Source of the DNA: Patescibacteria group bacterium
GTDB lineage: Bacteria > Patescibacteriota > Minisyncoccia > 2-02-FULL-40-12
DNA length: 64,000 nucleotides
Assembly: GCA_038062015.1 (NCBI GenBank)
Contig: JBBTXZ010000003.1
Coordinates: 7,857-71,856, forward strand
Direction of reading: 5' to 3'
Shown: positions 1-64,000 of the stretch, in pieces
How the letters are laid out: each line of letters begins with the position of its first letter
Numbering within the stretch: position 1 is the stretch's first letter
Notes under the pieces: model-generated
The model's input: the letters and a program-made list of their open reading frames with translations, nothing else
Databases searched by the model: none
What the model was told of the DNA's origin: nothing
Translations under genes and position numbers: made by a program

Positions 1-26
1 GAGAGGGCAGAGTTTTTTTAGGAGAG

Positions 27-1805
27 ATGATTAACTATGGTGTCAACTGCGGTCCTGCCCCAACACCTACCCCTAGTCCTTCTCCTACTCCTTCACCAAC
101 ACCCACGCCAACTCCAACCCCTACCTCAAGTCCAACCCCTAGTCCTACCCCTTTTCCTACGCCAACACCTACTCCCACCCCAACCCCAACACCTTTACCT
201 ATCTCAGTAAGCCTAATTGCCAATCCGCCGGTAATCAGAGAGGGGTCAAGCTCAATACTAAGCTGGGTATCTTCAAATGCTAATTCTTGTATTGCTATTG
301 GCGATGGCTGGTTTGGGGTTAGGCCGGTTTCTGGAAATGAAGTTGTGTCGCCAAACCAAACAACTATTTACCGGATAAACTGCACTAATTCGTTTGGTTC
401 TTCAGCCACAGCTCAAACCGTAGTTACGGTTATCAGGGATAATTTAGTCATTGTCGGGCCGACTCTTACTTTAATTGCCAATCCGTCAACAATCAGGCGG
501 AACGAATTATCTATTCTTACTTGGAATACCACAAATGCCACTTCCTGCACTGCTCAAGGCGATGGCTGGTTTGGGGTTAGAAATATTTCCGGCAATGAGA
601 CGGTAGCTTTGAATCAAACCACTACTTTCAGAATGACTTGTTCTAATTCAGCCAGTTCGGCTTCAGCCCAGACGACTGTCAATGTGATAGACGACGGCGG
701 GGGCTTGCCCGGCGTTGATATTACCGCTAACCCAATTAGCATAAACCAAGGGGCAAGCAGCGTTTTAATCTGGAGTTCGGTTAATGCCTCTTCCTGTTTT
801 GCTTCAAATAACTGGTCAGGCTCTAAATCAATTTCAGGCAGCGAAACTGTTACGCCTGCATTTACCGCTACCTATACTATTACTTGCTCTAACAGCCGGG
901 GTTCGGCCTCTGACAGCGTTACAGTGTTTGTTACGTCAACTCCAATAATTGCGCCTCAATCCTTTACGGTTGCCTGTGTTGCTAGTCCATTTGTCGTTTC
1001 AATTGGTCAGGAAACTACTTTAGCTGCCGGCCAAACCGGTGGGATTGAACCAGTAAATTTTGTTTGGGGCGGAATAGTTTCCGGAACCGGAAAAGTGATT
1101 AGACGGGCGATGCATCTTCCAGGCGTTCATACAGTCACAATTACTGCTACGGATGCAACTGGAAGAGTAGCTCGCGGAAGTTGTTTGGTTGACCCGCCAG
1201 CTAAAGCCGCTTCAAATGGCAGCTCCTCAAATAGTAATTCGCTGATTCAAGGAATTAAAAAAGTATTCAGCGGCGAAAAATCTTCAAAGATTAAAACTCC
1301 GACAGGTTTATCTCCCAATGAAAAAGAATACTCAAGTTCAACTTCTTCTGTTAAACTTTCTTGGGATTCAGTTAAAGGAATAAATAATTATGCAGTAAGG
1401 GTTGATTTTACTGGTTCTGAACTTAGAGATTCGAGAAATAACTGTCCGGACAGCCCTCATTATGTCTGTATCAACGGTTTGACTGAAAACAAAATTTCAA
1501 TTGCGGTTAAACCAAGCCAGAAATACAGCTGGTGGGTTCATGCGGTTGATTCTTCGGACAACATAAGCGAACCGGCCTCGGCTTGGTTTACGGTTGAAGC
1601 TAAAGAAACCGGATCAAAAGACAGTTCCTTGGGCAACATTTTCAGCAGCGCCGGAAACAGCATATTTGTTTCGGGATTGGCTGCATTGCTTTTCGTCTTA
1701 GGATATCTATTGGGCAAAAGAAAAAATAGCAGGAGAACAGAATCATTTAATCAATTCAGAATACCGCCTTTGGTTCCGCCGAGCCCGCCCTCTTCAAAAC
1801 AATAA
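27..1805 (+). CDS. Surface/cell-envelope protein: PT-rich linker, three ~95-aa Ig-like repeats, FN3-like region, C-terminal TM anchor. May be 5'-partial, since the frame is open to the window start.
   Basis: N-terminal (TP/SP)n low-complexity run. Three repeats of the pattern [27 protein letters not shown] (near-identical copies). C-terminal hydrophobic stretch followed by KRKNSRR. The mirror-frame ORF 35..223 is an artefact. Confidence 0.6.
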
Positions 1806-1894
1806 AATTATTTGCTACAATAAAAACTTCTTTAGAAGCGTAAAATTTCCCGGGCGATCGCCAGAAAGCGATCGAGGACTTGGCGAAGCCTAAT

Positions 1895-1967
1895 GCCGTT
1901 TTCGTCTAGTGGCCCAGGACACTTGCTTCTCATGCAAGAAACACCGGTTCGACTCCGGTAAGCGGCG
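1895..1967 (+). tRNA. tRNA-Glu (anticodon CUC). CCA is not encoded.
   Basis: Cloverleaf: acceptor GCCGTTT/AAGCGGC, D-arm TCGTCTAGTGGCCCAGGACA typical of tRNA-Glu, anticodon stem CTTGC/GCAAG with loop TTCTCAT, T-arm GGTTCGACTCC. Confidence 0.8.
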
Positions 1968-1981
1968 CTAAATAAAAAATT

Positions 1982-2293
1982 ATGAATTTAGCAGTCATCA
2001 AAACCGGCGGGAAACAATACATTGTTTCCGAGGGCCAAAAATTAAAGATTGAAAAATTAAACCAAAACGAAGGCGACGAATTTGAGTTTGATAAAGTTTT
2101 GCTTTTTGCCAACGGAGAGGAGATAAAAATCGGCCAGCCCTATATTGATGGGGTGAAAATTAAGGCTAAGGTTTTAAAGCAGGGCAGGGGAGAGAAGAAG
2201 ATTGTTTTCAGATACAAGAACAAAACCCGCTATAAAAAGAAAAAGGGGCATCGCCAGCCCTTCACCGAAGTTGAGATTTTAAGTATTTCGTAG
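1982..2293 (+). CDS. rplU: 50S ribosomal protein L21
   Basis: MNLAVIKTGGKQYIVSEGQKLKIEKL matches the L21 N-terminal consensus. Confidence 0.9.
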   Translation: MNLAVIKTGGKQYIVSEGQKLKIEKLNQNEGDEFEFDKVLLFANGEEIKIGQPYIDGVKIKAKVLKQGRGEKKIVFRYKNKTRYKKKKGHRQPFTEVEILSIS

Positions 2294-2312
2294 TTTGCGA
2301 AAAGTTGCTCTC

Positions 2313-2390
2313 GGCACAGTCGATTTCTTCTCTTGAGACACTTCTTGGAAATGGCGCGCTACTTTCTATAATTCTTTACGCCCTCTGATT
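2313..2390 (+). repeat. Half copy (copy 5) of the stop-codon-adjacent structured element family. Begins 20 nt after the rplU stop, in sense orientation.
   Basis: GGCACAGTCGATTTCTTCTCTTGAGACACTTCTTGGAAATGGCGCGC is a near-exact reverse complement of the right arm of copy 1 (3408-3454). Confidence 0.65.
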
Positions 2391-2435
2391 TTAAATACCT
2401 TAGGAAACCCTTGAAAAATGTGGGTTTTTGAGGGA

Positions 2436-2464
2436 TTGACAAATAGTTTATTAGGGTGTATAAT
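2436..2464 (+). promoter_or_regulatory. Sigma70-like promoter for the GC-rich ORF at 2619
   Basis: TTGACA, 17-nt spacer, TATAAT (perfect consensus hexamers). Confidence 0.5.
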
Positions 2465-2618
2465 TAAGATATAATTAAACGGCACCTTAATATATGATAT
2501 CTGCGGTAGCAAAGAGTTCTTAGGCATATTCAATTAAAACTAAAAGTCAGGATTCTTTGTTGTCGCAGATATGGAAAGAGTCAAAAAGATTGGGCATTTT
2601 GCGCAAAAGGAGGGAGTG

Positions 2619-3116
2619 ATGAAGAGAGAAACCTTGTATTTGCTAGCGGCCGTTTTCTTGGCAGCAAGTGTTGGTGCAGGTGTTGGTTTTCTATATCCTT
2701 TGATTCTTCCACCTCCGTCTCAGTCTGTAGAAGAGACATACGCTTCAACGGTCGAGTTCGAGGGTCTAAAGAGAGACGTTTCTAATCTCTACGATCGGAT
2801 CAGCGAGCTTGAAAAGGAAATTGAAACAAATCCTGATTTCTTTATCCGGCGGATGGATCGGGATCTGGATTTGCTCGAAAAAGGGCAAAATCCACACGGC
2901 AGTTTCTCGGACTACTTTGTTCCGAATGCCATGGCGGCCTTGAAAGCCGGAGCTGCGAAGAAAGAAGTGTTAACGAGGCTTGAACGAGTAGTTGCTCTGG
3001 CCGAGAAAAAGGTCTACTTGAGTAGTTACGTCGGTCAGCTTGTCCGGGAGGGCGGGATCGAAGCCGTACGCTCTTACATAGAGGGTGCGACGGGCTTACG
3101 TCTTTCCCGTCCATAG
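2619..3116 (+). CDS. Hypothetical membrane-anchored coiled-coil protein in a GC-rich island. The ORF track starts at 2571; the SD-supported start is the Met at 2619.
   Basis: AAGGAGG sits 5 nt before the ATG at 2619. N-terminal TM helix. About 48% GC against a background of about 35%. Followed by a strong intrinsic terminator. Confidence 0.55.
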   Translation: MKRETLYLLAAVFLAASVGAGVGFLYPLILPPPSQSVEETYASTVEFEGLKRDVSNLYDRISELEKEIETNPDFFIRRMDRDLDLLEKGQNPHGSFSDYFVPNAMAALKAGAAKKEVLTRLERVVALAEKKVYLSSYVGQLVREGGIEAVRSYIEGATGLRLSRP

Positions 3117-3133
3117 TTATGTTCATTTTCGTC

Positions 3134-3190
3134 CCCGCAGGAGCAATTCATCGGTTATACCGGAAACGCTCCTGCGGGGCGTTTTTTTGT
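3134..3190 (+). terminator. Rho-independent terminator
   Basis: CCCCGCAGGAGC ... GCTCCTGCGGGG 12-bp stem followed by TTTTTTTGTTT. Confidence 0.75.
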
Positions 3191-3241
3191 TTAGTATGAC
3201 GAGACCTTGCCGAGATGGAATCTTCTAATAAAGTATTGGGA

Positions 3242-3454
3242 GGGCATGACTGATTTCTGAACCTGAGGGTGTCTTGAGAAATGGCCGCTATCTTTACGCA
3301 GTCCCCATGCGAGTTCCCACAGGGACGAGCTGGGATGTTCTGACAAATTGCCGTTAACAAATCTATGGTGGAGGTATCCTGATTTGTCGGCAATTCAAGT
3401 AAAGTGGCGTGCCATTTCCAAGAAGTGTCTCAAGAGAAGAAATCAGTCATGCCC
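3242..3454 (-). repeat. Structured intergenic element, copy 1 (ends 3 nt before the dnaB stop codon, sense to dnaB)
   Basis: Closing stem GGGCATGACTGATTTCT / AGAAATCAGTCATGCCC. Conserved core TTTCTGAAC ... AATTGCCG-hairpin-CGGCAATT ... CTCAAGAGAAGAAA shared with copies 2 and 3. Confidence 0.75.
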
Positions 3455-3457
3455 GAG

Positions 3458-4804
3458 CTATATATTCTTCGCCAAATTCTTAAAACTCACTTCTTCTTCA
3501 TCGAAATAAAGCTCAACCGCACCGGTGGGTCCGTTGCGGTGTTTGGCAATAATAATTTCGGCGATATTTTTTCTGTCCGAATCATGGTGCCTTACTTTAT
3601 CTTCCCGATGGATGAACATTACTAAATCAGCGGCCTGTTCAATCCCGCCTGATTCTCTTAAATCCGAAAGCCGAGGTCTCTGGTCTGGCCTTGCTTCAAC
3701 TGCCCGGGATAACTGCGAAACGGCGATAATCGGGATATTCAGCTCCCGGGCCAAAGCTTTCAGGGAATTAGCCACGTCCGTCACCTGCTGGACATAACCT
3801 TCAATGTCGCTTCTGGGCTGGACTAACTGTAAGTAATCAATCACTAAAAGCCCGAGTTCGTTTTTGGCTTTTAACCGTCTGGCCATGGCTCTGATCTGTA
3901 AAACCGTGGGCGAAGGCGCGTCATCTATAAAGATAGAAACTTTTGATAAGCTATCCAAAGCCAGAGAAATTTTCGAAAAATCATTGAAGTCGCCCGAGCT
4001 GGTCAAGTGGCCAGTTCTTAATTTCCAAAGGCTCACCCCGGCTTCGGCTGATAAAATTCTATCTATCACCTGGTCTTTGGACATTTCCAGACTAAATAGT
4101 CCAACGCCGGCATTTTCTTTTTTGGCGATATTCCTAACCATATCCAAAGCCAAAGATGTTTTTCCAAGCGAGGGCCTTGCTCCAAGAATGATCAAATCCG
4201 AACGTTGAAGCCCAGCCAGTATATTATCCAAATCCACAAAGCCGGTTGAAAGGCCTCGCAAGGCGCCGTCCCCCCGATGAAGCCTTTCCAGCCGTTCAAA
4301 AGCTTCGTGGAGCTCCTCTTTCAAAGCTGTAAATTCCTGAGTTAAGGAGCGTTGGGAAACAGAGAAAAGATTTTGTTCAGCCTGATCCAGAATTTTTTCA
4401 ATACTTTCGTCTTCCTGATGGCCGAGGGCCGTAATTTTGTGGGCCGAATCTATCAAGTCCCGCAAAATTTTCTTGCGCCGGATTATTTTTCCATAATTTA
4501 ATATGTGGGCTGAAGTCGGCGTGGCGCTTAGAAGAGAAGTAAGGTAAGACGCTCCGCCGGCATTTTCAAGCTCGTCGCCTTCTTCAAGCTTGTTTGAAAC
4601 AGTCAAAATATCTATAGGTTCGTTTTTTTCCAAAAGGCTGACCATTGCTTTGAAAATCAGGTGGTTTTGGCGGGCGTAAAAATCATCGGGCCTTAAAATA
4701 TCAATTATTTTTTCAATTGAGCCTTTATCAATTAAAATAGAGCCCAAAACAGATTTTTCGGCTTCAAGGTTTTGGGGCGGAAGCTTGTCGGGAAGATTAG
4801 CCAT
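3458..4804 (-). CDS. dnaB: Replicative DNA helicase DnaB
   Basis: N-terminal LPPQNLEAEKSVLGSIL. Walker A GARPSLGKTSLAL. RecA-like C-terminal domain. Confidence 0.9.
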   Translation of the reverse strand: MANLPDKLPPQNLEAEKSVLGSILIDKGSIEKIIDILRPDDFYARQNHLIFKAMVSLLEKNEPIDILTVSNKLEEGDELENAGGASYLTSLLSATPTSAHILNYGKIIRRKKILRDLIDSAHKITALGHQEDESIEKILDQAEQNLFSVSQRSLTQEFTALKEELHEAFERLERLHRGDGALRGLSTGFVDLDNILAGLQRSDLIILGARPSLGKTSLALDMVRNIAKKENAGVGLFSLEMSKDQVIDRILSAEAGVSLWKLRTGHLTSSGDFNDFSKISLALDSLSKVSIFIDDAPSPTVLQIRAMARRLKAKNELGLLVIDYLQLVQPRSDIEGYVQQVTDVANSLKALARELNIPIIAVSQLSRAVEARPDQRPRLSDLRESGGIEQAADLVMFIHREDKVRHHDSDRKNIAEIIIAKHRNGPTGAVELYFDEEEVSFKNLAKNI

Positions 4805-4876
4805 GGAGGTATGATAAATGTCTAATTTTAATGAGACAAGGGATAATCTGTGGAGATAACTTATCTTTTTTTACTT

Positions 4877-6283
4877 TTAGCTTTTACTTTTTAACTTTAC
4901 TAGTGGCCCGTAAGGAGTGTCTTCAATGGAATATCCCAAGGCCTGGATCTCATCCCTGGCTTTGTCGGCTTCAAGCCAGGCCTTTTCTTTTCTTAATGTT
5001 TCACGTTTTTCAACCAATTGTAAAATATCGGTAATTTTTAGCCATTCGTCTGGTAAAACCCCTAGAATATCTCTTCCTATCCAATTTAATAATTTTTTGA
5101 TCTCAACCGCCTGTTTTTTTGATATCAAGCCGCTGGATAGAAGTTTGTTTATTTCTTTGATAAAATTGAATAATTCCGAAAGCGCTAGGGGAGTATTAAA
5201 ATCGTTGTCTAATGCACTCTCTATTTTCTCTTTATATTCTTCTATTAATTCTTGCACTCTAGTTATTTCTGTTTCTTTCGGTAAGTCCAGATTTCCAGGA
5301 GTAAGCTTCCAATCAAGCTCGAAAATCCTTTGCACTGCCGCCTCTGATTGTTTCAATAAATTTTCTCTATACTCAACAGGAGAACGGTAGTGAGCATTTA
5401 TAGCCATAAAACGTAGCGATTCGGAAGAATACTTCTTCAGAATGTTTTGGATAGTTATAGTATTTTTGAGTGATTTAGACATTTTTTGGCCATTTATTGT
5501 CACAAGTCCGGAATGAAGCCAGTATTTCACGAAAGGTTTTTTACCAGAGGCGGCTTCTTGTTGAGTAATTTCTGCTTCGTGATGAGGAAATATTAAATCC
5601 TGGCCGCCGCCATGAATATCGTACTGCTGACCCAAATATTTTTCAGTTATAGCTGTATCTTCAATATGCCAGCCAGGTCGGCCAAAACCAAAAGGGCTAC
5701 TCCAACCAGGTTTTCCGGACTCTGATATTCGCCATAAGACAAAGTCGCCTTTATTTCTTTTACTGACCGATTCATCAACTCTGGAAACTGCGTCCTCGGC
5801 CTGCTGGACAGTCCTCTTAGATAATTTTCCGTAGCCTTCAAATTTTGAAATGTCAAAATAAATACCTTCCTCAATTTTGTAAGCATATCCTTTATCAAGC
5901 AGGGTTTGGATTTGTTTAATAATTTCTTTTATGTGGTCAGTGGCTCTGGCTATTTTATTTATACTGTTGATGTTAAGATTTTTAATATCCTCTAAAAAAC
6001 TTGTTTCATAAAGTTTAGCTATATCTTCCCAAGGTTTATTTTCCTGTTTCGCACGGTCAATTATTCTATCATCGATGTCCGTTATATTAAGTACAAAATT
6101 AACTTTATATCCTTTATAGCGTAGGTATTTTACAAAAACATCAAATATAACATAGGTTCTAATATGACCAATGTGTGAAAAATCATATACAGTAGGACCG
6201 CAGACAAAAAGATTAACCTTTTTATTTTTAAATGGCTCAAAAAGCTCTTTTTTAGCCGAAAGTGTATTATAAATTTGAATCAT
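4877..6283 (-). CDS. cysS: Cysteinyl-tRNA synthetase
   Basis: CGPTVYDFSHIGH (HIGH motif) and KMSKS motif. Confidence 0.9.
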   Translation of the reverse strand: MIQIYNTLSAKKELFEPFKNKKVNLFVCGPTVYDFSHIGHIRTYVIFDVFVKYLRYKGYKVNFVLNITDIDDRIIDRAKQENKPWEDIAKLYETSFLEDIKNLNINSINKIARATDHIKEIIKQIQTLLDKGYAYKIEEGIYFDISKFEGYGKLSKRTVQQAEDAVSRVDESVSKRNKGDFVLWRISESGKPGWSSPFGFGRPGWHIEDTAITEKYLGQQYDIHGGGQDLIFPHHEAEITQQEAASGKKPFVKYWLHSGLVTINGQKMSKSLKNTITIQNILKKYSSESLRFMAINAHYRSPVEYRENLLKQSEAAVQRIFELDWKLTPGNLDLPKETEITRVQELIEEYKEKIESALDNDFNTPLALSELFNFIKEINKLLSSGLISKKQAVEIKKLLNWIGRDILGVLPDEWLKITDILQLVEKRETLRKEKAWLEADKARDEIQALGYSIEDTPYGPLVKLKSKS

Positions 6284-6339
6284 AAATAGACTAGTCTAAT
6301 TTTATTTTAACAATATTTATTATATATATATTAAAGGAA

Positions 6340-6363
6340 GAGGTCTCCGCCCTCGGAGACCTC
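6340..6363 (-). terminator. Hairpin/terminator downstream of the GC-rich gene at 6389
   Basis: GAGGTCTCCG-CCCT-CGGAGACCTC perfect 10-bp stem. A/T-rich tract follows on the minus strand. Confidence 0.45.
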
Positions 6364-6388
6364 AAGTGGAATTTGGCTGATCTGGAAG

Positions 6389-6928
6389 TTAGTCAGCGCA
6401 GTAACAACATGACTGGTTGTTCGTTGTTGTCTTCCAGAACAAGCTGTCGGGCGGACCGAAGTACTGCGTGTACCTCGCTATGGTGCCGCTGAGATAATCA
6501 GGCATCAGTGCTATGTTTTCTTCTTCGCTGACAGTGGGTCCGTGATGGATGAACTGTCCGCTCGCGACTTCTGAACAGAACTTGTGGTAGTTTCGTGTGT
6601 TCAGCACGGCCATGTGCCAGAAATCGTCGACATCCTTGGACATCGGAAGGCACTGATCTGGATGCATGATGCGAAGGAACAAGTATTTCTTGAACTCTTG
6701 ATCCATCGCTACAGCTACATCTGGTTCGTAGCCCAGTCGGTTGATGACCAGAAGTCTTTCTCTGGAGAAGTCGAATTCACACACTCTTTTGAAGAGAATG
6801 CGAGCCGCCTCTGGCGCACCTGGCCTCAATTTAGAAAACAACGAGTTACTCCTCGAGTCGACGGGTAACTCCCTTACAATGCAGCTACTGTCATGACTCA
6901 ACCTCCTAAAGAACTGGTTTTGCAACAA
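6389..6928 (-). CDS. Hypothetical protein, GC-rich island, DUF1399/GRDP-like motif. TTG start.
   Basis: Pattern KKYLFL...DVDDFWHMAVL...Y..FC......G.FIHH resembles the DUF1399 core (W-H..L..Y..C..HH/HDD). About 50% GC. Confidence 0.4.
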   Translation of the reverse strand: MLQNQFFRRLSHDSSCIVRELPVDSRSNSLFSKLRPGAPEAARILFKRVCEFDFSRERLLVINRLGYEPDVAVAMDQEFKKYLFLRIMHPDQCLPMSKDVDDFWHMAVLNTRNYHKFCSEVASGQFIHHGPTVSEEENIALMPDYLSGTIARYTQYFGPPDSLFWKTTTNNQSCCYCAD

Positions 6929-7101
6929 CTATGTTGTTTGTGTTGCCTTAAAATAATAATATAATTACTCAGCTAATTGAGTCAAGAGTAATCATAAACT
7001 GTCGGCCCGCATACAAAAATATCGACGTTTTTGCCTTTTATCGGCGAAAATTCTTCTTTTTGTCCGCTTAGAGTGTTTAAAAGTTTAAACATTTTTTTAA
7101 T

Positions 7102-8358
7102 TTAAATCGTGAAAAAAACAATAACCGCCGCGCTCATAAAAAGCAAAGCAATATAACCCAAGAGATTAGAAAATCTTCCGTTGGTGTATGAACCCATGAT
7201 TTTTTTATTATTGGAAATCAGAAGAATAGTTAAGATCAGGGGAGGCAGGACTAAGCCATGGAAGAAAGCGGTGTAGAATAGGAGCCTCACCGGATTAAAG
7301 CCGGCGTAGTTTAAAAACAGAGCCAAAGCGGTTGAAACAATAATTACCAAATAAAATCCCTTTGCTTTTTTGAATTTTTTATCAAGCCCGAGCGGCCAGC
7401 CGAATGTTTCCGAAAGAATATAAGCCGAGCCGGCGGTCAGTATCGGAATTATCAAAAAGCCGGTGCCGATAATTCCGAGAGTAAAAACCAGCTGACCCAA
7501 ATCGCCGAGAAGCGGCTTTAAAAGCTGGGAAATTTCCTCGATGGTCTGAATTTTTATGTTAGTGCCGAAAAATAAAGTCGCTGCCAGAATCATTATGAAA
7601 AACTTGATCAGGTTTGAAAAAAACATTCCAAAAGTGATGTCGCCGGCCATATGCTTGATTTCTTTTTCAAGTTTTTTATCACTGTGAAAATCGTGGTTGT
7701 GGCGATGTTCTTTTTCTTCAAAAGCTTCCTGACTGGTCTGCCAGAAAAACATATAAGGGGCTAAGGTAGTGCCGAATATGGCGATGATTATAGAAATTGT
7801 CTCTTGGTTTAAAATTAAATTCGGGAAAGCGATTTTTCTAAAAATTTCAGGCCAGTCGTGGGATATCATTAAAGCCGCGGCTATATAGAAAAAAAGGGTT
7901 AATGCCAGCCATTTGAAGTATTTTATTATTTTTTTAAAATCCCAGGAGATTATCAAAAGAATTATTATTAAAGCATAGACGATGTCGAGCGCCCTCACCG
8001 GCACTCTCGGGATTATAAGATTTGTGGCAGCGCTCATTCCGGAAAGATCAGCTCCGATATTCAAGACATTAGTGGAAGCCATTATTATCACAATCAAGCC
8101 AAGAAGCCATCGGGAGTAATATTTTTTTAAAACTCCGGCCAAACCCATTTTGGTGACTATACCTATCCGGGCCGACATTTCCTGAACCGCGGTCATCAAA
8201 GGAAAAGTGAAAAAAGCGGTCCATAGAGAAGAAAAACCGAGCCGCGTTCCGGCAATAGTGTAAGTAGTAATGGCGGCGGCGTCGTCATCGGATGCTCCCG
8301 AAATGAATCCGGCTCCTAGATATTTCCAAAACTTCTTTATCCCCTTTACAAAACCCAT
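7102..8358 (-). CDS. NRAMP-family divalent metal (Mn2+/Fe2+) transporter
   Basis: GAGFISGASDDDAAAITTYTIAGTRLGFSSLW matches the Nramp DPGN-region consensus. About 11 TM helices. Confidence 0.7.
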   Translation of the reverse strand: MGFVKGIKKFWKYLGAGFISGASDDDAAAITTYTIAGTRLGFSSLWTAFFTFPLMTAVQEMSARIGIVTKMGLAGVLKKYYSRWLLGLIVIIMASTNVLNIGADLSGMSAATNLIIPRVPVRALDIVYALIIILLIISWDFKKIIKYFKWLALTLFFYIAAALMISHDWPEIFRKIAFPNLILNQETISIIIAIFGTTLAPYMFFWQTSQEAFEEKEHRHNHDFHSDKKLEKEIKHMAGDITFGMFFSNLIKFFIMILAATLFFGTNIKIQTIEEISQLLKPLLGDLGQLVFTLGIIGTGFLIIPILTAGSAYILSETFGWPLGLDKKFKKAKGFYLVIIVSTALALFLNYAGFNPVRLLFYTAFFHGLVLPPLILTILLISNNKKIMGSYTNGRFSNLLGYIALLFMSAAVIVFFTI

Positions 8359-8606
8359 TATATTTTTTTCTCAATTTGTTTTATTTCAATTTTTAAAAAT
8401 TTCATTATTTTTTTCCAAAAATTCGGATGGTCCACAATCAACTCGCTTAAAATTGCAAATGGGATGACAAATAAAAATATTCTTCCCAAAACAGCCGGGG
8501 TGATACCGGCGCCAGCTCCGTATTTGACGGCAATCAGATTATCTAAAGTATTGAAAATCAAACCGAATATCAGGAATTCGATTAGCCTCAATTTTCTTAT
8601 AGTCAT
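8358..8606 (-). CDS. Small hypothetical membrane protein
   Basis: Two predicted TM helices. Start overlaps the NRAMP gene. Confidence 0.35.
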   Translation of the reverse strand: MTIRKLRLIEFLIFGLIFNTLDNLIAVKYGAGAGITPAVLGRIFLFVIPFAILSELIVDHPNFWKKIMKFLKIEIKQIEKKI

Positions 8607-8633
8607 TGTCTTAATTCTATTATAAAATATAAG

Positions 8634-9203
8634 TTATTTTTTCTCCACCCGCTCAGCGTATTCGCCAGTTTGGGTGTTTATCCGGATTATGTCGCCTTCT
8701 TCGATGAAAAGAGGAGTATTGATTAGAGCGCCGGTTTCCAGTTTGATCTGCTTAGTGCCGCCTTGGGCGGTATTACCGCGGACTGATGGCGGGGCTTCAA
8801 TAACTTTAAAATCCATTTTAACCGGCAGTTCTATATTTATGATTTTACCATTAAAAAGCAGGCTGGAAATCAAAGTATTAGGTTTTAAAAAATGCGAAGA
8901 TTCGCCAATAATATCTTCGCCAAGCTTGAACCTTTTTACCGGCTCATCAATTTCCGAAAACCAGAATTCGCCCCGGTGGAAATATAAAAATTTAACCTCT
9001 TTTTTTTGGATGTCAGCCTCTTCGAAATAATCGGACTGCTGGAAATTCCTTTCAACGGTTTTCCCAGTCAGAAGATTTTTTATCTTAGTCTGCATCACCG
9101 GCCGGCGCTGCTGCATTTTTAAATGCTGGGAAAACAAAACCTCAAAGGGCTGCCCTTCTAAAATAAAAAAAATCCCGGTTCTTAAATCATTCATTCCGAG
9201 CAT
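8634..9203 (-). CDS. efp: Elongation factor P
   Basis: MNDLRTGIFF..EGQPFEVLF..H.K.....P.MQTK.KNLLTG typical EF-P N-terminus, with three OB-like domains. Confidence 0.9.
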   Translation of the reverse strand: MLGMNDLRTGIFFILEGQPFEVLFSQHLKMQQRRPVMQTKIKNLLTGKTVERNFQQSDYFEEADIQKKEVKFLYFHRGEFWFSEIDEPVKRFKLGEDIIGESSHFLKPNTLISSLLFNGKIINIELPVKMDFKVIEAPPSVRGNTAQGGTKQIKLETGALINTPLFIEEGDIIRINTQTGEYAERVEKK

Positions 9204-9221
9204 AAAAATAGAACTTAGAAT

Positions 9222-10091
9222 TTAGTAATTAGAATTTAGAACAGAACCGATAAAGTCTTTACGGCCATTCAAAAAATCCTTTATTTCCATTGGTTTTTTA
9301 CCTTCAAGTTGAACGGTTTTCAATAACACAGCGCTATGAAAGCCACACTTTATTGCGGTTTGTCTATTTTCAACCAAAAAAACCTGACCATTTTTAAAAT
9401 TACCATTTTTTTTAGAAATCGGCAATACTTCAAGGATTTTCAATATCTTATTATTCCAAGCAGTCCAGGTTCCGGGTTCAGGATTTAAGGCGCGTATTTG
9501 CCTGTCTATTCCATCGGCAGATTTTGACCAGTCAATTTTTCCGTCTTGCCAAGAAAATTTCTTAGTGTAGATCGCTTCTTGATGATTTTGTTCAGTCGGT
9601 TTTACTTCTCCGTTAATCCATTTCGGCAAAATCTCAATTAAAAGCTTAGTTCCTAATTCTGCGAGTTTTTTTTCCAGTTCTTTATATTTTTCATTTTTCA
9701 TTTTTAATTTTTCATTTGCTATTGTCGGCCCGTGGTCAACTTTTTCATCCATTAAAATTATGGTTACGCCGGTTTCTTTTTCGTCGTTTAAAATCGCTGA
9801 TTGTATTGGGGAGGCCCCGCGGTATTTTGGCAGAAGCGAGGGATGGATATTCAGAAAACCATATTTGGGAATTTCCAAGTATTCTTTGGGAATTATTCTC
9901 CCATAAGCGGCGACAACGCAAATATCCGGGTTTAATTTTTTAAAATCTTCAATGCCTTTTTCTAAATCCCAGAGAATAGGGGAGCAGCCTCGTAAAGGGG
10001 CGTGGCCCCCACGAGGCTTTACGCCCCCTTTTTTCAAAGCCTCAAAAACCGGCTTTGAGAAAGATGATGTTCCGAAAAAAAATAATTTCAT
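9222..10091 (-). CDS. fmt: Methionyl-tRNA formyltransferase
   Basis: FFGTSSFS N-terminus. HPSLLPKYRGASPIQSAIL catalytic motif. C-terminal domain present. Confidence 0.8.
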   Translation of the reverse strand: MKLFFFGTSSFSKPVFEALKKGGVKPRGGHAPLRGCSPILWDLEKGIEDFKKLNPDICVVAAYGRIIPKEYLEIPKYGFLNIHPSLLPKYRGASPIQSAILNDEKETGVTIILMDEKVDHGPTIANEKLKMKNEKYKELEKKLAELGTKLLIEILPKWINGEVKPTEQNHQEAIYTKKFSWQDGKIDWSKSADGIDRQIRALNPEPGTWTAWNNKILKILEVLPISKKNGNFKNGQVFLVENRQTAIKCGFHSAVLLKTVQLEGKKPMEIKDFLNGRKDFIGSVLNSNY

Positions 10092-10155
10092 GAATGAATC
10101 GAATACGCCCTCACGGGCTCCTTTTTATATTAAAACTTCATCCCAAATTCCGCCG

Positions 10156-10184
10156 TTGACATAACTCAAAATAAGGCATAATAT
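10156..10184 (+). promoter_or_regulatory. Sigma70-like promoter for the GC-rich small-gene pair
   Basis: TTGACA, 17-nt spacer, TAATAT. GGAGG SD before the ATG at 10211. Confidence 0.5.
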
Positions 10185-10210
10185 AATTTATTCTGTAAAA
10201 GGGGGAGGCA

Positions 10211-10420
10211 ATGAATATTAACAGTCCGGGAGACGCTAATGAAAAGAATCCAGTACATTGTTATGGGTGTGATGAAATTGTAATTGCGGCTAGAGAACAC
10301 CACAAAGAGAAACACTTCAGAACCACACACAAGTGTCCGAAGTGCGGTTATAGAGGAAGTCTCTTGACCATAAACGGAATACCCCAATTGAGGCATCCTG
10401 GCGAGATACCTGGAGCATAG
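10211..10420 (+). CDS. Small zinc-ribbon protein (CxxC...CxxC), GC-rich island
   Basis: HCYGCDE ... CPKCGY. Strong promoter and SD. Confidence 0.5.
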   Translation: MNINSPGDANEKNPVHCYGCDEIVIAAREHHKEKHFRTTHKCPKCGYRGSLLTINGIPQLRHPGEIPGA

Positions 10421-10452
10421 TCGTAAAATTGTTCTTTTAGGAGGAGATAGCC

Positions 10453-10740
10453 ATGACAGAACAGACAGCGAAGCAACGGCGTCCTTTTCACGAATCCATC
10501 GTCGATGCAATCCGTCGTGCCTCATACAGCGATATGAGGTGTCTAGGAAAACTCATCCAGGAGACCAAGATCCCAAAGGGTCACGACGCAATAATCGCCG
10601 CCTGGAATGATCGAAATGAGGAACTGTCTCGCGAGATGCGCGAGGCCGGTGATGTGTATGGCGATCTTTTCGAACAGAAACAGGAAGCTGAAGAAAAGGA
10701 AAGGGCGAAGAAACAGCAGAATGAAGTCGCCACCACATAA
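10453..10740 (+). CDS. Hypothetical small acidic protein, GC-rich island
   Basis: AGGAGG SD 6 nt upstream. Followed by a terminator. Confidence 0.5.
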   Translation: MTEQTAKQRRPFHESIVDAIRRASYSDMRCLGKLIQETKIPKGHDAIIAAWNDRNEELSREMREAGDVYGDLFEQKQEAEEKERAKKQQNEVATT

Positions 10741-10773
10741 CCTAGGGAGCACTTTTCCCGCCAAGCTTCACAA

Positions 10774-10809
10774 GGCGCCCGACCTACTGGTCCGGCGCCT
10801 TTTTCTTTC
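10774..10809 (+). terminator. Rho-independent terminator
   Basis: GGCGCCCGACC-TACT-GGTCCGGCGCC stem followed by TTTTTCTTT. Confidence 0.65.
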
Positions 10810-10862
10810 GGGTTTCGCTGGCGAGTTCTGACGAGGCGAAATCTTCTAATGATTTAGGTTGT

Positions 10863-11065
10863 GCGGGGCATGCCCGTTTTCTGAACTACAAGGGAGCAGG
10901 AACAAATAACCGAAAGAGGGTGAATAATTTGCCGGTTACAACATAGGGTAGGGGATTCCCTATTTGTCGGCAAATTTTAATGAGGTCAATTTCTTAATTG
11001 CGAATGGTACTCTCTGAGGGTTATTTGTCTGCGACGCTTGAGAGAAGAAAACGGGCATGCCCCGC
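10863..11065 (-). repeat. Structured intergenic element, copy 2 (ends 2 nt before the def stop codon)
   Basis: Closing stem GCGGGGCATGCCCGTTTTCT / AGAAAACGGGCATGCCCCGC. Shared motifs TTTCTGAAC, AATTTGCCG...CGGCAAATT (covarying with copy 1 AATTGCCG/CGGCAATT), CTTGAGAGAAGAAA. Extended left homology TGACGAG...AATCTTCTAATGA from 10829. Confidence 0.75.
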
Positions 11066-11066
11066 G

Positions 11067-11774
11067 CTATTTATCCGTAATCATAACCCCTTGCAGATGG
11101 TCGTATTCGTGCTGCAAGACCCGGGCCAGCATGCCTTTGGCGATAAACTTGTATTTCTTTTCGTTCTCATCCACTGATTTAACCTTCACCTTTTTCGGCC
11201 TTTTGATTTTCAACCATGTCTCCGGAATGCTCAAACAACCCTCTTCAAGCTCTTCAGAATCTTTTGAGTATGGCTTTACTTCCGAATTTATGTAGACGCT
11301 CGGCGCGTTGTGTTCCTTAGCCAATTCTTCATCAATCACAAAAAGGGCCATATCCAAACCGACCTGGTTCGCCGCTAAACCAATGCCATTGGCTTCTTTC
11401 ATCGTTTTTTTCATCTTTAAAATAACCTTTTTCAGTGAAGGCGTTATTAAACCAATTATTTTTAGTTTTTGGGACAGAATTTCAGCCGGTTTTTTGACAA
11501 TTTCCATCTTATTTGTCGATTCGTAAACGAAAAGTTTCCCCGGGGTTTTTACATTTTTGGACTGTTTTATTTTTGAAAATATCCGGTAGGCCGGTCTAAG
11601 CCCTATATTTTTAATTATCCCCAGATACATCGCGAATTTTTTGGATTCCCCGGCGTATTCTGATATTTCTTTGGCCAAGGCGTGGATCGGACCATGAATC
11701 CCGCGCTCCGGCTTTTTCTTCTTTATTTTAGCGAATTCTTTTCCGATTTTAGTCAAACCGGCCGATATTCTCAT
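11067..11774 (-). CDS. def: Peptide deformylase, with an ~89-aa N-terminal extension or a mis-set start (internal Met at 11507)
   Basis: GIGLAANQ, EGCLS and QHEYDHLQG, the three PDF motifs. Confidence 0.8.
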   Translation of the reverse strand: MRISAGLTKIGKEFAKIKKKKPERGIHGPIHALAKEISEYAGESKKFAMYLGIIKNIGLRPAYRIFSKIKQSKNVKTPGKLFVYESTNKMEIVKKPAEILSQKLKIIGLITPSLKKVILKMKKTMKEANGIGLAANQVGLDMALFVIDEELAKEHNAPSVYINSEVKPYSKDSEELEEGCLSIPETWLKIKRPKKVKVKSVDENEKKYKFIAKGMLARVLQHEYDHLQGVMITDK

Positions 11775-11803
11775 TACCTCAAAAATAGTATATTATATTA
11801 ATT

Positions 11804-13249
11804 ATGTCTAACCAAATTCGAGTCAGAATCGCCCCAAGCCCTACCGGGCCACTTCATATAGGCACCGCGCGCACGGCGCTTTTTAATTGGCTTTTTGCCC
11901 GAAAAAACAAAGGGGATTTCATCTTAAGAATTGAAGATACTGATTTGGAACGCTCTGACCCGAAATTTGAGGAAGAAATCAAGGACTCTCTGGATTGGTT
12001 AAACCTGGAATGGGACGAATTTTACAAGCAAAGCGAGCGAATCGGGGTTTATAAAAAATACCTGCAAAAACTTCTGGATGAAGGTAAAGCATTCTGGTGT
12101 TATCACACGATTGAAGAATTAGAACAAGAAAAAAAAGAACAGACAAAACGAAAAGAAGCGCCGCGCCATATTTGTCAGCATAAGTATATGAAACATGAAA
12201 CAAAGAACATGAAACAGGGGATTATTAGATTAGCGGTTGATGAAAATTCAACTAGAATAATTCACTTTAACGACATAATCCGCGGAACGATTGAGTGGCA
12301 AGAACGTTTGATAGGGGATTTGAGCTTAGCTAAAAACTTAGAAACGCCTTTATATAATTTTGCTGCCGTGGTTGACGACTATGAAACAAAAATTTCGCAT
12401 GTAATAAGAGGAGAAGACCATATTTCAAACACGCCGAAACAGATATTAATTCAGGAAGCGCTTGGATTCAATTCTTTCCAATACGTTCATCTGCCTTTAA
12501 TTTTAGGATCGGACAGAACTAAACTTTCAAAAAGACACGGGGCAGAATCGATTCAAGAGTATATGGATATGGGCTATTTGCCAGAAGCAATGATTAACTT
12601 TATGGCTTTGCTTGGATGGCATCAGCCAGAAGATATAAAGAGAAAAGGAGAAAAACCTGAAGATATTTTTACCATAGATGAACTGGCTGCCGTATTTAAT
12701 TTAGAAGACGTCCAAAAGTCGCCGGCTGTTTTTGACATAAAAAAACTGAACTGGATGAACAGTTATTATATTCATCAATTGCCGCCGGAACAATTCAGAG
12801 CGGCGGTAGAGCCATTTATAATTAAAGAACTTGGCGTGAATGGCGTAAGAGACGAGTATTTGGATAAAATCCAGCACCTTATGGCCGAGCGCATGGAAAA
12901 ATTATCCGACGTAAAAAATTTTGATTATTTTTTCAAAGAACCGGAATACAATAGGGGATTACTAATTTGGAAAACATTTACTAACGAAGAAATCAAGAGA
13001 TCGCTCACTTTAACAAAAGAAGCGCTTGAACCGGTTGATTGGGGAATTTTTGACAAAGATTATATTAGAAAAAAAATAGATAATCTGGCTAAGGAAAATT
13101 TTGACGGCGATAGGGGAGCGGTCTACTGGCCTTTAAGGGTGGCCTTGACGGGCAAAGAAGCATCACCTGACCCGATTGATATACTGGCAGTTTTACCGAA
13201 AGAAACAGTCATTAAAAGACTTGAAAATGCTATTAAGCTTACACCATGA
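11804..13249 (+). CDS. gltX: Glutamyl-tRNA synthetase
   Basis: RIAPSPTGPLHIGTARTAL (HIGH motif) and KLSKRHG (KMSKS motif). Confidence 0.9.
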   Translation: MSNQIRVRIAPSPTGPLHIGTARTALFNWLFARKNKGDFILRIEDTDLERSDPKFEEEIKDSLDWLNLEWDEFYKQSERIGVYKKYLQKLLDEGKAFWCYHTIEELEQEKKEQTKRKEAPRHICQHKYMKHETKNMKQGIIRLAVDENSTRIIHFNDIIRGTIEWQERLIGDLSLAKNLETPLYNFAAVVDDYETKISHVIRGEDHISNTPKQILIQEALGFNSFQYVHLPLILGSDRTKLSKRHGAESIQEYMDMGYLPEAMINFMALLGWHQPEDIKRKGEKPEDIFTIDELAAVFNLEDVQKSPAVFDIKKLNWMNSYYIHQLPPEQFRAAVEPFIIKELGVNGVRDEYLDKIQHLMAERMEKLSDVKNFDYFFKEPEYNRGLLIWKTFTNEEIKRSLTLTKEALEPVDWGIFDKDYIRKKIDNLAKENFDGDRGAVYWPLRVALTGKEASPDPIDILAVLPKETVIKRLENAIKLTP

Positions 13250-13336
13250 ATTCTTTAGTTTTATTAGTCCTAAAACCGGCCAGATTTATTTTAATTATTG
13301 GCAAAGAAGCTTAAATCCGTTTGATTATATGTAATT

Positions 13337-14599
13337 ATGACGAACATACTTATTTTGGGAGGAGGTTTTGGAGGAATCAGCGCCGCTTTGAAACTGGAAA
13401 GAGAATTAAAAAATAATTCCGATTTCAAAATTACCTTAATAGACCGCAATAATTTCCATTTATTCACTCCTTCTCTTTACGAAGTCGCTACTGTCTACGG
13501 CCTTATTCAAGATAATTTCGCCCAATATTTGAGAGGTTCGGTGGCTATTCCGATCAACGAAATACTGAAAGGTAAGAAAGTAAATTTCGTCCAAGCGGAA
13601 ATAAAAGAAATAAACCTTAAAGAAAAATTTGTTGCCTCTGGCGGCGGGGCAAAATTAGATTTTGATTATCTGATTATCGCTCTTGGCGGCGAAACAGAGT
13701 TTTATGGCATTCCCGGCGTTCAGGAATATGCTTTTAACTTTAAGTCAATTGATAATGCGATAGGGATTTTCAAAAAAATCCAAGAAATTTATAAAAAATA
13801 TCAAAAAGAGAAAGATGAAAAAGATTTAAGAATCGCAATAATCGGCGGTGGTTTCACTGGGGTAGAATTTGCTGCCGAATTGGGTTGTTGTGTGGGTAAT
13901 ATCATAAAAGATTATAAATTGAGTAAAACATGCACCATAATTTCCTTATTTGAGGCCGGGCCAGTAATTTTATCGGCCATAAATGAAAAATCAAGAAAAG
14001 CTATTGAGAAAAGATTGAAAAATGAGATGGTAAAAATTCAGATAAATTCACCAGTGGCCAAAGTCGGTCCTGATTACATTAAAATCGGAGATGGCGGAGA
14101 AGCATTGAATTTTGATTTAGTTGTCTGGGCAGGCGGAGTCCGCGGCTCAAGATTTTTAGAGAATTTAGGATTAAAGCTGACCAAAAAAGGAACAATTGAA
14201 ATTAATGATTTTCTGCAGACAAAAAATCATGATGATTCTTTAAATGAAAAAATTTTTGCAATAGGGGATAGCGCAACTTTTATTGATCCAAAAACCGGAA
14301 AATCGGTCCCGGCAATGGCTTATGTCGCTTATGACCAGGGTGCGATTGCCGCCGAAAACATAATAAAAGACATTAATAAACAAAAATTAACCCCTTATAA
14401 ACCGTTTTATGATGTCTGGATAGCGCCGGCCGGGGGCAAATGGGCCTACTTTTACTATAAAGGCATCGGCATTGCCGGATTCACGGGTTATTTACTAAAA
14501 CAACTGGTTGATTTTAAATACTTTCTAAGAATTCTGCCGTTAAATAAAGCCCTGGCCCTTTTCTTTAAAGATTTGGTGATTTTTACGAGGAATGATTAA
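13337..14599 (+). CDS. ndh: Type II NADH:quinone oxidoreductase (NDH-2) / FAD-dependent pyridine nucleotide-disulfide oxidoreductase
   Basis: ILILGGGFGG Rossmann motif. Second dinucleotide-binding motif IIGGGFTGVEFAAEL. Confidence 0.7.
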   Translation: MTNILILGGGFGGISAALKLERELKNNSDFKITLIDRNNFHLFTPSLYEVATVYGLIQDNFAQYLRGSVAIPINEILKGKKVNFVQAEIKEINLKEKFVASGGGAKLDFDYLIIALGGETEFYGIPGVQEYAFNFKSIDNAIGIFKKIQEIYKKYQKEKDEKDLRIAIIGGGFTGVEFAAELGCCVGNIIKDYKLSKTCTIISLFEAGPVILSAINEKSRKAIEKRLKNEMVKIQINSPVAKVGPDYIKIGDGGEALNFDLVVWAGGVRGSRFLENLGLKLTKKGTIEINDFLQTKNHDDSLNEKIFAIGDSATFIDPKTGKSVPAMAYVAYDQGAIAAENIIKDINKQKLTPYKPFYDVWIAPAGGKWAYFYYKGIGIAGFTGYLLKQLVDFKYFLRILPLNKALALFFKDLVIFTRND

Positions 14600-15547
14600 T
14601 TATCCGTTTTTAATTCCGTGAAACTTACGATGGATCTCTCGAAGTCGCGGTTTGGTAATATGAGTATATATCTGAGTAGTGACTATACTTTTATGGCCCA
14701 AAAATTCTTGGACAGTTCTTAAATCAACTCCTTTCATTAATAAATCCGTTGCAAAACTGTGACGCAGTGTATGAACTGTAGTGATTATCGGCAGGCCGGC
14801 TAAAATCGCGCATCCCTTGACCGTTCTTTCAATGCTTTTAATGCTCAGCTGGCTGCCCGGAGATTTACCCCTATAGTTTATAAATAAGGCCTTATTATTG
14901 TCTTTTCTTGTTTCAAGGTACTTTCTTAGCCAATTAATTGCCCTTTCCGATAAATAAACCGTTCGTGGCCGGTTGCCTTTGCCGATAATTGATATCTCTA
15001 AATCTTCAGTCGTGTTTTTAATTTTTATTTGCTCGCGATTCAAACTTGCTAATTCAGCGACTCTTAAACCGGTGGAGAAGAGGATTTCCAATATAGACCT
15101 GTCTCTTAATCCAATGACTCTGGAGGTGTCCGGAACGCTGAATAGTTTTTCAAGCTGTTCTAAGTTTAAAAAATGTAGAATTTTTTCTCCTTTTTCTTTT
15201 GGCAGTTTTATTTTTTCGGGGGGCAGAGAAGTGATGTCTTTTTCAGCGAAATAGGTCAGTAAAGATCTTAAAGCGATTAGATAGTAGTTCTGAGTCGTTT
15301 TTTTCAAAGGCCTGCCGTCTCTGGATATGTGATGCCGTGAAAGGTAAAGCTTATATTGCCAAATATGATCAGGGGAGAGATCAGCTGGTTTTACATTATC
15401 TAATTTATTTTTTTTAAGCCAATTTAAAAAAATTTTTAAAAATCTGGCATAGTTCTCCTGTGATTTGCTGGATAATCCTTTTTCTATTTCAAGCCAGTCC
15501 AAAAAATCTGTTAGGTGCTGGGGGAGTGGTTTTTGATTTATATTCAT
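14600..15547 (-). CDS. xerC: Tyrosine recombinase XerC/XerD family
   Basis: C-terminal HTLRHSFATDLLMKGVDLRTVQEFLGHKSIVTTQIYTH with the catalytic R..H..R..Y. Confidence 0.85.
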   Translation of the reverse strand: MNINQKPLPQHLTDFLDWLEIEKGLSSKSQENYARFLKIFLNWLKKNKLDNVKPADLSPDHIWQYKLYLSRHHISRDGRPLKKTTQNYYLIALRSLLTYFAEKDITSLPPEKIKLPKEKGEKILHFLNLEQLEKLFSVPDTSRVIGLRDRSILEILFSTGLRVAELASLNREQIKIKNTTEDLEISIIGKGNRPRTVYLSERAINWLRKYLETRKDNNKALFINYRGKSPGSQLSIKSIERTVKGCAILAGLPIITTVHTLRHSFATDLLMKGVDLRTVQEFLGHKSIVTTQIYTHITKPRLREIHRKFHGIKNG

Positions 15548-15713
15548 GAAATATTTATATCCAAGGTGTATTAATCTACATTATGCGACATTGCATTAAA
15601 TATAGTTCTACTGGTTTTTTAGGTCAATCCTCTCTTATCAACATTGGGATTTTAGGGATTTTAATTTAATTATAAACAATGCTAAATTATTTTTTTAATG
15701 GTAGACTTAAATA

Positions 15714-16466
15714 ATGTTTTACGCTGACCTGAATCATTTCAAGGGCAAGACCGGGTACGAGATAGATGGCATCTGGTATCCCCGAGTTACCTCTATCGTT
15801 TCTATTAAAGCTAAACCGGCCCTTTATAAGTTTTATGCTGATCAGGGCAGTTTTTCGATGGCTGAATCAATTAAATCAAAGTCGGCTGATGAAGGGACTC
15901 TTATCCACGAAACGGTAGAAGCGATACTCGCCGGAAAAACCACAGCTATCCCCCATTCTATCATGCCGGCCATCAGCGCCTTTTTAGAATTTAAGAAAAA
16001 AAATGAAATTATCCCGATGAAAATAGAAGAGCGGGTCGTTTCAAAAAATCACTGGTATGCCGGAACAGTTGATGTTATCGGCAAATTAAACGGTCAGCTC
16101 GGAGTTCTGGATATTAAAACTTCTTATTCCATTTACCGCGACTATGGCCTTCAGACCGCCGCCTATGCGGAAGCAATTAAAGAAAATAATATTTTCCCCA
16201 CGACCAGATGGGTTTTAAGGATTGATCAGGCAAAGATATGCACTAAATGCGGGGCTAAAATGCGCGAAAAAGGCGGCAACGTAAAAGTGAGGGGCGGGGT
16301 TTCGGAATGCCAGCATTCTTTCGGCCCAGTTACCGGCGAAATTGAATTGAAAGAACTGGATAATTTTGAAAATGACATAAAAGCTTTTTTGGCTTGTAAC
16401 AGCTTATGGGTCTGGGAGCACGAGCATTGGATTAAAAGGATTCGAAACGGCCTCTCCCCCTATTAA
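15714..16466 (+). CDS. PD-(D/E)xK (RecB/Cas4-like) nuclease with a C-terminal Cys4 cluster
   Basis: Motifs GTLIHE, GTVDVIGK, LDIKTS and QTAAYAEA (QxxxY). CTKCG...ECQH...C cysteines. Confidence 0.55.
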   Translation: MFYADLNHFKGKTGYEIDGIWYPRVTSIVSIKAKPALYKFYADQGSFSMAESIKSKSADEGTLIHETVEAILAGKTTAIPHSIMPAISAFLEFKKKNEIIPMKIEERVVSKNHWYAGTVDVIGKLNGQLGVLDIKTSYSIYRDYGLQTAAYAEAIKENNIFPTTRWVLRIDQAKICTKCGAKMREKGGNVKVRGGVSECQHSFGPVTGEIELKELDNFENDIKAFLACNSLWVWEHEHWIKRIRNGLSPY

Positions 16467-16939
16467 AGGCAGTTCCCGGCCAAAGAGTAGCCGGCCGAAA
16501 TCGCTTCTTTTTCGGAATTAAAAAATAATTTATTTTCTTCTTTTATCTGTTTAGCGCCGGGGCACCACAAAAAGTGGTATTTTCCAGAAGTTGATTTTTT
16601 AGACGCTACAACTCGAAAATCTACTCTTTCCACTGCCCTATTTTCTATATTATTCGCATCCCCTTCATTTGTATTAATTCGTATATTAGCATTGGGTTGG
16701 AAAATTTCCTGAATGCTTGCTTTTTCTATTTTTATCGGCTGGCTGACGGTTTTTGAAATCCGGCCCAGCTGAAAACTTAAAAGAGTGATTAAAACGATTA
16801 AGAATATAAGGAAGAGGTTTTTCTTGATTGTTTGAAAAAATTCTGTTAACATAAGAAAAAAAGGTGGGCTCCCGCCTTCGCTAAAGCTTGCGCCACCGCT
16901 GAAGCCAGCTATGGCGGCACGCGGTCGGCGGATGCTCAT
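16463..16939 (-). CDS. Hypothetical membrane-anchored protein. The true start is probably the internal Met (about 16852).
   Basis: TM helix FLIFLIVLITLLSF. C-terminal Cys/His motif GKYHFLWCP...AGYSLAGNC. Confidence 0.4.
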   Translation of the reverse strand: MSIRRPRAAIAGFSGGASFSEGGSPPFFLMLTEFFQTIKKNLFLIFLIVLITLLSFQLGRISKTVSQPIKIEKASIQEIFQPNANIRINTNEGDANNIENRAVERVDFRVVASKKSTSGKYHFLWCPGAKQIKEENKLFFNSEKEAISAGYSLAGNCL

Positions 16940-16972
16940 AATTGCAGCTATTCGCTGCGCTCATAGACAATT

Positions 16973-17245
16973 ATGGCACATACAAAACAAAAAGGTTCGT
17001 CTAAAAATAACCGGGAGTCAGAATCAAAACGCCTTGGCGTTAAGCTTTTTGGCGGTCAGGTTGCGCGACCGGGCAATGTAATAATCAGGCAGAGAGGCAC
17101 TAAATATGTACCTGGTCTTGGGGCGAGATTAGGCGGCGATGATACTATTTATGCTATAAAAGAAGGAAAAATATTTTTTAAAACCAAAAAAGTTTCAAAG
17201 TTCGACCGTTCAAAAAGAATCGTTAATATCGTTAATGTAATTTAG
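16973..17245 (+). CDS. rpmA: 50S ribosomal protein L27
   Basis: MAHTKQKGSSKN...RLGVK.FGG......I.RQRGTK L27 consensus. Confidence 0.9.
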   Translation: MAHTKQKGSSKNNRESESKRLGVKLFGGQVARPGNVIIRQRGTKYVPGLGARLGGDDTIYAIKEGKIFFKTKKVSKFDRSKRIVNIVNVI

Positions 17246-17250
17246 CTTCT

Positions 17251-17694
17251 TTAAATTCCAATTACTTCTACTTCAAATTTAGTCTCAATATCATAATATT
17301 TAAATAAGGCCTGATGAACGCCAGCTTTTTTTATCTGATTAAAAGTAATTTCAATATAATCAGGATTAATTTCAATCCCCCGCTCCCTTAATGACTCCCC
17401 TATTTTTTTAGATGTAACTGCGGCGTATAAATTACCTTTTTCATCGGCCCTCGTTTCGATAAGTAATCGAAAATCTTTTAGTTTTCCAGTAACTTCTTTC
17501 ATCTTTTCGATTTCCCGCTGAACCTCTAAATTTTTTAATTTCTTCAACTCGTCGATCTTTTTTAAATTTTCCGCGGTGGCTAAAATCGCCAATTTTTTTG
17601 GCACCAAAAAATTCCTGGCATATCCGTGTTTAACCTCAAGGGTCTCCCCTATCTGCCCAAGGCCTTTGATGTTTTCGGTTAAGATTATTTTCAT
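17251..17694 (-). CDS. rplI: 50S ribosomal protein L9
   Basis: MKIILTENIKGLGQIGETLEVKHGYARNFLVPKKLA L9 N-domain. Confidence 0.9.
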   Translation of the reverse strand: MKIILTENIKGLGQIGETLEVKHGYARNFLVPKKLAILATAENLKKIDELKKLKNLEVQREIEKMKEVTGKLKDFRLLIETRADEKGNLYAAVTSKKIGESLRERGIEINPDYIEITFNQIKKAGVHQALFKYYDIETKFEVEVIGI

Positions 17695-17792
17695 AACTAC
17701 TACGAAATTACGAATCAGTACGAATATACGAATTTGATTTTAACTATTTACTATGATACAACAATTCTAGACCTTTTCAAGGATGGTGATTA

Positions 17793-18026
17793 ATGGCTGA
17801 CCTCAAGTTTCCAAATTTAGACAAAACAAAAAAAACCACGCTGTATATTCAGGCCAATATCGACCTAAATATTGAAATAATAGCCAACTTTGGGAGAAGG
17901 CCAAAAAAAGATATCATAGAGGAGGCTCTGATTTGGTATCTGAAGGAAAAAATAGGTATTCCTGATCCAACTCAACCGCCAACTCTTTCTTGGGCACCAA
18001 AATCTCCACAAGCCATCAAAGCGTAA
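17793..18026 (+). CDS. Small hypothetical protein (possible ribbon-helix-helix fold)
   Basis: 77-aa ORF converging on the structured element. Weak RHH-like pattern only. Confidence 0.3.
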   Translation: MADLKFPNLDKTKKTTLYIQANIDLNIEIIANFGRRPKKDIIEEALIWYLKEKIGIPDPTQPPTLSWAPKSPQAIKA

Positions 18027-18100
18027 GCAATGGTGGCTTCGTTGTTTTTAGCGAACTATAGCCCGTTTGGCGATGCCATATATTAAAAATTTGTAAAAAG

Positions 18101-18273
18101 CGCGAGGCATATGTCTCTCGGGAAGTTCTGGAGACCGAGTAGCAAGGTAAGTCAAGATTGTTTGAACCCCGAGCTTGTCGAGGGGAAGTCTTGACTTTAC
18201 GAGGTCGTAAGTACAGCGAGCAAAACTCGCTGGGTTTTGCGAGCGGTTCCCGAAGACATATGCCGAGAGCAGC
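18101..18273 (-). repeat. Structured inverted-repeat element, copy 4 (diverged). Ends 3 nt before the ctpA stop codon.
   Basis: Outer stem GAGGCATATGTCTCTCGGGAA / TTCCCGAAGACATATGCCGAG. Nested 9-bp hairpin AAGTCAAGA/TCTTGACTT. Shares the 5' motif GCTCTCGGCAyAkTC with copy 5 after the stop codon. Confidence 0.55.
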
Positions 18274-18276
18274 TTT

Positions 18277-19506
18277 TTATAAATTTTTAATCACTTCAAT
18301 CGCCTTTTCCAACTGCGGATCCAGGTCACTTTTGATGTCTTCTTCGGTTCTCTCAACCTTAATGTCCGGCTCGATCCCTTCATCAGAAATTGACCGGCCT
18401 TTTGGCGTCAACCACTTTGCCACTGTAACCTTTAAAGCCGTTTTAAATCTTAATTCTTCAATCTGCTGAACCGAACCTTTGCCAAAAGTCTTTTCCCCTA
18501 TTAATTTAACCCCTTTATTATCGTGTAAAGCGCCAGCCACAATTTCCGATGCCGAAGCTGAACCTTTATTTATCAATATCACGACTTTCACATCCTTCAA
18601 AAAGCCATTTGGTTTAGCTTTCAACTCATCTTTTTGGCCGATGCCCCGCTGAGCGGGGCCGTTGCCGAAATCCTCAATCACCACCACTTGGCCCGGCTCC
18701 AGGAAATAGCTTGAAATATCAATAGCTAAATCAAGAAGCCCGCCCGGATTGTTCCTTAAATCCAAAATCAATTTTTTGGCGGCGCCCTGTTTTTTTAATT
18801 CTTTAAGCGCTTGGTCAAACTCATTTTTAGCTATCTGATTAAAGCTGAAAAGCTGGATATGGCCTATGTCAGGCTCTATTTTTAACCATTTGACCGTCGG
18901 GATTTTTATCCTGTCTCTGGTTAGTTCAAATTCTTTAGTTTCTTCTTGGCTGTCTTTTTTTCTAGAAATAGTTAAAATAACTTTAGTTCCCCGTCGCCCC
19001 CTTATTTTCGAAACTGCTTCTTCTAAAGTGATTCCGGCGGTTGAATCGCTGTCAATTTTTAAAATTTTATCGCCGGCAATTATTCCGGCCCGGTCAGCCG
19101 GCGTATCCTTTAAAGGCGCAATAACTGTCAATACATCTTCCCTCATTCCAATTTCAATTCCTATTCCGGCAAATTCCCCTTTTATGTCTTCCTGCAGTCT
19201 CTTGGATTCTTTAGCTTCTAAAAATACGGTAAAAGGATCGCCGACGCTTTTTACCATTCCCTCAATTGCTCCAAAAATCATTTCTTGAGTGTTTAAATCT
19301 GAACGGCCGACGTATCTTTCGTGGATTAAATTCCAAGCATCCCAAAATAAACTAAAATCAACCGATTCGGGCTGGCCGAGATCTCTATTGATCAACTCTC
19401 TCAACCCGCCGCCAAAAGGCTCCCGGCTTTTTTGAAACTCAATCCCGCCGAAAAAACCGGCTACCAGAGAAATAATTATGATTGTAACGAGAGTTTTTCT
19501 GTTCAT
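18277..19506 (-). CDS. ctpA: Carboxyl-terminal processing protease (S41)
   Basis: PDZ domain and S41 catalytic region (GSASASEI..., K dyad). N-terminal TM anchor. Confidence 0.8.
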   Translation of the reverse strand: MNRKTLVTIIIISLVAGFFGGIEFQKSREPFGGGLRELINRDLGQPESVDFSLFWDAWNLIHERYVGRSDLNTQEMIFGAIEGMVKSVGDPFTVFLEAKESKRLQEDIKGEFAGIGIEIGMREDVLTVIAPLKDTPADRAGIIAGDKILKIDSDSTAGITLEEAVSKIRGRRGTKVILTISRKKDSQEETKEFELTRDRIKIPTVKWLKIEPDIGHIQLFSFNQIAKNEFDQALKELKKQGAAKKLILDLRNNPGGLLDLAIDISSYFLEPGQVVVIEDFGNGPAQRGIGQKDELKAKPNGFLKDVKVVILINKGSASASEIVAGALHDNKGVKLIGEKTFGKGSVQQIEELRFKTALKVTVAKWLTPKGRSISDEGIEPDIKVERTEEDIKSDLDPQLEKAIEVIKNL

Positions 19507-19516
19507 TTAAAGTTTC

Positions 19517-20647
19517 TTAATTATACTTTAAATCTCCTAAAATATCCAGAATTTCTTTTTTGAATCGCTCAAAGCTGAATTTTTTAGAATACTTCCCTAT
19601 TGCCTCTTTATTATAGCGGCCATCTCTTATTTTTCTATCAATTGATTTTATCGCTTCGGCTAACTCGTCTTGTTTTAGTTTGTAAAAAAACTCTCCGGTT
19701 ATGCCTTCTAAAACCGTTTCGGTTGCTCCGCCGGCATTATACGCCAAAACCGGTTTTCCAAAAGACATCGCTTCAATCGGCGAGATTCCAAAATCTTCTT
19801 CATTGCAAATAAGGTAAGCTAAGCAGTTTTGGTAATAAAAAGACAATTCTTCATCCGGCACAAAACTAACTAATTTTATATTCCCGCTCTCCCCTACTAA
19901 TTTTTTCAAATGCTTTTTTTCCGGACCTTCGCCGGCGATAATTAAATTAAACTCCGGTAAATTTTTAAAAGTTTCAACCGCCAAATCAATATTTTTATGC
20001 GGGTAGAGCTGACTGACAATCAAAAAATAATTTTGAAATTTAAAGTTAGCGATTAGCGATTGACGATTAGCGATTGTGTTAACTGGCGGATAAATCACTC
20101 TTACCTCGCGGCCATAATATTTTTTAATCCTTTCAGCCACATGATTTGAGTTGGCGATAACGATATCCGGCCTTTGGCCGGCCGACCAATCCGAAAGCCT
20201 CAATAAATGCTGCCCCAGTTTAATTAAAGACAACTTGAACCCACTCCTGCCTCTTTCTTTAAAATCCCTGACATATTCATGGGTTCTATCCCATAAAATA
20301 CGGGAAGGGCTGTGATAGTAACAAATATGTTTTGAATCTTGTTTTACCAAAATACCGTGGCTGAATTCATGGTTTGAGGAAATAACCAGATCGAATTCTG
20401 ATAAATCAAAAGATTCCACAACCAAAGGCATTAAAACTTTAAACCAAGGATGGAGTTTTTTTATATTCGGGATTTTTTGCAGAAACGAAGGAATTATTTT
20501 TGCACGAGGAAGATATTCGGAAGCGAATTTTTTATCGTAAAAAAGAGTATAGATTGGTGCTTCCGGGGAAATTTTATGCAAGGCGATTAAAACCCTTTCG
20601 GCGCCTCCTAAATGAGTAAGCCAATCGTGGACAAGAGCTATTTTCAT
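19517..20647 (-). CDS. Glycosyltransferase family 4 (GT-B)
   Basis: MKIALVHDWLTHLGGAERV N-terminus and C-terminal GT1 E..FG motif. Contains an in-frame (TAGCGAT)n 7-mer tandem at about 20045-20075. Confidence 0.7.
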   Translation of the reverse strand: MKIALVHDWLTHLGGAERVLIALHKISPEAPIYTLFYDKKFASEYLPRAKIIPSFLQKIPNIKKLHPWFKVLMPLVVESFDLSEFDLVISSNHEFSHGILVKQDSKHICYYHSPSRILWDRTHEYVRDFKERGRSGFKLSLIKLGQHLLRLSDWSAGQRPDIVIANSNHVAERIKKYYGREVRVIYPPVNTIANRQSLIANFKFQNYFLIVSQLYPHKNIDLAVETFKNLPEFNLIIAGEGPEKKHLKKLVGESGNIKLVSFVPDEELSFYYQNCLAYLICNEEDFGISPIEAMSFGKPVLAYNAGGATETVLEGITGEFFYKLKQDELAEAIKSIDRKIRDGRYNKEAIGKYSKKFSFERFKKEILDILGDLKYN

Positions 20648-20672
20648 TCACGGTTTTCTAATCCTAACGATA

Positions 20673-21689
20673 TCATCTTCTCGTGATTATATTCCTCTTA
20701 TAAATATCCAAATTTTCCAGAACCATTCCAGTCCCTTTGGCTACGCAAAGAAGCGGCTCATCGGCGATGTGCGAGGTAACACCAGTCACTCGGGTCACAA
20801 AAACATCCATGTTTTTTAGAAGAGCGCTGCCGCCGGTAAGCATTATCCCCCGTTCAATTATGTCGGCGCAAAGTTCGGGCGGAGTTTCCTGCAAAACCTT
20901 CTTGACCACCTGGCTGATTTCTTTCAGCTGTTCCTGAATAGCTTCATTGACTTCATTAGAAGTAATATCGATCGTTTTAGGAAGACCGGTAACCAGGTCA
21001 CGGCCTCTAATAGATAATGTTTCTTCGCTAGAGATTCTCACCGCTGTCCCGATATTTATTTTAATCAATTCGGCTGTTCTTTCGCCTATCGCCAGATTGT
21101 GCTTTTTTTTGACGTAATCAATAATTCCTTGGTCAATTTTATTGCCGCCACATCTTATGCCGGCGCTTACCACCACTCCGCCCAAACTAATTATGGCTAC
21201 TTCAGTCGTGCCGCCGCCGATATTAACCACCATGTGGCCATAAGAAGAATTAATCGGGATCCCCGCGCCGATTGCCGCCAAAACCGGCTCTTTAACAAGA
21301 TAAACCGCTTTTACTCCGGCATTCATCCCAGCTTCAATCACCGCTCTTCTTTCGGTTGAATTTATGGCCACCGGCACCGAAATCAAAATTTCTTTTTTAG
21401 AAAAATTGAATTTATTGAACGATTTGTTAATAAAGTATTTTATCATTGCCTGAGTCACTTTATAATCGGCAATCACCCCTTCTTTAAGGGGTTTGACCAC
21501 TGAAATCGTATCCGGCGCCCGGCCGACCATTTCTTTGGCTAAGCTGCCCACGGCCAGGATGCGGTTATCAAATAAAGAAATGGCCACCACCGATGGTTCA
21601 TTGATTTTAATGCCGTTGCCCGGAACAAAGACAAGAGTATTGGTTGTTCCTAAATCTATCCCGATTTTTCTGGACATTGTTAGATTCAC
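20673..21689 (-). CDS. mreB: MreB/Mbl actin-like rod-shape protein (paralog 1)
   Basis: IGIDLGTTNTLVFV phosphate-1 motif and MreB-wide similarity. Confidence 0.85.
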   Translation of the reverse strand: MNLTMSRKIGIDLGTTNTLVFVPGNGIKINEPSVVAISLFDNRILAVGSLAKEMVGRAPDTISVVKPLKEGVIADYKVTQAMIKYFINKSFNKFNFSKKEILISVPVAINSTERRAVIEAGMNAGVKAVYLVKEPVLAAIGAGIPINSSYGHMVVNIGGGTTEVAIISLGGVVVSAGIRCGGNKIDQGIIDYVKKKHNLAIGERTAELIKINIGTAVRISSEETLSIRGRDLVTGLPKTIDITSNEVNEAIQEQLKEISQVVKKVLQETPPELCADIIERGIMLTGGSALLKNMDVFVTRVTGVTSHIADEPLLCVAKGTGMVLENLDIYKRNIITRR

Positions 21690-21721
21690 AATTTAACAAA
21701 ATTAGTGTAAAATGACAATCT

Positions 21722-22597
21722 ATGGGTAAAAGGTCGAAAAACCTGATTTTAATCGGTTCGTTTATTTCCTTTTTTATTTTAAGCTATCTGATCGTACTAT
21801 ACGCTTTCGGCTACCAGTTTGATTTTAAAAATTTAAAATGGATAGAAACCGGAGGTATTTTGGTTAAAGCAAATCTAGACGGAGTTAAAGTTTATATCGA
21901 CGGCCAGCTTAAAGGTAAAACTTCGTTTTTATCAAACACATTTGTTGAAAAAAACCTTTTGCCCGGAAAGTACGAATTAGAATTTCAAAAAGAAGGATTC
22001 TCAATTTTAAATAAAATCGTTGAAATTAAATCCGGCGAAGCGAGCCAGTTAGCCAATCTTTATCTGACCGAGGTCGAAGAGATAAACGAATTTATTGAAA
22101 ACTCTAAACCGATAAAAGAAAATCCAGACTATTTTATAAGTAAAACCGACGGCCTCCTTTATCGGGAGTTTGAAAATGAGAAAATAGAAAAAATTTCTTC
22201 CGAGTCGGTTTATATAAAAAATTTCAGTTTAAAAATCCTGCAGGAAAATGTCTATCTGGCTTCCCGCGACTCTAAAGCGCCGGGAGCCTTCCTGCTGGAT
22301 TCGAAAGGCCAATGGCTGGAAATCCATTCTTTGCCGACTAATGACCTTATTTTATCGCCGGACAACAGAAAACTGGCCGTAGTCGGCCCAAATGAGATAA
22401 CTATTTTATGGCTCAAAAATGAGAATGGGCCGCCTTATTTTGAAAAAAGCCACAAAGAAACTTTGAAAATCAGGGAAACAATAAAAAAGGCATTTTGGTT
22501 TAAAACCGGCTGGCATATCATCTACCTGACCGAAAACGGCGAAACCCATTTTTTAGAAATAGACCCTCTTGGCGGCCGGAACGATCTAGTTATTTAG
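21722..22597 (+). CDS. PEGA-domain membrane protein
   Basis: N-terminal TM helix. GVKVYIDGQLKGKT...LLPGKYELEFQKEGF PEGA motif. Confidence 0.5.
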   Translation: MGKRSKNLILIGSFISFFILSYLIVLYAFGYQFDFKNLKWIETGGILVKANLDGVKVYIDGQLKGKTSFLSNTFVEKNLLPGKYELEFQKEGFSILNKIVEIKSGEASQLANLYLTEVEEINEFIENSKPIKENPDYFISKTDGLLYREFENEKIEKISSESVYIKNFSLKILQENVYLASRDSKAPGAFLLDSKGQWLEIHSLPTNDLILSPDNRKLAVVGPNEITILWLKNENGPPYFEKSHKETLKIRETIKKAFWFKTGWHIIYLTENGETHFLEIDPLGGRNDLVI

Positions 22598-22599
22598 AA

Positions 22600-22640
22600 A
22601 AGAAAACCCGCCGAAGCGAGTTTTCCGCTGGCGGGTTGGG
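22600..22640. terminator. Bidirectional hairpin terminator between convergent genes
   Basis: CCCGCCGAAGCGAGTTTTCCGCTGGCGGG with nested stems (CCCGCC/GGCGGG and AGCG/CGCT), flanked by A- and T-tracts. Confidence 0.5.
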
Positions 22641-22792
22641 CTAGTTCTTTTGAACTGGCATTGCTGGTCAGGCATCAGCTATCGCACATTCGTTTGAGCA
22701 ATCGTTCAGTCGCTTTTACTTCATAATCCGAATAGCGAATGTATTGAAGTTAAATTATTGTTTATTTCAATGCGGCGTCGCCCATCTTTAAC

Positions 22793-23404
22793 TCAAAATT
22801 TTTTGAGCTTTTTTCTTAGATCAACTATTCCACTACCAGTTTTAACCCAATTACCTTTTTCGTCTTTCTTTATACCTTCCCAAGACATCGCCCTGCCTTT
22901 ACCATCGGGATAATTAACATCTTCCTGGCCCCAGATCCATTTATAGGCTTTCAATATAACTTCGGGTTCTTCACCATTTATATCTTTCCATTTAACATCT
23001 CTGAGAACGTCATCCGGTTCCTTTCCATTATAGACTTTTTCCAAAGCGTTTATAATTTCTATTGTTCCTTTAGGATCTTTATGGCTCTTTTCTTCTAAAT
23101 CTTCAAATATATTTTTATGAGAAATGAGCCATAATGTTTTATCAGTAGGATTAAATATCCAAACCATAAAATCTTCTCGTTTTATGGTGCCAAAAGTAAA
23201 TTTACCGCCCGGTTTTGTTATTACTATTTTCCTCCCATCTTTTAATGATTCGACTTCGTATCCCCTATAAGCGATACTCTCCAACTCTTTTCTAAATCTG
23301 TCTTTAGGAGCATTCTTAATTTTAAGATCGGTGAGATTAATTTCGTGAGCATAAATATTTATTTTTGCTTTTCTTTTTGTATTTACTTTGTCAACTTTAC
23401 TCAT
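22793..23404 (-). CDS. Hypothetical protein. Candidate cognate restriction endonuclease, overlapping the methyltransferase stop by 4 nt.
   Basis: Operon position directly downstream of a beta-class MTase. Possible PD...ExK-like NPTD(x14)EDLEEK. No recognisable family. Confidence 0.3.
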   Translation of the reverse strand: MSKVDKVNTKRKAKINIYAHEINLTDLKIKNAPKDRFRKELESIAYRGYEVESLKDGRKIVITKPGGKFTFGTIKREDFMVWIFNPTDKTLWLISHKNIFEDLEEKSHKDPKGTIEIINALEKVYNGKEPDDVLRDVKWKDINGEEPEVILKAYKWIWGQEDVNYPDGKGRAMSWEGIKKDEKGNWVKTGSGIVDLRKKLKKF

Positions 23405-24246
23405 ATCGAAGAAAATACAGAATTAGATATAGATGCCTTAAGACGTCTAACAGATAAATCTAAATATTCTTTTTCAGCATCAATGCCTATGAATTTTCTC
23501 CCGTTTTTTATCGCGGCCAATCCAGTTGTTGAACTGCCGGTAAAAGGGTCTAATACTATATCGCTCTTATTAGTGCTGGCTAAAATGATTCTTTCTAATA
23601 AAGCTACTGGTTTTTGAGTCGGGTGCTTGCCGAATTTTTTTTCTTCTTTTTGAGGCGTGATAAATGACCAAATTGTTCTCATTTGTTTATCAGAAACTTT
23701 AATTAAATCTTCCGGCCATTTTCCGGTTCTCATTAAGTTATAATTAAAAGTATGTTTGGCTTTCTTGTCTTTTCTTGCCCAAAGTAATGTTTCGTGGCTT
23801 GCAGTAAAATAACGGCCACTAAGATTCGGTGATGCATTAGGTTTAAACCAGGCAATATCATTGAGTATATGATAGCCGAGTGACTGCAAAGCATAACCGC
23901 ACTGATAAATAGAGTGGTAGGTGCCGCTAATCCAAATAGTTCCGCGAGGTTTTAATACTCTTTTACACTCGCTAATCCAATTTATATGAAACTGGAGATC
24001 TTCTTCAAAGCCATTGCTTTTATCCCAGTCGCCTTTATTCACACTCACTCTTTTACCGGCATGAACGGTAAATCCTCCATTTGATAAGTTATAAGGAGGG
24101 TCGGCAAAAATCATATCTATAGAGTTTTCCGGTAGTTGTTGGAGTAGTTTAAGAGAATCACCGTGATACAAAACAAAATTATCAGCTGTAAAATAAGGCT
24201 TTTCTTTTACCTTGGATAAAATTTTACCGTTAGTCCCGTCCGCCAT
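23401..24246 (-). CDS. DNA methyltransferase, beta-class (N6-adenine or N4-cytosine)
   Basis: Motif IV DPPY (FADPPYNL) lies N-terminal to motif I VLDPFTGSSTTG. Confidence 0.85.
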   Translation of the reverse strand: MADGTNGKILSKVKEKPYFTADNFVLYHGDSLKLLQQLPENSIDMIFADPPYNLSNGGFTVHAGKRVSVNKGDWDKSNGFEEDLQFHINWISECKRVLKPRGTIWISGTYHSIYQCGYALQSLGYHILNDIAWFKPNASPNLSGRYFTASHETLLWARKDKKAKHTFNYNLMRTGKWPEDLIKVSDKQMRTIWSFITPQKEEKKFGKHPTQKPVALLERIILASTNKSDIVLDPFTGSSTTGLAAIKNGRKFIGIDAEKEYLDLSVRRLKASISNSVFSSI

Positions 24247-24317
24247 AAGAAAATTATCTCTATTTTTTGATAATAAATCAATATTAACTTCAACGGCTTA
24301 CCCTAGTCGGTCTATTA

Positions 24318-24346
24318 AGAAAAAGTGCCCAAGTGGGTGCTTTTTC
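24318..24346 (-). terminator. Rho-independent terminator after rpsI
   Basis: GCACCCACTTGGGCAC hairpin flanked by A5 and T5 runs. Confidence 0.6.
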
Positions 24347-24354
24347 AAAACTTT

Positions 24355-24831
24355 TTAGCGCTTCGCCCACTGCGGGGCCTTACGGGCTTTCTTTAATCCA
24401 TATTTCCTGCGTTCTTTGATACGGGAGTCCTGGGTCAGATAGCCGAATTTTTTGAGTTTCTTCTTATAGTTGATGTCAAATAAAACCAAAGCCCGCGATA
24501 TTCCAAGCCGAATCGCCTCGGCTTGCCCTTTTAATCCCCCGCCTCCAACCTTTACAGAGCCCTTGAACCTGTCCAGTGATTTTAATTTTTTCAACGGTTC
24601 TTCAACCTCGTTTTGAAGAAATAGATCTTTGAAATATTCCTGATAAGGCTTTTGATTAATTGAAATCAGGCCTTTGTCTTCGGGAAATTTATCGCCGGCT
24701 TTCTTAGTAAAAAGTCTTACTCGGGCAACTGATTCTTTTCTCCGGCCGACTGCTTCAAGATATCTCTCTCTTTCTTCAACGGCTTCCTCTGTTTTCACCT
24801 CTTTTTTTATCTTCGTTTTTGCTTTAGGCAT
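24355..24831 (-). CDS. rpsI: 30S ribosomal protein S9 (Lys-rich N-terminal extension)
   Basis: C-terminal ...RRKYGLKKARKAPQWAKR and S9 core. Confidence 0.85.
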   Translation of the reverse strand: MPKAKTKIKKEVKTEEAVEERERYLEAVGRRKESVARVRLFTKKAGDKFPEDKGLISINQKPYQEYFKDLFLQNEVEEPLKKLKSLDRFKGSVKVGGGGLKGQAEAIRLGISRALVLFDINYKKKLKKFGYLTQDSRIKERRKYGLKKARKAPQWAKR

Positions 24832-24835
24832 CGGG

Positions 24836-25174
24836 TTATTTTATTTCAAGATTCTTTATCATTTCTTTCCTTAACCTGTTTTTGGGCAGCATTCCCCAGA
24901 CCGCGCGTCTTAAAACTTCGTTTGGATTTTTTTGGAAAACGTCTTTGACTTTTTTCTCTCTTAAGCCCCCGGGGTAGCCGGAATAATGATAATATTTTTT
25001 TTGCTCCATTTTTTTCCCAGTCAGTTTTACTTTTTGAACGTTTTCAACCAAGACTTTTTCACGAGATAAAATATGGGGCTGAAACTTAGGATTAGTCTTG
25101 CCGCGTAAAATAGAGGCTACTTGTGAAGCCAGGCGCCCCAAAGATTGATTTGTTGCATCTATTCTGTAAATCAT
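24836..25174 (-). CDS. rplM: 50S ribosomal protein L13
   Basis: YRIDATNQSLGRLASQVASILRGK L13 N-terminus. Confidence 0.85.
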   Translation of the reverse strand: MIYRIDATNQSLGRLASQVASILRGKTNPKFQPHILSREKVLVENVQKVKLTGKKMEQKKYYHYSGYPGGLREKKVKDVFQKNPNEVLRRAVWGMLPKNRLRKEMIKNLEIK

Positions 25175-25179
25175 GTATC

Positions 25180-25202
25180 TTCCGGAAGCCTTGCTTCCGG
25201 AA
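25180..25202 (-). promoter_or_regulatory. Perfect 10-bp hairpin between rplQ and rplM (processing or attenuation site?)
   Basis: TTCCGGAAGC-CTT-GCTTCCGGAA. Confidence 0.4.
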
Positions 25203-25213
25203 TCTTAAATCTA

Positions 25214-25561
25214 TTACACCAATTCAATAATCGCCATTTTCGCGCCATCAGATTCACGAGGCGCTAATTTTATTATTCTGGTATAGCCGCCACGCCTTTC
25301 TTTGTATGAAGGGGCGATGTCATTGAATAGTTTTTGAGTAATTGAATTGGGTAAATATCTTCTGACCTGGCGTCTTTTATGAAGATCGCCCGCCTTGGCT
25401 TTAGTAATCAGAGGTTCTATGAACCGTCTTAATTCTTTGGCTTTAGCTTCAGTGGTTTTTATTTTTTTATGAAGCACCAGTGAAGAAACAAGGCTTCTGA
25501 ATAAAGCCTTCCGTTGTTCTTTAACTCTCCCGAATTTTCCCCCTTTCTTTCTTTTACGCAT
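25214..25561 (-). CDS. rplQ: 50S ribosomal protein L17
   Basis: [45 protein letters not shown]. Confidence 0.9.
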
Positions 25562-25579
25562 AATTAAACTTTGAAACTT

Positions 25580-26365
25580 TTAAACTTTTTCTTTCTTCGG
25601 TCTTCCTCTTTTCTTCTTAGACTTATCTTCTTTACTTTCAGAAAATATCGGTTTTTCCCCTTTGGCTGGGTCTTCTGACTTTAAATTCACGTTCTCGCCT
25701 ATGGTTTTAAACTGCTCAAGTAAAATTTCAACCGCTTTTTTTAAAACTTCTTCGGGGGCGGCGCTGCCGTCTGTTTCAATATTTATGAATAATTTATTGT
25801 AATCAGTCTTATCTCCTACTCTGATATTTTCAACCTGGAAACTGACCCTTTTTACCGGACTGAAAATCGCATCAATGGCTATTTCTCCCACTGAAAGTTT
25901 TTCCTTCTGTTTTTGTTCAACCGGCACATAGCCAATGCCTTTTTCCACTTCTATTTCCATATTCACTTCGGCACGCTTATCGCTGATTGTTAAGACTAAT
26001 TGATCCGGATTAACTACGCTTGCGCCGGTAGGAAGTTTTAAATCGACGGCTTTAACTTCTCTTTCGCCTTTTACGGCCAATATCGCTTTAGCCGAATCAA
26101 GGCCGGACAATTTAAATCTGACTTTTTTTAAATTTAAAATTATATCCACCACATCTTCTAAAACGCCGGGGATAGTTGTGAATTCATGAGGTACGCCTTC
26201 TATTTTAATTTTAACCGCCGCTGCTCCCTCCATCGATGAAAGCAAAACCCGTCTCAATGAATTCCCTATGGTCGCACCATATCCGGTATAAAGGGGGCTA
26301 ATTTCAAAAACCGTCCGGTTCCCCTGTTTTTCGACTACTTTTAATTCTCCGATAAGTATGGACAT
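25580..26365 (-). CDS. rpoA: RNA polymerase alpha subunit. NTD only, with the alpha-CTD replaced by a short Lys-rich tail.
   Basis: N-terminal domain is conserved (EISPLYTGYGATIGNSLRRVLLSS). Protein ends at 261 aa with KKKRGRPKKEKV. Confidence 0.85.
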   Translation of the reverse strand: MSILIGELKVVEKQGNRTVFEISPLYTGYGATIGNSLRRVLLSSMEGAAAVKIKIEGVPHEFTTIPGVLEDVVDIILNLKKVRFKLSGLDSAKAILAVKGEREVKAVDLKLPTGASVVNPDQLVLTISDKRAEVNMEIEVEKGIGYVPVEQKQKEKLSVGEIAIDAIFSPVKRVSFQVENIRVGDKTDYNKLFINIETDGSAAPEEVLKKAVEILLEQFKTIGENVNLKSEDPAKGEKPIFSESKEDKSKKKRGRPKKEKV

Positions 26366-26367
26366 AT

Positions 26368-27006
26368 TTATCTCGAGTAAAATTCTATTATAGCCTGAAT
26401 ATCTTTGTGATCAAGGCCGCTTTCGGCTAAATTCGGTAAATTTTTTATTCTGCCGATAAAACTTTCTTTATCTACGTCAAGCCAGCTCGGCGGCTGGTAT
26501 TTTTTAAAAAATCTAGGCAAAAAAGAAGAAAAATATCTGTTCCCCAGATTACTTGGCTTTATTTTTATAGTATCTCCGACCTTAACCTTAGAAGAAGGAA
26601 TATTAATAGGCTTTTCATTAACCAAGAAATGACCGTGGCTTACAAGTTGTCTGGCAGTATCTCTGGCGTCTGAAAAACCCATTCTGAAAACGACATTATC
26701 AAGCCTTCTTTCCAAATTTTGGATCAAGGCCTCACCTCTGTCGCCTTTTGATTTCAAAGACTGATCAATGTATTTTCTGAATTGTTTTTCTAAAACCCGA
26801 TAAATAGCTCTGATTTTCTGTTTTGAAATCAGCTGAAGGCCGTACTCGGAAAGTTTTCTGCTTTTTGTTCTTCTGCCGTGCATTCCCGGTGGATAAGGTT
26901 TTTTTACGGTTGCCGCTTTTGGAGAATAAGAACGCTCGCCTTTCAAAAAAAGCTTTTCACCAAGTCGTCTTTCAATTTTTTCTTTTGGTCCGGTGTATCT
27001 GGCCAT
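26368..27006 (-). CDS. rpsD: 30S ribosomal protein S4
   Basis: MARYTGPKEKIERRLGEKLFLKGERS. Confidence 0.9.
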   Translation of the reverse strand: MARYTGPKEKIERRLGEKLFLKGERSYSPKAATVKKPYPPGMHGRRTKSRKLSEYGLQLISKQKIRAIYRVLEKQFRKYIDQSLKSKGDRGEALIQNLERRLDNVVFRMGFSDARDTARQLVSHGHFLVNEKPINIPSSKVKVGDTIKIKPSNLGNRYFSSFLPRFFKKYQPPSWLDVDKESFIGRIKNLPNLAESGLDHKDIQAIIEFYSR

Positions 27007-27011
27007 GATTT

Positions 27012-27038
27012 AGTTGATTAGTTTTAAACTAATCAACT
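27012..27038. promoter_or_regulatory. Perfect 13-bp palindrome between rpsK and rpsD
   Basis: AGTTGATTAGTTT-T-AAACTAATCAACT. Confidence 0.4.
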
Positions 27039-27053
27039 ACTTGATTAACTAAT

Positions 27054-27497
27054 TTATACTCTTCTCGGTTTCGGCGGCTTAACTCCGCCGTGCGGAATAG
27101 CCGTTCTATCAATTATTCCTCTGATATCTATGCCGGCCGAAGAAAGCCCCCTGATTGCCGCTTCACGTCCGGGGCCGACCCCTTTGACATAAACCTCAGC
27201 CTCGGTAAAGCCAAATCTTTTAGCTTTTTCTGCAGCCGCCTTACCGACCAAAGTGGCGGCAAAAGGCGTTGATTTTCTTGTGCCTTTAAATCCGAGATTG
27301 CCGGCCGAAGCCCAAGCGATAACATCTCCTTTTCCATCGGTTACGGCAACAATCGTATTATTAAAACTCGAATTTATAAAAACATTGCCTTTGATTACTT
27401 GTTTTTTAGCGGTTTTTTTTGAAACCTTAACTTCAATCCCTTTGTCAACGGCCAATGTTTCGTCGCTTGATTTTGTAACTATTTTTTTCTTACCCAT
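27054..27497 (-). CDS. rpsK: 30S ribosomal protein S11
   Basis: ASAGNLGFKGTRKSTPFAA...GPGREAAIRGL. Confidence 0.9.
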   Translation of the reverse strand: MGKKKIVTKSSDETLAVDKGIEVKVSKKTAKKQVIKGNVFINSSFNNTIVAVTDGKGDVIAWASAGNLGFKGTRKSTPFAATLVGKAAAEKAKRFGFTEAEVYVKGVGPGREAAIRGLSSAGIDIRGIIDRTAIPHGGVKPPKPRRV

Positions 27498-27510
27498 AAA
27501 ATTTCTGAGT

Positions 27511-27897
27511 TTAAGTCGGGCTTGCCGGCGGTCTTCTTCCGGAACCCATGGTCTTTCTAATATTGCCGCGCAAAGTTCTTGAATTAGTCTTAGTCCGGCC
27601 GCTGATCGGTAATTTTTTGACGTGCCTTATCCCCCGCCAAGCCCCTATTTCTTTTAATCTTTTGATGTTTCCCAAAATTTCCCTTCTTAATTCTCCTTCA
27701 ACCCGATAATTTTTTTCTATAATGCTTTGAATTTTATTTATCTCATCATTGGTCAATTCTTTTGCCCGTTTATCCGGATTCACACCGGCGGTTTTTAAAA
27801 TAAGCTTAGTTAAAGTCGGCCCTATTCCATAGATGTAGGTTAAAGCAATTTCAAGTCTTTTGTTGTCTGGGATGTTAACCCCCGAAATACGCGGCAT
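27511..27897 (-). CDS. rpsM: 30S ribosomal protein S13. The ORF track extends to 27966, but the S13 consensus begins at the internal MPRISGVNIP.
   Basis: MPRISGVNIPDNKRLEIALTYIYGIG. Confidence 0.8.
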   Translation of the reverse strand: MPRISGVNIPDNKRLEIALTYIYGIGPTLTKLILKTAGVNPDKRAKELTNDEINKIQSIIEKNYRVEGELRREILGNIKRLKEIGAWRGIRHVKKLPISGRTKTNSRTLRGNIRKTMGSGRRPPASPT

Positions 27898-28042
27898 GTT
27901 ACTTTTGTCTCTGTTTATGTTTTGAATTCCTGCAAATACAATATAAACGCCCTTTTCTCCGGACAATTTTACAGTTCCGACAGATTTTCTTAATCGAAGA
28001 TTGAACTCTCAAAAAAATATCGATATATCGAAATATCTTATT

Positions 28043-28255
28043 TTATAATCTCTTTACTATTCTCCCTCTTTCGCCGTCCGGGCTTAATTCAACTAAAACC
28101 TTGTCGCCGATCATTACCCGGATATAAAAAAGCCTCATCTTTCCTGAAATATGGGCTAAAATTAATTTGCCGTCTGGAAGCTCAACCCTGAAGTAAGCGT
28201 TAGGCAGGCTTTCCTTGATTAAGCCCTGTTTTATATTTTTAGCTTTATTATTCAA
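28043..28255 (-). CDS. infA: Translation initiation factor IF-1
   Basis: 70-aa S1-like OB fold. [29 protein letters not shown]. Confidence 0.85.
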
Positions 28256-28317
28256 TAGCGCTTAGTAATAATAATATGATTAAAATAAAAAAGCAAGTCA
28301 AAGCAAATCTTTATTCC

Positions 28318-29814
28318 TTATTCAATTATTATTGCTATATTTATTCTATTAGCGTCTTTCGGAATCTTCCTTAGCCAAAAAGGAGGAAAAATCCGGGCTG
28401 ATTCTATTTCGTTCAAACCGCTGAAATAAGAATCAGCTTCACTTATCCTTTTACCGGCAATATCCGAAATTATCTTCTTTTTGTCTATATTTTGGATAGT
28501 CTGGCCGGAAGAAACCAGTTTAAAAGATAATTCCCTTTTTTCTTTGTTCAATTTCGACTGATCATAATTTATTTTAATACCGCTTGCCACTAATAAATTC
28601 TGGGAATTTTTAACATACTGGGAAATAAAATCAACAATATCGCTCTCTTTAAAAACTACCAGGCTCGCTTTAATTTTAAAATCAACCCTAAATTCTTTAG
28701 TTAGATCGCCGGCGTTATTGGAATCACCGGTTTTTTCTATTTCCATGTTCAAAACTTCATCCAAAATTTTAAAATTACCAAGTAAAGCAAGCTCTGCCTT
28801 TATTTGGCTGACTCCTTCTTCTTTTATAATTTCTTCGGCTTTTTCTAAATCCTCTTTGCTTACGAAACTGGACTGGCCGACAAACCCTCCGGAAAGTTTC
28901 TCAAATGATTTTGCGTAAAAACCCTGATATTTTGGATTACCCAGAAACCCAGGTATCCTGAAATCGGAAGGCTCAATATTGTATTCTTCGCCAGCCCGAT
29001 CAGCGACGATTTCAACCTCTATCTCGCCGGGCTTAAACTCACTGCCGATTATCTTACCGGGCACAGTTACGGCCTTTGGGATTCTAAAAGTCAGCCCTTC
29101 GGCTGTTTGAAGCCTTGTCGTGGCCACTAAAATCTGGGGCGAAGCGCTGAAATTATTGTAAATGAAGGCCCTGCCTCTGGCTTTCTGAAAAACATCTTTC
29201 TCGGCGCTTGAAGCAAATGTTTTAGAAATTAATTTTTCAACTTCAATCCATTGGCCCGGCACCATTCCGTAGATTTCATCGTTTTTAGTGATATCAGTTG
29301 AAACGACCACTGGTAAATTAATCGAAAAATCGACTTTACGGGGAATTATTTTTATATTCACTTCGTTTAAAGAAGAAAGGGCGATGAAAATAAATAAACC
29401 GATGGCAGAACCGAGAAGAGCCAGGATGAATTTTTTAGAATCTTTTTGCTTTAGCCTTGCCAGACGGGGCGGGACGCTTAGCGTCCCAAAGGGCCCCGCT
29501 GAACGGGCCACCGGTGTTTTTTCTGAAAACTCTGAATAGAAAGAAAGCAGGTCTTTGTCTTTCTTGGTGTTATTACCTTTAGCGGCAGTCCCGCTCGGCG
29601 GGGCGGCGGCTTTAGCATTTTGCCCGGAAGAAATTATTGAAACTTCTTTTTTTAACTTGTCGAAATGGGCTTTCAACTTTTCCAATTTGTTCTTGTTTTT
29701 AAAGACCGGGTTTGATTTTGGGACAACTAAAATTAAGCTGTCAGATCCGGATTCTTCGACTGCCTCCAAAATGTCTTCGAAATTGTCGCCCGAAGCGATG
29801 TTAATGATTTTCAT
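28318..29814 (-). CDS. Hypothetical single-pass membrane protein inserted upstream of infA in the ribosomal cluster
   Basis: Cytoplasmic N-domain, TM helix LALLGSAIGLFIFIAL, large extracytoplasmic domain. No family recognised. Confidence 0.4.
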   Translation of the reverse strand: MKIINIASGDNFEDILEAVEESGSDSLILVVPKSNPVFKNKNKLEKLKAHFDKLKKEVSIISSGQNAKAAAPPSGTAAKGNNTKKDKDLLSFYSEFSEKTPVARSAGPFGTLSVPPRLARLKQKDSKKFILALLGSAIGLFIFIALSSLNEVNIKIIPRKVDFSINLPVVVSTDITKNDEIYGMVPGQWIEVEKLISKTFASSAEKDVFQKARGRAFIYNNFSASPQILVATTRLQTAEGLTFRIPKAVTVPGKIIGSEFKPGEIEVEIVADRAGEEYNIEPSDFRIPGFLGNPKYQGFYAKSFEKLSGGFVGQSSFVSKEDLEKAEEIIKEEGVSQIKAELALLGNFKILDEVLNMEIEKTGDSNNAGDLTKEFRVDFKIKASLVVFKESDIVDFISQYVKNSQNLLVASGIKINYDQSKLNKEKRELSFKLVSSGQTIQNIDKKKIISDIAGKRISEADSYFSGLNEIESARIFPPFWLRKIPKDANRINIAIIIE

Positions 29815-31100
29815 AGTTTTATAAATTTTTTATCTTGACTTACTCTTGAGACTTTTTTGTGTTTTTCTTCCTCTTTTTTAACTTCTTCCATATTTATTTC
29901 CATTCCTTTTTCCTTAGCAATGTCTTGTACAATCTCAACCCCCACACCAATGCTTGACTGAGTATTAAAAACATAGGCGCCAGGAATAAATTTATACCCT
30001 TTATTTTTAAATTCTTCGACATCTTTTTCAATTTTTGGTATTTCTCTGCTAAGTAATTTTTCAAATTTTTGAAACTCTTCATTAAATACTTCCAATACTT
30101 TTTCCTCATTTTTCTCCAGATCGGGGTAATACTCTTTATAAATGTTTATTATTGTTTTAACAGAACGTTGTAAAAAATCATCGTGCAAATTCAGCTTTTT
30201 TGAATGCCTCATTATTTTTCTGATTAATTTTCTTAAAATATATCCTCGTCCAAGATTCGATGGCATCACTCCGTCAGAAATTACAAAAACGCCTGCTTTC
30301 AGATGATCAGAGATTATTCTTTCAAATTTTTGATTAGATTGATAATCGTATAAATTTTTGTTTCTTAATTCAGTTATTATCGGCGAGAACAAATCAGTTT
30401 CAAAAACTGATTTGCTGCCTTGTAAAACCATAACCAATCTTTCCAATCCCATTCCCGTATCAACCCCCTTTCTTTGAAGGGGAATTAAATGTTTTTCTTT
30501 ATTGCAGTAATATTCATTAAAAACAATATTCCAAACTTCAATCCCATCGATATGAATTTCGGTGGTCGGCCCACAAGGACCTTCCTCGCCGGTTGGACCC
30601 CAAAAATTATCTTTTATTTCGCCGAAAAATATTTTTTCCTCGGGTATGCCCAGTGATTTCCAGATTTCCAACGACTCTTGGTCAATTGAAATATCATTTT
30701 TATCGTCGCCTTTGAAAACCGAAATTTTTATTCTTCTTAGAGGCACGCCAAAATCGTTGACTATCAAATCATAGCTGTGCTTTATCGCTTCTTTTTTAAA
30801 ATATGAATCCTTGGCTTCCGGAAACTTGAAAGAAAAATTGCCGAGCATTTCAAAAAATGTCAGGTGGCTTTCATCACCGACTTCATCAATGTCCACGGTT
30901 CGCAGACATTTTTGAATAGAAGCTATTTTGTTTCCATAAGGCGAGTCGTTATCCAGATAATATTTCTTAAATTGCTGCATTCCGGCAGTAGTAAAAAGAA
31001 CCGACTTATCTTCTGGAACCAATAAAGAAGAAGGTATTATTTTATGTCCCCGTTTCTCAAAAAAATCCAAGAATTTTTTGCGGATCTCTTGATGAGTCAT
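29811..31100 (-). CDS. alaS: Alanyl-tRNA synthetase, short form (catalytic plus tRNA-recognition domains only, 429 aa)
   Basis: FLDFFEKRGHKIIPSSLLVPEDKSVLFTTAGMQQFK and FFEMLGNFSF class II motifs. SDHLKAGVFVISDGVMPSNLGRGYILRKLIRK. No editing or C-Ala domain. Confidence 0.75.
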   Translation of the reverse strand: MTHQEIRKKFLDFFEKRGHKIIPSSLLVPEDKSVLFTTAGMQQFKKYYLDNDSPYGNKIASIQKCLRTVDIDEVGDESHLTFFEMLGNFSFKFPEAKDSYFKKEAIKHSYDLIVNDFGVPLRRIKISVFKGDDKNDISIDQESLEIWKSLGIPEEKIFFGEIKDNFWGPTGEEGPCGPTTEIHIDGIEVWNIVFNEYYCNKEKHLIPLQRKGVDTGMGLERLVMVLQGSKSVFETDLFSPIITELRNKNLYDYQSNQKFERIISDHLKAGVFVISDGVMPSNLGRGYILRKLIRKIMRHSKKLNLHDDFLQRSVKTIINIYKEYYPDLEKNEEKVLEVFNEEFQKFEKLLSREIPKIEKDVEEFKNKGYKFIPGAYVFNTQSSIGVGVEIVQDIAKEKGMEINMEEVKKEEEKHKKVSRVSQDKKFIKL

Positions 31101-31190
31101 TATTAATTGAAATAGAAACCTTCCCTCGGTTTCTCTATATTATATAACAAATGGAAAGCTACTTTCGCGTTTTTCGCTTTAAAATAATAC

Positions 31191-31382
31191 AGAAAGCCGT
31201 GAGCCTGTATCAATTTCTGAGTCGGGCAGTGTTCTTGAGAAATGGCCGCTACCTTTATGAAGAATTGCCGAATGACAATTGCTGGTGGAGGATCCAGAAT
31301 TGTCGGCAATTCGAATAAAGTGGCGCGCCATTTCCAAGAAGGGCTCCCAAACGAAGAAATTGATATAGGCGATAAGGCTTTC
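31191..31382 (-). repeat. Structured intergenic element, copy 3 (ends 3 nt before the mnmA stop codon). Deletion variant lacking about 43 nt of the copy-1 core.
   Basis: Closing stems GAAAGCC/GGCTTTC and GCCTGTATCAATTTCT/AGAAATTGATATAGGC. Near-identical core to copy 1 (TCTTGAGAAATGGCCGCTA..., TGGTGGAGG, TTGTCGGCAATTC.A.TAAAGTGGCG.GCCATTTCCAAGAAG). Confidence 0.75.
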
Positions 31383-31384
31383 GT

Positions 31385-32488
31385 TTAAACAATTATCCCG
31401 CCGCCTAAAACTTCACTACCTTTATAAAATACGGCTGACTGCCCCGGCGCGATTGGAATATTTTCAACGGCAATTTTAACTTCGGCTCTATCTCCGCCAT
31501 TTTTCAAAATCACGCAATCTAAATCCTTTTGCCGATACCGCGTCTTTACCTTGCATCTAAACGGCAGATTTTTATGACCGTTTATCCAACTAAAACTTTT
31601 AATTTGAATTTTGGAATTTAGGATTTGTTTAGAATTTAGAGTTTGGGATTTAGAATTTTCAAAGCTATCAACATGCAAAACATTCTTCAGAATATCTTTC
31701 CCAACCACGTAATATGGCTCCCCGGCATTTAAACTAAATCCATGCCTCTGGCCGATAGTATAAAACCAAGCGCCGTCATGCTCTCCTAAAACTTTGCCGT
31801 CGCTTTTTCTCACGACTAATCCTCTTTTCGGCTCAATGTATCTTTTCAGAAATTTACCAAACTCAAGCGGTCCGACAAAACAAATTCCTTGACTATCTTT
31901 TTTATTCCAATTCGGCAAACCGAATTTCTTAGCCATTCTCCTAACTTCTGTTTTTAGATAATCCCCTACCGGAAACAAACAATGTTTTAATTGATTCTGG
32001 GTAAGGGTGTACAAAAAATACGACTGATCTTTATTTAAATCTCTTGCCTTTAATAATTTTGATTTTTGATGTTTAATGTTTAATTTTCTAACGTAGTGTC
32101 CGGTGGCTATATAATCAACTCCGAACTTTAATGCTCTATCTAAAAACACGCCGAATTTAATGAATTTATTGCACATCACATCGGGATTAGGCGTAATCCC
32201 CATCTGATAGCCTTTAATCATATATTCAGCCACGAACTTCCCGTATTCTTTTGAAAAATCCCAAGTCAAAAGCGGAATTTCAAGTTTCGCCGCCACTCGT
32301 AAAGCATCTTCTCTATCTTGTTTCCATAAACAATCTATCTGATTATTTGTTATTTGTTTTTTATCATTTGTTGGTTGCCATGGACGCATAAAAACACCAG
32401 TTACATTGTAATTTTGTTTTTTCATCAAAGCCGCAACTACGCTTGAATCCACGCCGCCACTTATTGCTACCAAAACCTTCTTAGCCAT
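31385..32488 (-). CDS. mnmA: tRNA-specific 2-thiouridylase MnmA. The track ORF extends to 32593; the conserved start is MAKKVLVAISGGVDSS.
   Basis: SGGVDSS PP-loop and catalytic Cys residues. Confidence 0.85.
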   Translation of the reverse strand: MAKKVLVAISGGVDSSVVAALMKKQNYNVTGVFMRPWQPTNDKKQITNNQIDCLWKQDREDALRVAAKLEIPLLTWDFSKEYGKFVAEYMIKGYQMGITPNPDVMCNKFIKFGVFLDRALKFGVDYIATGHYVRKLNIKHQKSKLLKARDLNKDQSYFLYTLTQNQLKHCLFPVGDYLKTEVRRMAKKFGLPNWNKKDSQGICFVGPLEFGKFLKRYIEPKRGLVVRKSDGKVLGEHDGAWFYTIGQRHGFSLNAGEPYYVVGKDILKNVLHVDSFENSKSQTLNSKQILNSKIQIKSFSWINGHKNLPFRCKVKTRYRQKDLDCVILKNGGDRAEVKIAVENIPIAPGQSAVFYKGSEVLGGGIIV

Positions 32489-32508
32489 TAAAGTATATTG
32501 ACAACTTT

Positions 32509-33831
32509 TTAGATGCGGGGCAAGTCTTTTTCTATCTGGCCCGCTTTCTGTAAGACAAGATTTGAGTAATAACGGCAAATGCTCTGGCGGCAATTCGCTT
32601 TTCCACTCAAATAGGCGTTGGCTGCTTTTATTTCGGCTGTTTGATTTTGACTAGTGGCTCCGGCATTGGCCAAGTAAACGGCCGCGGCCATAAAAGCATC
32701 TTCAATACTCCAGGGATTAGGCGGGTTATGGCCGGTAAGTCTTGCAACCTCGGCTTCGTAGATAAGCCATGTTGAAGGAATAAACTGGGCCGGCCCGAGC
32801 GCTCCGCCGCAGCCGTAATTCGGCGCTCTTGAAACTTTAACTGAGTCAGAGTTTAATCCAAGCTTCCCGATTACCGCGAAAAAAGCGCTTTTTTCAGTTT
32901 CGGCCCGAGTCGGTTTGCCTCTTCTTTTATAGCAATTATACATATCATCAAGCCAATTGCCAGTGCCGACATTACGGCCAAGTCCTGATTCAACATCTAA
33001 AATGGCCAGTAAAAACGCTGGCCTGATGCCGACTCTTATCGCCGCGAGCTGGCCGAATTTCAGAGCTTCTTCTAAGGTAATCCCCTGCTCAAGTAAAAAT
33101 CTGATCTGGTTCCTTATTTTTTCAATATCCTGATCAGTCTGTTTGGCCAGCTGTTGGAATTTTTTTTCTTCTCCTTTGGTTACTTTAAGAATATTATCTT
33201 TCTCTTTTTTTCTTGAATCGACTTCCCGTTTCTGAATTTCCTGAATATTTCTCAAGCCGACTTGTTCGGTCCGCCTTTGACCTAACTGATCCTGTCTTTG
33301 TTCAAGCTCTGTTTTTAATTGTTTTAACTCTTTAATAGTGAACTGGGCTTTTTCTTGGGAATCCCTGATACTTTCAAGATTACCAAAAAAATCGGAAAGG
33401 TCCCGATTTTTAAGCAAAATTTCAAATAGGTTTTCCTGATCGCTTTGATAAACCAACCTCAAGAACTCACCCAGGCTTCTTTTTATTTTTTCAATTTTAG
33501 AAAGGGCTTCATCTATACTTTTCACCGTTTCATCTATTTCTAGTCCGGTTTTCTGAATGGCTAAATCAAGAGTTCTTATTTCAAGCTGAAGCTGTTTAAT
33601 CCGGGTGTCAAAAATAAAAATTTCGTTTTGGAGCGTTTTGGCCGCACCCTGTTTTTCGAGTATCTCTCTTTCATATTCCTCTTTCTGCCTTTCCAATTCC
33701 TGAATCTGACGCTCTCTTTCTGAAATTTCCTGCTGAACATCAGCCGAAGAACTAGAAGTTAGAAAATAGAAAATAGAAAATAGAAACAAAGAAATAAAAA
33801 ATAATGATTTTTTATTATTCATTGAACTCAA
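32509..33831 (-). CDS. Secreted coiled-coil protein with a C-terminal lytic-transglycosylase/lysozyme-like domain
   Basis: Signal/TM N-terminus, about 250 aa of heptad-rich E/Q/K sequence, then LLAILDVESGLGRNVG...GPAQFIPSTW. Confidence 0.5.
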   Translation of the reverse strand: MSSMNNKKSLFFISLFLFSIFYFLTSSSSADVQQEISERERQIQELERQKEEYEREILEKQGAAKTLQNEIFIFDTRIKQLQLEIRTLDLAIQKTGLEIDETVKSIDEALSKIEKIKRSLGEFLRLVYQSDQENLFEILLKNRDLSDFFGNLESIRDSQEKAQFTIKELKQLKTELEQRQDQLGQRRTEQVGLRNIQEIQKREVDSRKKEKDNILKVTKGEEKKFQQLAKQTDQDIEKIRNQIRFLLEQGITLEEALKFGQLAAIRVGIRPAFLLAILDVESGLGRNVGTGNWLDDMYNCYKRRGKPTRAETEKSAFFAVIGKLGLNSDSVKVSRAPNYGCGGALGPAQFIPSTWLIYEAEVARLTGHNPPNPWSIEDAFMAAAVYLANAGATSQNQTAEIKAANAYLSGKANCRQSICRYYSNLVLQKAGQIEKDLPRI

Positions 33832-33834
33832 AAA

Positions 33835-34305
33835 TTACCGGACTATTATTTTCCCTTTAGCCGACGGAGCTAAGTGATCGTGATAAGGCCAAGTGCCTTT
33901 CTCGTTAAAAGTGAAAGAAAAACTTTCTCCTTTTTGAAGGCCGCGGCAAGCATCAAAAATTGTCATAGATCCGGGTGAATTGCATTTTGAAATACTGGAG
34001 CCGGGGTAAAATTCATGAGTTGGGTGTACGGCCGAGGCCGGCCAATGGCCCTGACTGCTTTGATTAATAAATCTGACTGTGTTGCCGGCATTGATGACGA
34101 TTTCAGCCGGGTTAAAACCGCTATCAATCATATCAATAACGTATTCCAGAGGCGGAGACGGGAATAGTGAAACCTGTTGTTGAGTCGGAGTAGCCGTCGT
34201 TTGTCTAAAACCAATCTCTTCCCTTTCTCCTCTATTCCTTAAAAATACAATAACCCCGGCAAAAAAGACTATCAAAATAATAATTACTAAAAGATTCCTA
34301 TTCAT
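33835..34305 (-). CDS. Hypothetical membrane-anchored protein (possible cupredoxin-like fold)
   Basis: N-terminal TM helix. His-rich segment HWPASAVHPTHEF...YHDH. Confidence 0.3.
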   Translation of the reverse strand: MNRNLLVIIILIVFFAGVIVFLRNRGEREEIGFRQTTATPTQQQVSLFPSPPLEYVIDMIDSGFNPAEIVINAGNTVRFINQSSQGHWPASAVHPTHEFYPGSSISKCNSPGSMTIFDACRGLQKGESFSFTFNEKGTWPYHDHLAPSAKGKIIVR

Positions 34306-34323
34306 AATTCAATTATACCAATC

Positions 34324-35466
34324 TTAAAATATTGTGTAAACTGCTCCGGCGGCGAATAGAATTAAAACAATATTTAACAACCAGGGCGGGAGATTTAAAG
34401 AATACTCTGGATCCCGAGTGCCTGATTTTCTCGCTGATTTATAAATAGAAACTAAAATTATGCCTTCAATCCCAATAGCCACCGACCCAGCCAATGATAT
34501 CACCTCAATAAAATTTCTGACTCCAAACCAAAATAGAAAGAAAGGCACAAAAACGGTTAAAGCCCAGGAATTCAATTTTTTAAAACCGTAGTCGAGGCGG
34601 AAGGTTTCAGCTAAAACCAAGGCCAGAGCTAAAAAAGAAGTAGTGATAGCCAAAAGACCAAAAATAGATACTAAAAAAATAATCCGGTAGTCAAGAAAAT
34701 CAGCTAGCCCGCTGACCACATCCGGCGAAGTGGTCTCTCCAGAAATACCGACCACTGACAGAGTAAAAACAAAGTAAAGAATCGCTGGAATTAAACTCCC
34801 CCACAAAATTGCTTTCTTCAAAAGATCCGGTCTTCCTTTGATTATTTCTTTCTGAATCGGAATCGCCGAAAAACCGGCATAAGCAAAAAGTAAAACCCCG
34901 TAGGGCAAAAACCAAAATTCTCTATTAAACAAAGTGATCAAATTCTGAAGTTCAATTTTCGGCGCGCTCAAAATTAAAATTAATAAAACAATAACCATAA
35001 AAAAAATAACCATAAAAAATTCAAACCAGACCACCGTCCTCAAACCGGCCAAAACCGCTAAAGAAGCAAAAATAAAAAACAGGGCGCTATAAAAAGCGGG
35101 GGAAGCGTAAAATTGAGAAACAAAAATATTAAAAAGAAAACTTCCGCTTATTATTATGTAGGCTAGGAGTGCCCCATAAATTCCGATAAACCAGGCAAGG
35201 GTGGCTATTATTTTTGCTCCTTGGCCCAAATAAATTTTGGCGTAGCCGGTGAATTGATGCATTTCTTTGGTCCTTAAAACCACTTCGCCGAAAATCAAAT
35301 TTATTAATAAGCTGACCGCGCCGATAAAAACCAAAAACAAAAAACCGGTCAAAAAACCGGCCTTGGCGAATGAAAATGGGATTCCGAAAACACCGACTCC
35401 GACAATCGTTCCGGTTAAAATTGAACTGGCGTATAAAAAATCTTTTCGGCCTCCTCTAAAAAGCAA
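34324..35466 (-). CDS. Amino acid permease-family transporter (about 11 TM)
   Basis: GTIVGVGVFGIPFSFAKAGF N-terminal motif typical of amino-acid/aromatic permeases. Confidence 0.55.
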   Translation of the reverse strand: MLFRGGRKDFLYASSILTGTIVGVGVFGIPFSFAKAGFLTGFLFLVFIGAVSLLINLIFGEVVLRTKEMHQFTGYAKIYLGQGAKIIATLAWFIGIYGALLAYIIISGSFLFNIFVSQFYASPAFYSALFFIFASLAVLAGLRTVVWFEFFMVIFFMVIVLLILILSAPKIELQNLITLFNREFWFLPYGVLLFAYAGFSAIPIQKEIIKGRPDLLKKAILWGSLIPAILYFVFTLSVVGISGETTSPDVVSGLADFLDYRIIFLVSIFGLLAITTSFLALALVLAETFRLDYGFKKLNSWALTVFVPFFLFWFGVRNFIEVISLAGSVAIGIEGIILVSIYKSARKSGTRDPEYSLNLPPWLLNIVLILFAAGAVYTIF

Positions 35467-35653
35467 TTATAAAAATAAAAGTCAGCCACAATACTGCGAC
35501 CAAAAGAATACTTCTCCCTTCTTTATTCAACTGGGGCCTTTTCAAAAAGTAAAGCCCCAAAATCAGTCCGACGATCGGCGCCAAAATGGCCGAAATCAGG
35601 CCGACTATCAATAAAGACTTTGATGACGGAAAAACTATAAATTCTGAATTCAT
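35456..35653 (-). CDS. Small hypothetical 2-TM protein
   Basis: Overlaps neighbouring genes at both ends. Hydrophobic. Confidence 0.3.
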   Translation of the reverse strand: MNSEFIVFPSSKSLLIVGLISAILAPIVGLILGLYFLKRPQLNKEGRSILLVAVLWLTFIFIIAF

Positions 35654-38067
35654 GAAAGGTAAGCTCTCTGCCCTGCAATCAGGTTTCGGGTTTGAATTTT
35701 TTGCTCCTTAGAATCTTTAGGCCATCTCAAAGCCGCTTTTAAAACATCGTCCATGTGTTCGACAAAAATAAAATCCACTTCTTTTTTGATTTCTTGGGGT
35801 ACATCATCAAGGTCTTTTTCATTGTCTTTAGGCAGAATTATATTCTTAATGCCAGCCCGGTGAGCAGCCAGAACTTTTTCTTTAAGTCCGCCGATTTCAA
35901 GAACCTTGCCTCTTAAAGTTACCTCTCCAGTCATGGCCACGTCTTTTCTGACTTTAACTCCGGCAAAAAGCGAAACCAAGGCAGTAGAAATGGTTATCCC
36001 CGCTGAGGGACCGTCTTTGGGAATTGCGCCTGAAGGAACATGGATGTGGATGTCGTAATTGTAAAAGTTTTTTGCCAATCTTCCGATGCTTGAAGTGTGA
36101 GCCCGGGAAAAAGATAAAGCCGTCTTAGCCGACTCCTTCATCACATTGCCTAAATGACCAGTAAGTTCCAGCTTCCCTTTACCCGGCATTTTGGTTACTT
36201 CAACAGCCAAAACTTCCCCGCCGACTGAAGTCCAGGCCAATCCCGTGGCTACCCCAATTTCGTCTCTTTTTTCGGCTAATTGGGAAGTGTACCTTTCCGG
36301 ACCCAAGAATTTCCTCAAAGAAGTAGCTTCAACTGAAATTTTTCCGCCTTTCCGATGATTTTCAACTATATCTCTGACATTTTTCCTAACCACTTTGGCT
36401 AATTGCCTTTCCAAATCCCTGACTCCGGCTTCGCGGGTGTATTTAGCGATTATCTCTTTGACTGCCGGGCCGGTGAAATTAACTATTTTCTCGACTCCAT
36501 GCTCTTTAACAAGCTTGGGAATCAGGAACCCCTCGGCAATATGAAATTTTTCATGCTCGGTATAGCCGGGGAATTCTATTATTTCAAGCCGGTCTCTCAA
36601 GGCCGGCGGAATGGTATCTAAAACATTGGCCGTAGTAATGAATAAAACATTAGACAAATCAAATGACACCTCTAGATAATGGTCTGAAAAAGAATAGTTT
36701 TGCTGGGGATCAAGCGCCTCTAAAAGAGCGGCTGACGGATCACCCCTGAAGTCGTAGCCAATCTTATCTATTTCATCAAGCATGAAAACGGGATTATTTA
36801 CTTTAACTGTATGAATGCCCTGAATAATCCGGCCGGGCAAAGCGCCGACATAAGTCCGGCGGTGCCCTCTTATTTCGGCCTCATCCCTTACTCCGCCCAA
36901 AGAAATTCTTAAAAATTTACGGCCTAAAGCCCTTGCAATCGACTGGCCGATTGAAGTTTTTCCGGTTCCGGGCGGACCGATGAAACAAAGAATCGGGCCT
37001 TTAATTTTACCAACCTGCTTTTGAACGGCCAAATATTCTAAAATTCTCTCCTTGGCTTTTTCAAGACCGTAGTGGTCTTCTTCCAGAATTTGGGAAGCTT
37101 TTTTAATGTCTATTTTGCTTTTAGTCGAATCTGACCAAGGAACTTCAACCAACCAATCAAGATAAGTCCTGATATAGGAAACCTCGGGGCTGAAAGACGG
37201 CATTTTTTCCATCCGCTCAAGTTCTTTAGATGCCTTAGCCTCGACTTCTTTAGGCATTTTCGCGTCTTTTATTTTTTTGCGGAGGGTTTCAAATTCAGTT
37301 TTTTCGCCGGAGAGTCCCAGTTCTTTCTCAATACTCCTAAGCTGCTCACGGAGATAAACTTCCTTCTGCATTTTACCAAGCTGTTTTCTGGTTTCTTTAG
37401 CTAGTTTTTTCTCCGTTTCTAAAATCTCGACTTCTTTAAGAAGCTTCTTATTGATTTCCCTAAGGGGCCCCCTTATATCAACCGTTTCGAGTATCTTTTG
37501 TTGATCGACAACACTAAGATAACCAAGCATAGAAAGCTGGGAAACGAGTATGTAAAGAACCTGTTCATAATCCTTGATATTTTTGATTAAATTGAGAAAA
37601 TCCTGGGGAAGAGGCCTTATGACTTCGGAAATCTTGGCGAAATTTTCCAAAATTGACCTGATTAAAGCTCCGGCTTCAACTTCTCCACTGAATTCAATAG
37701 CCAAGGGTTCTATTTTGGCTGAAAGATAAGGCTCGGTTTGGGGATAGTTTAAAATTCTAACTCTTTTAATGCCTTCTACTTCCACCCGAGCTTGACCGCC
37801 GCTCATTTTCATAACCATATTTATTTTGCCCAGTGTCCCGACAGAGTAAAGATTTTCCGGAATAATATCTTCGGAGTGGTTTTTTTGGGTTACGAAGACA
37901 GCCAGTTTGTCTTCTGACATAGCTTTGTCCAAAGCGGCCATGGTTTTAGACCGGCCGATTAAAAGAGGCAGAGGCACGATTAAAGTGGGAAGCAAAACCA
38001 CTTCCCGCAAAGCGATTACCGGAAGTTCTTCTTTAACTATAAAATTATTTGCTTTAAATTCTGCCAT
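35650..38067 (-). CDS. lon: ATP-dependent Lon protease
   Basis: GPPGTGKTS Walker A. LON N-domain. Catalytic KDGPSAGITISTALVS. Confidence 0.95.
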   Translation of the reverse strand: MAEFKANNFIVKEELPVIALREVVLLPTLIVPLPLLIGRSKTMAALDKAMSEDKLAVFVTQKNHSEDIIPENLYSVGTLGKINMVMKMSGGQARVEVEGIKRVRILNYPQTEPYLSAKIEPLAIEFSGEVEAGALIRSILENFAKISEVIRPLPQDFLNLIKNIKDYEQVLYILVSQLSMLGYLSVVDQQKILETVDIRGPLREINKKLLKEVEILETEKKLAKETRKQLGKMQKEVYLREQLRSIEKELGLSGEKTEFETLRKKIKDAKMPKEVEAKASKELERMEKMPSFSPEVSYIRTYLDWLVEVPWSDSTKSKIDIKKASQILEEDHYGLEKAKERILEYLAVQKQVGKIKGPILCFIGPPGTGKTSIGQSIARALGRKFLRISLGGVRDEAEIRGHRRTYVGALPGRIIQGIHTVKVNNPVFMLDEIDKIGYDFRGDPSAALLEALDPQQNYSFSDHYLEVSFDLSNVLFITTANVLDTIPPALRDRLEIIEFPGYTEHEKFHIAEGFLIPKLVKEHGVEKIVNFTGPAVKEIIAKYTREAGVRDLERQLAKVVRKNVRDIVENHRKGGKISVEATSLRKFLGPERYTSQLAEKRDEIGVATGLAWTSVGGEVLAVEVTKMPGKGKLELTGHLGNVMKESAKTALSFSRAHTSSIGRLAKNFYNYDIHIHVPSGAIPKDGPSAGITISTALVSLFAGVKVRKDVAMTGEVTLRGKVLEIGGLKEKVLAAHRAGIKNIILPKDNEKDLDDVPQEIKKEVDFIFVEHMDDVLKAALRWPKDSKEQKIQTRNLIAGQRAYLS

Positions 38068-38085
38068 CTTTTTACTTATTATTTT

Positions 38086-38367
38086 TTACTTATTACTTAA
38101 ATAAACTTCGTCGCCTTCTTTCACTTTCTCCTTCACTTTTATCCCGACCACGTCACCTTTTCCGGCCTCGTCAATCTGGTCATGCTCAATCTGCATTGAA
38201 TCAACTGTTTGTTCAAAATCGACGCTCTTGCCCTTTAAATGAACAGTATCTCCCTTTTTCAGCTTATCCGATAATTCAACGATTCCGACGCCGATACCGT
38301 TATAATAATGAGTTATTTTACCAATTAATTTTTCATCCACCCCGTTAAGAAGTAGTATCAGCCACAC
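38086..38367 (-). CDS. Small EF-Tu-domain-2-like beta-barrel protein. GTG start.
   Basis: KITHYYNGIGVGIVEL...GDTVHLKG...GKGDVVGIKV pattern. Confidence 0.5.
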   Translation of the reverse strand: MWLILLLNGVDEKLIGKITHYYNGIGVGIVELSDKLKKGDTVHLKGKSVDFEQTVDSMQIEHDQIDEAGKGDVVGIKVKEKVKEGDEVYLSNK

Positions 38368-38424
38368 ACAGGTTTCACCGATGTATCTTTGATACTTACT
38401 TAAATTATACTATCACTTTGTGAT

Positions 38425-38510
38425 GCTCCCCGCTAGGCCCCGTTAGAGGCCGCAAGGGCTCACAGCGTGCCTCTGCCTCTAACAGGGTAGGGCTACTTCT
38501 AACGGGGTCC
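38425..38510 (-). ncRNA. GC-rich structured RNA candidate (family not identified)
   Basis: Outer 10-bp stem CCCCGTTAGA/TCTAACGGGG enclosing the GAGGC...GCCTC stem and a third GTTAGAGG repeat. About 65% GC in a 35% GC genome. Lies 3' of the LOG-family gene and 5' of the small EF-Tu-like gene. Confidence 0.35.
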
Positions 38511-38549
38511 ATCAAGTTTTTATGTAAACATTATAAACTCTTTCGACCG

Positions 38550-39134
38550 TTATTCTCCTGCTGGCGGAGAAATTTTAAGTTCTTCTTGTTCTTGTTCGAT
38601 TAATTTTACGAGCTTAGTCACCAGTTCTTTCGGTTCATTAGAAAAAACCACTTTGCCGGCGCCGTGCCGATGAGGATCTTTGATATTAATCAAAAGGTTC
38701 GAAATTTCTTCGGCCGCGCCGCCGGTGCCGGTTAAGATCCCGATTGGCTTATTGTCTTCCAAAGCAATCGTAAATTCATTCAAAGTTCCAAAGCCGCCGC
38801 ATATAACTATAACAGCGTCGGCAGACTTTGTCAATAATAAATTCCTTCCTGAATAATCAAATCCAGTAAAAATAATAGTGTCATAATATTGGATCGGAAG
38901 TTTATAGGTTTTCAGGTGGTGCTGATAAGAAGCGGCTGGGCTCACGCCGATGACAATGCCGCCTTCCTCTTTCGCTCCCTTAGCTGAAAAATCAGGAATA
39001 CCGCTAGTGGCGCCGGTAAGCAGTATCCCGCCTTGGCGGATTATTTCCCGGCCGACTTCTTCGGCTTTTTGGGGCGCGTCTATTTCACAAAAACCCGGAT
39101 CAGCCGCTCCGGAAACAGCAAACTTATATTTCAT
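38550..39134 (-). CDS. LOG/TIGR00725-family Rossmann-fold protein
   Basis: GGILLTGATSGIP ... VIVICGGFGTLNEF. Confidence 0.65.
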   Translation of the reverse strand: MKYKFAVSGAADPGFCEIDAPQKAEEVGREIIRQGGILLTGATSGIPDFSAKGAKEEGGIVIGVSPAASYQHHLKTYKLPIQYYDTIIFTGFDYSGRNLLLTKSADAVIVICGGFGTLNEFTIALEDNKPIGILTGTGGAAEEISNLLINIKDPHRHGAGKVVFSNEPKELVTKLVKLIEQEQEELKISPPAGE

Positions 39135-39156
39135 TATTTAAATATACTCCGTACTT

Positions 39157-39972
39157 TTAAAAAAATAAAGCTACAAGATATCCTACTATCGACATAGCTG
39201 CAATCGGCGGCAAGGCCGCCATCGGCCGCCTGGTTTTCTGGGTAATGAAAAGATAATAAGTCAAAAAGAGGCCGAGCATAGAAAAAAGGAAAACAACCAG
39301 TCCGCTGGCCAAACCGTGAAATCCGATAACCGAGGCAATCAAAAGAAGCGGCATAACTATATCGCCTGAGCCTAAAATCATAAACTCGCTACCGGGCACT
39401 CTGACATTTCTAAGATTTTCTTTCCAGCCCTGAAATTTTTTGGGAATAACCAGACCGAAAATCGCCCTTGATTTAATCATATCCTCGGCCATCTTGACCA
39501 TATGGCCGGTTTTATAGACAGCGATGATGTCGTAAAAAGATAAAATCAGCAAAAGAATAATAACTGACAAAGGTTTAAGCGAAATTCCTAAAACAGCACC
39601 GATGCCAGCCAGAGCCAGGACAATTCCGATATTGTGAAGCAGGACTATTTTTGCTTTCAAAACCCCGAAAGTAAGCAAAACGGCGATAAGAGTGGAAACA
39701 ATAACTTCGTTAAAAAGAAGAGAAAAAACCGTCTGGCTACCGGCAAAAACAGCAAGACCGAGAATCAATCTGAAAAAGAAAGCTGATTTGCGGGAAAATT
39801 TTCTGGTAAAATAAATAAAAAGAGTTAAGAAAATCAGGAAAAAAACTATTTCGCCGGCGGTCAAATCAAAGGCAATCTGATTTTGGATTAAAGTCTGGCT
39901 TTTCAAAACTACAAAAATCCCAATCAACTGGGTCATCGCAAAAAGTAATAATTCTTGAAAAAACAAAATCAA
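39157..39972 (-). CDS. Presenilin/signal-peptide-peptidase-like intramembrane aspartyl protease (A22)
   Basis: YD motif (LSFYDIIAVY), GxGD motif (ILGSGDIVMP), PAL-like AALPPIA. About 8 TM helices. Confidence 0.55.
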   Translation of the reverse strand: MILFFQELLLFAMTQLIGIFVVLKSQTLIQNQIAFDLTAGEIVFFLIFLTLFIYFTRKFSRKSAFFFRLILGLAVFAGSQTVFSLLFNEVIVSTLIAVLLTFGVLKAKIVLLHNIGIVLALAGIGAVLGISLKPLSVIILLLILSFYDIIAVYKTGHMVKMAEDMIKSRAIFGLVIPKKFQGWKENLRNVRVPGSEFMILGSGDIVMPLLLIASVIGFHGLASGLVVFLFSMLGLFLTYYLFITQKTRRPMAALPPIAAMSIVGYLVALFF

Positions 39973-39974
39973 AG

Positions 39975-40757
39975 TTATCTATAATAAATCCTATTATTCA
40001 CCCGCAGATCGATGTATTGAAGGTTTTGGCGGCGGTCAGCCGGAAGTTTTTCTTCTAAAAATTTCTTCAACGCCACCAACTGGGTCGGGATATCGCTTTC
40101 TTTATCCAAATAGACATACCAGCCTTCCTTGGTCTTTATCCAAAACTCAAACGAGCCCGGCGCTAGAAAAAAATTATTATAAGCAACTATTTTCAACTCG
40201 TCTAAGATTTTTTTAGCTGAATTTATCTTTTCAAGAAATTCCCGATCGTCAAGACTGTCGGTCAAATTAAAGTCCCTTTCCCGACCGTCTTCTATAGCCA
40301 GAAGCGCTTCGCCTGAAAATCGGGCAGCTGGTTTAAATAAAAACCCGTCTTTATCTAAATAGAAGCATTGGTCCTGCCCGCTTTTGCACCATATTCCGGC
40401 CGCCTTCCTTTCATCTATCCGGACGCTTAAATATTTATTGAAAAAATTTTTGCTGACGTCGGCTTGGCCAATGATCGGAAAATTTTCTTTGAGAGAATCC
40501 TCTATCTTTTTAGAACTGGAAAAAAGAATATTTGAAAACGGCTTGGTTATTTTTTTAATCTCTTCTTCGCTTATTTCCTGATTGCCGCTTAATTCAATTC
40601 CTTTTACTGAAAACCAGCCGGAAAAAAATAAGGCATAAGCCCCAAATATGATAAAGGTTGCCAGCGAAGAAACAACCAAAAAAGCGACTCTGATTTTTCG
40701 CTTTTTTCTTTTACTTCTTAACTCGTCGCGGTAGCCATGTTGTAAATATCTATCCAT
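39975..40757 (-). CDS. ftsQ: Cell division protein FtsQ/DivIB-like (POTRA)
   Basis: Basic N-terminus, single TM helix, VKGIELSGNQEISEEEI POTRA start. Confidence 0.6.
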   Translation of the reverse strand: MDRYLQHGYRDELRSKRKKRKIRVAFLVVSSLATFIIFGAYALFFSGWFSVKGIELSGNQEISEEEIKKITKPFSNILFSSSKKIEDSLKENFPIIGQADVSKNFFNKYLSVRIDERKAAGIWCKSGQDQCFYLDKDGFLFKPAARFSGEALLAIEDGRERDFNLTDSLDDREFLEKINSAKKILDELKIVAYNNFFLAPGSFEFWIKTKEGWYVYLDKESDIPTQLVALKKFLEEKLPADRRQNLQYIDLRVNNRIYYR

Positions 40758-40816
40758 ATTCCAGTCTCATTTTTATGCTATAGCATAAAAATGAGACTCA
40801 TAAAATTATGTGGAAA

Positions 40817-42091
40817 TTATAAATTTTTCAAAGCTTTCGGGATTTTTATTGAGCCGTCTTTTTGCTGGTAGTTTTCGAGAATAGCCAAAATAGGTCTTTC
40901 GGGAAAGACGGTCCCATTCAACATATGGACAAATTCCAAATCGCCGTTTTTTCTTCTTAGCCTGATATTCAGACGGCGCGACTGAAAGTCGGTCGCGTTT
41001 GAAGTCGAATGGGTCTCCTTGTATTCGCCTAATCCCGGAAACCAGGTTTCAATGTCAAAAGTTGACGCCGAGGGCCTTGCTAAATCTCCAGTTGAAAGAT
41101 GAACCACTCTGTAAAACAGACCAAGCTCTTTCATTAATTCTTCTTCAACCGCCAAAAATAATTTATGCTCGGAAACAGAATCTTCCGGTCTGGTGTATGA
41201 AAACATCTCCAGTTTATTAAATTGATGAACCCGCATTATTCCACGGACATCTTTTCCATAACTGCCGGCTTCGCGCCGGAAACAGGAAGAAAAAGCGAGA
41301 TACCGAACCGGCAAATCTTTTTCCTCAAAAATTTCATCCATGTGCATCGGTCCGATTGATTGTTCTGAAGTGCCGACCAGATACTTTTTATCTTTTTCCA
41401 AAAAATATCTCTCTTCGCGGTCAGCTTCCGTATCAATATAGCCCATTCCTTTCATTGCTTTTTCGCTTATTAAAACCGGCGGAATCACTGGAATAAATTC
41501 TTGGTCGGAAACATTTAACTTATTTTTCCTGGCAATTTTCCCGACCCACTTTTTGTGTGTTAATCTAGCTAAAGTAAAATTTATCAGGGCAAATTCGAGC
41601 CGGGCGCCAAGCCCTTTCAGATAACCGAAACGGGAACCAGAAACTTTAGCCGCTCTTTCAATATCAATAATTTCCAGCGACTCCCCTATTTCATAATGTT
41701 TTTTTGGTTCAAAACTAAATTTCGGCCTCTCCCCTGCTTCATATAAAATTTTGTTGCTTTTCTCGTCTTTGCCGACCGGCACATCAGCCAAAGGCAGATT
41801 CGGCAACTGATATAAACTTTCATTTAAATTCTTTTCAACCAACTCCAATTCGCTTTCGAGAATTTTGATTTCTTCTTTCAGTTTTTTGAGATTCTCAATC
41901 TCAATCGGATTCGGAATCTTTTTTGACCCCCTATTCATTTCTGCCCTCCCCTCTTCCAATTCCTTCAAAACATGCCTCCGCCTTTCATCTAAACTCAAAA
42001 TGCTATCTACTGACTCGGCGTCAAAATTCCGCTTCTTCAAGCCTTCTTTGACTTCTTCTGGATTTTGTCGGATAAATTTGATGTCAAGCAT
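40817..42091 (-). CDS. serS: Seryl-tRNA synthetase
   Basis: MLDIKFIRQNPE coiled-coil N-domain and class II motifs. Confidence 0.9.
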   Translation of the reverse strand: MLDIKFIRQNPEEVKEGLKKRNFDAESVDSILSLDERRRHVLKELEEGRAEMNRGSKKIPNPIEIENLKKLKEEIKILESELELVEKNLNESLYQLPNLPLADVPVGKDEKSNKILYEAGERPKFSFEPKKHYEIGESLEIIDIERAAKVSGSRFGYLKGLGARLEFALINFTLARLTHKKWVGKIARKNKLNVSDQEFIPVIPPVLISEKAMKGMGYIDTEADREERYFLEKDKKYLVGTSEQSIGPMHMDEIFEEKDLPVRYLAFSSCFRREAGSYGKDVRGIMRVHQFNKLEMFSYTRPEDSVSEHKLFLAVEEELMKELGLFYRVVHLSTGDLARPSASTFDIETWFPGLGEYKETHSTSNATDFQSRRLNIRLRRKNGDLEFVHMLNGTVFPERPILAILENYQQKDGSIKIPKALKNL

Positions 42092-42128
42092 AATTTATTA
42101 TACGATGATATATCATTATATCATCGTG

Positions 42129-43442
42129 CTATTCTTTCAGTTTCATCGTTGGGAATAGGATTATTTCGCGCAAATTTTTCGAATTAGTCAAAAACATAAC
42201 CAGACGGTCTATGCCGATGCCAATTCCGGCCGCCGGCGGCATTCCGTATTCCAAGGCCTCCAGAAATTCCTTATCATAAGGATGAATTTCGTCGCCTTTT
42301 AATTTTTTTTGTTCATTAAACCTTTCTTTTTGGTCCAAGGGATCATTAAGTTCTGAAAAGGCGTTGCATAATTCAAAACCGCCGGCAATAAGCTGGAACC
42401 GGGCAACATGATGTTCATCTCCTTCTAATTTCTTGGCCAAGGGCGATAGATTAATTGGATGGTCAATTACAAAAGTAGGCTCAATGATTTCCGGCCGGAT
42501 TTTTTTAAAAATTTCATCGGGATTATCTTTTTCTTTCACCAATTCATTAAACTTAATTCTTTTGAAAGGCTTTTTAAAGTTTTCATTTAAATGAACAAAA
42601 AGGTCTTCTGTAAATTCCATTAACCAATTATAATCTTTGTAGGCAAAGTAAGCTTCTAACATTGTAAATTCAGGATTATGGTCGCGGTCAATGCCCTCGT
42701 TCCTGAAATTCCGGCCGATTTCAAAAACGCTTTCAAAACCGCCGATTAAAAGCCGCTTAAGAAAAAGTTCTGGTGCCACTCGAAGATATAAATCCAAATC
42801 AAGAGTGTTTAAATAAGTCTTAAAAGGCTTAGCCAAAGCTCCGCCAGGAATAGTCTGGAGAATCGGCGTTTCAACTTCAATACATCCCCGGTCTAAAAAA
42901 TACTGCCTGATTTTTTGGATTATTTTAAACCTGGATTCAAACCTGCTTTTAACATCCTCGCTGAATATCAAATCCAGATATCTTTTTCTGAATCTCTCTT
43001 CTATATCCTGCAAGCCGTGCCATTTTTCCGGCAAAGGCAAAAGCGTTTTTGTCAGCATTCGGAAACTTTGAACTTCCAGAGTCGGTTCGCCGGCTTTGGT
43101 TTTCATTAAGACGCCGTCTGCTTCAATAAAATCGCCGATGTCGAAATTTTCAACAAAAAATTGGTATTTTTTTTCGCCGAGAACGTCTTTTTTGAAAAAA
43201 AGCTGAATCTTGCCGCTCTCGTCTTTTAAATCGTTGAACAAAGAACCGCCATGCTCCCGCAAAGACATTAAACGGCCAGTCAGAGTCACTTTTTCGCCAA
43301 TTCCTGATAAATCATCAAAATTTTCCAAAACTTCCGAAACCCTATGTGAACGAAAACTCTCCGCCGGATATGGATCAACTCCGGCTTTTCTTATATTTTC
43401 CAGTTTCTTCAGCCTCGCTTTTCTTATTTCTTCCAAAGCCAT
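42129..43442 (-). CDS. lysS: Lysyl-tRNA synthetase (class II)
   Basis: OB anticodon-binding domain. EYGMPPAAGIGIGIDRLVMFLTNS motif 3. Confidence 0.9.
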   Translation of the reverse strand: MALEEIRKARLKKLENIRKAGVDPYPAESFRSHRVSEVLENFDDLSGIGEKVTLTGRLMSLREHGGSLFNDLKDESGKIQLFFKKDVLGEKKYQFFVENFDIGDFIEADGVLMKTKAGEPTLEVQSFRMLTKTLLPLPEKWHGLQDIEERFRKRYLDLIFSEDVKSRFESRFKIIQKIRQYFLDRGCIEVETPILQTIPGGALAKPFKTYLNTLDLDLYLRVAPELFLKRLLIGGFESVFEIGRNFRNEGIDRDHNPEFTMLEAYFAYKDYNWLMEFTEDLFVHLNENFKKPFKRIKFNELVKEKDNPDEIFKKIRPEIIEPTFVIDHPINLSPLAKKLEGDEHHVARFQLIAGGFELCNAFSELNDPLDQKERFNEQKKLKGDEIHPYDKEFLEALEYGMPPAAGIGIGIDRLVMFLTNSKNLREIILFPTMKLKE

Positions 43443-43513
43443 GATTTTAGGATAGCAAAAAAACTTGCTCGGGTATAGCCAATTTCTAAAAGAATAATAG
43501 TGGAGGATTCCTT

Positions 43514-43966
43514 CTATAATATCTCCAAAATCTTGTACCTCGCTTTGCCTCTAAGCGTTTCCACTTCTATTTCATCTCCTTTCTTATGCCCCAAAAACGC
43601 CTTGCCCAGAGGCGACTCGTCGGAAATAAAACCCTTAGCCGGATCTGCCTCGGACGAACCGACAATGGTGAATTGCTGAATCCCGAACTTAGATTCAACT
43701 TTCACTTGAGCACTGACTTCAACAGCTTCATGATTGTGGCCGGCTTCCCTGGAAACCAACTGGGCCCGCCTTAAAATCTCCTCCATTTCCAAAATCCTTC
43801 CCTCATTGAAAGACTGAATCGACAAGGCCTCCTGATATTCGGCATTTTCAGAGAAATCTCCGAGCGCTTTCGCTTCCTGGATTTTTTGGGAAATTTCGAG
43901 GCGCGAAAACTTTCTCTTCTCAAGTTCGTCTTTTATTTTTTTTAGTCCTTCCTGGCTTAAGTACAT
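43514..43966 (-). CDS. greA: Transcription elongation factor GreA
   Basis: LSQEGLKKIKDELE...GDFSENAEY. Confidence 0.85.
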   Translation of the reverse strand: MYLSQEGLKKIKDELEKRKFSRLEISQKIQEAKALGDFSENAEYQEALSIQSFNEGRILEMEEILRRAQLVSREAGHNHEAVEVSAQVKVESKFGIQQFTIVGSSEADPAKGFISDESPLGKAFLGHKKGDEIEVETLRGKARYKILEIL

Positions 43967-45826
43967 TTATTTAAAATAGTTTTTTAGAATCCGATACGCT
44001 ATCTGATGCGGTATGTAACTTCCTTCTTTACCCGATTCTATCATTATTGTCAACGCAATCTGTGGATTATCATAGGGAGCGAAAACAGAAATCCAGGAAT
44101 TAGTGCTTTGGCCCTTGATCACTTCGGCCGTTCCACTCTTAGCCCCAACTTCAAAAGGCAGACCAGATAAAACCTTGGCGGTGCCGATCTCGGCGGCCAG
44201 CTTCATGCCCTCTCGGACAACCTTCAGGCTTTCTTCATTGAAATTTAATTCCTGGATAATTTCCGGCTCAAAAGTTTTAATGACGGCGCCTTTTTCATCT
44301 AAAACCTTATCCGCTATGAAAGGCCGATATAAAGCATGGCCGTTGCCAAAAGCCCCGATAAAAGAAGCAACCCAAAGAGGTGTAGCCAATAAATCGCCTT
44401 GGCCGATTGAAACATTAAAAGTATCGCCCTGATACCAGGTTTCTCCGCGAAAATCTTTTTTCCATTCCTGACTCGGCACAAAACCGGCCACCTCGCCTGC
44501 TAAATCTATGCCCAGAAGTGAATTAATTCTAAAAAGCTTAAAATACTCGGCGATCTTTTGAATGCCAAGTCCTTCAACGTCGTAAAAGCCGCCGCCGACG
44601 GTGTAAAAATAAATATCAGAGGAATTAGCGATAGCTTCTTTCATATTCACCCAGCCGTGGTTTTTCCAATCTCTGAAAGTATAAATAATTTCAGGATTAA
44701 AAGGATTGGGAATAGTGATTAGGCCGGGAGCGTTGATTTTTTTTAACGGACTAATCACCTTTTCCTCCAAAGCCGCCAAAGCGATAATCGGTTTTATCGT
44801 TGAACCCGGGGCGAATCGACCAGAAATTACCCGATTAAGCAAAGGCTCTCTCCGATTCTCAAAAAATAATCTAAATTCTTCGGAACTTAATCCATCAGTG
44901 AAGCTCGAATTGTCATATGAAGGCAGGCTGACTAAAGATAAGATCCGGCCATCTCTCGGATCTAAAGCCAAAGCCGTTCCGGAGCGCGAACCAATTTCTT
45001 TTAAGGCCCCATCTAATTCCCGATAGATATTTTTTTGCAATTCAGAATCTATATTTAAAACTAAGCTGTTCCCTTTTTGAGGCACCGAAATCTGATTTTC
45101 GTCTTTGAAACGATTGATAAGAACCTGGCCCCGCCGACCTTTTAACTCGCTTTCATAAAAACTCTCAAGGCCTTCGCGACCGATCTGATCATTGATTTTA
45201 TAATAACCGTCCCTATTGAGATCGTCTTGACTGACCAAACTCACATAACCGATTAAATGTGAAAAAATCTCGCCGTCCGGATAAATTCTGGTACTGCTAA
45301 TGGCAACAAGAAGATTCGTAAAATTCAAGGCCAGAATTCTTTCTTTCTCTTCTTCAGTAAGATCTTTTTTCACTAAAAAAGAAGCCCTGTTCATGTTCTT
45401 TTCAATCAGCTCTGAAAGAAAGTCATGAGGCAAGCCGATAGCTTCAGATAATTTTGAAATTAACTCCTCTTTTTTGCCAGAGCCGACCGGAATTTTTGAA
45501 GGAATCAACCAAAGACTGAAACTTTCTTTATTTGAAGCCAGAAGATTCCCTTCTTTCGAATAAATCAATCCGCGCTGGGGAGGAAGCGGTATTGAAATAA
45601 ATTGATTTTTAGCCGAAAGATCGGCGAAATAACCGCCTTTTACAATCCCAAGATTAAAACCGGCAATCGTAAAAACTCCTAATAGTATCAGAATCCCAAA
45701 ATAAAAAATAATAAAAAAAACAGACATTATCGGTCTTTCAATCTTTGATTCGGGCGAAACTGATTCTAAAAACGACTCTTCTGGATTAAGAGCGTCGCTG
45801 TCTAAACTAACCTTATAGTTTCTCAT
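43967..45826 (-). CDS. mrdA: Penicillin-binding protein 2 (transpeptidase)
   Basis: SGSTIKP (SxxK), S-x-N and KSGT motifs. N-terminal TM helix. Confidence 0.85.
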   Translation of the reverse strand: MRNYKVSLDSDALNPEESFLESVSPESKIERPIMSVFFIIFYFGILILLGVFTIAGFNLGIVKGGYFADLSAKNQFISIPLPPQRGLIYSKEGNLLASNKESFSLWLIPSKIPVGSGKKEELISKLSEAIGLPHDFLSELIEKNMNRASFLVKKDLTEEEKERILALNFTNLLVAISSTRIYPDGEIFSHLIGYVSLVSQDDLNRDGYYKINDQIGREGLESFYESELKGRRGQVLINRFKDENQISVPQKGNSLVLNIDSELQKNIYRELDGALKEIGSRSGTALALDPRDGRILSLVSLPSYDNSSFTDGLSSEEFRLFFENRREPLLNRVISGRFAPGSTIKPIIALAALEEKVISPLKKINAPGLITIPNPFNPEIIYTFRDWKNHGWVNMKEAIANSSDIYFYTVGGGFYDVEGLGIQKIAEYFKLFRINSLLGIDLAGEVAGFVPSQEWKKDFRGETWYQGDTFNVSIGQGDLLATPLWVASFIGAFGNGHALYRPFIADKVLDEKGAVIKTFEPEIIQELNFNEESLKVVREGMKLAAEIGTAKVLSGLPFEVGAKSGTAEVIKGQSTNSWISVFAPYDNPQIALTIMIESGKEGSYIPHQIAYRILKNYFK

Positions 45827-46875
45827 TATTGAAACTCTTCTTTATCGGTGCTGATTAAAATATCTTTTAATTTATCAACATCTTCTAAAACTATGCCGCA
45901 ACCTCTGACCACAGCCGTCAAAGGATCATCGATTATTTTAACCGGCAGTTTTGTCTCATGAGCCAATAAAACGTCAAGCCCTCTTAAAAGGCTTCCGCCG
46001 CCAGCCAGATATATTCCCTTTTTTGTCAAATCAGAGATAAGCTCCGGCGGAGCATCTTCGATAGTGTCTTTGACGGCGTTAATTATGATCCTGGTAGAAT
46101 GCATCAACGCTTTTTTGATTTCCGAAGAAGTAATTTTTATCTCCTTGGGCAGGCCGCTCGCGGTGTCGCGGCCGCTTATTTCCATATCCAGCTCTTCGAC
46201 TTCCGGCCAGACCGAACCGATGGAAATTTTTATGTCTTCAGCCATCCGTTCGCCAATTAAGAGCTTAAATTCGTCCTTGATGTATTGAATTATATCTTCA
46301 TTAAACTTATCGCCGGCTATTCTAATGCTTCTTAATGCCACCATCCCGCCTAAGGAGATTAAAGCCACTTCGGTCGTGCCGCCGCCGATATCAACTATAA
46401 GATTGGCTTTAGGATCATAAATCGGGAGCCTTGCGCCGATGGCCGCAGCCATTGGTTCTTCAATCAGATAAACTTCTCTCGCTCCGGCGTTGAAAACCGC
46501 ATCCTCCACGGCTCTTTTTTCAACTTCGGTCACGCCAGAAGGAATTCCGATAATCACTCTTGGCCGCGGCACCAGAGTAAAAGATTCTTTGTGAACCTTA
46601 TCAATGAAATATTTGAGCATCTGTTCGGTGATTTCAAAATCCGATACGACTCCGGAAACGAGAGGCCGCGAAGCAACAATGAAGCCGGGCGTTTTTCCAA
46701 TCATTTTCTGGGCCTCGCTTCCAATAGCGATAATCTGGCCGGTCTTTTTATTGACCGACACGACCGAAGGCTCATTAATGACAATCCCCCGCCCCTTAAC
46801 ATAAACAAGGGTATTAGCCGTACCCAAGTCTATGCCGATATCTTTTGAAAAAGCACCGAAAAGTTTATCTAACAT
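45826..46875 (-). CDS. mreB: Rod shape-determining protein MreB (paralog 2, adjacent to mrdA)
   Basis: IGIDLGTANTLVYV and actin-fold motifs. Confidence 0.9.
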   Translation of the reverse strand: MLDKLFGAFSKDIGIDLGTANTLVYVKGRGIVINEPSVVSVNKKTGQIIAIGSEAQKMIGKTPGFIVASRPLVSGVVSDFEITEQMLKYFIDKVHKESFTLVPRPRVIIGIPSGVTEVEKRAVEDAVFNAGAREVYLIEEPMAAAIGARLPIYDPKANLIVDIGGGTTEVALISLGGMVALRSIRIAGDKFNEDIIQYIKDEFKLLIGERMAEDIKISIGSVWPEVEELDMEISGRDTASGLPKEIKITSSEIKKALMHSTRIIINAVKDTIEDAPPELISDLTKKGIYLAGGGSLLRGLDVLLAHETKLPVKIIDDPLTAVVRGCGIVLEDVDKLKDILISTDKEEFQ

Positions 46876-46879
46876 CCAT

Positions 46880-48115
46880 CTATCTTAGTTGATTAGATAA
46901 TTTATTCAAGTTGACTAAAATAGATTTATCTTCTGCCCTTTTTTTAAACTCAACCGAATCTTTTTCCAAAGTCTTTTCGCTTACTATCACCCTAAAAGGG
47001 CAGCCTATTAAATCCGCATCGGCGAATTTTTCACCCGGGCTTTGATCCAGACGATCATCATACAAAACTTCAACTCCGGCATTTTGCAGATCTTCGTAAA
47101 TTTTACCTGCTTCTTGATTCCTATGATTTAAAGCAATCAAATGAACTTTGAAGGGCGCCACATTTTCAGGCCAAAGAATTCCGATTCCGTCATTATGAAT
47201 TTCGACGATCGTTCCCATAAGCCGGCTGATTCCAATTCCATACGAACCCATTACTACATGCTTTTGGCCGCCGTCTTTATCTAAGTATTTTAAACCGAAA
47301 GCTTCGGAATATTTTAAGCCTAATGGAAAGATATTGCCGACTTCGATTGATTTTTTTTCTTGGACAAAGCCGCCGCATTTAGAACACTGGCCGCCGTCTT
47401 TTAATTTTGAAATTTCAGAATTTTCCGCATATTCGCATTTTAAACAAATAAAAACAGTATCTTCGCCGACATCGGACAAAACCTGAAACTCATGGGTATT
47501 AGAAATAGTAAAGGCTCCGCCGCCAGCCAAAGTATATATCGTTTTCAAGCCGCAACGTTCAAAAATTTTAAAATAGGCTTGTTTTACCGAATCATAATAT
47601 CGAAATAAGTCTTTTTCGGATTCGTGGAAGCTATATAAATCTTTCATCAAGAATTCGCGGCCGCGCAATAGACCCGATTTGGCTCTCGGCTCATTCCTGA
47701 ATTTAGTCTGGAATTGATAAACCGCTTTAGGCAGATCTTTATACGAATTAATAAACTTTGAAGCCATAAAAGACAAAATATCCTCATGAGACCAGCCGAG
47801 CGTGAAATTTGATTCTTTTTCTTTTTTGCCTCTAACTTCAAAACCGATATCCACATCCCATCTTCCGGTGGCGTCCCAGTATTTTTTTTCAACCAGAGCC
47901 GGCATAGAAATTTTTTCGCCGCCGACGGCATCCATTTCTTCATCCACGATCTTTAATATTTTTTCAATCACCCGCCAGCCTAATGAGAAAAAAGTGTAAA
48001 CTCCGGCCGAGTTCTTAAAAATAAAACCGCCCCGAATCAATAATTTAGCGTTGATGCTTTCTTCGTCTTTGGGGGCTTCGCGTAGAGTTTTAGTGAAAAG
48101 TTTAGATAATCTCAA
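46880..48115 (-). CDS. proS: Prolyl-tRNA synthetase, short form lacking the INS editing domain
   Basis: YQFQTKFRNEPRAKSGLLRGREFLMKDLYSFH class II motif 2. Zn-ribbon CLKCEY...CSKCGG. Confidence 0.8.
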   Translation of the reverse strand: MRLSKLFTKTLREAPKDEESINAKLLIRGGFIFKNSAGVYTFFSLGWRVIEKILKIVDEEMDAVGGEKISMPALVEKKYWDATGRWDVDIGFEVRGKKEKESNFTLGWSHEDILSFMASKFINSYKDLPKAVYQFQTKFRNEPRAKSGLLRGREFLMKDLYSFHESEKDLFRYYDSVKQAYFKIFERCGLKTIYTLAGGGAFTISNTHEFQVLSDVGEDTVFICLKCEYAENSEISKLKDGGQCSKCGGFVQEKKSIEVGNIFPLGLKYSEAFGLKYLDKDGGQKHVVMGSYGIGISRLMGTIVEIHNDGIGILWPENVAPFKVHLIALNHRNQEAGKIYEDLQNAGVEVLYDDRLDQSPGEKFADADLIGCPFRVIVSEKTLEKDSVEFKKRAEDKSILVNLNKLSNQLR

Positions 48116-48145
48116 GGTTTTAAAAGTGAGGCTATAGCCGAACTT

Positions 48146-49225
48146 CTAAAAGAACTTTGTAACATCTTTAACTGTAATCCAAATCATCAAAGCAATCAAA
48201 AAGGCGAATCCAGCCGCGTTCACGAATCCTTCAATTTTTTTTGGAACCGGCGAACCTTTTAATTTCTCAATGCCGATAAAAAGCAGCCGGCCGCCGTCTA
48301 AAGCCGGAAAGGGAATAATATTTAAAACCGCCAGATTGATTGAAAGCAGAGCTACGAATTGAATCAAATAATTAAAACCCAGCCCGGCGGCCTGACCAGT
48401 CAAAACGGCAATCCCGATTGGCCCGGAAACATCGGCAATTAAACGGGAATCAACAAAAAGATTTCTGAAAAAAAGGCCGAGGGCAATCATAATATTGACG
48501 GCCATCACGCCGGTATCACGAATTCCCCGCCAAATTGCCTCATACCAGGGATAAGATACCACTCCGGTCTTAGCCAGATTAACGCCGATGGCACCCTGAC
48601 CGACCGGCGGATTTTTTCTTGGAATCAATTTTAAATTAACTTCAGTTCCATTTCTTCCAATAATTAAAACAATTTCTTCGCCGCCGTATTTCTTTACAAA
48701 GTCCTGAACCTCTTCAACATTTTTCGGTCGCACTAAATCTTCGCCTTTTTGAAGCTGTTTAATTTCGTCTAAGATTTTTAATCCGGCGGCGCGGGCGGGT
48801 GAATCCTGGGAAACCTGAATTATTTGGATTTTTATGTCTTTGGCGGTAAAATCTTCATTACCGGCCAATCCGATTCTCAAACCCAAAAAATTTCCTAAAC
48901 CGAGAAGAACCGCCGCTAAAAAAAGATTCATCAAAACTCCGGCGACGATGACTTTAGCCCGTTGTCCGGCCGGCTTTGAAGCGAAACTTCTTGAATTGTC
49001 CCGATCTTCACCGTCTTCGCCGTAAATCTTCACAAAACCACCGAAAGGAATCCAATTGATTGAATAAACCGTTTCGCCCCTTTTGATCCCGAAAAGGCGT
49101 GGCGGAAACCCGAAACCGAATTCTTCCACCTTCATTCCGGCTTTCTTGGCCACATAAAAATGCCCGAACTCATGGGCTAAAACTAAAACCCCTAAAACAA
49201 TGATAAAAATTATTGCGGTTAGCAT
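48146..49225 (-). CDS. rseP: RIP site-2 metalloprotease RseP (M50)
   Basis: HEFGHFYVAK HExxH in TM1. PDZ domain. LDGG motif. Confidence 0.85.
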   Translation of the reverse strand: MLTAIIFIIVLGVLVLAHEFGHFYVAKKAGMKVEEFGFGFPPRLFGIKRGETVYSINWIPFGGFVKIYGEDGEDRDNSRSFASKPAGQRAKVIVAGVLMNLFLAAVLLGLGNFLGLRIGLAGNEDFTAKDIKIQIIQVSQDSPARAAGLKILDEIKQLQKGEDLVRPKNVEEVQDFVKKYGGEEIVLIIGRNGTEVNLKLIPRKNPPVGQGAIGVNLAKTGVVSYPWYEAIWRGIRDTGVMAVNIMIALGLFFRNLFVDSRLIADVSGPIGIAVLTGQAAGLGFNYLIQFVALLSINLAVLNIIPFPALDGGRLLFIGIEKLKGSPVPKKIEGFVNAAGFAFLIALMIWITVKDVTKFF

Positions 49226-49226
49226 T

Positions 49227-49559
49227 TTATAACTCGGCTCTTCGTCTTGCTAAAAACATAAACGGGGAAAAGTATTTTTCTAAATCTTTTAAAGTAGTAT
49301 TATAAATTTTGCCCTTTTCGGCGGCTTCGCAAAATAACTCACGCGCTCTTCCTATTTCCCAAAGATGACCCTGCCATCGCTGGTCGTCTAAAGTAAGTTC
49401 GAAAAGTTCTATGGACCGACTCACCGCACCTTCAAAAAGTTTTTCATCTTTCCCTTGCCATTTAGCCGCTCTCCCGACTTCGGCGCCTATATTCGCCATT
49501 TGTTCTTCCAAAGAAAATTTACCCCAACTTTTTTTTAAATCTTGGATATATTGATTCAT
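49227..49559 (-). CDS. Hypothetical protein
   Basis: 110-aa ORF in an operon with rseP. No family recognised. Confidence 0.4.
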   Translation of the reverse strand: MNQYIQDLKKSWGKFSLEEQMANIGAEVGRAAKWQGKDEKLFEGAVSRSIELFELTLDDQRWQGHLWEIGRARELFCEAAEKGKIYNTTLKDLEKYFSPFMFLARRRAEL

Positions 49560-49564
49560 ACTTT

Positions 49565-49918
49565 TCAGTCTAAAATTAATTTAGCCACAATTTCTTTTAT
49601 TTTTTCTCTAATTTGCGGATCTTCTACGCCGCGGGAACGGTTATTTTGCAATGGTTTTAAATTTATTATCGAATCAAATTCTATCATTTCTTCCTTCGGT
49701 TTGTCAGGATAAAGATTAATCCCCCAGGTATCTTCGCCCTTTGAATCATGTTTTTCAATCAAAAACACCTGTTCGTCGGAATGAAAGGCGCCGCCAAGAG
49801 CAATAATTTCTTGTTTCAGGTCTATCACTGCCTTCACTAAATCGCCAAATCTTTCTTTGGCAATCTCTTTAAGCTCCGATTTAGTAATAGGTTTTTTAAT
49901 TAAATTAATTTCCGCCAT
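49565..49918 (-). CDS. Hypothetical protein
   Basis: 117-aa conserved-looking ORF. No family recognised. Confidence 0.4.
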   Translation of the reverse strand: MAEINLIKKPITKSELKEIAKERFGDLVKAVIDLKQEIIALGGAFHSDEQVFLIEKHDSKGEDTWGINLYPDKPKEEMIEFDSIINLKPLQNNRSRGVEDPQIREKIKEIVAKLILD

Positions 49919-49990
49919 ATTTTGGCCGGCTGAATTTTAATAAATCGAGGCCGAACGTTTTCGAAATGGCTGTACCCGAGAAGATTTTTG

Positions 49991-50548
49991 CTATCCGCTT
50001 AATTCTCTTTCTTTACTCTCCCCTATTTCCTTTACTTTTTTATTAAACTCATCGACCGCTTTTTGAAGTTCGTCTTTAGCCCTGAATTTATCATCCTCTG
50101 AAATCTTCTTCTCCTTTTCTAGATTCTGGACCTTGTGCCAAACCTCGTCCCGGCCGCGCCTTATTCTTATCCGGGCCTGTTCAAGTTTATCATGCAAAAG
50201 TTTTATCATTTCTTTCCTCCTTTCATCCACCAAAGGCGGCAACACCAATTTTATATTCTGGCCGTCAATACTCGGATTCAAGCCGAGCCGGCTTTCTTCA
50301 ATCGCTTTAGCTACGGCGCCAACCCCATTTTTATCCCAGACCTGGATAATCAGAGTCTTTGCGTCCGGAACCATTATCGTCGCGACCTCTTTTAAATTCA
50401 ATCTACCCCCGTAAGCGTCAACTTTTAGATTTTCAACTAAGATCGGGCTGGCCCGGCCGCCTCTTAACTGGGCGAGATCATTTTTTAAAAAATCCAAAGT
50501 CTTATCCAGCTCTTTTTTTAAATTTTCTATTAATAGCTTATCAATCAT
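49991..50548 (-). CDS. frr: Ribosome recycling factor
   Basis: LRGGRASPILVENLKVDAYG ... IRRGRDEV. Confidence 0.9.
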   Translation of the reverse strand: MIDKLLIENLKKELDKTLDFLKNDLAQLRGGRASPILVENLKVDAYGGRLNLKEVATIMVPDAKTLIIQVWDKNGVGAVAKAIEESRLGLNPSIDGQNIKLVLPPLVDERRKEMIKLLHDKLEQARIRIRRGRDEVWHKVQNLEKEKKISEDDKFRAKDELQKAVDEFNKKVKEIGESKERELSG

Positions 50549-51366
50549 AGATTGATCATAAAATTCTCAAGAGCCAGGCGATGATTAAACTGCGGCCTTG
50601 AAAGAATGTTCGATAAATGCAAAATTTCTTTAGCCAGCCTTTTATCCACCAACGAAGCCGAATAAATAAACCAATCTCCGGCCGTCTTTTTTAAATCTTC
50701 AAAACTGTCCGAAATTTTTTTAGCCGCCTCAAATCGCTCTTTTAAATCGGCCCTCATCAGTTTATTTAATAAATTAATATTTTTTTGGAAGCCCTCAAAA
50801 TTATTTGCCAGCTCCAAGGCCAAGCCCAAAGAACCATTAGAAAGTTTGGAGCAAGTTTCAGCGACATCTTTTTTGATTTTGTTAATACCCCGCTCAGCGA
50901 GGCCGGCCAAATGATCTAAAATCTCCTGTTCTCTTAATGGCCTGAATCTTACCGGCTGGCAGCGCGAGACCACCGTAGAAAGAAGCATTTTCGGAAGATG
51001 GCTTACTAAAAATAAGATGGATTTTCCCGGCGGTTCCTCCAAAATTTTAAGCAGGGCGTTTGAAGCGTCGTGGCCGAGGTTATTGGCATTATTAATGATT
51101 GCGATTTTATACTTTCCAAAAGGAGTCAGATGGATAAAATCTTTCAGCTCTCTGATATCAGCGATATGAATTTCATCTTTTTCTTTATCAATTACTTTTA
51201 AATCGGGATTACTGACTGTCGGTCCGGCGATTAGTTCCGAAATTTTAAAAGCAAGCAGTTTTTTGCCGACTCCTTCCGGTCCGTAAAAAAGATAGGCATG
51301 GCTTAAACTACCTTGTTTTATCAAATTTTCAAAATAGTTCTGAATTTGTTGATTTCCTATAAGCAT
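50545..51366 (-). CDS. holB: DNA polymerase III delta-prime subunit
   Basis: HAYLFYGPEGVGKKLLA AAA+ clamp-loader motif. Confidence 0.75.
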   Translation of the reverse strand: MLIGNQQIQNYFENLIKQGSLSHAYLFYGPEGVGKKLLAFKISELIAGPTVSNPDLKVIDKEKDEIHIADIRELKDFIHLTPFGKYKIAIINNANNLGHDASNALLKILEEPPGKSILFLVSHLPKMLLSTVVSRCQPVRFRPLREQEILDHLAGLAERGINKIKKDVAETCSKLSNGSLGLALELANNFEGFQKNINLLNKLMRADLKERFEAAKKISDSFEDLKKTAGDWFIYSASLVDKRLAKEILHLSNILSRPQFNHRLALENFMINL

Positions 51367-51461
51367 GGTTTATAAATTCAAAACTCAAATTTTAAATTTT
51401 AATTGAATGTTTAAAGATTTTAAATTTAAAACATTTCTGCATTTGATTTAAAATTTGTAAT

Positions 51462-52589
51462 TTAAAATTGGAATTTATTTAGTATCTCCCCGGCTATTAC
51501 CTCCCCCGCATCTAACCTCGCAAATCGCTTGATTTCCCCGCCGACCAAAGGGTTATTTAACAAATGTTTAATCTGGTCTATCAAAATATGAGGCTTTAGA
51601 TTTTGCTCTTCCAAAACCACCGCGCCGAATTTAGCGAACTCGGCCGCGTTTCCTTTCTGGTGGTTTCCGGCCGAATAAGGATAAGGTATCACAATTGATG
51701 GTTTCGCTAAAGCGGCGATCTCAAAAATACTGGAACCAGAACGCGAAACTACTAAATCCGACATGGCAAAAGCATTTTTCAATTTTTCTTCGTTTAAAAA
51801 ACTATAAGCCCGGTAATTTTTTTCTATATTCTCATCATATTTCCCCTTGCCTTCATTTTTAATAATATCCGTTTCCTTTTTAACCAGCTCAAAATTATTA
51901 ATTCCGGCTTGATGGATAATCTGGAAATCTTTAACCAGATGAATCAAAGAATTAATCAAAAGATTATTTATAAACACGGCTCCCTGGCTTCCGGCTAAAA
52001 ATAAAATCGTTTTTTTACCGAAATCAAAATTAAAAAAACCGGCCGCTTCGGCTTTATTCCCGTTAAATAAATTTTCCCTTACCGGATTGCCGCTTAAAAC
52101 GGTTTTTTGGACAGGAAAATATCTAGCCGCGTTTTCAAAAGAAATAAATATCCTTTTGGCAAATTTAGCCGCAAGCCGATTAACTAGACCGGGTACAGAA
52201 TCGGATTCATGAATGAAAAAAGGGATAAAGTAGAGCATGGCAACAAAAGTCGGAATAAACGAAGCAAAGCCGCCTTTTGAAAGAACAAGGTTGGGCATAA
52301 AAACAAAAAGAATCCAGAGGGCCTGAATAAAAGCAAAAGGAATCGCTAAAAAGGCAAGAAAATTCAGGCGGCCGCCTTCAACCCGCCTTAATCTGGGGGC
52401 TAAAATTTTTTTAAACCGGATGCTTTGGCTTTCAAACTCGCTTCTCCAACTAGACGAATCAGCCACGGCCATCAATTCCAAATTTATCCCTTTTTCGCCG
52501 GCCAGTTTTTGAAGCTCCCGGCCAACCGCGACTAAAGGATAAATATGTCCGCCAGTTCCTCCGCCAACCAGTAAAATTCTATAACTCAT
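51462..52589 (-). CDS. murG: Undecaprenyl-PP-MurNAc-pentapeptide GlcNAc transferase MurG
   Basis: ILLVGGGTGGHIYPLVAV. Confidence 0.85.
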   Translation of the reverse strand: MSYRILLVGGGTGGHIYPLVAVGRELQKLAGEKGINLELMAVADSSSWRSEFESQSIRFKKILAPRLRRVEGGRLNFLAFLAIPFAFIQALWILFVFMPNLVLSKGGFASFIPTFVAMLYFIPFFIHESDSVPGLVNRLAAKFAKRIFISFENAARYFPVQKTVLSGNPVRENLFNGNKAEAAGFFNFDFGKKTILFLAGSQGAVFINNLLINSLIHLVKDFQIIHQAGINNFELVKKETDIIKNEGKGKYDENIEKNYRAYSFLNEEKLKNAFAMSDLVVSRSGSSIFEIAALAKPSIVIPYPYSAGNHQKGNAAEFAKFGAVVLEEQNLKPHILIDQIKHLLNNPLVGGEIKRFARLDAGEVIAGEILNKFQF

Positions 52590-52837
52590 AAAAAGCCTTC
52601 CTTTTTTAATAATCCAATTTTCGCCCTATTCCCGTATGCGTAACCGCCGATTTTGCCATCCGACCTTATCACCCGATGGCAGGGTACATTTTTAAAAGGA
52701 TTTTTATTTAAAACATTGCCAACGGCCCGGCAAGCGCGCGGCGAACCCGCAAATCTAGCCACCTCTTTATAATTTAAAACTTTTCCTTTAGGAATTTTCT
52801 TTACTATATTATACACTTTTTTTTGAAATTCAGTCAT
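52586..52837 (-). CDS. ogt: Methylated-DNA-protein-cysteine methyltransferase, C-terminal (DNA-binding/active-site) domain only
   Basis: VPCHRVIRSDGKIGGY with the PCHR active site. Confidence 0.75.
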   Translation of the reverse strand: MTEFQKKVYNIVKKIPKGKVLNYKEVARFAGSPRACRAVGNVLNKNPFKNVPCHRVIRSDGKIGGYAYGNRAKIGLLKKEGFL

Positions 52838-54543
52838 TTTAAAAACTTAAGCATATCTTGCCACTTTCTGATATTTAGAATATCTTTCGCTTCTGCCCAG
52901 CCACGCCTGGCTTGAGCAATTCCCAATTCCAAATACTGAAAATGCAAAATACTGTGAGCGTCTGAATCAATTGACAGTTTCACTCCGGCTTCAACCGCTT
53001 TTCTGATATGCTGATCTTTCAAATCCAGCCGGCTCGGATAAGCGTCTATTTCCAAAACGGTTTTGGTTCTTTTGGCCGCCTTGATTAAAGCATCAATATC
53101 TATTTTATAGGATTCTCTTTTCTGAATCACCCGGCCGGTCGGATGAAAGATTACATCAATGTTCGGATTTTCCATCGCTCTAACTATTCTTTGGGTCTGT
53201 TCTTTTTCAGATAAATTAAAGTTAGAATGAACCGCTCCGCCGGCAACATCCAGTTTAGCTAAAATTTCATCGGAAATATCCATCTGGCCATCTTTCAAAA
53301 TATTAACCTCGGCGCCTTTTAAAATTTTAATACCGCTGACTTGTTTCTGGACTTCGTCTATTTCTCTCATTTGCCGAAGAAGTTTCTTCTCATCCAAGCC
53401 GCCGGTCATGGCCAGACTCTTTGTATGGTCGGTGATGACGATATATTCCAAGTCTGCTTTTTTGGCGGCTTCGGCCATTTCCTTGATTGAATTCTGGCCA
53501 TCAGTCCAGTTGGTTTGAACCTGCAGATCGCCCTTCAACGAACCATATTCAATTAATTTTGGCAGTTTGCCTTCTTGGGCCGCTTTAATTTCACCAGAAT
53601 TTATTCTGATTTCCGGCGGAATCCATTCAAGGCCGAGTTTTTTATAAATTTCTTCTTCCGTTTTCCCGGCCGCTAATTTTTTGCCCTTATATAATCCATA
53701 TTCATTCAGTTTATATCCCTTCTTGATTGCAATTTCGCGCAAAGCGATATTGTGGTACTTATCGCCGGTGAAATATTGCAAAGCCGCACCGAATGACTTC
53801 GGCTCTAAAACCCTCAAGTCCGCGTCCATTCCGTTGTTAAGCCGAATATTGGCTTTGGTTGAGCCCTTGGCGTAGATGTAGCTGGCTTCCGGCATCTTAA
53901 CAAAATAATCAATCACTTTTTCCGGCTCTTTGGAAATCGCCAAAATATCCAAGTCCCCCACTGTCTCCTGCATCCGTCTTATTGAACCGGCCGGCTCGGC
54001 AATCTCAACATAAGGCAAAGATCTTAAACGTTCTAAAATAGAGTTGACTAAAGGCCAGACAAAACCCAAAATAAAACGGCCTTGGCCGCTTTTTAAAAAT
54101 TCAATGCCTTTTAAAATTTTCTCCTCCGACTTTTCACCAAAACCTTCGAGGTCTCTTAGCTTCCCGGCTTTAGCCGCTTTTTCAAGCTCGCCGATTGTTT
54201 TGATTCCAAGTTTCTTATAAAGCTTATAGACGCTTTTAGGGCCGAGGCCTTCAACAGAAGTCAACTCGCTGACATCAACCGGCACCTGCTTTTTTAGATG
54301 TTCGTAATCTTTAATCCGCTTTGTTTTTATGTATTCTTCAATCTTTTCGGCAATCCCCTGCCCTATTCCTGAAATATCCATCAGAGCTTTCAAACCGCCT
54401 TTTTTGTAAATGTCCCTTACATCTTCTTCCAAGGTCTCAATTATTAACGCCGCTTTCTCATACGCCCGCGGCTTAAAAGGAACCTCTTTCATTTCCAGTA
54501 ACATGGCTATCTCAAAAAGGATTTTAGAGATTTCTTCATTCAT
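52834..54543 (-). CDS. polX: DNA polymerase X family with PHP domain
   Basis: HhH/8-kDa and palm motifs (GIG, GSIRR..ETVGDLDIL). C-terminal PHP histidines. Confidence 0.8.
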   Translation of the reverse strand: MNEEISKILFEIAMLLEMKEVPFKPRAYEKAALIIETLEEDVRDIYKKGGLKALMDISGIGQGIAEKIEEYIKTKRIKDYEHLKKQVPVDVSELTSVEGLGPKSVYKLYKKLGIKTIGELEKAAKAGKLRDLEGFGEKSEEKILKGIEFLKSGQGRFILGFVWPLVNSILERLRSLPYVEIAEPAGSIRRMQETVGDLDILAISKEPEKVIDYFVKMPEASYIYAKGSTKANIRLNNGMDADLRVLEPKSFGAALQYFTGDKYHNIALREIAIKKGYKLNEYGLYKGKKLAAGKTEEEIYKKLGLEWIPPEIRINSGEIKAAQEGKLPKLIEYGSLKGDLQVQTNWTDGQNSIKEMAEAAKKADLEYIVITDHTKSLAMTGGLDEKKLLRQMREIDEVQKQVSGIKILKGAEVNILKDGQMDISDEILAKLDVAGGAVHSNFNLSEKEQTQRIVRAMENPNIDVIFHPTGRVIQKRESYKIDIDALIKAAKRTKTVLEIDAYPSRLDLKDQHIRKAVEAGVKLSIDSDAHSILHFQYLELGIAQARRGWAEAKDILNIRKWQDMLKFLK

Positions 54544-55166
54544 TAATGATGCTTCCGGCCGGGCTCTGGGAAAACTTGACCGCGCCCGACTTTTTCCCTT
54601 AACTCCGAATAAATTTTAATCAAAGTTATGGCGCCGGCGATAGCCACCAAACCAGCCACCAGAAAAACAATTTTAAAACCGAATTTCTCGGCTAAAATTC
54701 CGCCAAGCGCCGCCGCCGAAGCGGCGCCGATGCCAATAGAAACCGATTCTATCGCCCAATCAGTGCTCTCATGCATTTTATCAATATGGCGGGTGAAAAT
54801 TGCGTTCCAAGGCGGAATGGCAAAAGCCGCGCCCATCCCGTAAATCGCGTTAATAAAATAAAGATGAATCGGCTTAAAAGCAAAAATATATAAAAAAGGC
54901 ACTAAGGCGATTAAAAAAGAACCGATGATTAAAGAATAAAAATCGTCTTTCTCGCCGTGGTTTTTATCAAGGTAGTTGGCGATCGGAATCTGCAAAGATG
55001 ATTTTACGATTTGAAAAATAGCGGCCGTAAAACCGATAATGGCCAAAGTTCCGCCTTCAATTTTTTGAGTGATAAAAACGGCGAAAACCGGACCAAAAAC
55101 CGCAAATCCTGAAACCAATAAAAAATCGGAAGTAACTAAAGTGCGGATTACGCGGTTGATACGCAT
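54543..55166 (-). CDS. MFS-like 6-TM membrane protein
   Basis: Six predicted TM helices. MFS-like loop motifs. Confidence 0.45.
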   Translation of the reverse strand: MRINRVIRTLVTSDFLLVSGFAVFGPVFAVFITQKIEGGTLAIIGFTAAIFQIVKSSLQIPIANYLDKNHGEKDDFYSLIIGSFLIALVPFLYIFAFKPIHLYFINAIYGMGAAFAIPPWNAIFTRHIDKMHESTDWAIESVSIGIGAASAAALGGILAEKFGFKIVFLVAGLVAIAGAITLIKIYSELREKVGRGQVFPEPGRKHH

Positions 55167-55174
55167 AAAATAAT

Positions 55175-55277
55175 TGTAATATAGAATATAGAATGTAGGA
55201 AGTAGAATATAAGTTTAATGAAACTTAAAAAAAACGAGTGAGCTCGTTTTGTTCTATATTCTATATTCTATATTCTA
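55175..55277. repeat. Inverted tandem heptamer arrays (TAGAATA)n / (TTCTATA)n flanking the terminator
   Basis: tagaatatagaatgtaggaagtagaata ... ttctatattctatattctatattcta. Confidence 0.6.
55227..55252 (-). terminator. Rho-independent terminator (bidirectional potential)
   Basis: A8-AACGAG-TGAG-CTCGTT-T4. Confidence 0.7.
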
Positions 55278-55278
55278 A

Positions 55279-56631
55279 TTACTTAACTTGCGGCAGTCCA
55301 AAACCGGTGGCGTCATCGTCGCCAAGAGACCAAATATCTTTAGCCATCTGGTGAAGTAAGTCACGGGTAGCTGAAGCTCTTCCCCCTTCCAAGGCAGTTA
55401 GCTGCCAAAACTTAGCTGCCAGACCAGCTATATGCGGCGAAGCCATCGAGGTCCCGGATAAAACTGCGTAGCCGCCGTTTTTCCAGGTTGACTCAATACT
55501 AACTCCGGGCGCGCCGAATTCCATATCTTTCTCTTCAACTACATAGGCCTGAGTTAATGGGTTTATGCCTCGCGAACTCCAGTCAGGAACAGAAATTGAA
55601 ATATCTATCGCCCCAACGGCAATAGCATTAGTATTAGCCGCCGGATAATCAATACTCGCCGGATAAGGACCGTCATTGCCTCCGGCGGCAACGATTAAAA
55701 CATCTTTCGAAACGGCATAATCCATGGCTTCCCGAATCAACAAACTCTCGGCATCACCTCCCAAACTCATATTTATAACATTTGCTCCGTTATCAGCGGC
55801 AACTCTTATTGCATAGGCAATATCATCAGCCCAACAAGAACCGTCATTGCCGCAGACTTTATAGCTGAATAAGTTCGCTTCTGGGGCCACTCCGTAGATT
55901 CCTAATTTGTCAGAACCGGCGTCAGCCAAAATAATTCCCGAAACATGGGTGCCGTGGCCATGTTTATCTTCACAAGATCCATCTTTGACAAGAACTTTTA
56001 GAGAAGTAAAATCCTTGCATTGCTTGACTCTATTCTTTAAATCAGGATGAGTCTTTAAAACTCCAGTATCTAAAACCGCCACATTTACATTGGCGCCGCC
56101 GGAAGTCGAAGTTATGGCTGAATTATTATAAATAAGAGCGATGCCCCAAGGAGTTTCATCTGAAGGTATTGGCCGGGTTCTTCTGACTTTGGCCTTGATG
56201 CTTTCTAAAATATCAATCTTATCTTGATTTTTTTCTTCGCTTTTTTCTTCGCTGGTAATGACCGGCTCTTCACTGGGCAAAGGTTCTAGCGGTGTTTGAA
56301 TCGCCTTCGGCAAAACATGAAGCTGACCAACCGGCTCGACTTCCACTCCAAAAATTTTAGTTAAGGTCAGCTGAATTCCTGATAAATCTGTAGTAAATCC
56401 GTCATCAAAAGAATGTCTTTTACCAAAACTTTTCTCCCAAAATTGATTTTTAGTTTTAATAAAATAGCGAGGGCCGTCTTGATCTAAAATGGCGGCAGTT
56501 GTATTTGCGGCCTGGGCCTGAAAAGAACCAAAAAAGAAACAGGCATATAAAATATATGCCGATAAAACACCCCAAAATATTGAGTTTTTAGATGCTTGGA
56601 GCCTTATCACGAACGATATTAACCTTATCAA
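55279..56631 (-). CDS. Secreted subtilisin-like serine protease (S8)
   Basis: VAVLDTGV (Asp), HGTHVSG (His), GTSMASPHIAG (Ser). Confidence 0.85.
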   Translation of the reverse strand: MIRLISFVIRLQASKNSIFWGVLSAYILYACFFFGSFQAQAANTTAAILDQDGPRYFIKTKNQFWEKSFGKRHSFDDGFTTDLSGIQLTLTKIFGVEVEPVGQLHVLPKAIQTPLEPLPSEEPVITSEEKSEEKNQDKIDILESIKAKVRRTRPIPSDETPWGIALIYNNSAITSTSGGANVNVAVLDTGVLKTHPDLKNRVKQCKDFTSLKVLVKDGSCEDKHGHGTHVSGIILADAGSDKLGIYGVAPEANLFSYKVCGNDGSCWADDIAYAIRVAADNGANVINMSLGGDAESLLIREAMDYAVSKDVLIVAAGGNDGPYPASIDYPAANTNAIAVGAIDISISVPDWSSRGINPLTQAYVVEEKDMEFGAPGVSIESTWKNGGYAVLSGTSMASPHIAGLAAKFWQLTALEGGRASATRDLLHQMAKDIWSLGDDDATGFGLPQVK

Positions 56632-56679
56632 TCCAAACCCGTTAAGTCAAGGTAATTATCCACAGTCTGTAAGTTTAGT

Positions 56680-59205
56680 TCAGAGCAATTGCCCCTGTTT
56701 TGAAGCATTTTCCCTCTCGTCAGCTGTAAAAATCCTTATTTTTCCGTACTCGCCGTCATAACCGGGCTCAATATGAACCCGTCCATCTCTAACTTTAGTA
56801 ATACCCTCAGCGATTTCGGGCAGGGTCGATTTTTTCAAATTATCGGCCGAAGCATCAAGTAAAACATTGAACTCATTGCCAAAACTTCTAATCAATTTTT
56901 CATATTCCTGTAAAACTCTTTTAGGCCAGCCAGTATTAGAAGTGACACTAAGGCCTATTGAATCAGAAATTATTTGGTCTAAAGGAATAACATTTTTATA
57001 AGACACGCGGCTGACGGGTTTAAGGCCGCTTGGGCGGTCGGCAAGCTCGGCCACTCTGGCCAAAACGCCGACGGTTAGAGGCCTTTTACATTTAGGGCAG
57101 AGGAAATTATGTTTTTTTGTTTCTTCCGGCTCGAACGAAATATTGCATAATCGATGGCCGTCATAGTGATATTTTCCCTCTTCCGGAAAAAACTCCACGG
57201 TAAAAAGAAATTTTTTCGGATCTTTTGATTTTATTGATTCAATAATTTTGTAATAATCAAGTTCAGCGTCGAAGACATTAGCCTCCCGCCCGATTCGGGT
57301 CAACGAATGAGAATCGGAATTAGAAACTAAAGTAACGTTGTCTAATTTGGAAAGGCGCCAATTCATTGCCGGATCCGAAGAAAGACCGGTCTCAACCGCG
57401 TAAATATATTTGGACAAATCATCAAAGCATTCTTCAATTGAATCAAAACCTGATTTGGAGCCGAAAATAGAGAACCAGGGTGTCCAACAATTATGAACTG
57501 TAGCGAACTCCGTGACGTATGAATTATCATCTTCAACTTCCAGATTATAAACCGGACCTTTATAATCTTTTTCTTCAATATCCCTAACCGGCAGGTAAAC
57601 ATGATCTTTATCAATCCATCCGTGTTTAATTTTTGTTTTATAATTAAACTGTTTAAATTCCGGCTCCGACAGTAGACTAAATTTATCATCAAAAAACGTA
57701 AGACGGTTTAAGACATAACAATCGCCATTGGCCCTAATTATTCTATTTTGATATTTGTGTTTTCCCCTACTAAAATGTGACTTCATTGAATCAACGTAAA
57801 TTGACGGGACTATTCCTAACTTTAACAAAACAATTTTCATTTGATTCATTAATTCTTTTGATACGGTATAACCTTTATCTCCCCGCCACCATCCTTTAAA
57901 TAATTCTGCCAGTAATTCATCCGACAAACCTAAAAACCAGCTTGGCAACATTTTTGTATGAGCATCCTTAACTTCTTCTGAACTGTAAAAAAGTTTTTCA
58001 AAAAGCTCCTGAACTATTTTTGAGTAAAATACCAATTCTATTCCGTTCTCTTCTCTTCTTTTATAATTTTTGATTCCAAAAACAAAATCCATCAAGCTAA
58101 CCACGTCGGCAACGTAATTTTCTTCTTTTTTGCTAAACATAAAACCTATGGCATCTCTACCGTTAGTATACCCCTCTGCCATGTAGTATCCGATTAATCT
58201 GCTAAAATCCTCATTCACGTTAATTATATCCGGAACTGCTTTTGTTCGATTCCCTCTCATTAATAGTCCTTTCTGAACTGGGATTAATGATATATGACGA
58301 AGCGCCTCGGCCACAGATATAACGGAGTGATTTGAATATGCATTATTAAAACGAGGAAAAACTAAAACATCCCCCTTTTCAATATTTTCTGCCGTAACCC
58401 AAGAATGTTTATATGATTTATAGTGTTTTTTTGTACATTTTAAATAAGTTTCATGTACCGGCTTGCATATTCCTTTAGACCAGTGGCAGTTTTTTTTAGT
58501 TTTAATAACATAAAATGGATGTTCGGGCGTTACCGTCAATCCTTCTCTGAAATAATATGGTTTAATAGAAAAAACTTTTCCTTTATAAGGTCTTCTTAAA
58601 ACTTCTGTAACTTTCCTCCATCTATTTTTATGAGTAAAAACGCATTCTCCTTCTTTAATGTTTTGAATTTTTGTCAATAAGTTATTTTTTGTATGAACGG
58701 CTGTATCTGGTAATAAGCAATGAGCCGGAATAACCATTATATCCGGTGAAATTTCAAGACAGATTTCCAAAAACTTTTTTGAATCAAGACCTAGAATCGG
58801 CCGGCCGTCGGATTTCAGATTGCCGATGAAAGAAAGCTTGGCGTTTATTTTTTCGGCTGTTTCAATATCCGGAACTAAATAAAGATGATGAACTCTCCTC
58901 ACCTTCCCGCCTTTTGAGTAAATGCAGCTTATTTCGCCGGTCAGCATGAAGCGGGGCTCAGCTTCATTATCCAAGCGGCCGAATGAATCAACTTTGAATT
59001 CCTTTTTCAGCTTGAAAAGGCCCGGTTCAGCCGGCTCCAATTTTTGTTTTATTTCTTTCAGCCACAAAGGATGAGTCAAATCGCCGGTCCCCAAAACATG
59101 AATACCCTTGATTTTTGCCCACTTATCCAGATTTTCAAGCACCATTTCCGGCGACACCGCCCGCGAGTATTTTGAGTGGATCTGCATGTCTACGACTAAT
59201 TTCAT
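56680..59205 (-). CDS. EndoQ-like PHP-domain nuclease (Zn-ribbon C-terminus) interrupted by a 410-aa intein
   Basis: Extein MKLVVDMQIHSKYS...IPAH | CWTPWF...NSDSHS...CPKCKRP is about 431 aa, matching EndoQ/TIGR00375 architecture. Intein described separately. Confidence 0.6.
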   Translation of the reverse strand: MKLVVDMQIHSKYSRAVSPEMVLENLDKWAKIKGIHVLGTGDLTHPLWLKEIKQKLEPAEPGLFKLKKEFKVDSFGRLDNEAEPRFMLTGEISCIYSKGGKVRRVHHLYLVPDIETAEKINAKLSFIGNLKSDGRPILGLDSKKFLEICLEISPDIMVIPAHCLLPDTAVHTKNNLLTKIQNIKEGECVFTHKNRWRKVTEVLRRPYKGKVFSIKPYYFREGLTVTPEHPFYVIKTKKNCHWSKGICKPVHETYLKCTKKHYKSYKHSWVTAENIEKGDVLVFPRFNNAYSNHSVISVAEALRHISLIPVQKGLLMRGNRTKAVPDIINVNEDFSRLIGYYMAEGYTNGRDAIGFMFSKKEENYVADVVSLMDFVFGIKNYKRREENGIELVFYSKIVQELFEKLFYSSEEVKDAHTKMLPSWFLGLSDELLAELFKGWWRGDKGYTVSKELMNQMKIVLLKLGIVPSIYVDSMKSHFSRGKHKYQNRIIRANGDCYVLNRLTFFDDKFSLLSEPEFKQFNYKTKIKHGWIDKDHVYLPVRDIEEKDYKGPVYNLEVEDDNSYVTEFATVHNCWTPWFSIFGSKSGFDSIEECFDDLSKYIYAVETGLSSDPAMNWRLSKLDNVTLVSNSDSHSLTRIGREANVFDAELDYYKIIESIKSKDPKKFLFTVEFFPEEGKYHYDGHRLCNISFEPEETKKHNFLCPKCKRPLTVGVLARVAELADRPSGLKPVSRVSYKNVIPLDQIISDSIGLSVTSNTGWPKRVLQEYEKLIRSFGNEFNVLLDASADNLKKSTLPEIAEGITKVRDGRVHIEPGYDGEYGKIRIFTADERENASKQGQLL
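57490..58719 (-). mobile_element. Intein with LAGLIDADG homing-endonuclease domain (aa 163-572 of the host ORF)
   Basis: N-terminal splice-junction Cys in AH|CLLPDT. C-terminal TVHN|C. Two LAGLIDADG motifs: LIGYYMAEGY and LAELFKGWWRGDG. Confidence 0.75.
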
Positions 59206-59207
59206 GA

Positions 59208-59281
59208 TGTCCCCGGCGCGATTCGAACGCGCAATCTTCGGCTTCGGAGGCCGACGCTTTATCCAGTTAAGCTACGGGGAC
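59208..59281 (-). tRNA. tRNA-Arg (anticodon CCG). CCA is not encoded.
   Basis: Minus-strand GTCCCCG...TAGCTTAACTGGATAAAGC...TCGGC-CTCCGAA-GCCGA...GCGCGTTCGAATCGCGC...CGGGGAC-A cloverleaf. Confidence 0.8.
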
Positions 59282-60734
59282 TCATAGCGGCCAAGAGGCC
59301 GCTTACTAACCAAAATATAATCTGACCTTGCTGTAATGTCCAGAGAAAATGGTCAAAAAGACCTAAGAATAAAACCGAAGTAAAAATTATAAATAATGAG
59401 TAATGGAACGGCCGGTTAAAAGAAATTCTTAAATAATTTTTAATTAAAAAAAATAAAAACAATAAAAGCGCCGCCAGCCCTAAAATTCCGGTTTCGGAAA
59501 AAATCAGTAAATAAATATTATGGACCGGCTGGTAAAGATTCAGGGCAAGGCCCGGATTTTTTTCTTTCAGCCAGTTTACAAAATTACCCGGCCCAACCCC
59601 GAAAAACGGTTTCCCCTGAAAAGCAATCTGATTGTAAAAACCGCGCAAAGACAGAGCCTCTTCTTGAGGCGAAATTTTTATCCGAGCTAAAACTTGCGGC
59701 CAGAACAATAAAGAAAAAACAAATACTAAGACAAGAGTGACTAATGCCAACTTTTTAACATCCGATCTTTGAATTATCCCCCTGAATTCATTTTTCCAAT
59801 AAAGCCAGCCAAATCTATAAATAACGCCGATAAGCCAGACAAAAATTATTATCCGAGAAAAAGTGAAAAACAATCCAAAAATCAAAATTGCATAACCGAC
59901 CAGCCAAAACCATAATTCTTTCCCGCTCTTATTGATTCGGGAGATATATAGAAAATAAAAAATAAAAATTGAGATGAATAAAAAGAAGGCCAGAACATTC
60001 GGGTGGGGCAAAGTGCCGTAAGCGCGCATCACTTTCTCGCCTTCAACCGTAAATACGGCCACATTGAATAAATCGGAATTTAAAATTGTTTCGCCCAAAA
60101 ATCGCAGGCCCAAATCTGACTGTTTGACATACTGGAGAATTGATAGAATCGCCTGAAAAATTCCGGAAGCCAAAAAAACGAAAAACGCCGTCGCCAAATT
60201 AAAAACGACGCCAAGATTGGATTTTACATAAAAATACAAAAGAGAAAATTCAACAAGTTTTATTAACTGATAAAATCCGAGAGCTGGATTAATGGCATTT
60301 TTAATTGAAATTGCAGAAATTACCAAAAATCCGATTAAAAACCAGTCATAATTGAATGAAAATATATTTCTAATTTCAACACGAGTACTTTGTGACATAG
60401 CATAAAATACTCGTGTTCGTAGAAACCAGGCTAAAATAAGAGTTAAAATCAATAAATCCGTCAAATATAAAAACGCCGAATTCCATTCATTAAACCCAAT
60501 CCCCCACGAACGTAAAATCACTCTCGTCTGAAACGGAATTGAAAAAATCAAGGCATAGAAAAAAAGTTTTTCTATATTCAAGCTTTTCTGGCTATATTGG
60601 CTAAAATCCCGACTCCCAGCATTAACACTGCCAAAGCAGTGCCGCCGTAACTGATGAACGGCAAAGGAATCCCGGTCAAGGGCGCTAACCCGCTTAAAGA
60701 AGCGACATTGATAAAAGATTGGATGCCAACCCAC
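59259..60734 (-). CDS. O-antigen ligase/polymerase (Wzy_C)-like membrane protein. Start is over-called: the N-terminal ~50 aa overlap ftsW, and the likely start is TTG near 60581.
   Basis: About 10 TM helices with a large periplasmic loop, as in the RfaL/Wzy family. Confidence 0.5.
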   Translation of the reverse strand: MGWHPIFYQCRFFKRVSALDRDSFAVHQLRRHCFGSVNAGSRDFSQYSQKSLNIEKLFFYALIFSIPFQTRVILRSWGIGFNEWNSAFLYLTDLLILTLILAWFLRTRVFYAMSQSTRVEIRNIFSFNYDWFLIGFLVISAISIKNAINPALGFYQLIKLVEFSLLYFYVKSNLGVVFNLATAFFVFLASGIFQAILSILQYVKQSDLGLRFLGETILNSDLFNVAVFTVEGEKVMRAYGTLPHPNVLAFFLFISIFIFYFLYISRINKSGKELWFWLVGYAILIFGLFFTFSRIIIFVWLIGVIYRFGWLYWKNEFRGIIQRSDVKKLALVTLVLVFVFSLLFWPQVLARIKISPQEEALSLRGFYNQIAFQGKPFFGVGPGNFVNWLKEKNPGLALNLYQPVHNIYLLIFSETGILGLAALLLFLFFLIKNYLRISFNRPFHYSLFIIFTSVLFLGLFDHFLWTLQQGQIIFWLVSGLLAAMSPRSLTG

Positions 60735-61687
60735 GAGGCCAGCCCCACAGCATATAAAGAAGCAAACTTATTCCCGGCTCTTTTTGCAATTTTTAATGAA
60801 ATCGTTACAAAAAACAAAAGCATAAAAAGCACGGCAGTCATGCCGATAAAACCGAGCTCCTCCCCGATAACCGCAAAAATTGAGTCGCCTACCGGTTCAG
60901 GCAAAAAACCCAGTTTTTGTTCGCCCTTGCCAAATCCAGAACCTAAAAATCCGCCTTTGCCGATAGCGATCAAAGATTGGTTAAAATGGTAGCCGATTCC
61001 CTTGACGTCAAAATCCGGATTTAAAAGAACAAAAACCCGATCAAACCGGTAAGGTTCGAAAAATATTAAGAGAGCGAAGGCGACGGCGATTAAAAGCAGA
61101 ATCCCGACAATATGCTTAAATCCAGCGCCGGAAGCAAAAAACATTGAAATGGCAATGCCGATAATAATGCTTAAAGTCCCGATATCGGGCTGGGCGGCGA
61201 TGAGAATGCCGATGAAAAAAATAATAATAGTGAAAGCGGTGGTAGAGCCGGCGGGACGCTGAGCGCCCCAAATGGCCCCGCTAAGCGGGGCGGCGAACTT
61301 GCGGCCCTCAAGCCAACTGGCCAGGTAAATTATTAAAGTAAGCTTCAAAATTTCTGCCGGCTGAAAAGAGAAAAGATTAAAGAAGTTAACCCATCTTTTT
61401 GCGCCGCCTAAATTTATTCCAAAGCCCGGGGCGAAAACAAGAAATAAAAAGAAGACGGATCCTAGAATCAAAGGCAGGGAAATTTTTTTCCAGATTTTAT
61501 AATCCATCCTGGATGCGGCGAAAAAAAGAGCGAGGCCGGGCAAGAAACCGAAAAAAAACTGATGGCCCAAATAGTAATAATTGGTTCCGAAATTCTTCTG
61601 GGAGGGATAAATTCCGGCCGAAGAAATCATCGCCAGGCCGAAAACGATTAAAATAAAAGCAGGCCAGATTAAAGATTTTGTGTTCAT
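60578..61687 (-). CDS. ftsW: SEDS-family peptidoglycan glycosyltransferase FtsW/RodA
   Basis: GGAKRWVNF and PAE conserved SEDS motifs. 10 TM helices. Confidence 0.85.
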   Translation of the reverse strand: MNTKSLIWPAFILIVFGLAMISSAGIYPSQKNFGTNYYYLGHQFFFGFLPGLALFFAASRMDYKIWKKISLPLILGSVFFLFLVFAPGFGINLGGAKRWVNFFNLFSFQPAEILKLTLIIYLASWLEGRKFAAPLSGAIWGAQRPAGSTTAFTIIIFFIGILIAAQPDIGTLSIIIGIAISMFFASGAGFKHIVGILLLIAVAFALLIFFEPYRFDRVFVLLNPDFDVKGIGYHFNQSLIAIGKGGFLGSGFGKGEQKLGFLPEPVGDSIFAVIGEELGFIGMTAVLFMLLFFVTISLKIAKRAGNKFASLYAVGLASWVGIQSFINVASLSGLAPLTGIPLPFISYGGTALAVLMLGVGILANIARKA

Positions 61688-62790
61688 CGAAAGAGAGGCG
61701 GAATTCTTGAATCAACTAAAAATAAAATTAGCCCAAAAATCACTCCGACGGCCGAGACCATCCAAAGCCGCATCGTCACCTGGCTCTCCGGCCAGCCCAA
61801 AGCCTCAAAATGATGATGGATCGGCGTGGAAAGGAAAATTTTTCTGCCTCTGAATTTCTTCGACAAAAGCTGAATCAAAACCGAGCCGGATTCAATTACG
61901 AAGATTACCCCAATAATCGGAAGAAGAAGAGGAATATTCAGAAACATAGCGATAACGCCGATGGTCGTTCCTAAAGCCATTGCCCCGGTATCGCCCATAA
62001 AGAATTTGGCCGGATAAATATTATGCCACAAAAAAGCGATCAAGGCGCCGATGATCGAAGAAATGAAAACTACTAAATCCATCCTTTCCTGGACAAAGGC
62101 AATCACGCCCAAAGCGGTAAAAATAGTCAAAGCCACTCCGCCCAAAAGTCCGTCCAAGCCGTCCGTCTCATTAGCCGAAAAAGTACTGGCCACAATTACA
62201 AAAACAAAAAACAGCATATACCAAAAACCTAAGGTAATATCGCCGAAAAAAGGAATATTAATGAAATTCCAATCAAGCTTATAGTAAAACCACCAAGCTC
62301 CGCCTAACCCGATCAAAGTGTAAAAAACAAACCGGTCGCGCATTCTTAGTCCTCTGCCCTTTTCTCCTTTTCCTTTAATGCTCCAAATATCGTCAACTAA
62401 TCCCAATATCGCGCTTATGACTAAAGCCCCCAAAGGCAAAAAGGTCTGGCTTCTTGATAAAAAATTTAATTTTGCTAAAGAAGTTCCGGGAGAAATCTGG
62501 GCCAAAAACCAAAAACCGAAAATAATAATCAATAAAGTGGCCCAGATTATCACTCCTCCGCCTATGGGAATACCCTGTTTTTTTTGGTGGAGCTTGGAAA
62601 AAATAGGGGCCACGTCCTCTCTGATTACTTTCTTTTTGGAAAAATTGTATTTATCAAGAACTTTTTTCCAAAAAGGCGTGATAATTAAAGCAACAAAAAA
62701 ACTTATCGTGGCAACGATGAAAATGCGAAGAACATTTACAACTGTGAAAACTCCATCAACTACTTCCATATATATGATTTGGCGGCCCAC
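61684..62790 (-). CDS. mraY: Phospho-N-acetylmuramoyl-pentapeptide transferase MraY
   Basis: NETDGLDGL and HHHFE motifs. Confidence 0.9.
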   Translation of the reverse strand: MGRQIIYMEVVDGVFTVVNVLRIFIVATISFFVALIITPFWKKVLDKYNFSKKKVIREDVAPIFSKLHQKKQGIPIGGGVIIWATLLIIIFGFWFLAQISPGTSLAKLNFLSRSQTFLPLGALVISAILGLVDDIWSIKGKGEKGRGLRMRDRFVFYTLIGLGGAWWFYYKLDWNFINIPFFGDITLGFWYMLFFVFVIVASTFSANETDGLDGLLGGVALTIFTALGVIAFVQERMDLVVFISSIIGALIAFLWHNIYPAKFFMGDTGAMALGTTIGVIAMFLNIPLLLPIIGVIFVIESGSVLIQLLSKKFRGRKIFLSTPIHHHFEALGWPESQVTMRLWMVSAVGVIFGLILFLVDSRIPPLFR

Positions 62791-63707
62791 TCAACCAGTT
62801 TTTGAGCATCAAAGAATCTGCCGCTTGAACCAAGAACCACGGCAATCAAGCGGCTTGAATCACTCGGTGATTCGGTTACTAAAATCATAGATCCTCCGCT
62901 CAATTCGGTAAATCCGGTTTTGCCGCCGATAATATTGAACAGTTTTCCAAGAAGTTCATTGGTATTGAAAACTTGGTGCTTTAATTTCCCGTCAATCGAA
63001 ACAATTTCAGTCTTCTGGATTTTAAGAATGTCGTACAGATTAACGTATCTAAATGAATATTTTATCAGTTTAACCAGATCCTGGCCCGTGGAAAAGCTTT
63101 TTTGGTCGTCCAGTCCGGCCGCTTCAGTGAAAAAAGTGTCGTTCATTTCCAGCGACTCCGCTTTTTCGTTCATTTTTTCAACCAGATTGATTCCGTAATT
63201 TTTCGCCAGATGTTCTTCAAAAGCATAAGCCGCGACATTGGATGATTCTATCAACATTAATTTTAATAGGTCAGCCGCCTTTATTCTCTCGCCTTGATAC
63301 AAATCGTTTCCACCGCCTTCTTTTTCAGATTTTTCAATAACTGATTTTTTAATGATCGCAATATCGTTCAAATTCATATTTTCAATAACCGCGACTGCAG
63401 TCATAAGTTTAGTCAAAGAAGCAATCGGCATTTTAACTCCGGAGTTTTTATCAAATAAAACTTTTTCCGAGGCAAAATCGAAAAGAATAGCCGAACGGGC
63501 GAAAATATCGGGGTCCGGGATGCCCCAATCCCTGATTGGAAAATAATTGGTTTCGGCGGCTGGGAGCAGATAAGGAGCATTTTGAGGGCTGGAATCAACA
63601 TAAGGGCTTTCATCCCCCAAAGAATTGCGGACTAAAACTACTGGACTTAAAAAATTCAACCCCAAAAACAAATCCAGAATTGAAACAAAAAGGAATTTGA
63701 CAGTCAT
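62760..63707 (-). CDS. dacA: D-alanyl-D-alanine carboxypeptidase (S11, PBP5/6-like)
   Basis: ASLTKLMT (SxxK), SSN, KTGFT. Confidence 0.75.
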   Translation of the reverse strand: MTVKFLFVSILDLFLGLNFLSPVVLVRNSLGDESPYVDSSPQNAPYLLPAAETNYFPIRDWGIPDPDIFARSAILFDFASEKVLFDKNSGVKMPIASLTKLMTAVAVIENMNLNDIAIIKKSVIEKSEKEGGGNDLYQGERIKAADLLKLMLIESSNVAAYAFEEHLAKNYGINLVEKMNEKAESLEMNDTFFTEAAGLDDQKSFSTGQDLVKLIKYSFRYVNLYDILKIQKTEIVSIDGKLKHQVFNTNELLGKLFNIIGGKTGFTELSGGSMILVTESPSDSSRLIAVVLGSSGRFFDAQKLVEWAAKSYIWK

Positions 63708-63712
63708 TGCGA

Positions 63713-64000
63713 TTACTTATCTTTTTCAACTTTCAAATGCAGTTCTTTCAGCTGTTTTTTATCTATTTCCGAAGGACTTTCCATCATCGGATCCCTGGCA
63801 TCGCCGGTTTTTGGAAAGGCGATCACTTCGCGGATGTTCGGCTCATTAGCAAAAATTGATAATAACCGATCAATACCCAAAGCAATGCCTCCGTGAGGGG
63901 GACCGCCGTAAGCATATGCTTCCAAAAGGTGGCTGAATTTTTCTTTTATTTCTTCATCAGAATACCCAAGAATATTGAAAACTTTCATTTGAAGCTCGGG
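63713..64000 (-). CDS. aspS: Aspartyl-tRNA synthetase, C-terminal fragment (gene continues beyond the window end)
   Basis: GGPPHGGIALGIDRLLSIFANEPNIREVIAFPKT class II motif 3, AspRS-type. Confidence 0.7.
   Translation of the reverse strand, partial: PELQMKVFNILGYSDEEIKEKFSHLLEAYAYGGPPHGGIALGIDRLLSIFANEPNIREVIAFPKTGDARDPMMESPSEIDKKQLKELHLKVEKDK

What the first reader, a model, noticed from the sequence alone, without database searches (positions are those of the whole stretch)
56680..59205. LAGLIDADG intein inside an EndoQ-like PHP nuclease
The 841-aa ORF splits cleanly into an extein of about 431 aa and a 410-aa insertion (aa 163-572, nt 57490-58719). The extein has the N-terminal MQIHSKYS PHP-like start and the C-terminal CPKC zinc ribbon typical of EndoQ/TIGR00375 nucleases. 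The insertion is bounded by canonical intein junctions (H|CLLPDT ... TVHN|CWTPW) and contains two LAGLIDADG motifs (LIGYYMAEGY, LAELFKGWWRGDG). Inteins are rare in bacteria with reduced genomes, and this host protein is not one of the usual intein targets (DnaB, RecA, RIR1, GyrB, DnaE). It is also a second selfish genetic element in this window.
Basis: partly seen in the sequence, partly recalled or inferred. Interest (0 to 1): 0.6.

Follow-up and report, generated by a model that had tools for sequence, protein, structure and literature searches.

The report
Homing-endonuclease intein splitting an EndoQ repair nuclease
A DNA-repair nuclease gene (Endonuclease Q family) of an uncultured groundwater bacterium is interrupted at its catalytic histidine by a self-splicing, self-copying protein element (an intein); the call is correct, but this intein occupies the same site in many public homologues, so it is ordinary.

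Summary
The 841-aa ORF (56680-59205, minus strand) consists of a 431-aa Endonuclease Q (EndoQ/TIGR00375/MJ0043-family) extein and a 410-aa insertion (aa 163-572, nt 57490-58719). The insertion is a canonical class-1 intein with a nested two-motif LAGLIDADG homing endonuclease: Cys1, TPEH block B, VHN|C C-terminal junction. The spliced extein aligns end to end with crystallised PfuEndoQ. The intein sits directly after the residue equivalent to the Zn ligand His139. The closest orthologues (81-91% identical, same gene neighbourhood) are exactly 431 aa and lack the insertion.

The rarity argument does not hold. All 120 best full-length database hits carry a homologous intein at the same site. They come from Parcubacteria/Patescibacteria, Omnitrophota and an Asgard-type archaeon. 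A further copy sits directly after His139 in Thermococcus barophilus EndoQ. Two bacterial homologues are already named 'Mja hyp1 intein', and Pfam names the host's C-terminal domain MJ0043_C.

This is a new member of a known intein allele. Mild points of interest: presence/absence polymorphism among close relatives, a short co-conversion-like tract at the junction, and at least three intein sites in EndoQ. The EndoQ papers held in the searchable library do not mention inteins. Splicing and homing activity are inferred, not shown.

The parts
56680..59205 (-). Precursor ORF, 841 aa: EndoQ-family nuclease interrupted by an intein
   Evidence: The ATG at 59205 is supported by alignment with 431-aa orthologues that begin MKLVAD/MKIVAD and with PfuEndoQ from residue 6. 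The database copy P0001 is annotated 20 aa too short.
58720..59205 (-). N-extein, aa 1-162: first part of the PHP barrel. It carries H10, E91, H106, R135 and H162, the equivalents of PfuEndoQ H10, E76, H84, R114 and H139. Position 8 is Gln instead of His.
   Evidence: Alignments; invariant columns; residue roles from PMC5961232.
57490..58719 (-). Intein, 410 aa (aa 163-572): HINT splicing domain with a nested LAGLIDADG homing endonuclease
   Evidence: Pfam and NCBIfam hits. Absent from orthologues. The predicted fold matches the TliVMA, PI-PkoII, PI-SceI and PI-PfuI inteins.
58717..58719 (-). Cys1 of the intein (block A nucleophile)
   Evidence: Cys in all 120 homologous inteins and invariant in A2 as C163.
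58519..58530 (-). Block B motif TPEH (T226, H229)
   Evidence: T226, E228, H229 and P230 are invariant in A2; family conservation.
58435..58488 (-). Cys/His-rich module CHWSKGICKPVHETYLKC after block B; possibly a small Zn-binding knuckle (inferred)
   Evidence: The pattern [C/H]-x4-9-C-x2-4-[C/H]-x4-18-C is present in 104 of 120 family inteins.
58168..58197 (-). First LAGLIDADG motif LIGYYMAEGY (catalytic-position Glu344)
   Evidence: G339, Y340, E344 and G345 are invariant.
57868..57912 (-). Second LAGLIDADG motif LAELFKGWWRGDKGY (catalytic-position Asp443)
   Evidence: W439, W440, G442, D443 and G445 are invariant. It aligns with the PI-PkoII motif leGyfiGDG.
57514..57552 (-). Block F VYNLEVEDDNSYV
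   Evidence: V552, N554 and Y563 are invariant. It aligns with block F of PI-PkoII and the MJ0781 KlbA intein.
57487..57498 (-). Block G V-H-N plus the +1 Cys of the C-extein (splice junction)
   Evidence: HN|C in all 120 intein-bearing homologues; H571, N572 and C573 are invariant.
56680..57489 (-). C-extein, aa 573-841 plus stop: rest of the PHP domain (T575, E605, D631, H633), the Zn-binding domain and the C-terminal helical domain. It ends in KQGQLL.
57088..57162 (-). Zn-binding segment DGHRLC...CPKC. The ligand set is H/C3 here, against C4 in PfuEndoQ.
   Evidence: Alignment; H684, C703 and C706 invariant, C687 nearly invariant; PfuEndoQ C249/C252/C268/C271 from PMC5961232.
59208..59281 (-). 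tRNA-Arg(CCG) ending 2 nt upstream of the ORF's ATG. It is context, not part of the intein.
   Evidence: The same arrangement occurs in the intein-free orthologous loci L083 and L085.

Best explanation
The gene encodes an Endonuclease Q-family DNA-repair nuclease. Its PHP active site is split, directly after the Zn-ligand histidine (H162, equivalent to PfuEndoQ His139), by a 410-aa class-1 intein that carries a two-motif LAGLIDADG homing endonuclease.

Shown here: the insertion is absent from syntenic orthologues. All splicing-block and endonuclease residues that are conserved in the family are present. The spliced product is a full-length, colinear EndoQ.

Inferred from established intein chemistry: after translation, Cys163 makes an N-S acyl shift. 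Cys573 (+1) attacks the thioester. Asn572 cyclises with help from His571. An S-N shift then leaves a 431-aa EndoQ with His162-Cys163 joined. Until splicing occurs, the enzyme should be inactive, because His139-equivalent and Thr142-equivalent residues lie on opposite sides of the insert.

Inferred from the biology of LAGLIDADG inteins: at the DNA level, the excised intein's endonuclease cuts intein-free endoQ alleles at ...CCG GCT CAC|GCC TGG ACT.... Recombinational repair then copies in the intein, together with a few flanking codons including the Cys +1 codon. This would explain the patchy, cross-domain distribution.
For: - ORF and junction coordinates are as stated.
- Intein_splicing and LAGLIDADG_3 score above the Pfam cutoffs. 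intein_Cterm scores above the NCBIfam cutoff.
- The spliced extein matches PfuEndoQ at E 1e-50 and is colinear across the junction, 'ipahCwtpw' against 'gpahAftpw'.
- The 120 best extein hits are all intein-free. The 27 closest (81-91% identity over at least 95% of the query) comprise nineteen 431-aa proteins and eight of 411-441 aa.
- Gene order is identical in the intein-free loci L083 and L086 (GT4-FtsW-Wzy-tRNA-EndoQ-S8-MFS). The downstream part is also shared by L085, and PolX lies downstream in L083 and L085.
- The 120 best full-length hits all have C1...HN|C at the same site. Family-wide invariant residues C163, T226/H229, E344, D443 and H571-N572-C573 are all present here.
- The AlphaFold model has pLDDT 83.6. 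It matches PfuEndoQ at TM 0.82 with the intein as a gap. It also matches the HE-associated inteins TliVMA, PI-PkoII, PI-SceI and PI-PfuI at E 1e-7 to 1e-17.
- His139 is a Zn ligand and H139A nearly abolishes activity (PMC5961232).
- Junction codons CAT|TGT TGG ACA match the intein-bearing allele L088. The nearest intein-free relatives read CAC|GCC TGG ACT, and Ala GCC against Cys TGT differs at all three codon positions.
Against: - No experiment was done. Splicing and DNA cleavage are inferred from conserved residues only.
- Block F has Asn where many class-1 inteins have Asp. This Asn is conserved across the family.
- The window's intein deviates from the family at five otherwise conserved positions (at least 90%), for example S173 where 99% have Cys. 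Partial decay of the endonuclease cannot be excluded.
- The nearest sampled intein is only 57.5% identical, so no donor is identified. Gain in this lineage versus loss in its relatives is not formally resolved.
- The low GC3 of the intein (0.27 against 0.42) recurs in two of the three other hosts examined. It is therefore not specific evidence of recent gain.
- The extein scores below the curated TIGR00375 cutoff (192.6 against 326.6 bits).
- His8 of the PHP motif is Gln here.
Confidence: 0.9

Rival explanations
1. The 410 aa are an ordinary, lineage-specific domain of this nuclease family and are not excised.
For: None found.
Against: Syntenic orthologues at 81-91% identity are exactly 431 aa and lack the insertion. 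PfuEndoQ and seven other family members align across the junction without a gap. The insert matches intein and LAGLIDADG models. It matches solved intein structures. It would separate active-site residues His139 and Thr142.
Confidence: 0.01
2. It is a real intein that still splices, but its homing endonuclease is inactive. It would be a vertically inherited passenger in the decay phase of the homing cycle rather than an actively mobile element.
For: The window's intein deviates at five positions conserved in at least 90% of the family, including S173 next to the first LAGLIDADG helix, where 99% have Cys. No close donor exists in 5.8 billion proteins; the best is 57.5% identical. Many characterised intein endonucleases are inactive (general knowledge of the homing cycle).
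Against: Both catalytic-position acidic residues (E344, D443) and the surrounding motif residues are invariant and present. The endonuclease domain is full length and modelled with high confidence. The intein is confined to one lineage among 27 close intein-free relatives. There is also a co-conversion-like junction. Both points suggest a relatively recent invasion.
Confidence: 0.3
3. The intein was ancestral in this clade and has been precisely lost from the relatives. The window would then show retention, not gain.
For: 10 of 120 intein-free homologues have Cys at +1. One is P0123/L086 in the same clade, with the same CAT|TGT junction codons as intein-bearing alleles. This looks like the footprint of an earlier occupant.
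Against: It needs many independent precise deletions, or one loss followed by spread of the empty allele, among 27 close relatives. Intein and extein identities to other carriers are uncorrelated (r = 0.04), which argues against simple co-inheritance.
Confidence: 0.2
4. It is a metagenome assembly chimera that joins an intein fragment into an EndoQ gene.
For: The source is a MAG (GCA_964359985.1).
Against: The identical protein occurs on 5 contigs, including an NCBI MAG assembly and an ENA metagenome assembly. The reading frame is continuous with canonical junctions. The same architecture occurs in more than 120 other proteins.
Confidence: 0.01

Closest known systems
Intein at the His139 site of Thermococcus barophilus CH5 EndoQ (TBCH5v1_0436, ALM74405.1; UniProt A0A0S1X9D0 'DOD-type homing endonuclease domain-containing protein')
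   Same: The host family and insertion point are the same: LIGPAH|C...LHN|CFTPW against VIPAH|C...VHN|CWTPW. The architecture is the same, HINT plus two LAGLIDADG motifs plus a Cys-rich module. The motifs are homologous (FCRLVGYFLAEG, GWWKGDRG, VYNLEVEEDSSYV). Identity to the window's intein is 39% over its full length.
   Different: The host is archaeal and hyperthermophilic, and its extein is only about 32% identical. The intein is 398 aa against 410 aa. Its module is CCCC where the window has CCHC.
'Mja hyp1 intein' of Methanocaldococcus jannaschii MJ0043 (the InBase/Swiss-Prot name is recalled from memory)
   Same: Two close bacterial homologues (P0012, P0256) are annotated 'Mja hyp1 intein'. 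Pfam names the host's C-terminal domain MJ0043_C (PF27218). MJ0043 therefore belongs to the same host family and carries an intein.
   Different: I could not retrieve the MJ0043 sequence. The genome scan returned only intein-free loci. Whether its intein is at the same site (a) or at site b or c was therefore not tested.
PfuEndoQ / Endonuclease Q (PF1551; PDB 5zb8, 7k30-7k33)
   Same: The spliced extein is colinear with it at E 1e-50 and about 35% identity. The model superposes at TM 0.82. Metal ligands H10, E76, H84, H139 and D193 are conserved, as are R114, H195, T142 and E167.
   Different: PfuEndoQ has no intein and has Ala at +1. In the window protein His8 is Gln. The first Zn-ribbon ligand is His rather than Cys. 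The C-terminus ends in QxxLL rather than the archaeal tail. The score is below the TIGR00375 curated cutoff.
Archaeal homing-endonuclease inteins of known structure (TliVMA/PhoVMA 7qsu/7qst, PI-PkoII 2cw7, PI-SceI 1vde, PI-PfuI 1dq3)
   Same: They share the HINT fold with a nested double-LAGLIDADG endonuclease. Foldseek E-values are 1e-7 to 1e-17. The sequence match to PI-PkoII is E 7.5e-5 and covers both LAGLIDADG motifs and block F.
   Different: They sit in different host proteins (VMA ATPase, DNA polymerase, RNR). Sequence identity is 12-17%. They are not alleles of this intein.
Related inteins in other hosts: NifU/IscU-like proteins (P0282-P0301) and a pyridine-nucleotide-disulphide (thioredoxin-reductase-like) oxidoreductase (P0339)
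   Same: These are the next most similar inteins, at 28-36% identity over the full 410 aa. P0339 also has the Cys-rich module.
   Different: They occupy different host genes and insertion sites, so they are non-allelic.

Membership tests
Class-1 intein (HINT superfamily) | In-frame insertion that is absent from orthologues and interrupts a conserved host motif | tested here: met
   431-aa syntenic orthologues lack it. It lies directly after the His139-equivalent Zn ligand.
Class-1 intein (HINT superfamily) | Block A nucleophile (Cys/Ser) at intein position 1 | tested here: met
   Cys163 is present, and Cys occupies this position in all 120 homologues.
Class-1 intein (HINT superfamily) | Block B TxxH | tested here: met
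   T226-P-E-H229, invariant in A2.
Class-1 intein (HINT superfamily) | Block G penultimate His, terminal Asn, and a Cys/Ser/Thr at +1 | tested here: met
   H571-N572|C573. HN|C is present in 120 of 120 homologues. NCBIfam intein_Cterm scores 20.5 bits against a cutoff of 15.6.
Class-1 intein (HINT superfamily) | Curated N-terminal splicing-region model above cutoff | tested here: not met
   TIGR01445 intein_Nterm scores 22.0 bits, below its 24.5 cutoff. Pfam Vint scores 22.5, below 27. Pfam Intein_splicing (PF14890) does pass, at 40 bits against 35.8.
Class-1 intein (HINT superfamily) | HINT fold | tested here: met
   The AlphaFold model matches solved inteins and mini-inteins.
Class-1 intein (HINT superfamily) | Autocatalytic protein splicing | not testable with these tools
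   This needs expression followed by SDS-PAGE or mass spectrometry.
LAGLIDADG (DOD) homing endonuclease, double-motif monomer | Two LAGLIDADG helices, each with an acidic residue at the catalytic position | tested here: met
   LIGYYMAEG (E344) and GWWRGDKG (D443), both invariant in the family. Pfam LAGLIDADG_3 scores 35.1 bits against a cutoff of 22.5.
LAGLIDADG (DOD) homing endonuclease, double-motif monomer | Alpha-beta-beta-alpha-beta-beta-alpha fold nested in the HINT domain | tested here: met
   Foldseek matches to TliVMA, PI-SceI, PI-PfuI and I-DmoI.
LAGLIDADG (DOD) homing endonuclease, double-motif monomer | Site-specific cleavage of the intein-free allele | not testable with these tools
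   There is only indirect support. The distribution is patchy across bacteria and archaea. Junction codons are shared with other carriers.
Endonuclease Q (EndoQ / TIGR00375 / MJ0043 family) | Full-length colinearity with characterised EndoQ (PHP + Zn-binding + C-terminal helical domains) | tested here: met
   phmmer E 1.1e-50 over residues 6-415 against 5zb8 residues 6-382; TM 0.82.
Endonuclease Q (EndoQ / TIGR00375 / MJ0043 family) | Zn ligands His8, His10, Glu76, His84, His139, Asp193, plus Arg114 and His195 | tested here: inconclusive
   Seven of the eight are conserved. His8 is Gln in this protein and in its closest relatives P0121, P0123, P0124 and P0148. H8A retained about half of the activity in PfuEndoQ (PMC5961232).
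Endonuclease Q (EndoQ / TIGR00375 / MJ0043 family) | Curated NCBIfam TIGR00375 score at or above the cutoff | tested here: not met
   The extein scores 192.6 bits and the precursor 233.5 bits, against a cutoff of 326.6. It is therefore a divergent (bacterial, CPR) branch of the family. NCBI nevertheless names close intein-free homologues 'endonuclease Q family protein' (P0214, P0232).
Endonuclease Q (EndoQ / TIGR00375 / MJ0043 family) | Cleavage 5' of deaminated bases (dU, dI, dX) and AP sites | not testable with these tools
   A biochemical assay is needed.
EndoQ site-a intein allele (after the His139 equivalent) | Same insertion point and homologous intein sequence | tested here: met
   120 of 120 full-length hits have the same junction, at 50-57% intein identity. 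T. barophilus carries it at 39% identity. All 14 EndoQ-hosted proteins among the representatives examined in which both junctions could be read have it at this site.
'Mja hyp1' intein (MJ0043) specifically | Same insertion site as in MJ0043 | not tested
   The MJ0043 sequence could not be obtained. Only annotation names link them.

The most novel reading that the evidence does not exclude
The intein may be more than a passenger. It could act as a conditional, redox- or metal-sensitive switch. Both splice-junction nucleophiles are cysteines. The intein also carries a conserved Cys/His (CCHC/CCCC) module and sits on a Zn-ligand histidine. Under this reading, maturation of the deaminated-base repair nuclease would be gated by the oxidative, nitrosative or metal conditions that also cause base deamination. 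A second, weaker novel reading is that the presence/absence polymorphism in one aquifer, together with the co-conversion-like junction, records ongoing intein homing in natural CPR populations.
Probability: 0.07. Interest if true: 0.55.

Novelty: new member of a known kind. Interest (0 to 1): 0.22.

Why it matters
As an individual finding it matters little. It is one more copy of an intein allele that is widespread in public data and partly annotated already.

It has three modest uses:
1. Annotation. The deposited gene model starts 20 aa too late and removes a catalytic histidine. RefSeq's T. barophilus entry starts inside the intein.
2. EndoQ research. The EndoQ papers held in the library describe the enzyme as restricted to Thermococcales, some methanogens and a few bacteria, and do not mention inteins. 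Here the family is abundant in CPR bacteria, Omnitrophota and DPANN archaea, and it hosts inteins at three or more active-site positions.
3. A natural test case. Closely related intein-plus and intein-minus alleles occur in the same aquifer, which would allow study of homing in ultra-small bacteria.

Tried and rejected
1. Retrieving MJ0043 to test whether the 'Mja hyp1' intein is at the same site.
It used an alignment led by PfuEndoQ and returned 80 intein-free loci with no Methanocaldococcus.
   - Literature searches for MJ0043, 'Mja Hyp', 'hyp1 intein', intein plus EndoQ, and intein plus 'endonuclease Q' found nothing relevant.
   - The two InBase-era papers are not held. The supplements of Novikova et al. 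are not held.
2. Looking for a closer intein donor. The intein-only word-index search and the exhaustive phmmer search of 1.84 billion representatives found nothing above 57.5% identity.
3. GC content as evidence of recent acquisition. I rejected this as non-specific, because the intein is also AT-richer than its extein in L088 and L090.
4. A sliding-window nucleotide-identity profile for a long co-conversion tract. It showed no clear tract. Only the roughly 12 nt at the junction are carrier-like.
5. The exact 841-aa protein is not on record, because the deposited model starts at Met21.
6. Rfam found only two tRNAs. Pfam scans of 20 further ORFs showed housekeeping genes plus one Xer-like recombinase. 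I did not pursue this further.
Full report
**Observation.** The window has an 841-aa ORF at 56680..59205 on the minus strand.
- The string H|CLLPDT begins at aa 163 and TVHN|CWTPW ends the insert at aa 572.
- The quoted motifs are present. The second LAGLIDADG motif actually reads LAELFKGWWRGDKGY.
- The insert has lower GC than the rest of the gene: GC 0.33 against 0.42, and GC3 0.27 against 0.42.

**The host protein.**
- With the 410 aa removed, the protein aligns from residue 6 to 415 with crystallised Pyrococcus furiosus Endonuclease Q (5zb8, 7k30-33) at E 1e-50.
- There is no gap at the junction: 'vipahCwtpwfsif' aligns with 'ligpahAftpwtsly'.
- It covers the whole TIGR00375 model. Its score of 192.6 bits is below the curated cutoff of 326.6, so it belongs to a divergent bacterial branch.
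- Pfam's precomputed domain for all homologues is PF27218, named MJ0043_C.
- The residue before the insert, H162, is the equivalent of PfuEndoQ His139. This is a Zn ligand, and its H139A mutant is almost inactive. His139 and Thr142, which lies three residues after the insert, both line the lesion pocket (PMC5961232).
- The other catalytic residues are conserved: H10, E76, H84, R114, D193 and H195 in Pfu numbering.
- His8 is Gln in this protein and in its closest relatives P0121, P0123, P0124 and P0148. H8A retains about half of the activity in PfuEndoQ.
- The first ligand of the Zn ribbon is His rather than Cys.

**The insert is an intein.**
- Pfam Intein_splicing (E 4.6e-10) and LAGLIDADG_3 (E 1.6e-8) pass their cutoffs. 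NCBIfam intein_Cterm passes and intein_Nterm falls just short.
- The best solved sequence relative is the PI-PkoII intein at E 7.5e-5. The alignment covers both LAGLIDADG motifs and block F.
- I aligned the window's intein with the 119 other homologous inteins recovered (one further hit, P0001, is the window's own protein). The conserved family residues are C1, T-x-E-H-P (block B), G-Y-Y/F..E-G, W-W-R-G-D-x-G-x-T, V-Y-N-L-E-V..D-N-S-Y (block F) and V-H-N. All of them are present in the window's copy.
- The window's copy differs at only five positions that are at least 90% conserved.
- An AlphaFold2 model of the precursor (54-sequence alignment, mean pLDDT 83.6) has its main low-confidence segments at the two junctions; the others are a 3-residue loop (675-677) and the C-terminal tail.
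- Foldseek matches the model to PfuEndoQ at TM 0.82 normalised to the target, with the intein as a gap. It also matches the homing-endonuclease inteins TliVMA, PhoVMA, PI-PkoII, PI-SceI and PI-PfuI at E 1e-7 to 1e-17.

**The refutation test fails.**
- A search with the extein alone returned 120 best hits, all intein-free. The 27 closest (81-91% identity over at least 95% of the query) comprise nineteen proteins of exactly 431 aa and eight of 411-441 aa.
- Two of the loci fetched, L083 and L086, have the same gene order as the window: glycosyltransferase-4, FtsW, Wzy-like protein, EndoQ, S8 peptidase, MFS transporter. The third, L085, shares the part from the tRNA through EndoQ, S8 peptidase and MFS. 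A tRNA-Arg abuts the EndoQ start in L083 and L085 and lies further upstream in L086. PolX lies downstream in L083 and L085.
- L085 comes from the same Hainich H51 groundwater well as the window's own sequence.
- Their coding DNA is 77-84% identical to the window's extein.
- The 410 aa are therefore not a family domain.

**The intein is not rare.**
- All 120 best full-length hits, out of 2825 with E at or below 1e-5, carry a homologous intein of 403-441 aa at the same site, with C1...HN|C.
- Named sources include Parcubacteria, Paceibacterota, Wildermuthbacteria, Nealsonbacteria, Gribaldobacteria, Omnitrophota and Njordarchaeales. The intein-only search added hits named Pacearchaeota and Woesearchaeota, for which I did not check the host or the insertion site.
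- Two hits are already named 'Mja hyp1 intein' (P0012, P0256).
- An exhaustive phmmer search of 1.84 billion representatives found 156 proteins at E at or below 1e-30. Among the best 150, 23 are EndoQ-hosted. All 14 in which both junctions could be read carry the intein at this site.
- One representative cluster contains Thermococcus barophilus CH5 TBCH5v1_0436. Its sequence reads LIGPAH|CVPPDT...GTLHN|CFTPWTALYKEYDSLK. That is an intein directly after His139 of a Thermococcales EndoQ, 39% identical to the window's intein.
- Some homologues carry a second intein at another active-site motif. P0042 has one at GLS|SDP, and P0049 has similar length and domain content but was not read. P0100 has one at SDAH|S, next to D193/H195, and P0102 is of similar length.
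- CPR bacteria are also known to be rich in LAGLIDADG elements in rRNA introns (PMC11270868).
- The two primary EndoQ papers I read do not mention inteins. The only two papers in the library that hold both 'intein' and 'EndoQ' were not opened and do not carry either term in the title or abstract.

**Evolutionary state.**
- The nearest intein anywhere is only 57.5% identical. Carriers' exteins are 52-65% identical to the window's. The two identities are uncorrelated, r = 0.04.
- The window's extein nevertheless has 27 intein-free relatives at 81-91% identity.
- The simplest reading is invasion of this lineage from an unsampled donor. Retention with repeated loss is the alternative.
- At the junction, the window reads CAT|TGT TGG ACA, like the carrier L088. 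Its nearest intein-free relatives read CAC|GCC TGG ACT, and the Ala and Cys codons differ at all three positions. The surrounding codons follow the relatives. This is what a short co-conversion tract would look like, but the sample is small.
- Ten of 120 intein-free homologues have Cys at +1. One is L086, with CAT|TGT. These may be footprints of earlier occupancy.
- The low GC3 of the intein recurs in two of three other carriers. It is a general trait, not proof of recent gain.

**Mechanism (inferred).** Standard class-1 splicing would restore His162-Cys163 and hence the PHP active site. The steps are the Cys163 N-S shift, attack by Cys573, Asn572 cyclisation aided by His571, and the S-N shift. 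The LAGLIDADG domain, with E344 and D443 intact, would cut empty alleles and spread by recombinational repair. Neither activity can be tested with the tools available here.

**Verdict.** The novelty class is a new member of a known kind, namely the EndoQ site-a intein allele. Whether M. jannaschii MJ0043's 'hyp1' intein sits at this same site could not be tested, because the sequence could not be retrieved. Interest is low to modest.

Noticed in passing
window 59208-59281 (-) and the ORF start at 59205: tRNA-Arg(CCG) ends 2 nt before the EndoQ ATG. The same 1-3 nt spacing occurs in the intein-free orthologous loci L083 and L085. After tRNA 3' processing the mRNA would be essentially leaderless. 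The only Shine-Dalgarno-like bases (GGGGA) lie inside the tRNA acceptor stem. The upstream Wzy-like ORF overlaps the tRNA by about 22 nt.
   Followed up: partly
window 59146-59205 (-); protein P0001 / locus L001 3001-5466: The deposited gene model for this protein (821 aa) starts at Met21. It omits the first 20 residues, including the PHP-motif His10. Orthologues and PfuEndoQ support the upstream ATG at 59205.
   Followed up: yes
window 59182-59184 (-), aa 8: The first His of the PHP 'HxH' motif (PfuEndoQ His8, a Zn ligand) is Gln in this protein and in its closest relatives P0121, P0123, P0124 and P0148. More distant CPR homologues keep His.
   Followed up: partly
window 56683-56703 (-), C-terminal residues SKQGQLL: Most bacterial homologues examined end in a conserved Q-x-x-L-[LF] tail (...KQGQLL, ...SQKTLF). 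It resembles the bacterial beta-clamp-binding motif QL[SD]LF. It may be the counterpart of the PCNA-binding tail of Thermococcales EndoQ.
   Followed up: no
proteins P0042, P0049, P0100, P0102 (homologues, not in the window): Some EndoQ homologues carry two inteins. P0042 has a second at GLS|C...GN|SDP, and P0100 has one at SDAH|C...HN|S next to catalytic D193/H195. P0049 and P0102 are of similar length; their second inteins were not read. EndoQ therefore has at least three intein insertion sites, all in active-site motifs.
   Followed up: partly
window 58435-58488 (-), intein residues 78-95: A Cys/His module (CHWSKGICKPVHETYLKC) follows block B. About 87% of the intein family keeps a CCCC/CCHC-type pattern. 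One sub-group replaces it with a Cys-free NDRYxGxSxYYGEQLKR segment. It is possibly a Zn knuckle used in DNA recognition.
   Followed up: partly
NCBIfam TIGR00375 against intein residues 272-409 (window about 57493-57906): The intein alone scores 38.6 bits (E 7.9e-10) against positions 5-134 of the TIGR00375 host-family model. This suggests the model's seed alignment contains an intein-bearing member, presumably MJ0043, with intein residues in match columns.
   Followed up: no
window 52834-54543 (-): A PolX-type polymerase (HHH_8, thumb and PHP domains) lies three genes downstream of EndoQ. The EndoQ / MFS / PolX proximity recurs in the relatives L083, L085 and L088. In L090 an Fpg glycosylase is nearby. 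This may be a base-repair gene neighbourhood.
   Followed up: no
window 29811-31100 (-) and 28318-29814 (-): The alanyl-tRNA synthetase ORF covers only the N-terminal catalytic part (429 aa, model positions 1-432 of 847). It overlaps by 4 nt a 498-aa ORF that has no Pfam or NCBIfam match. AlaRS may be split or truncated.
   Followed up: partly
protein P0472 (RefSeq WP_235507206.1, Thermococcus barophilus): RefSeq annotates a 443-aa 'TIGR00375 family protein' that begins inside the intein. The intein-bearing EndoQ of this cultured archaeon is therefore mis-modelled there.
   Followed up: partly
protein P0339 (metagenomic, 723 aa): A related intein (36% identity) interrupts a pyridine-nucleotide-disulphide (thioredoxin-reductase-like) oxidoreductase within the sequence SYCAT|C...HN|CDGFF, which looks like a redox-active CxxC motif. 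The same intein lineage may therefore target another catalytic Cys site.
   Followed up: no
loci L003-L082 (genome-contig scan): EndoQ-family genes occur in many phyla. Examples are Hadarchaeota, Aenigmarchaeota, Bathyarchaeia, WOR-3, Omnitrophota, Saccharibacteria, Planctomycetia and Desulfovibrionales. This is broader than the distribution described in the original EndoQ papers.
   Followed up: partly
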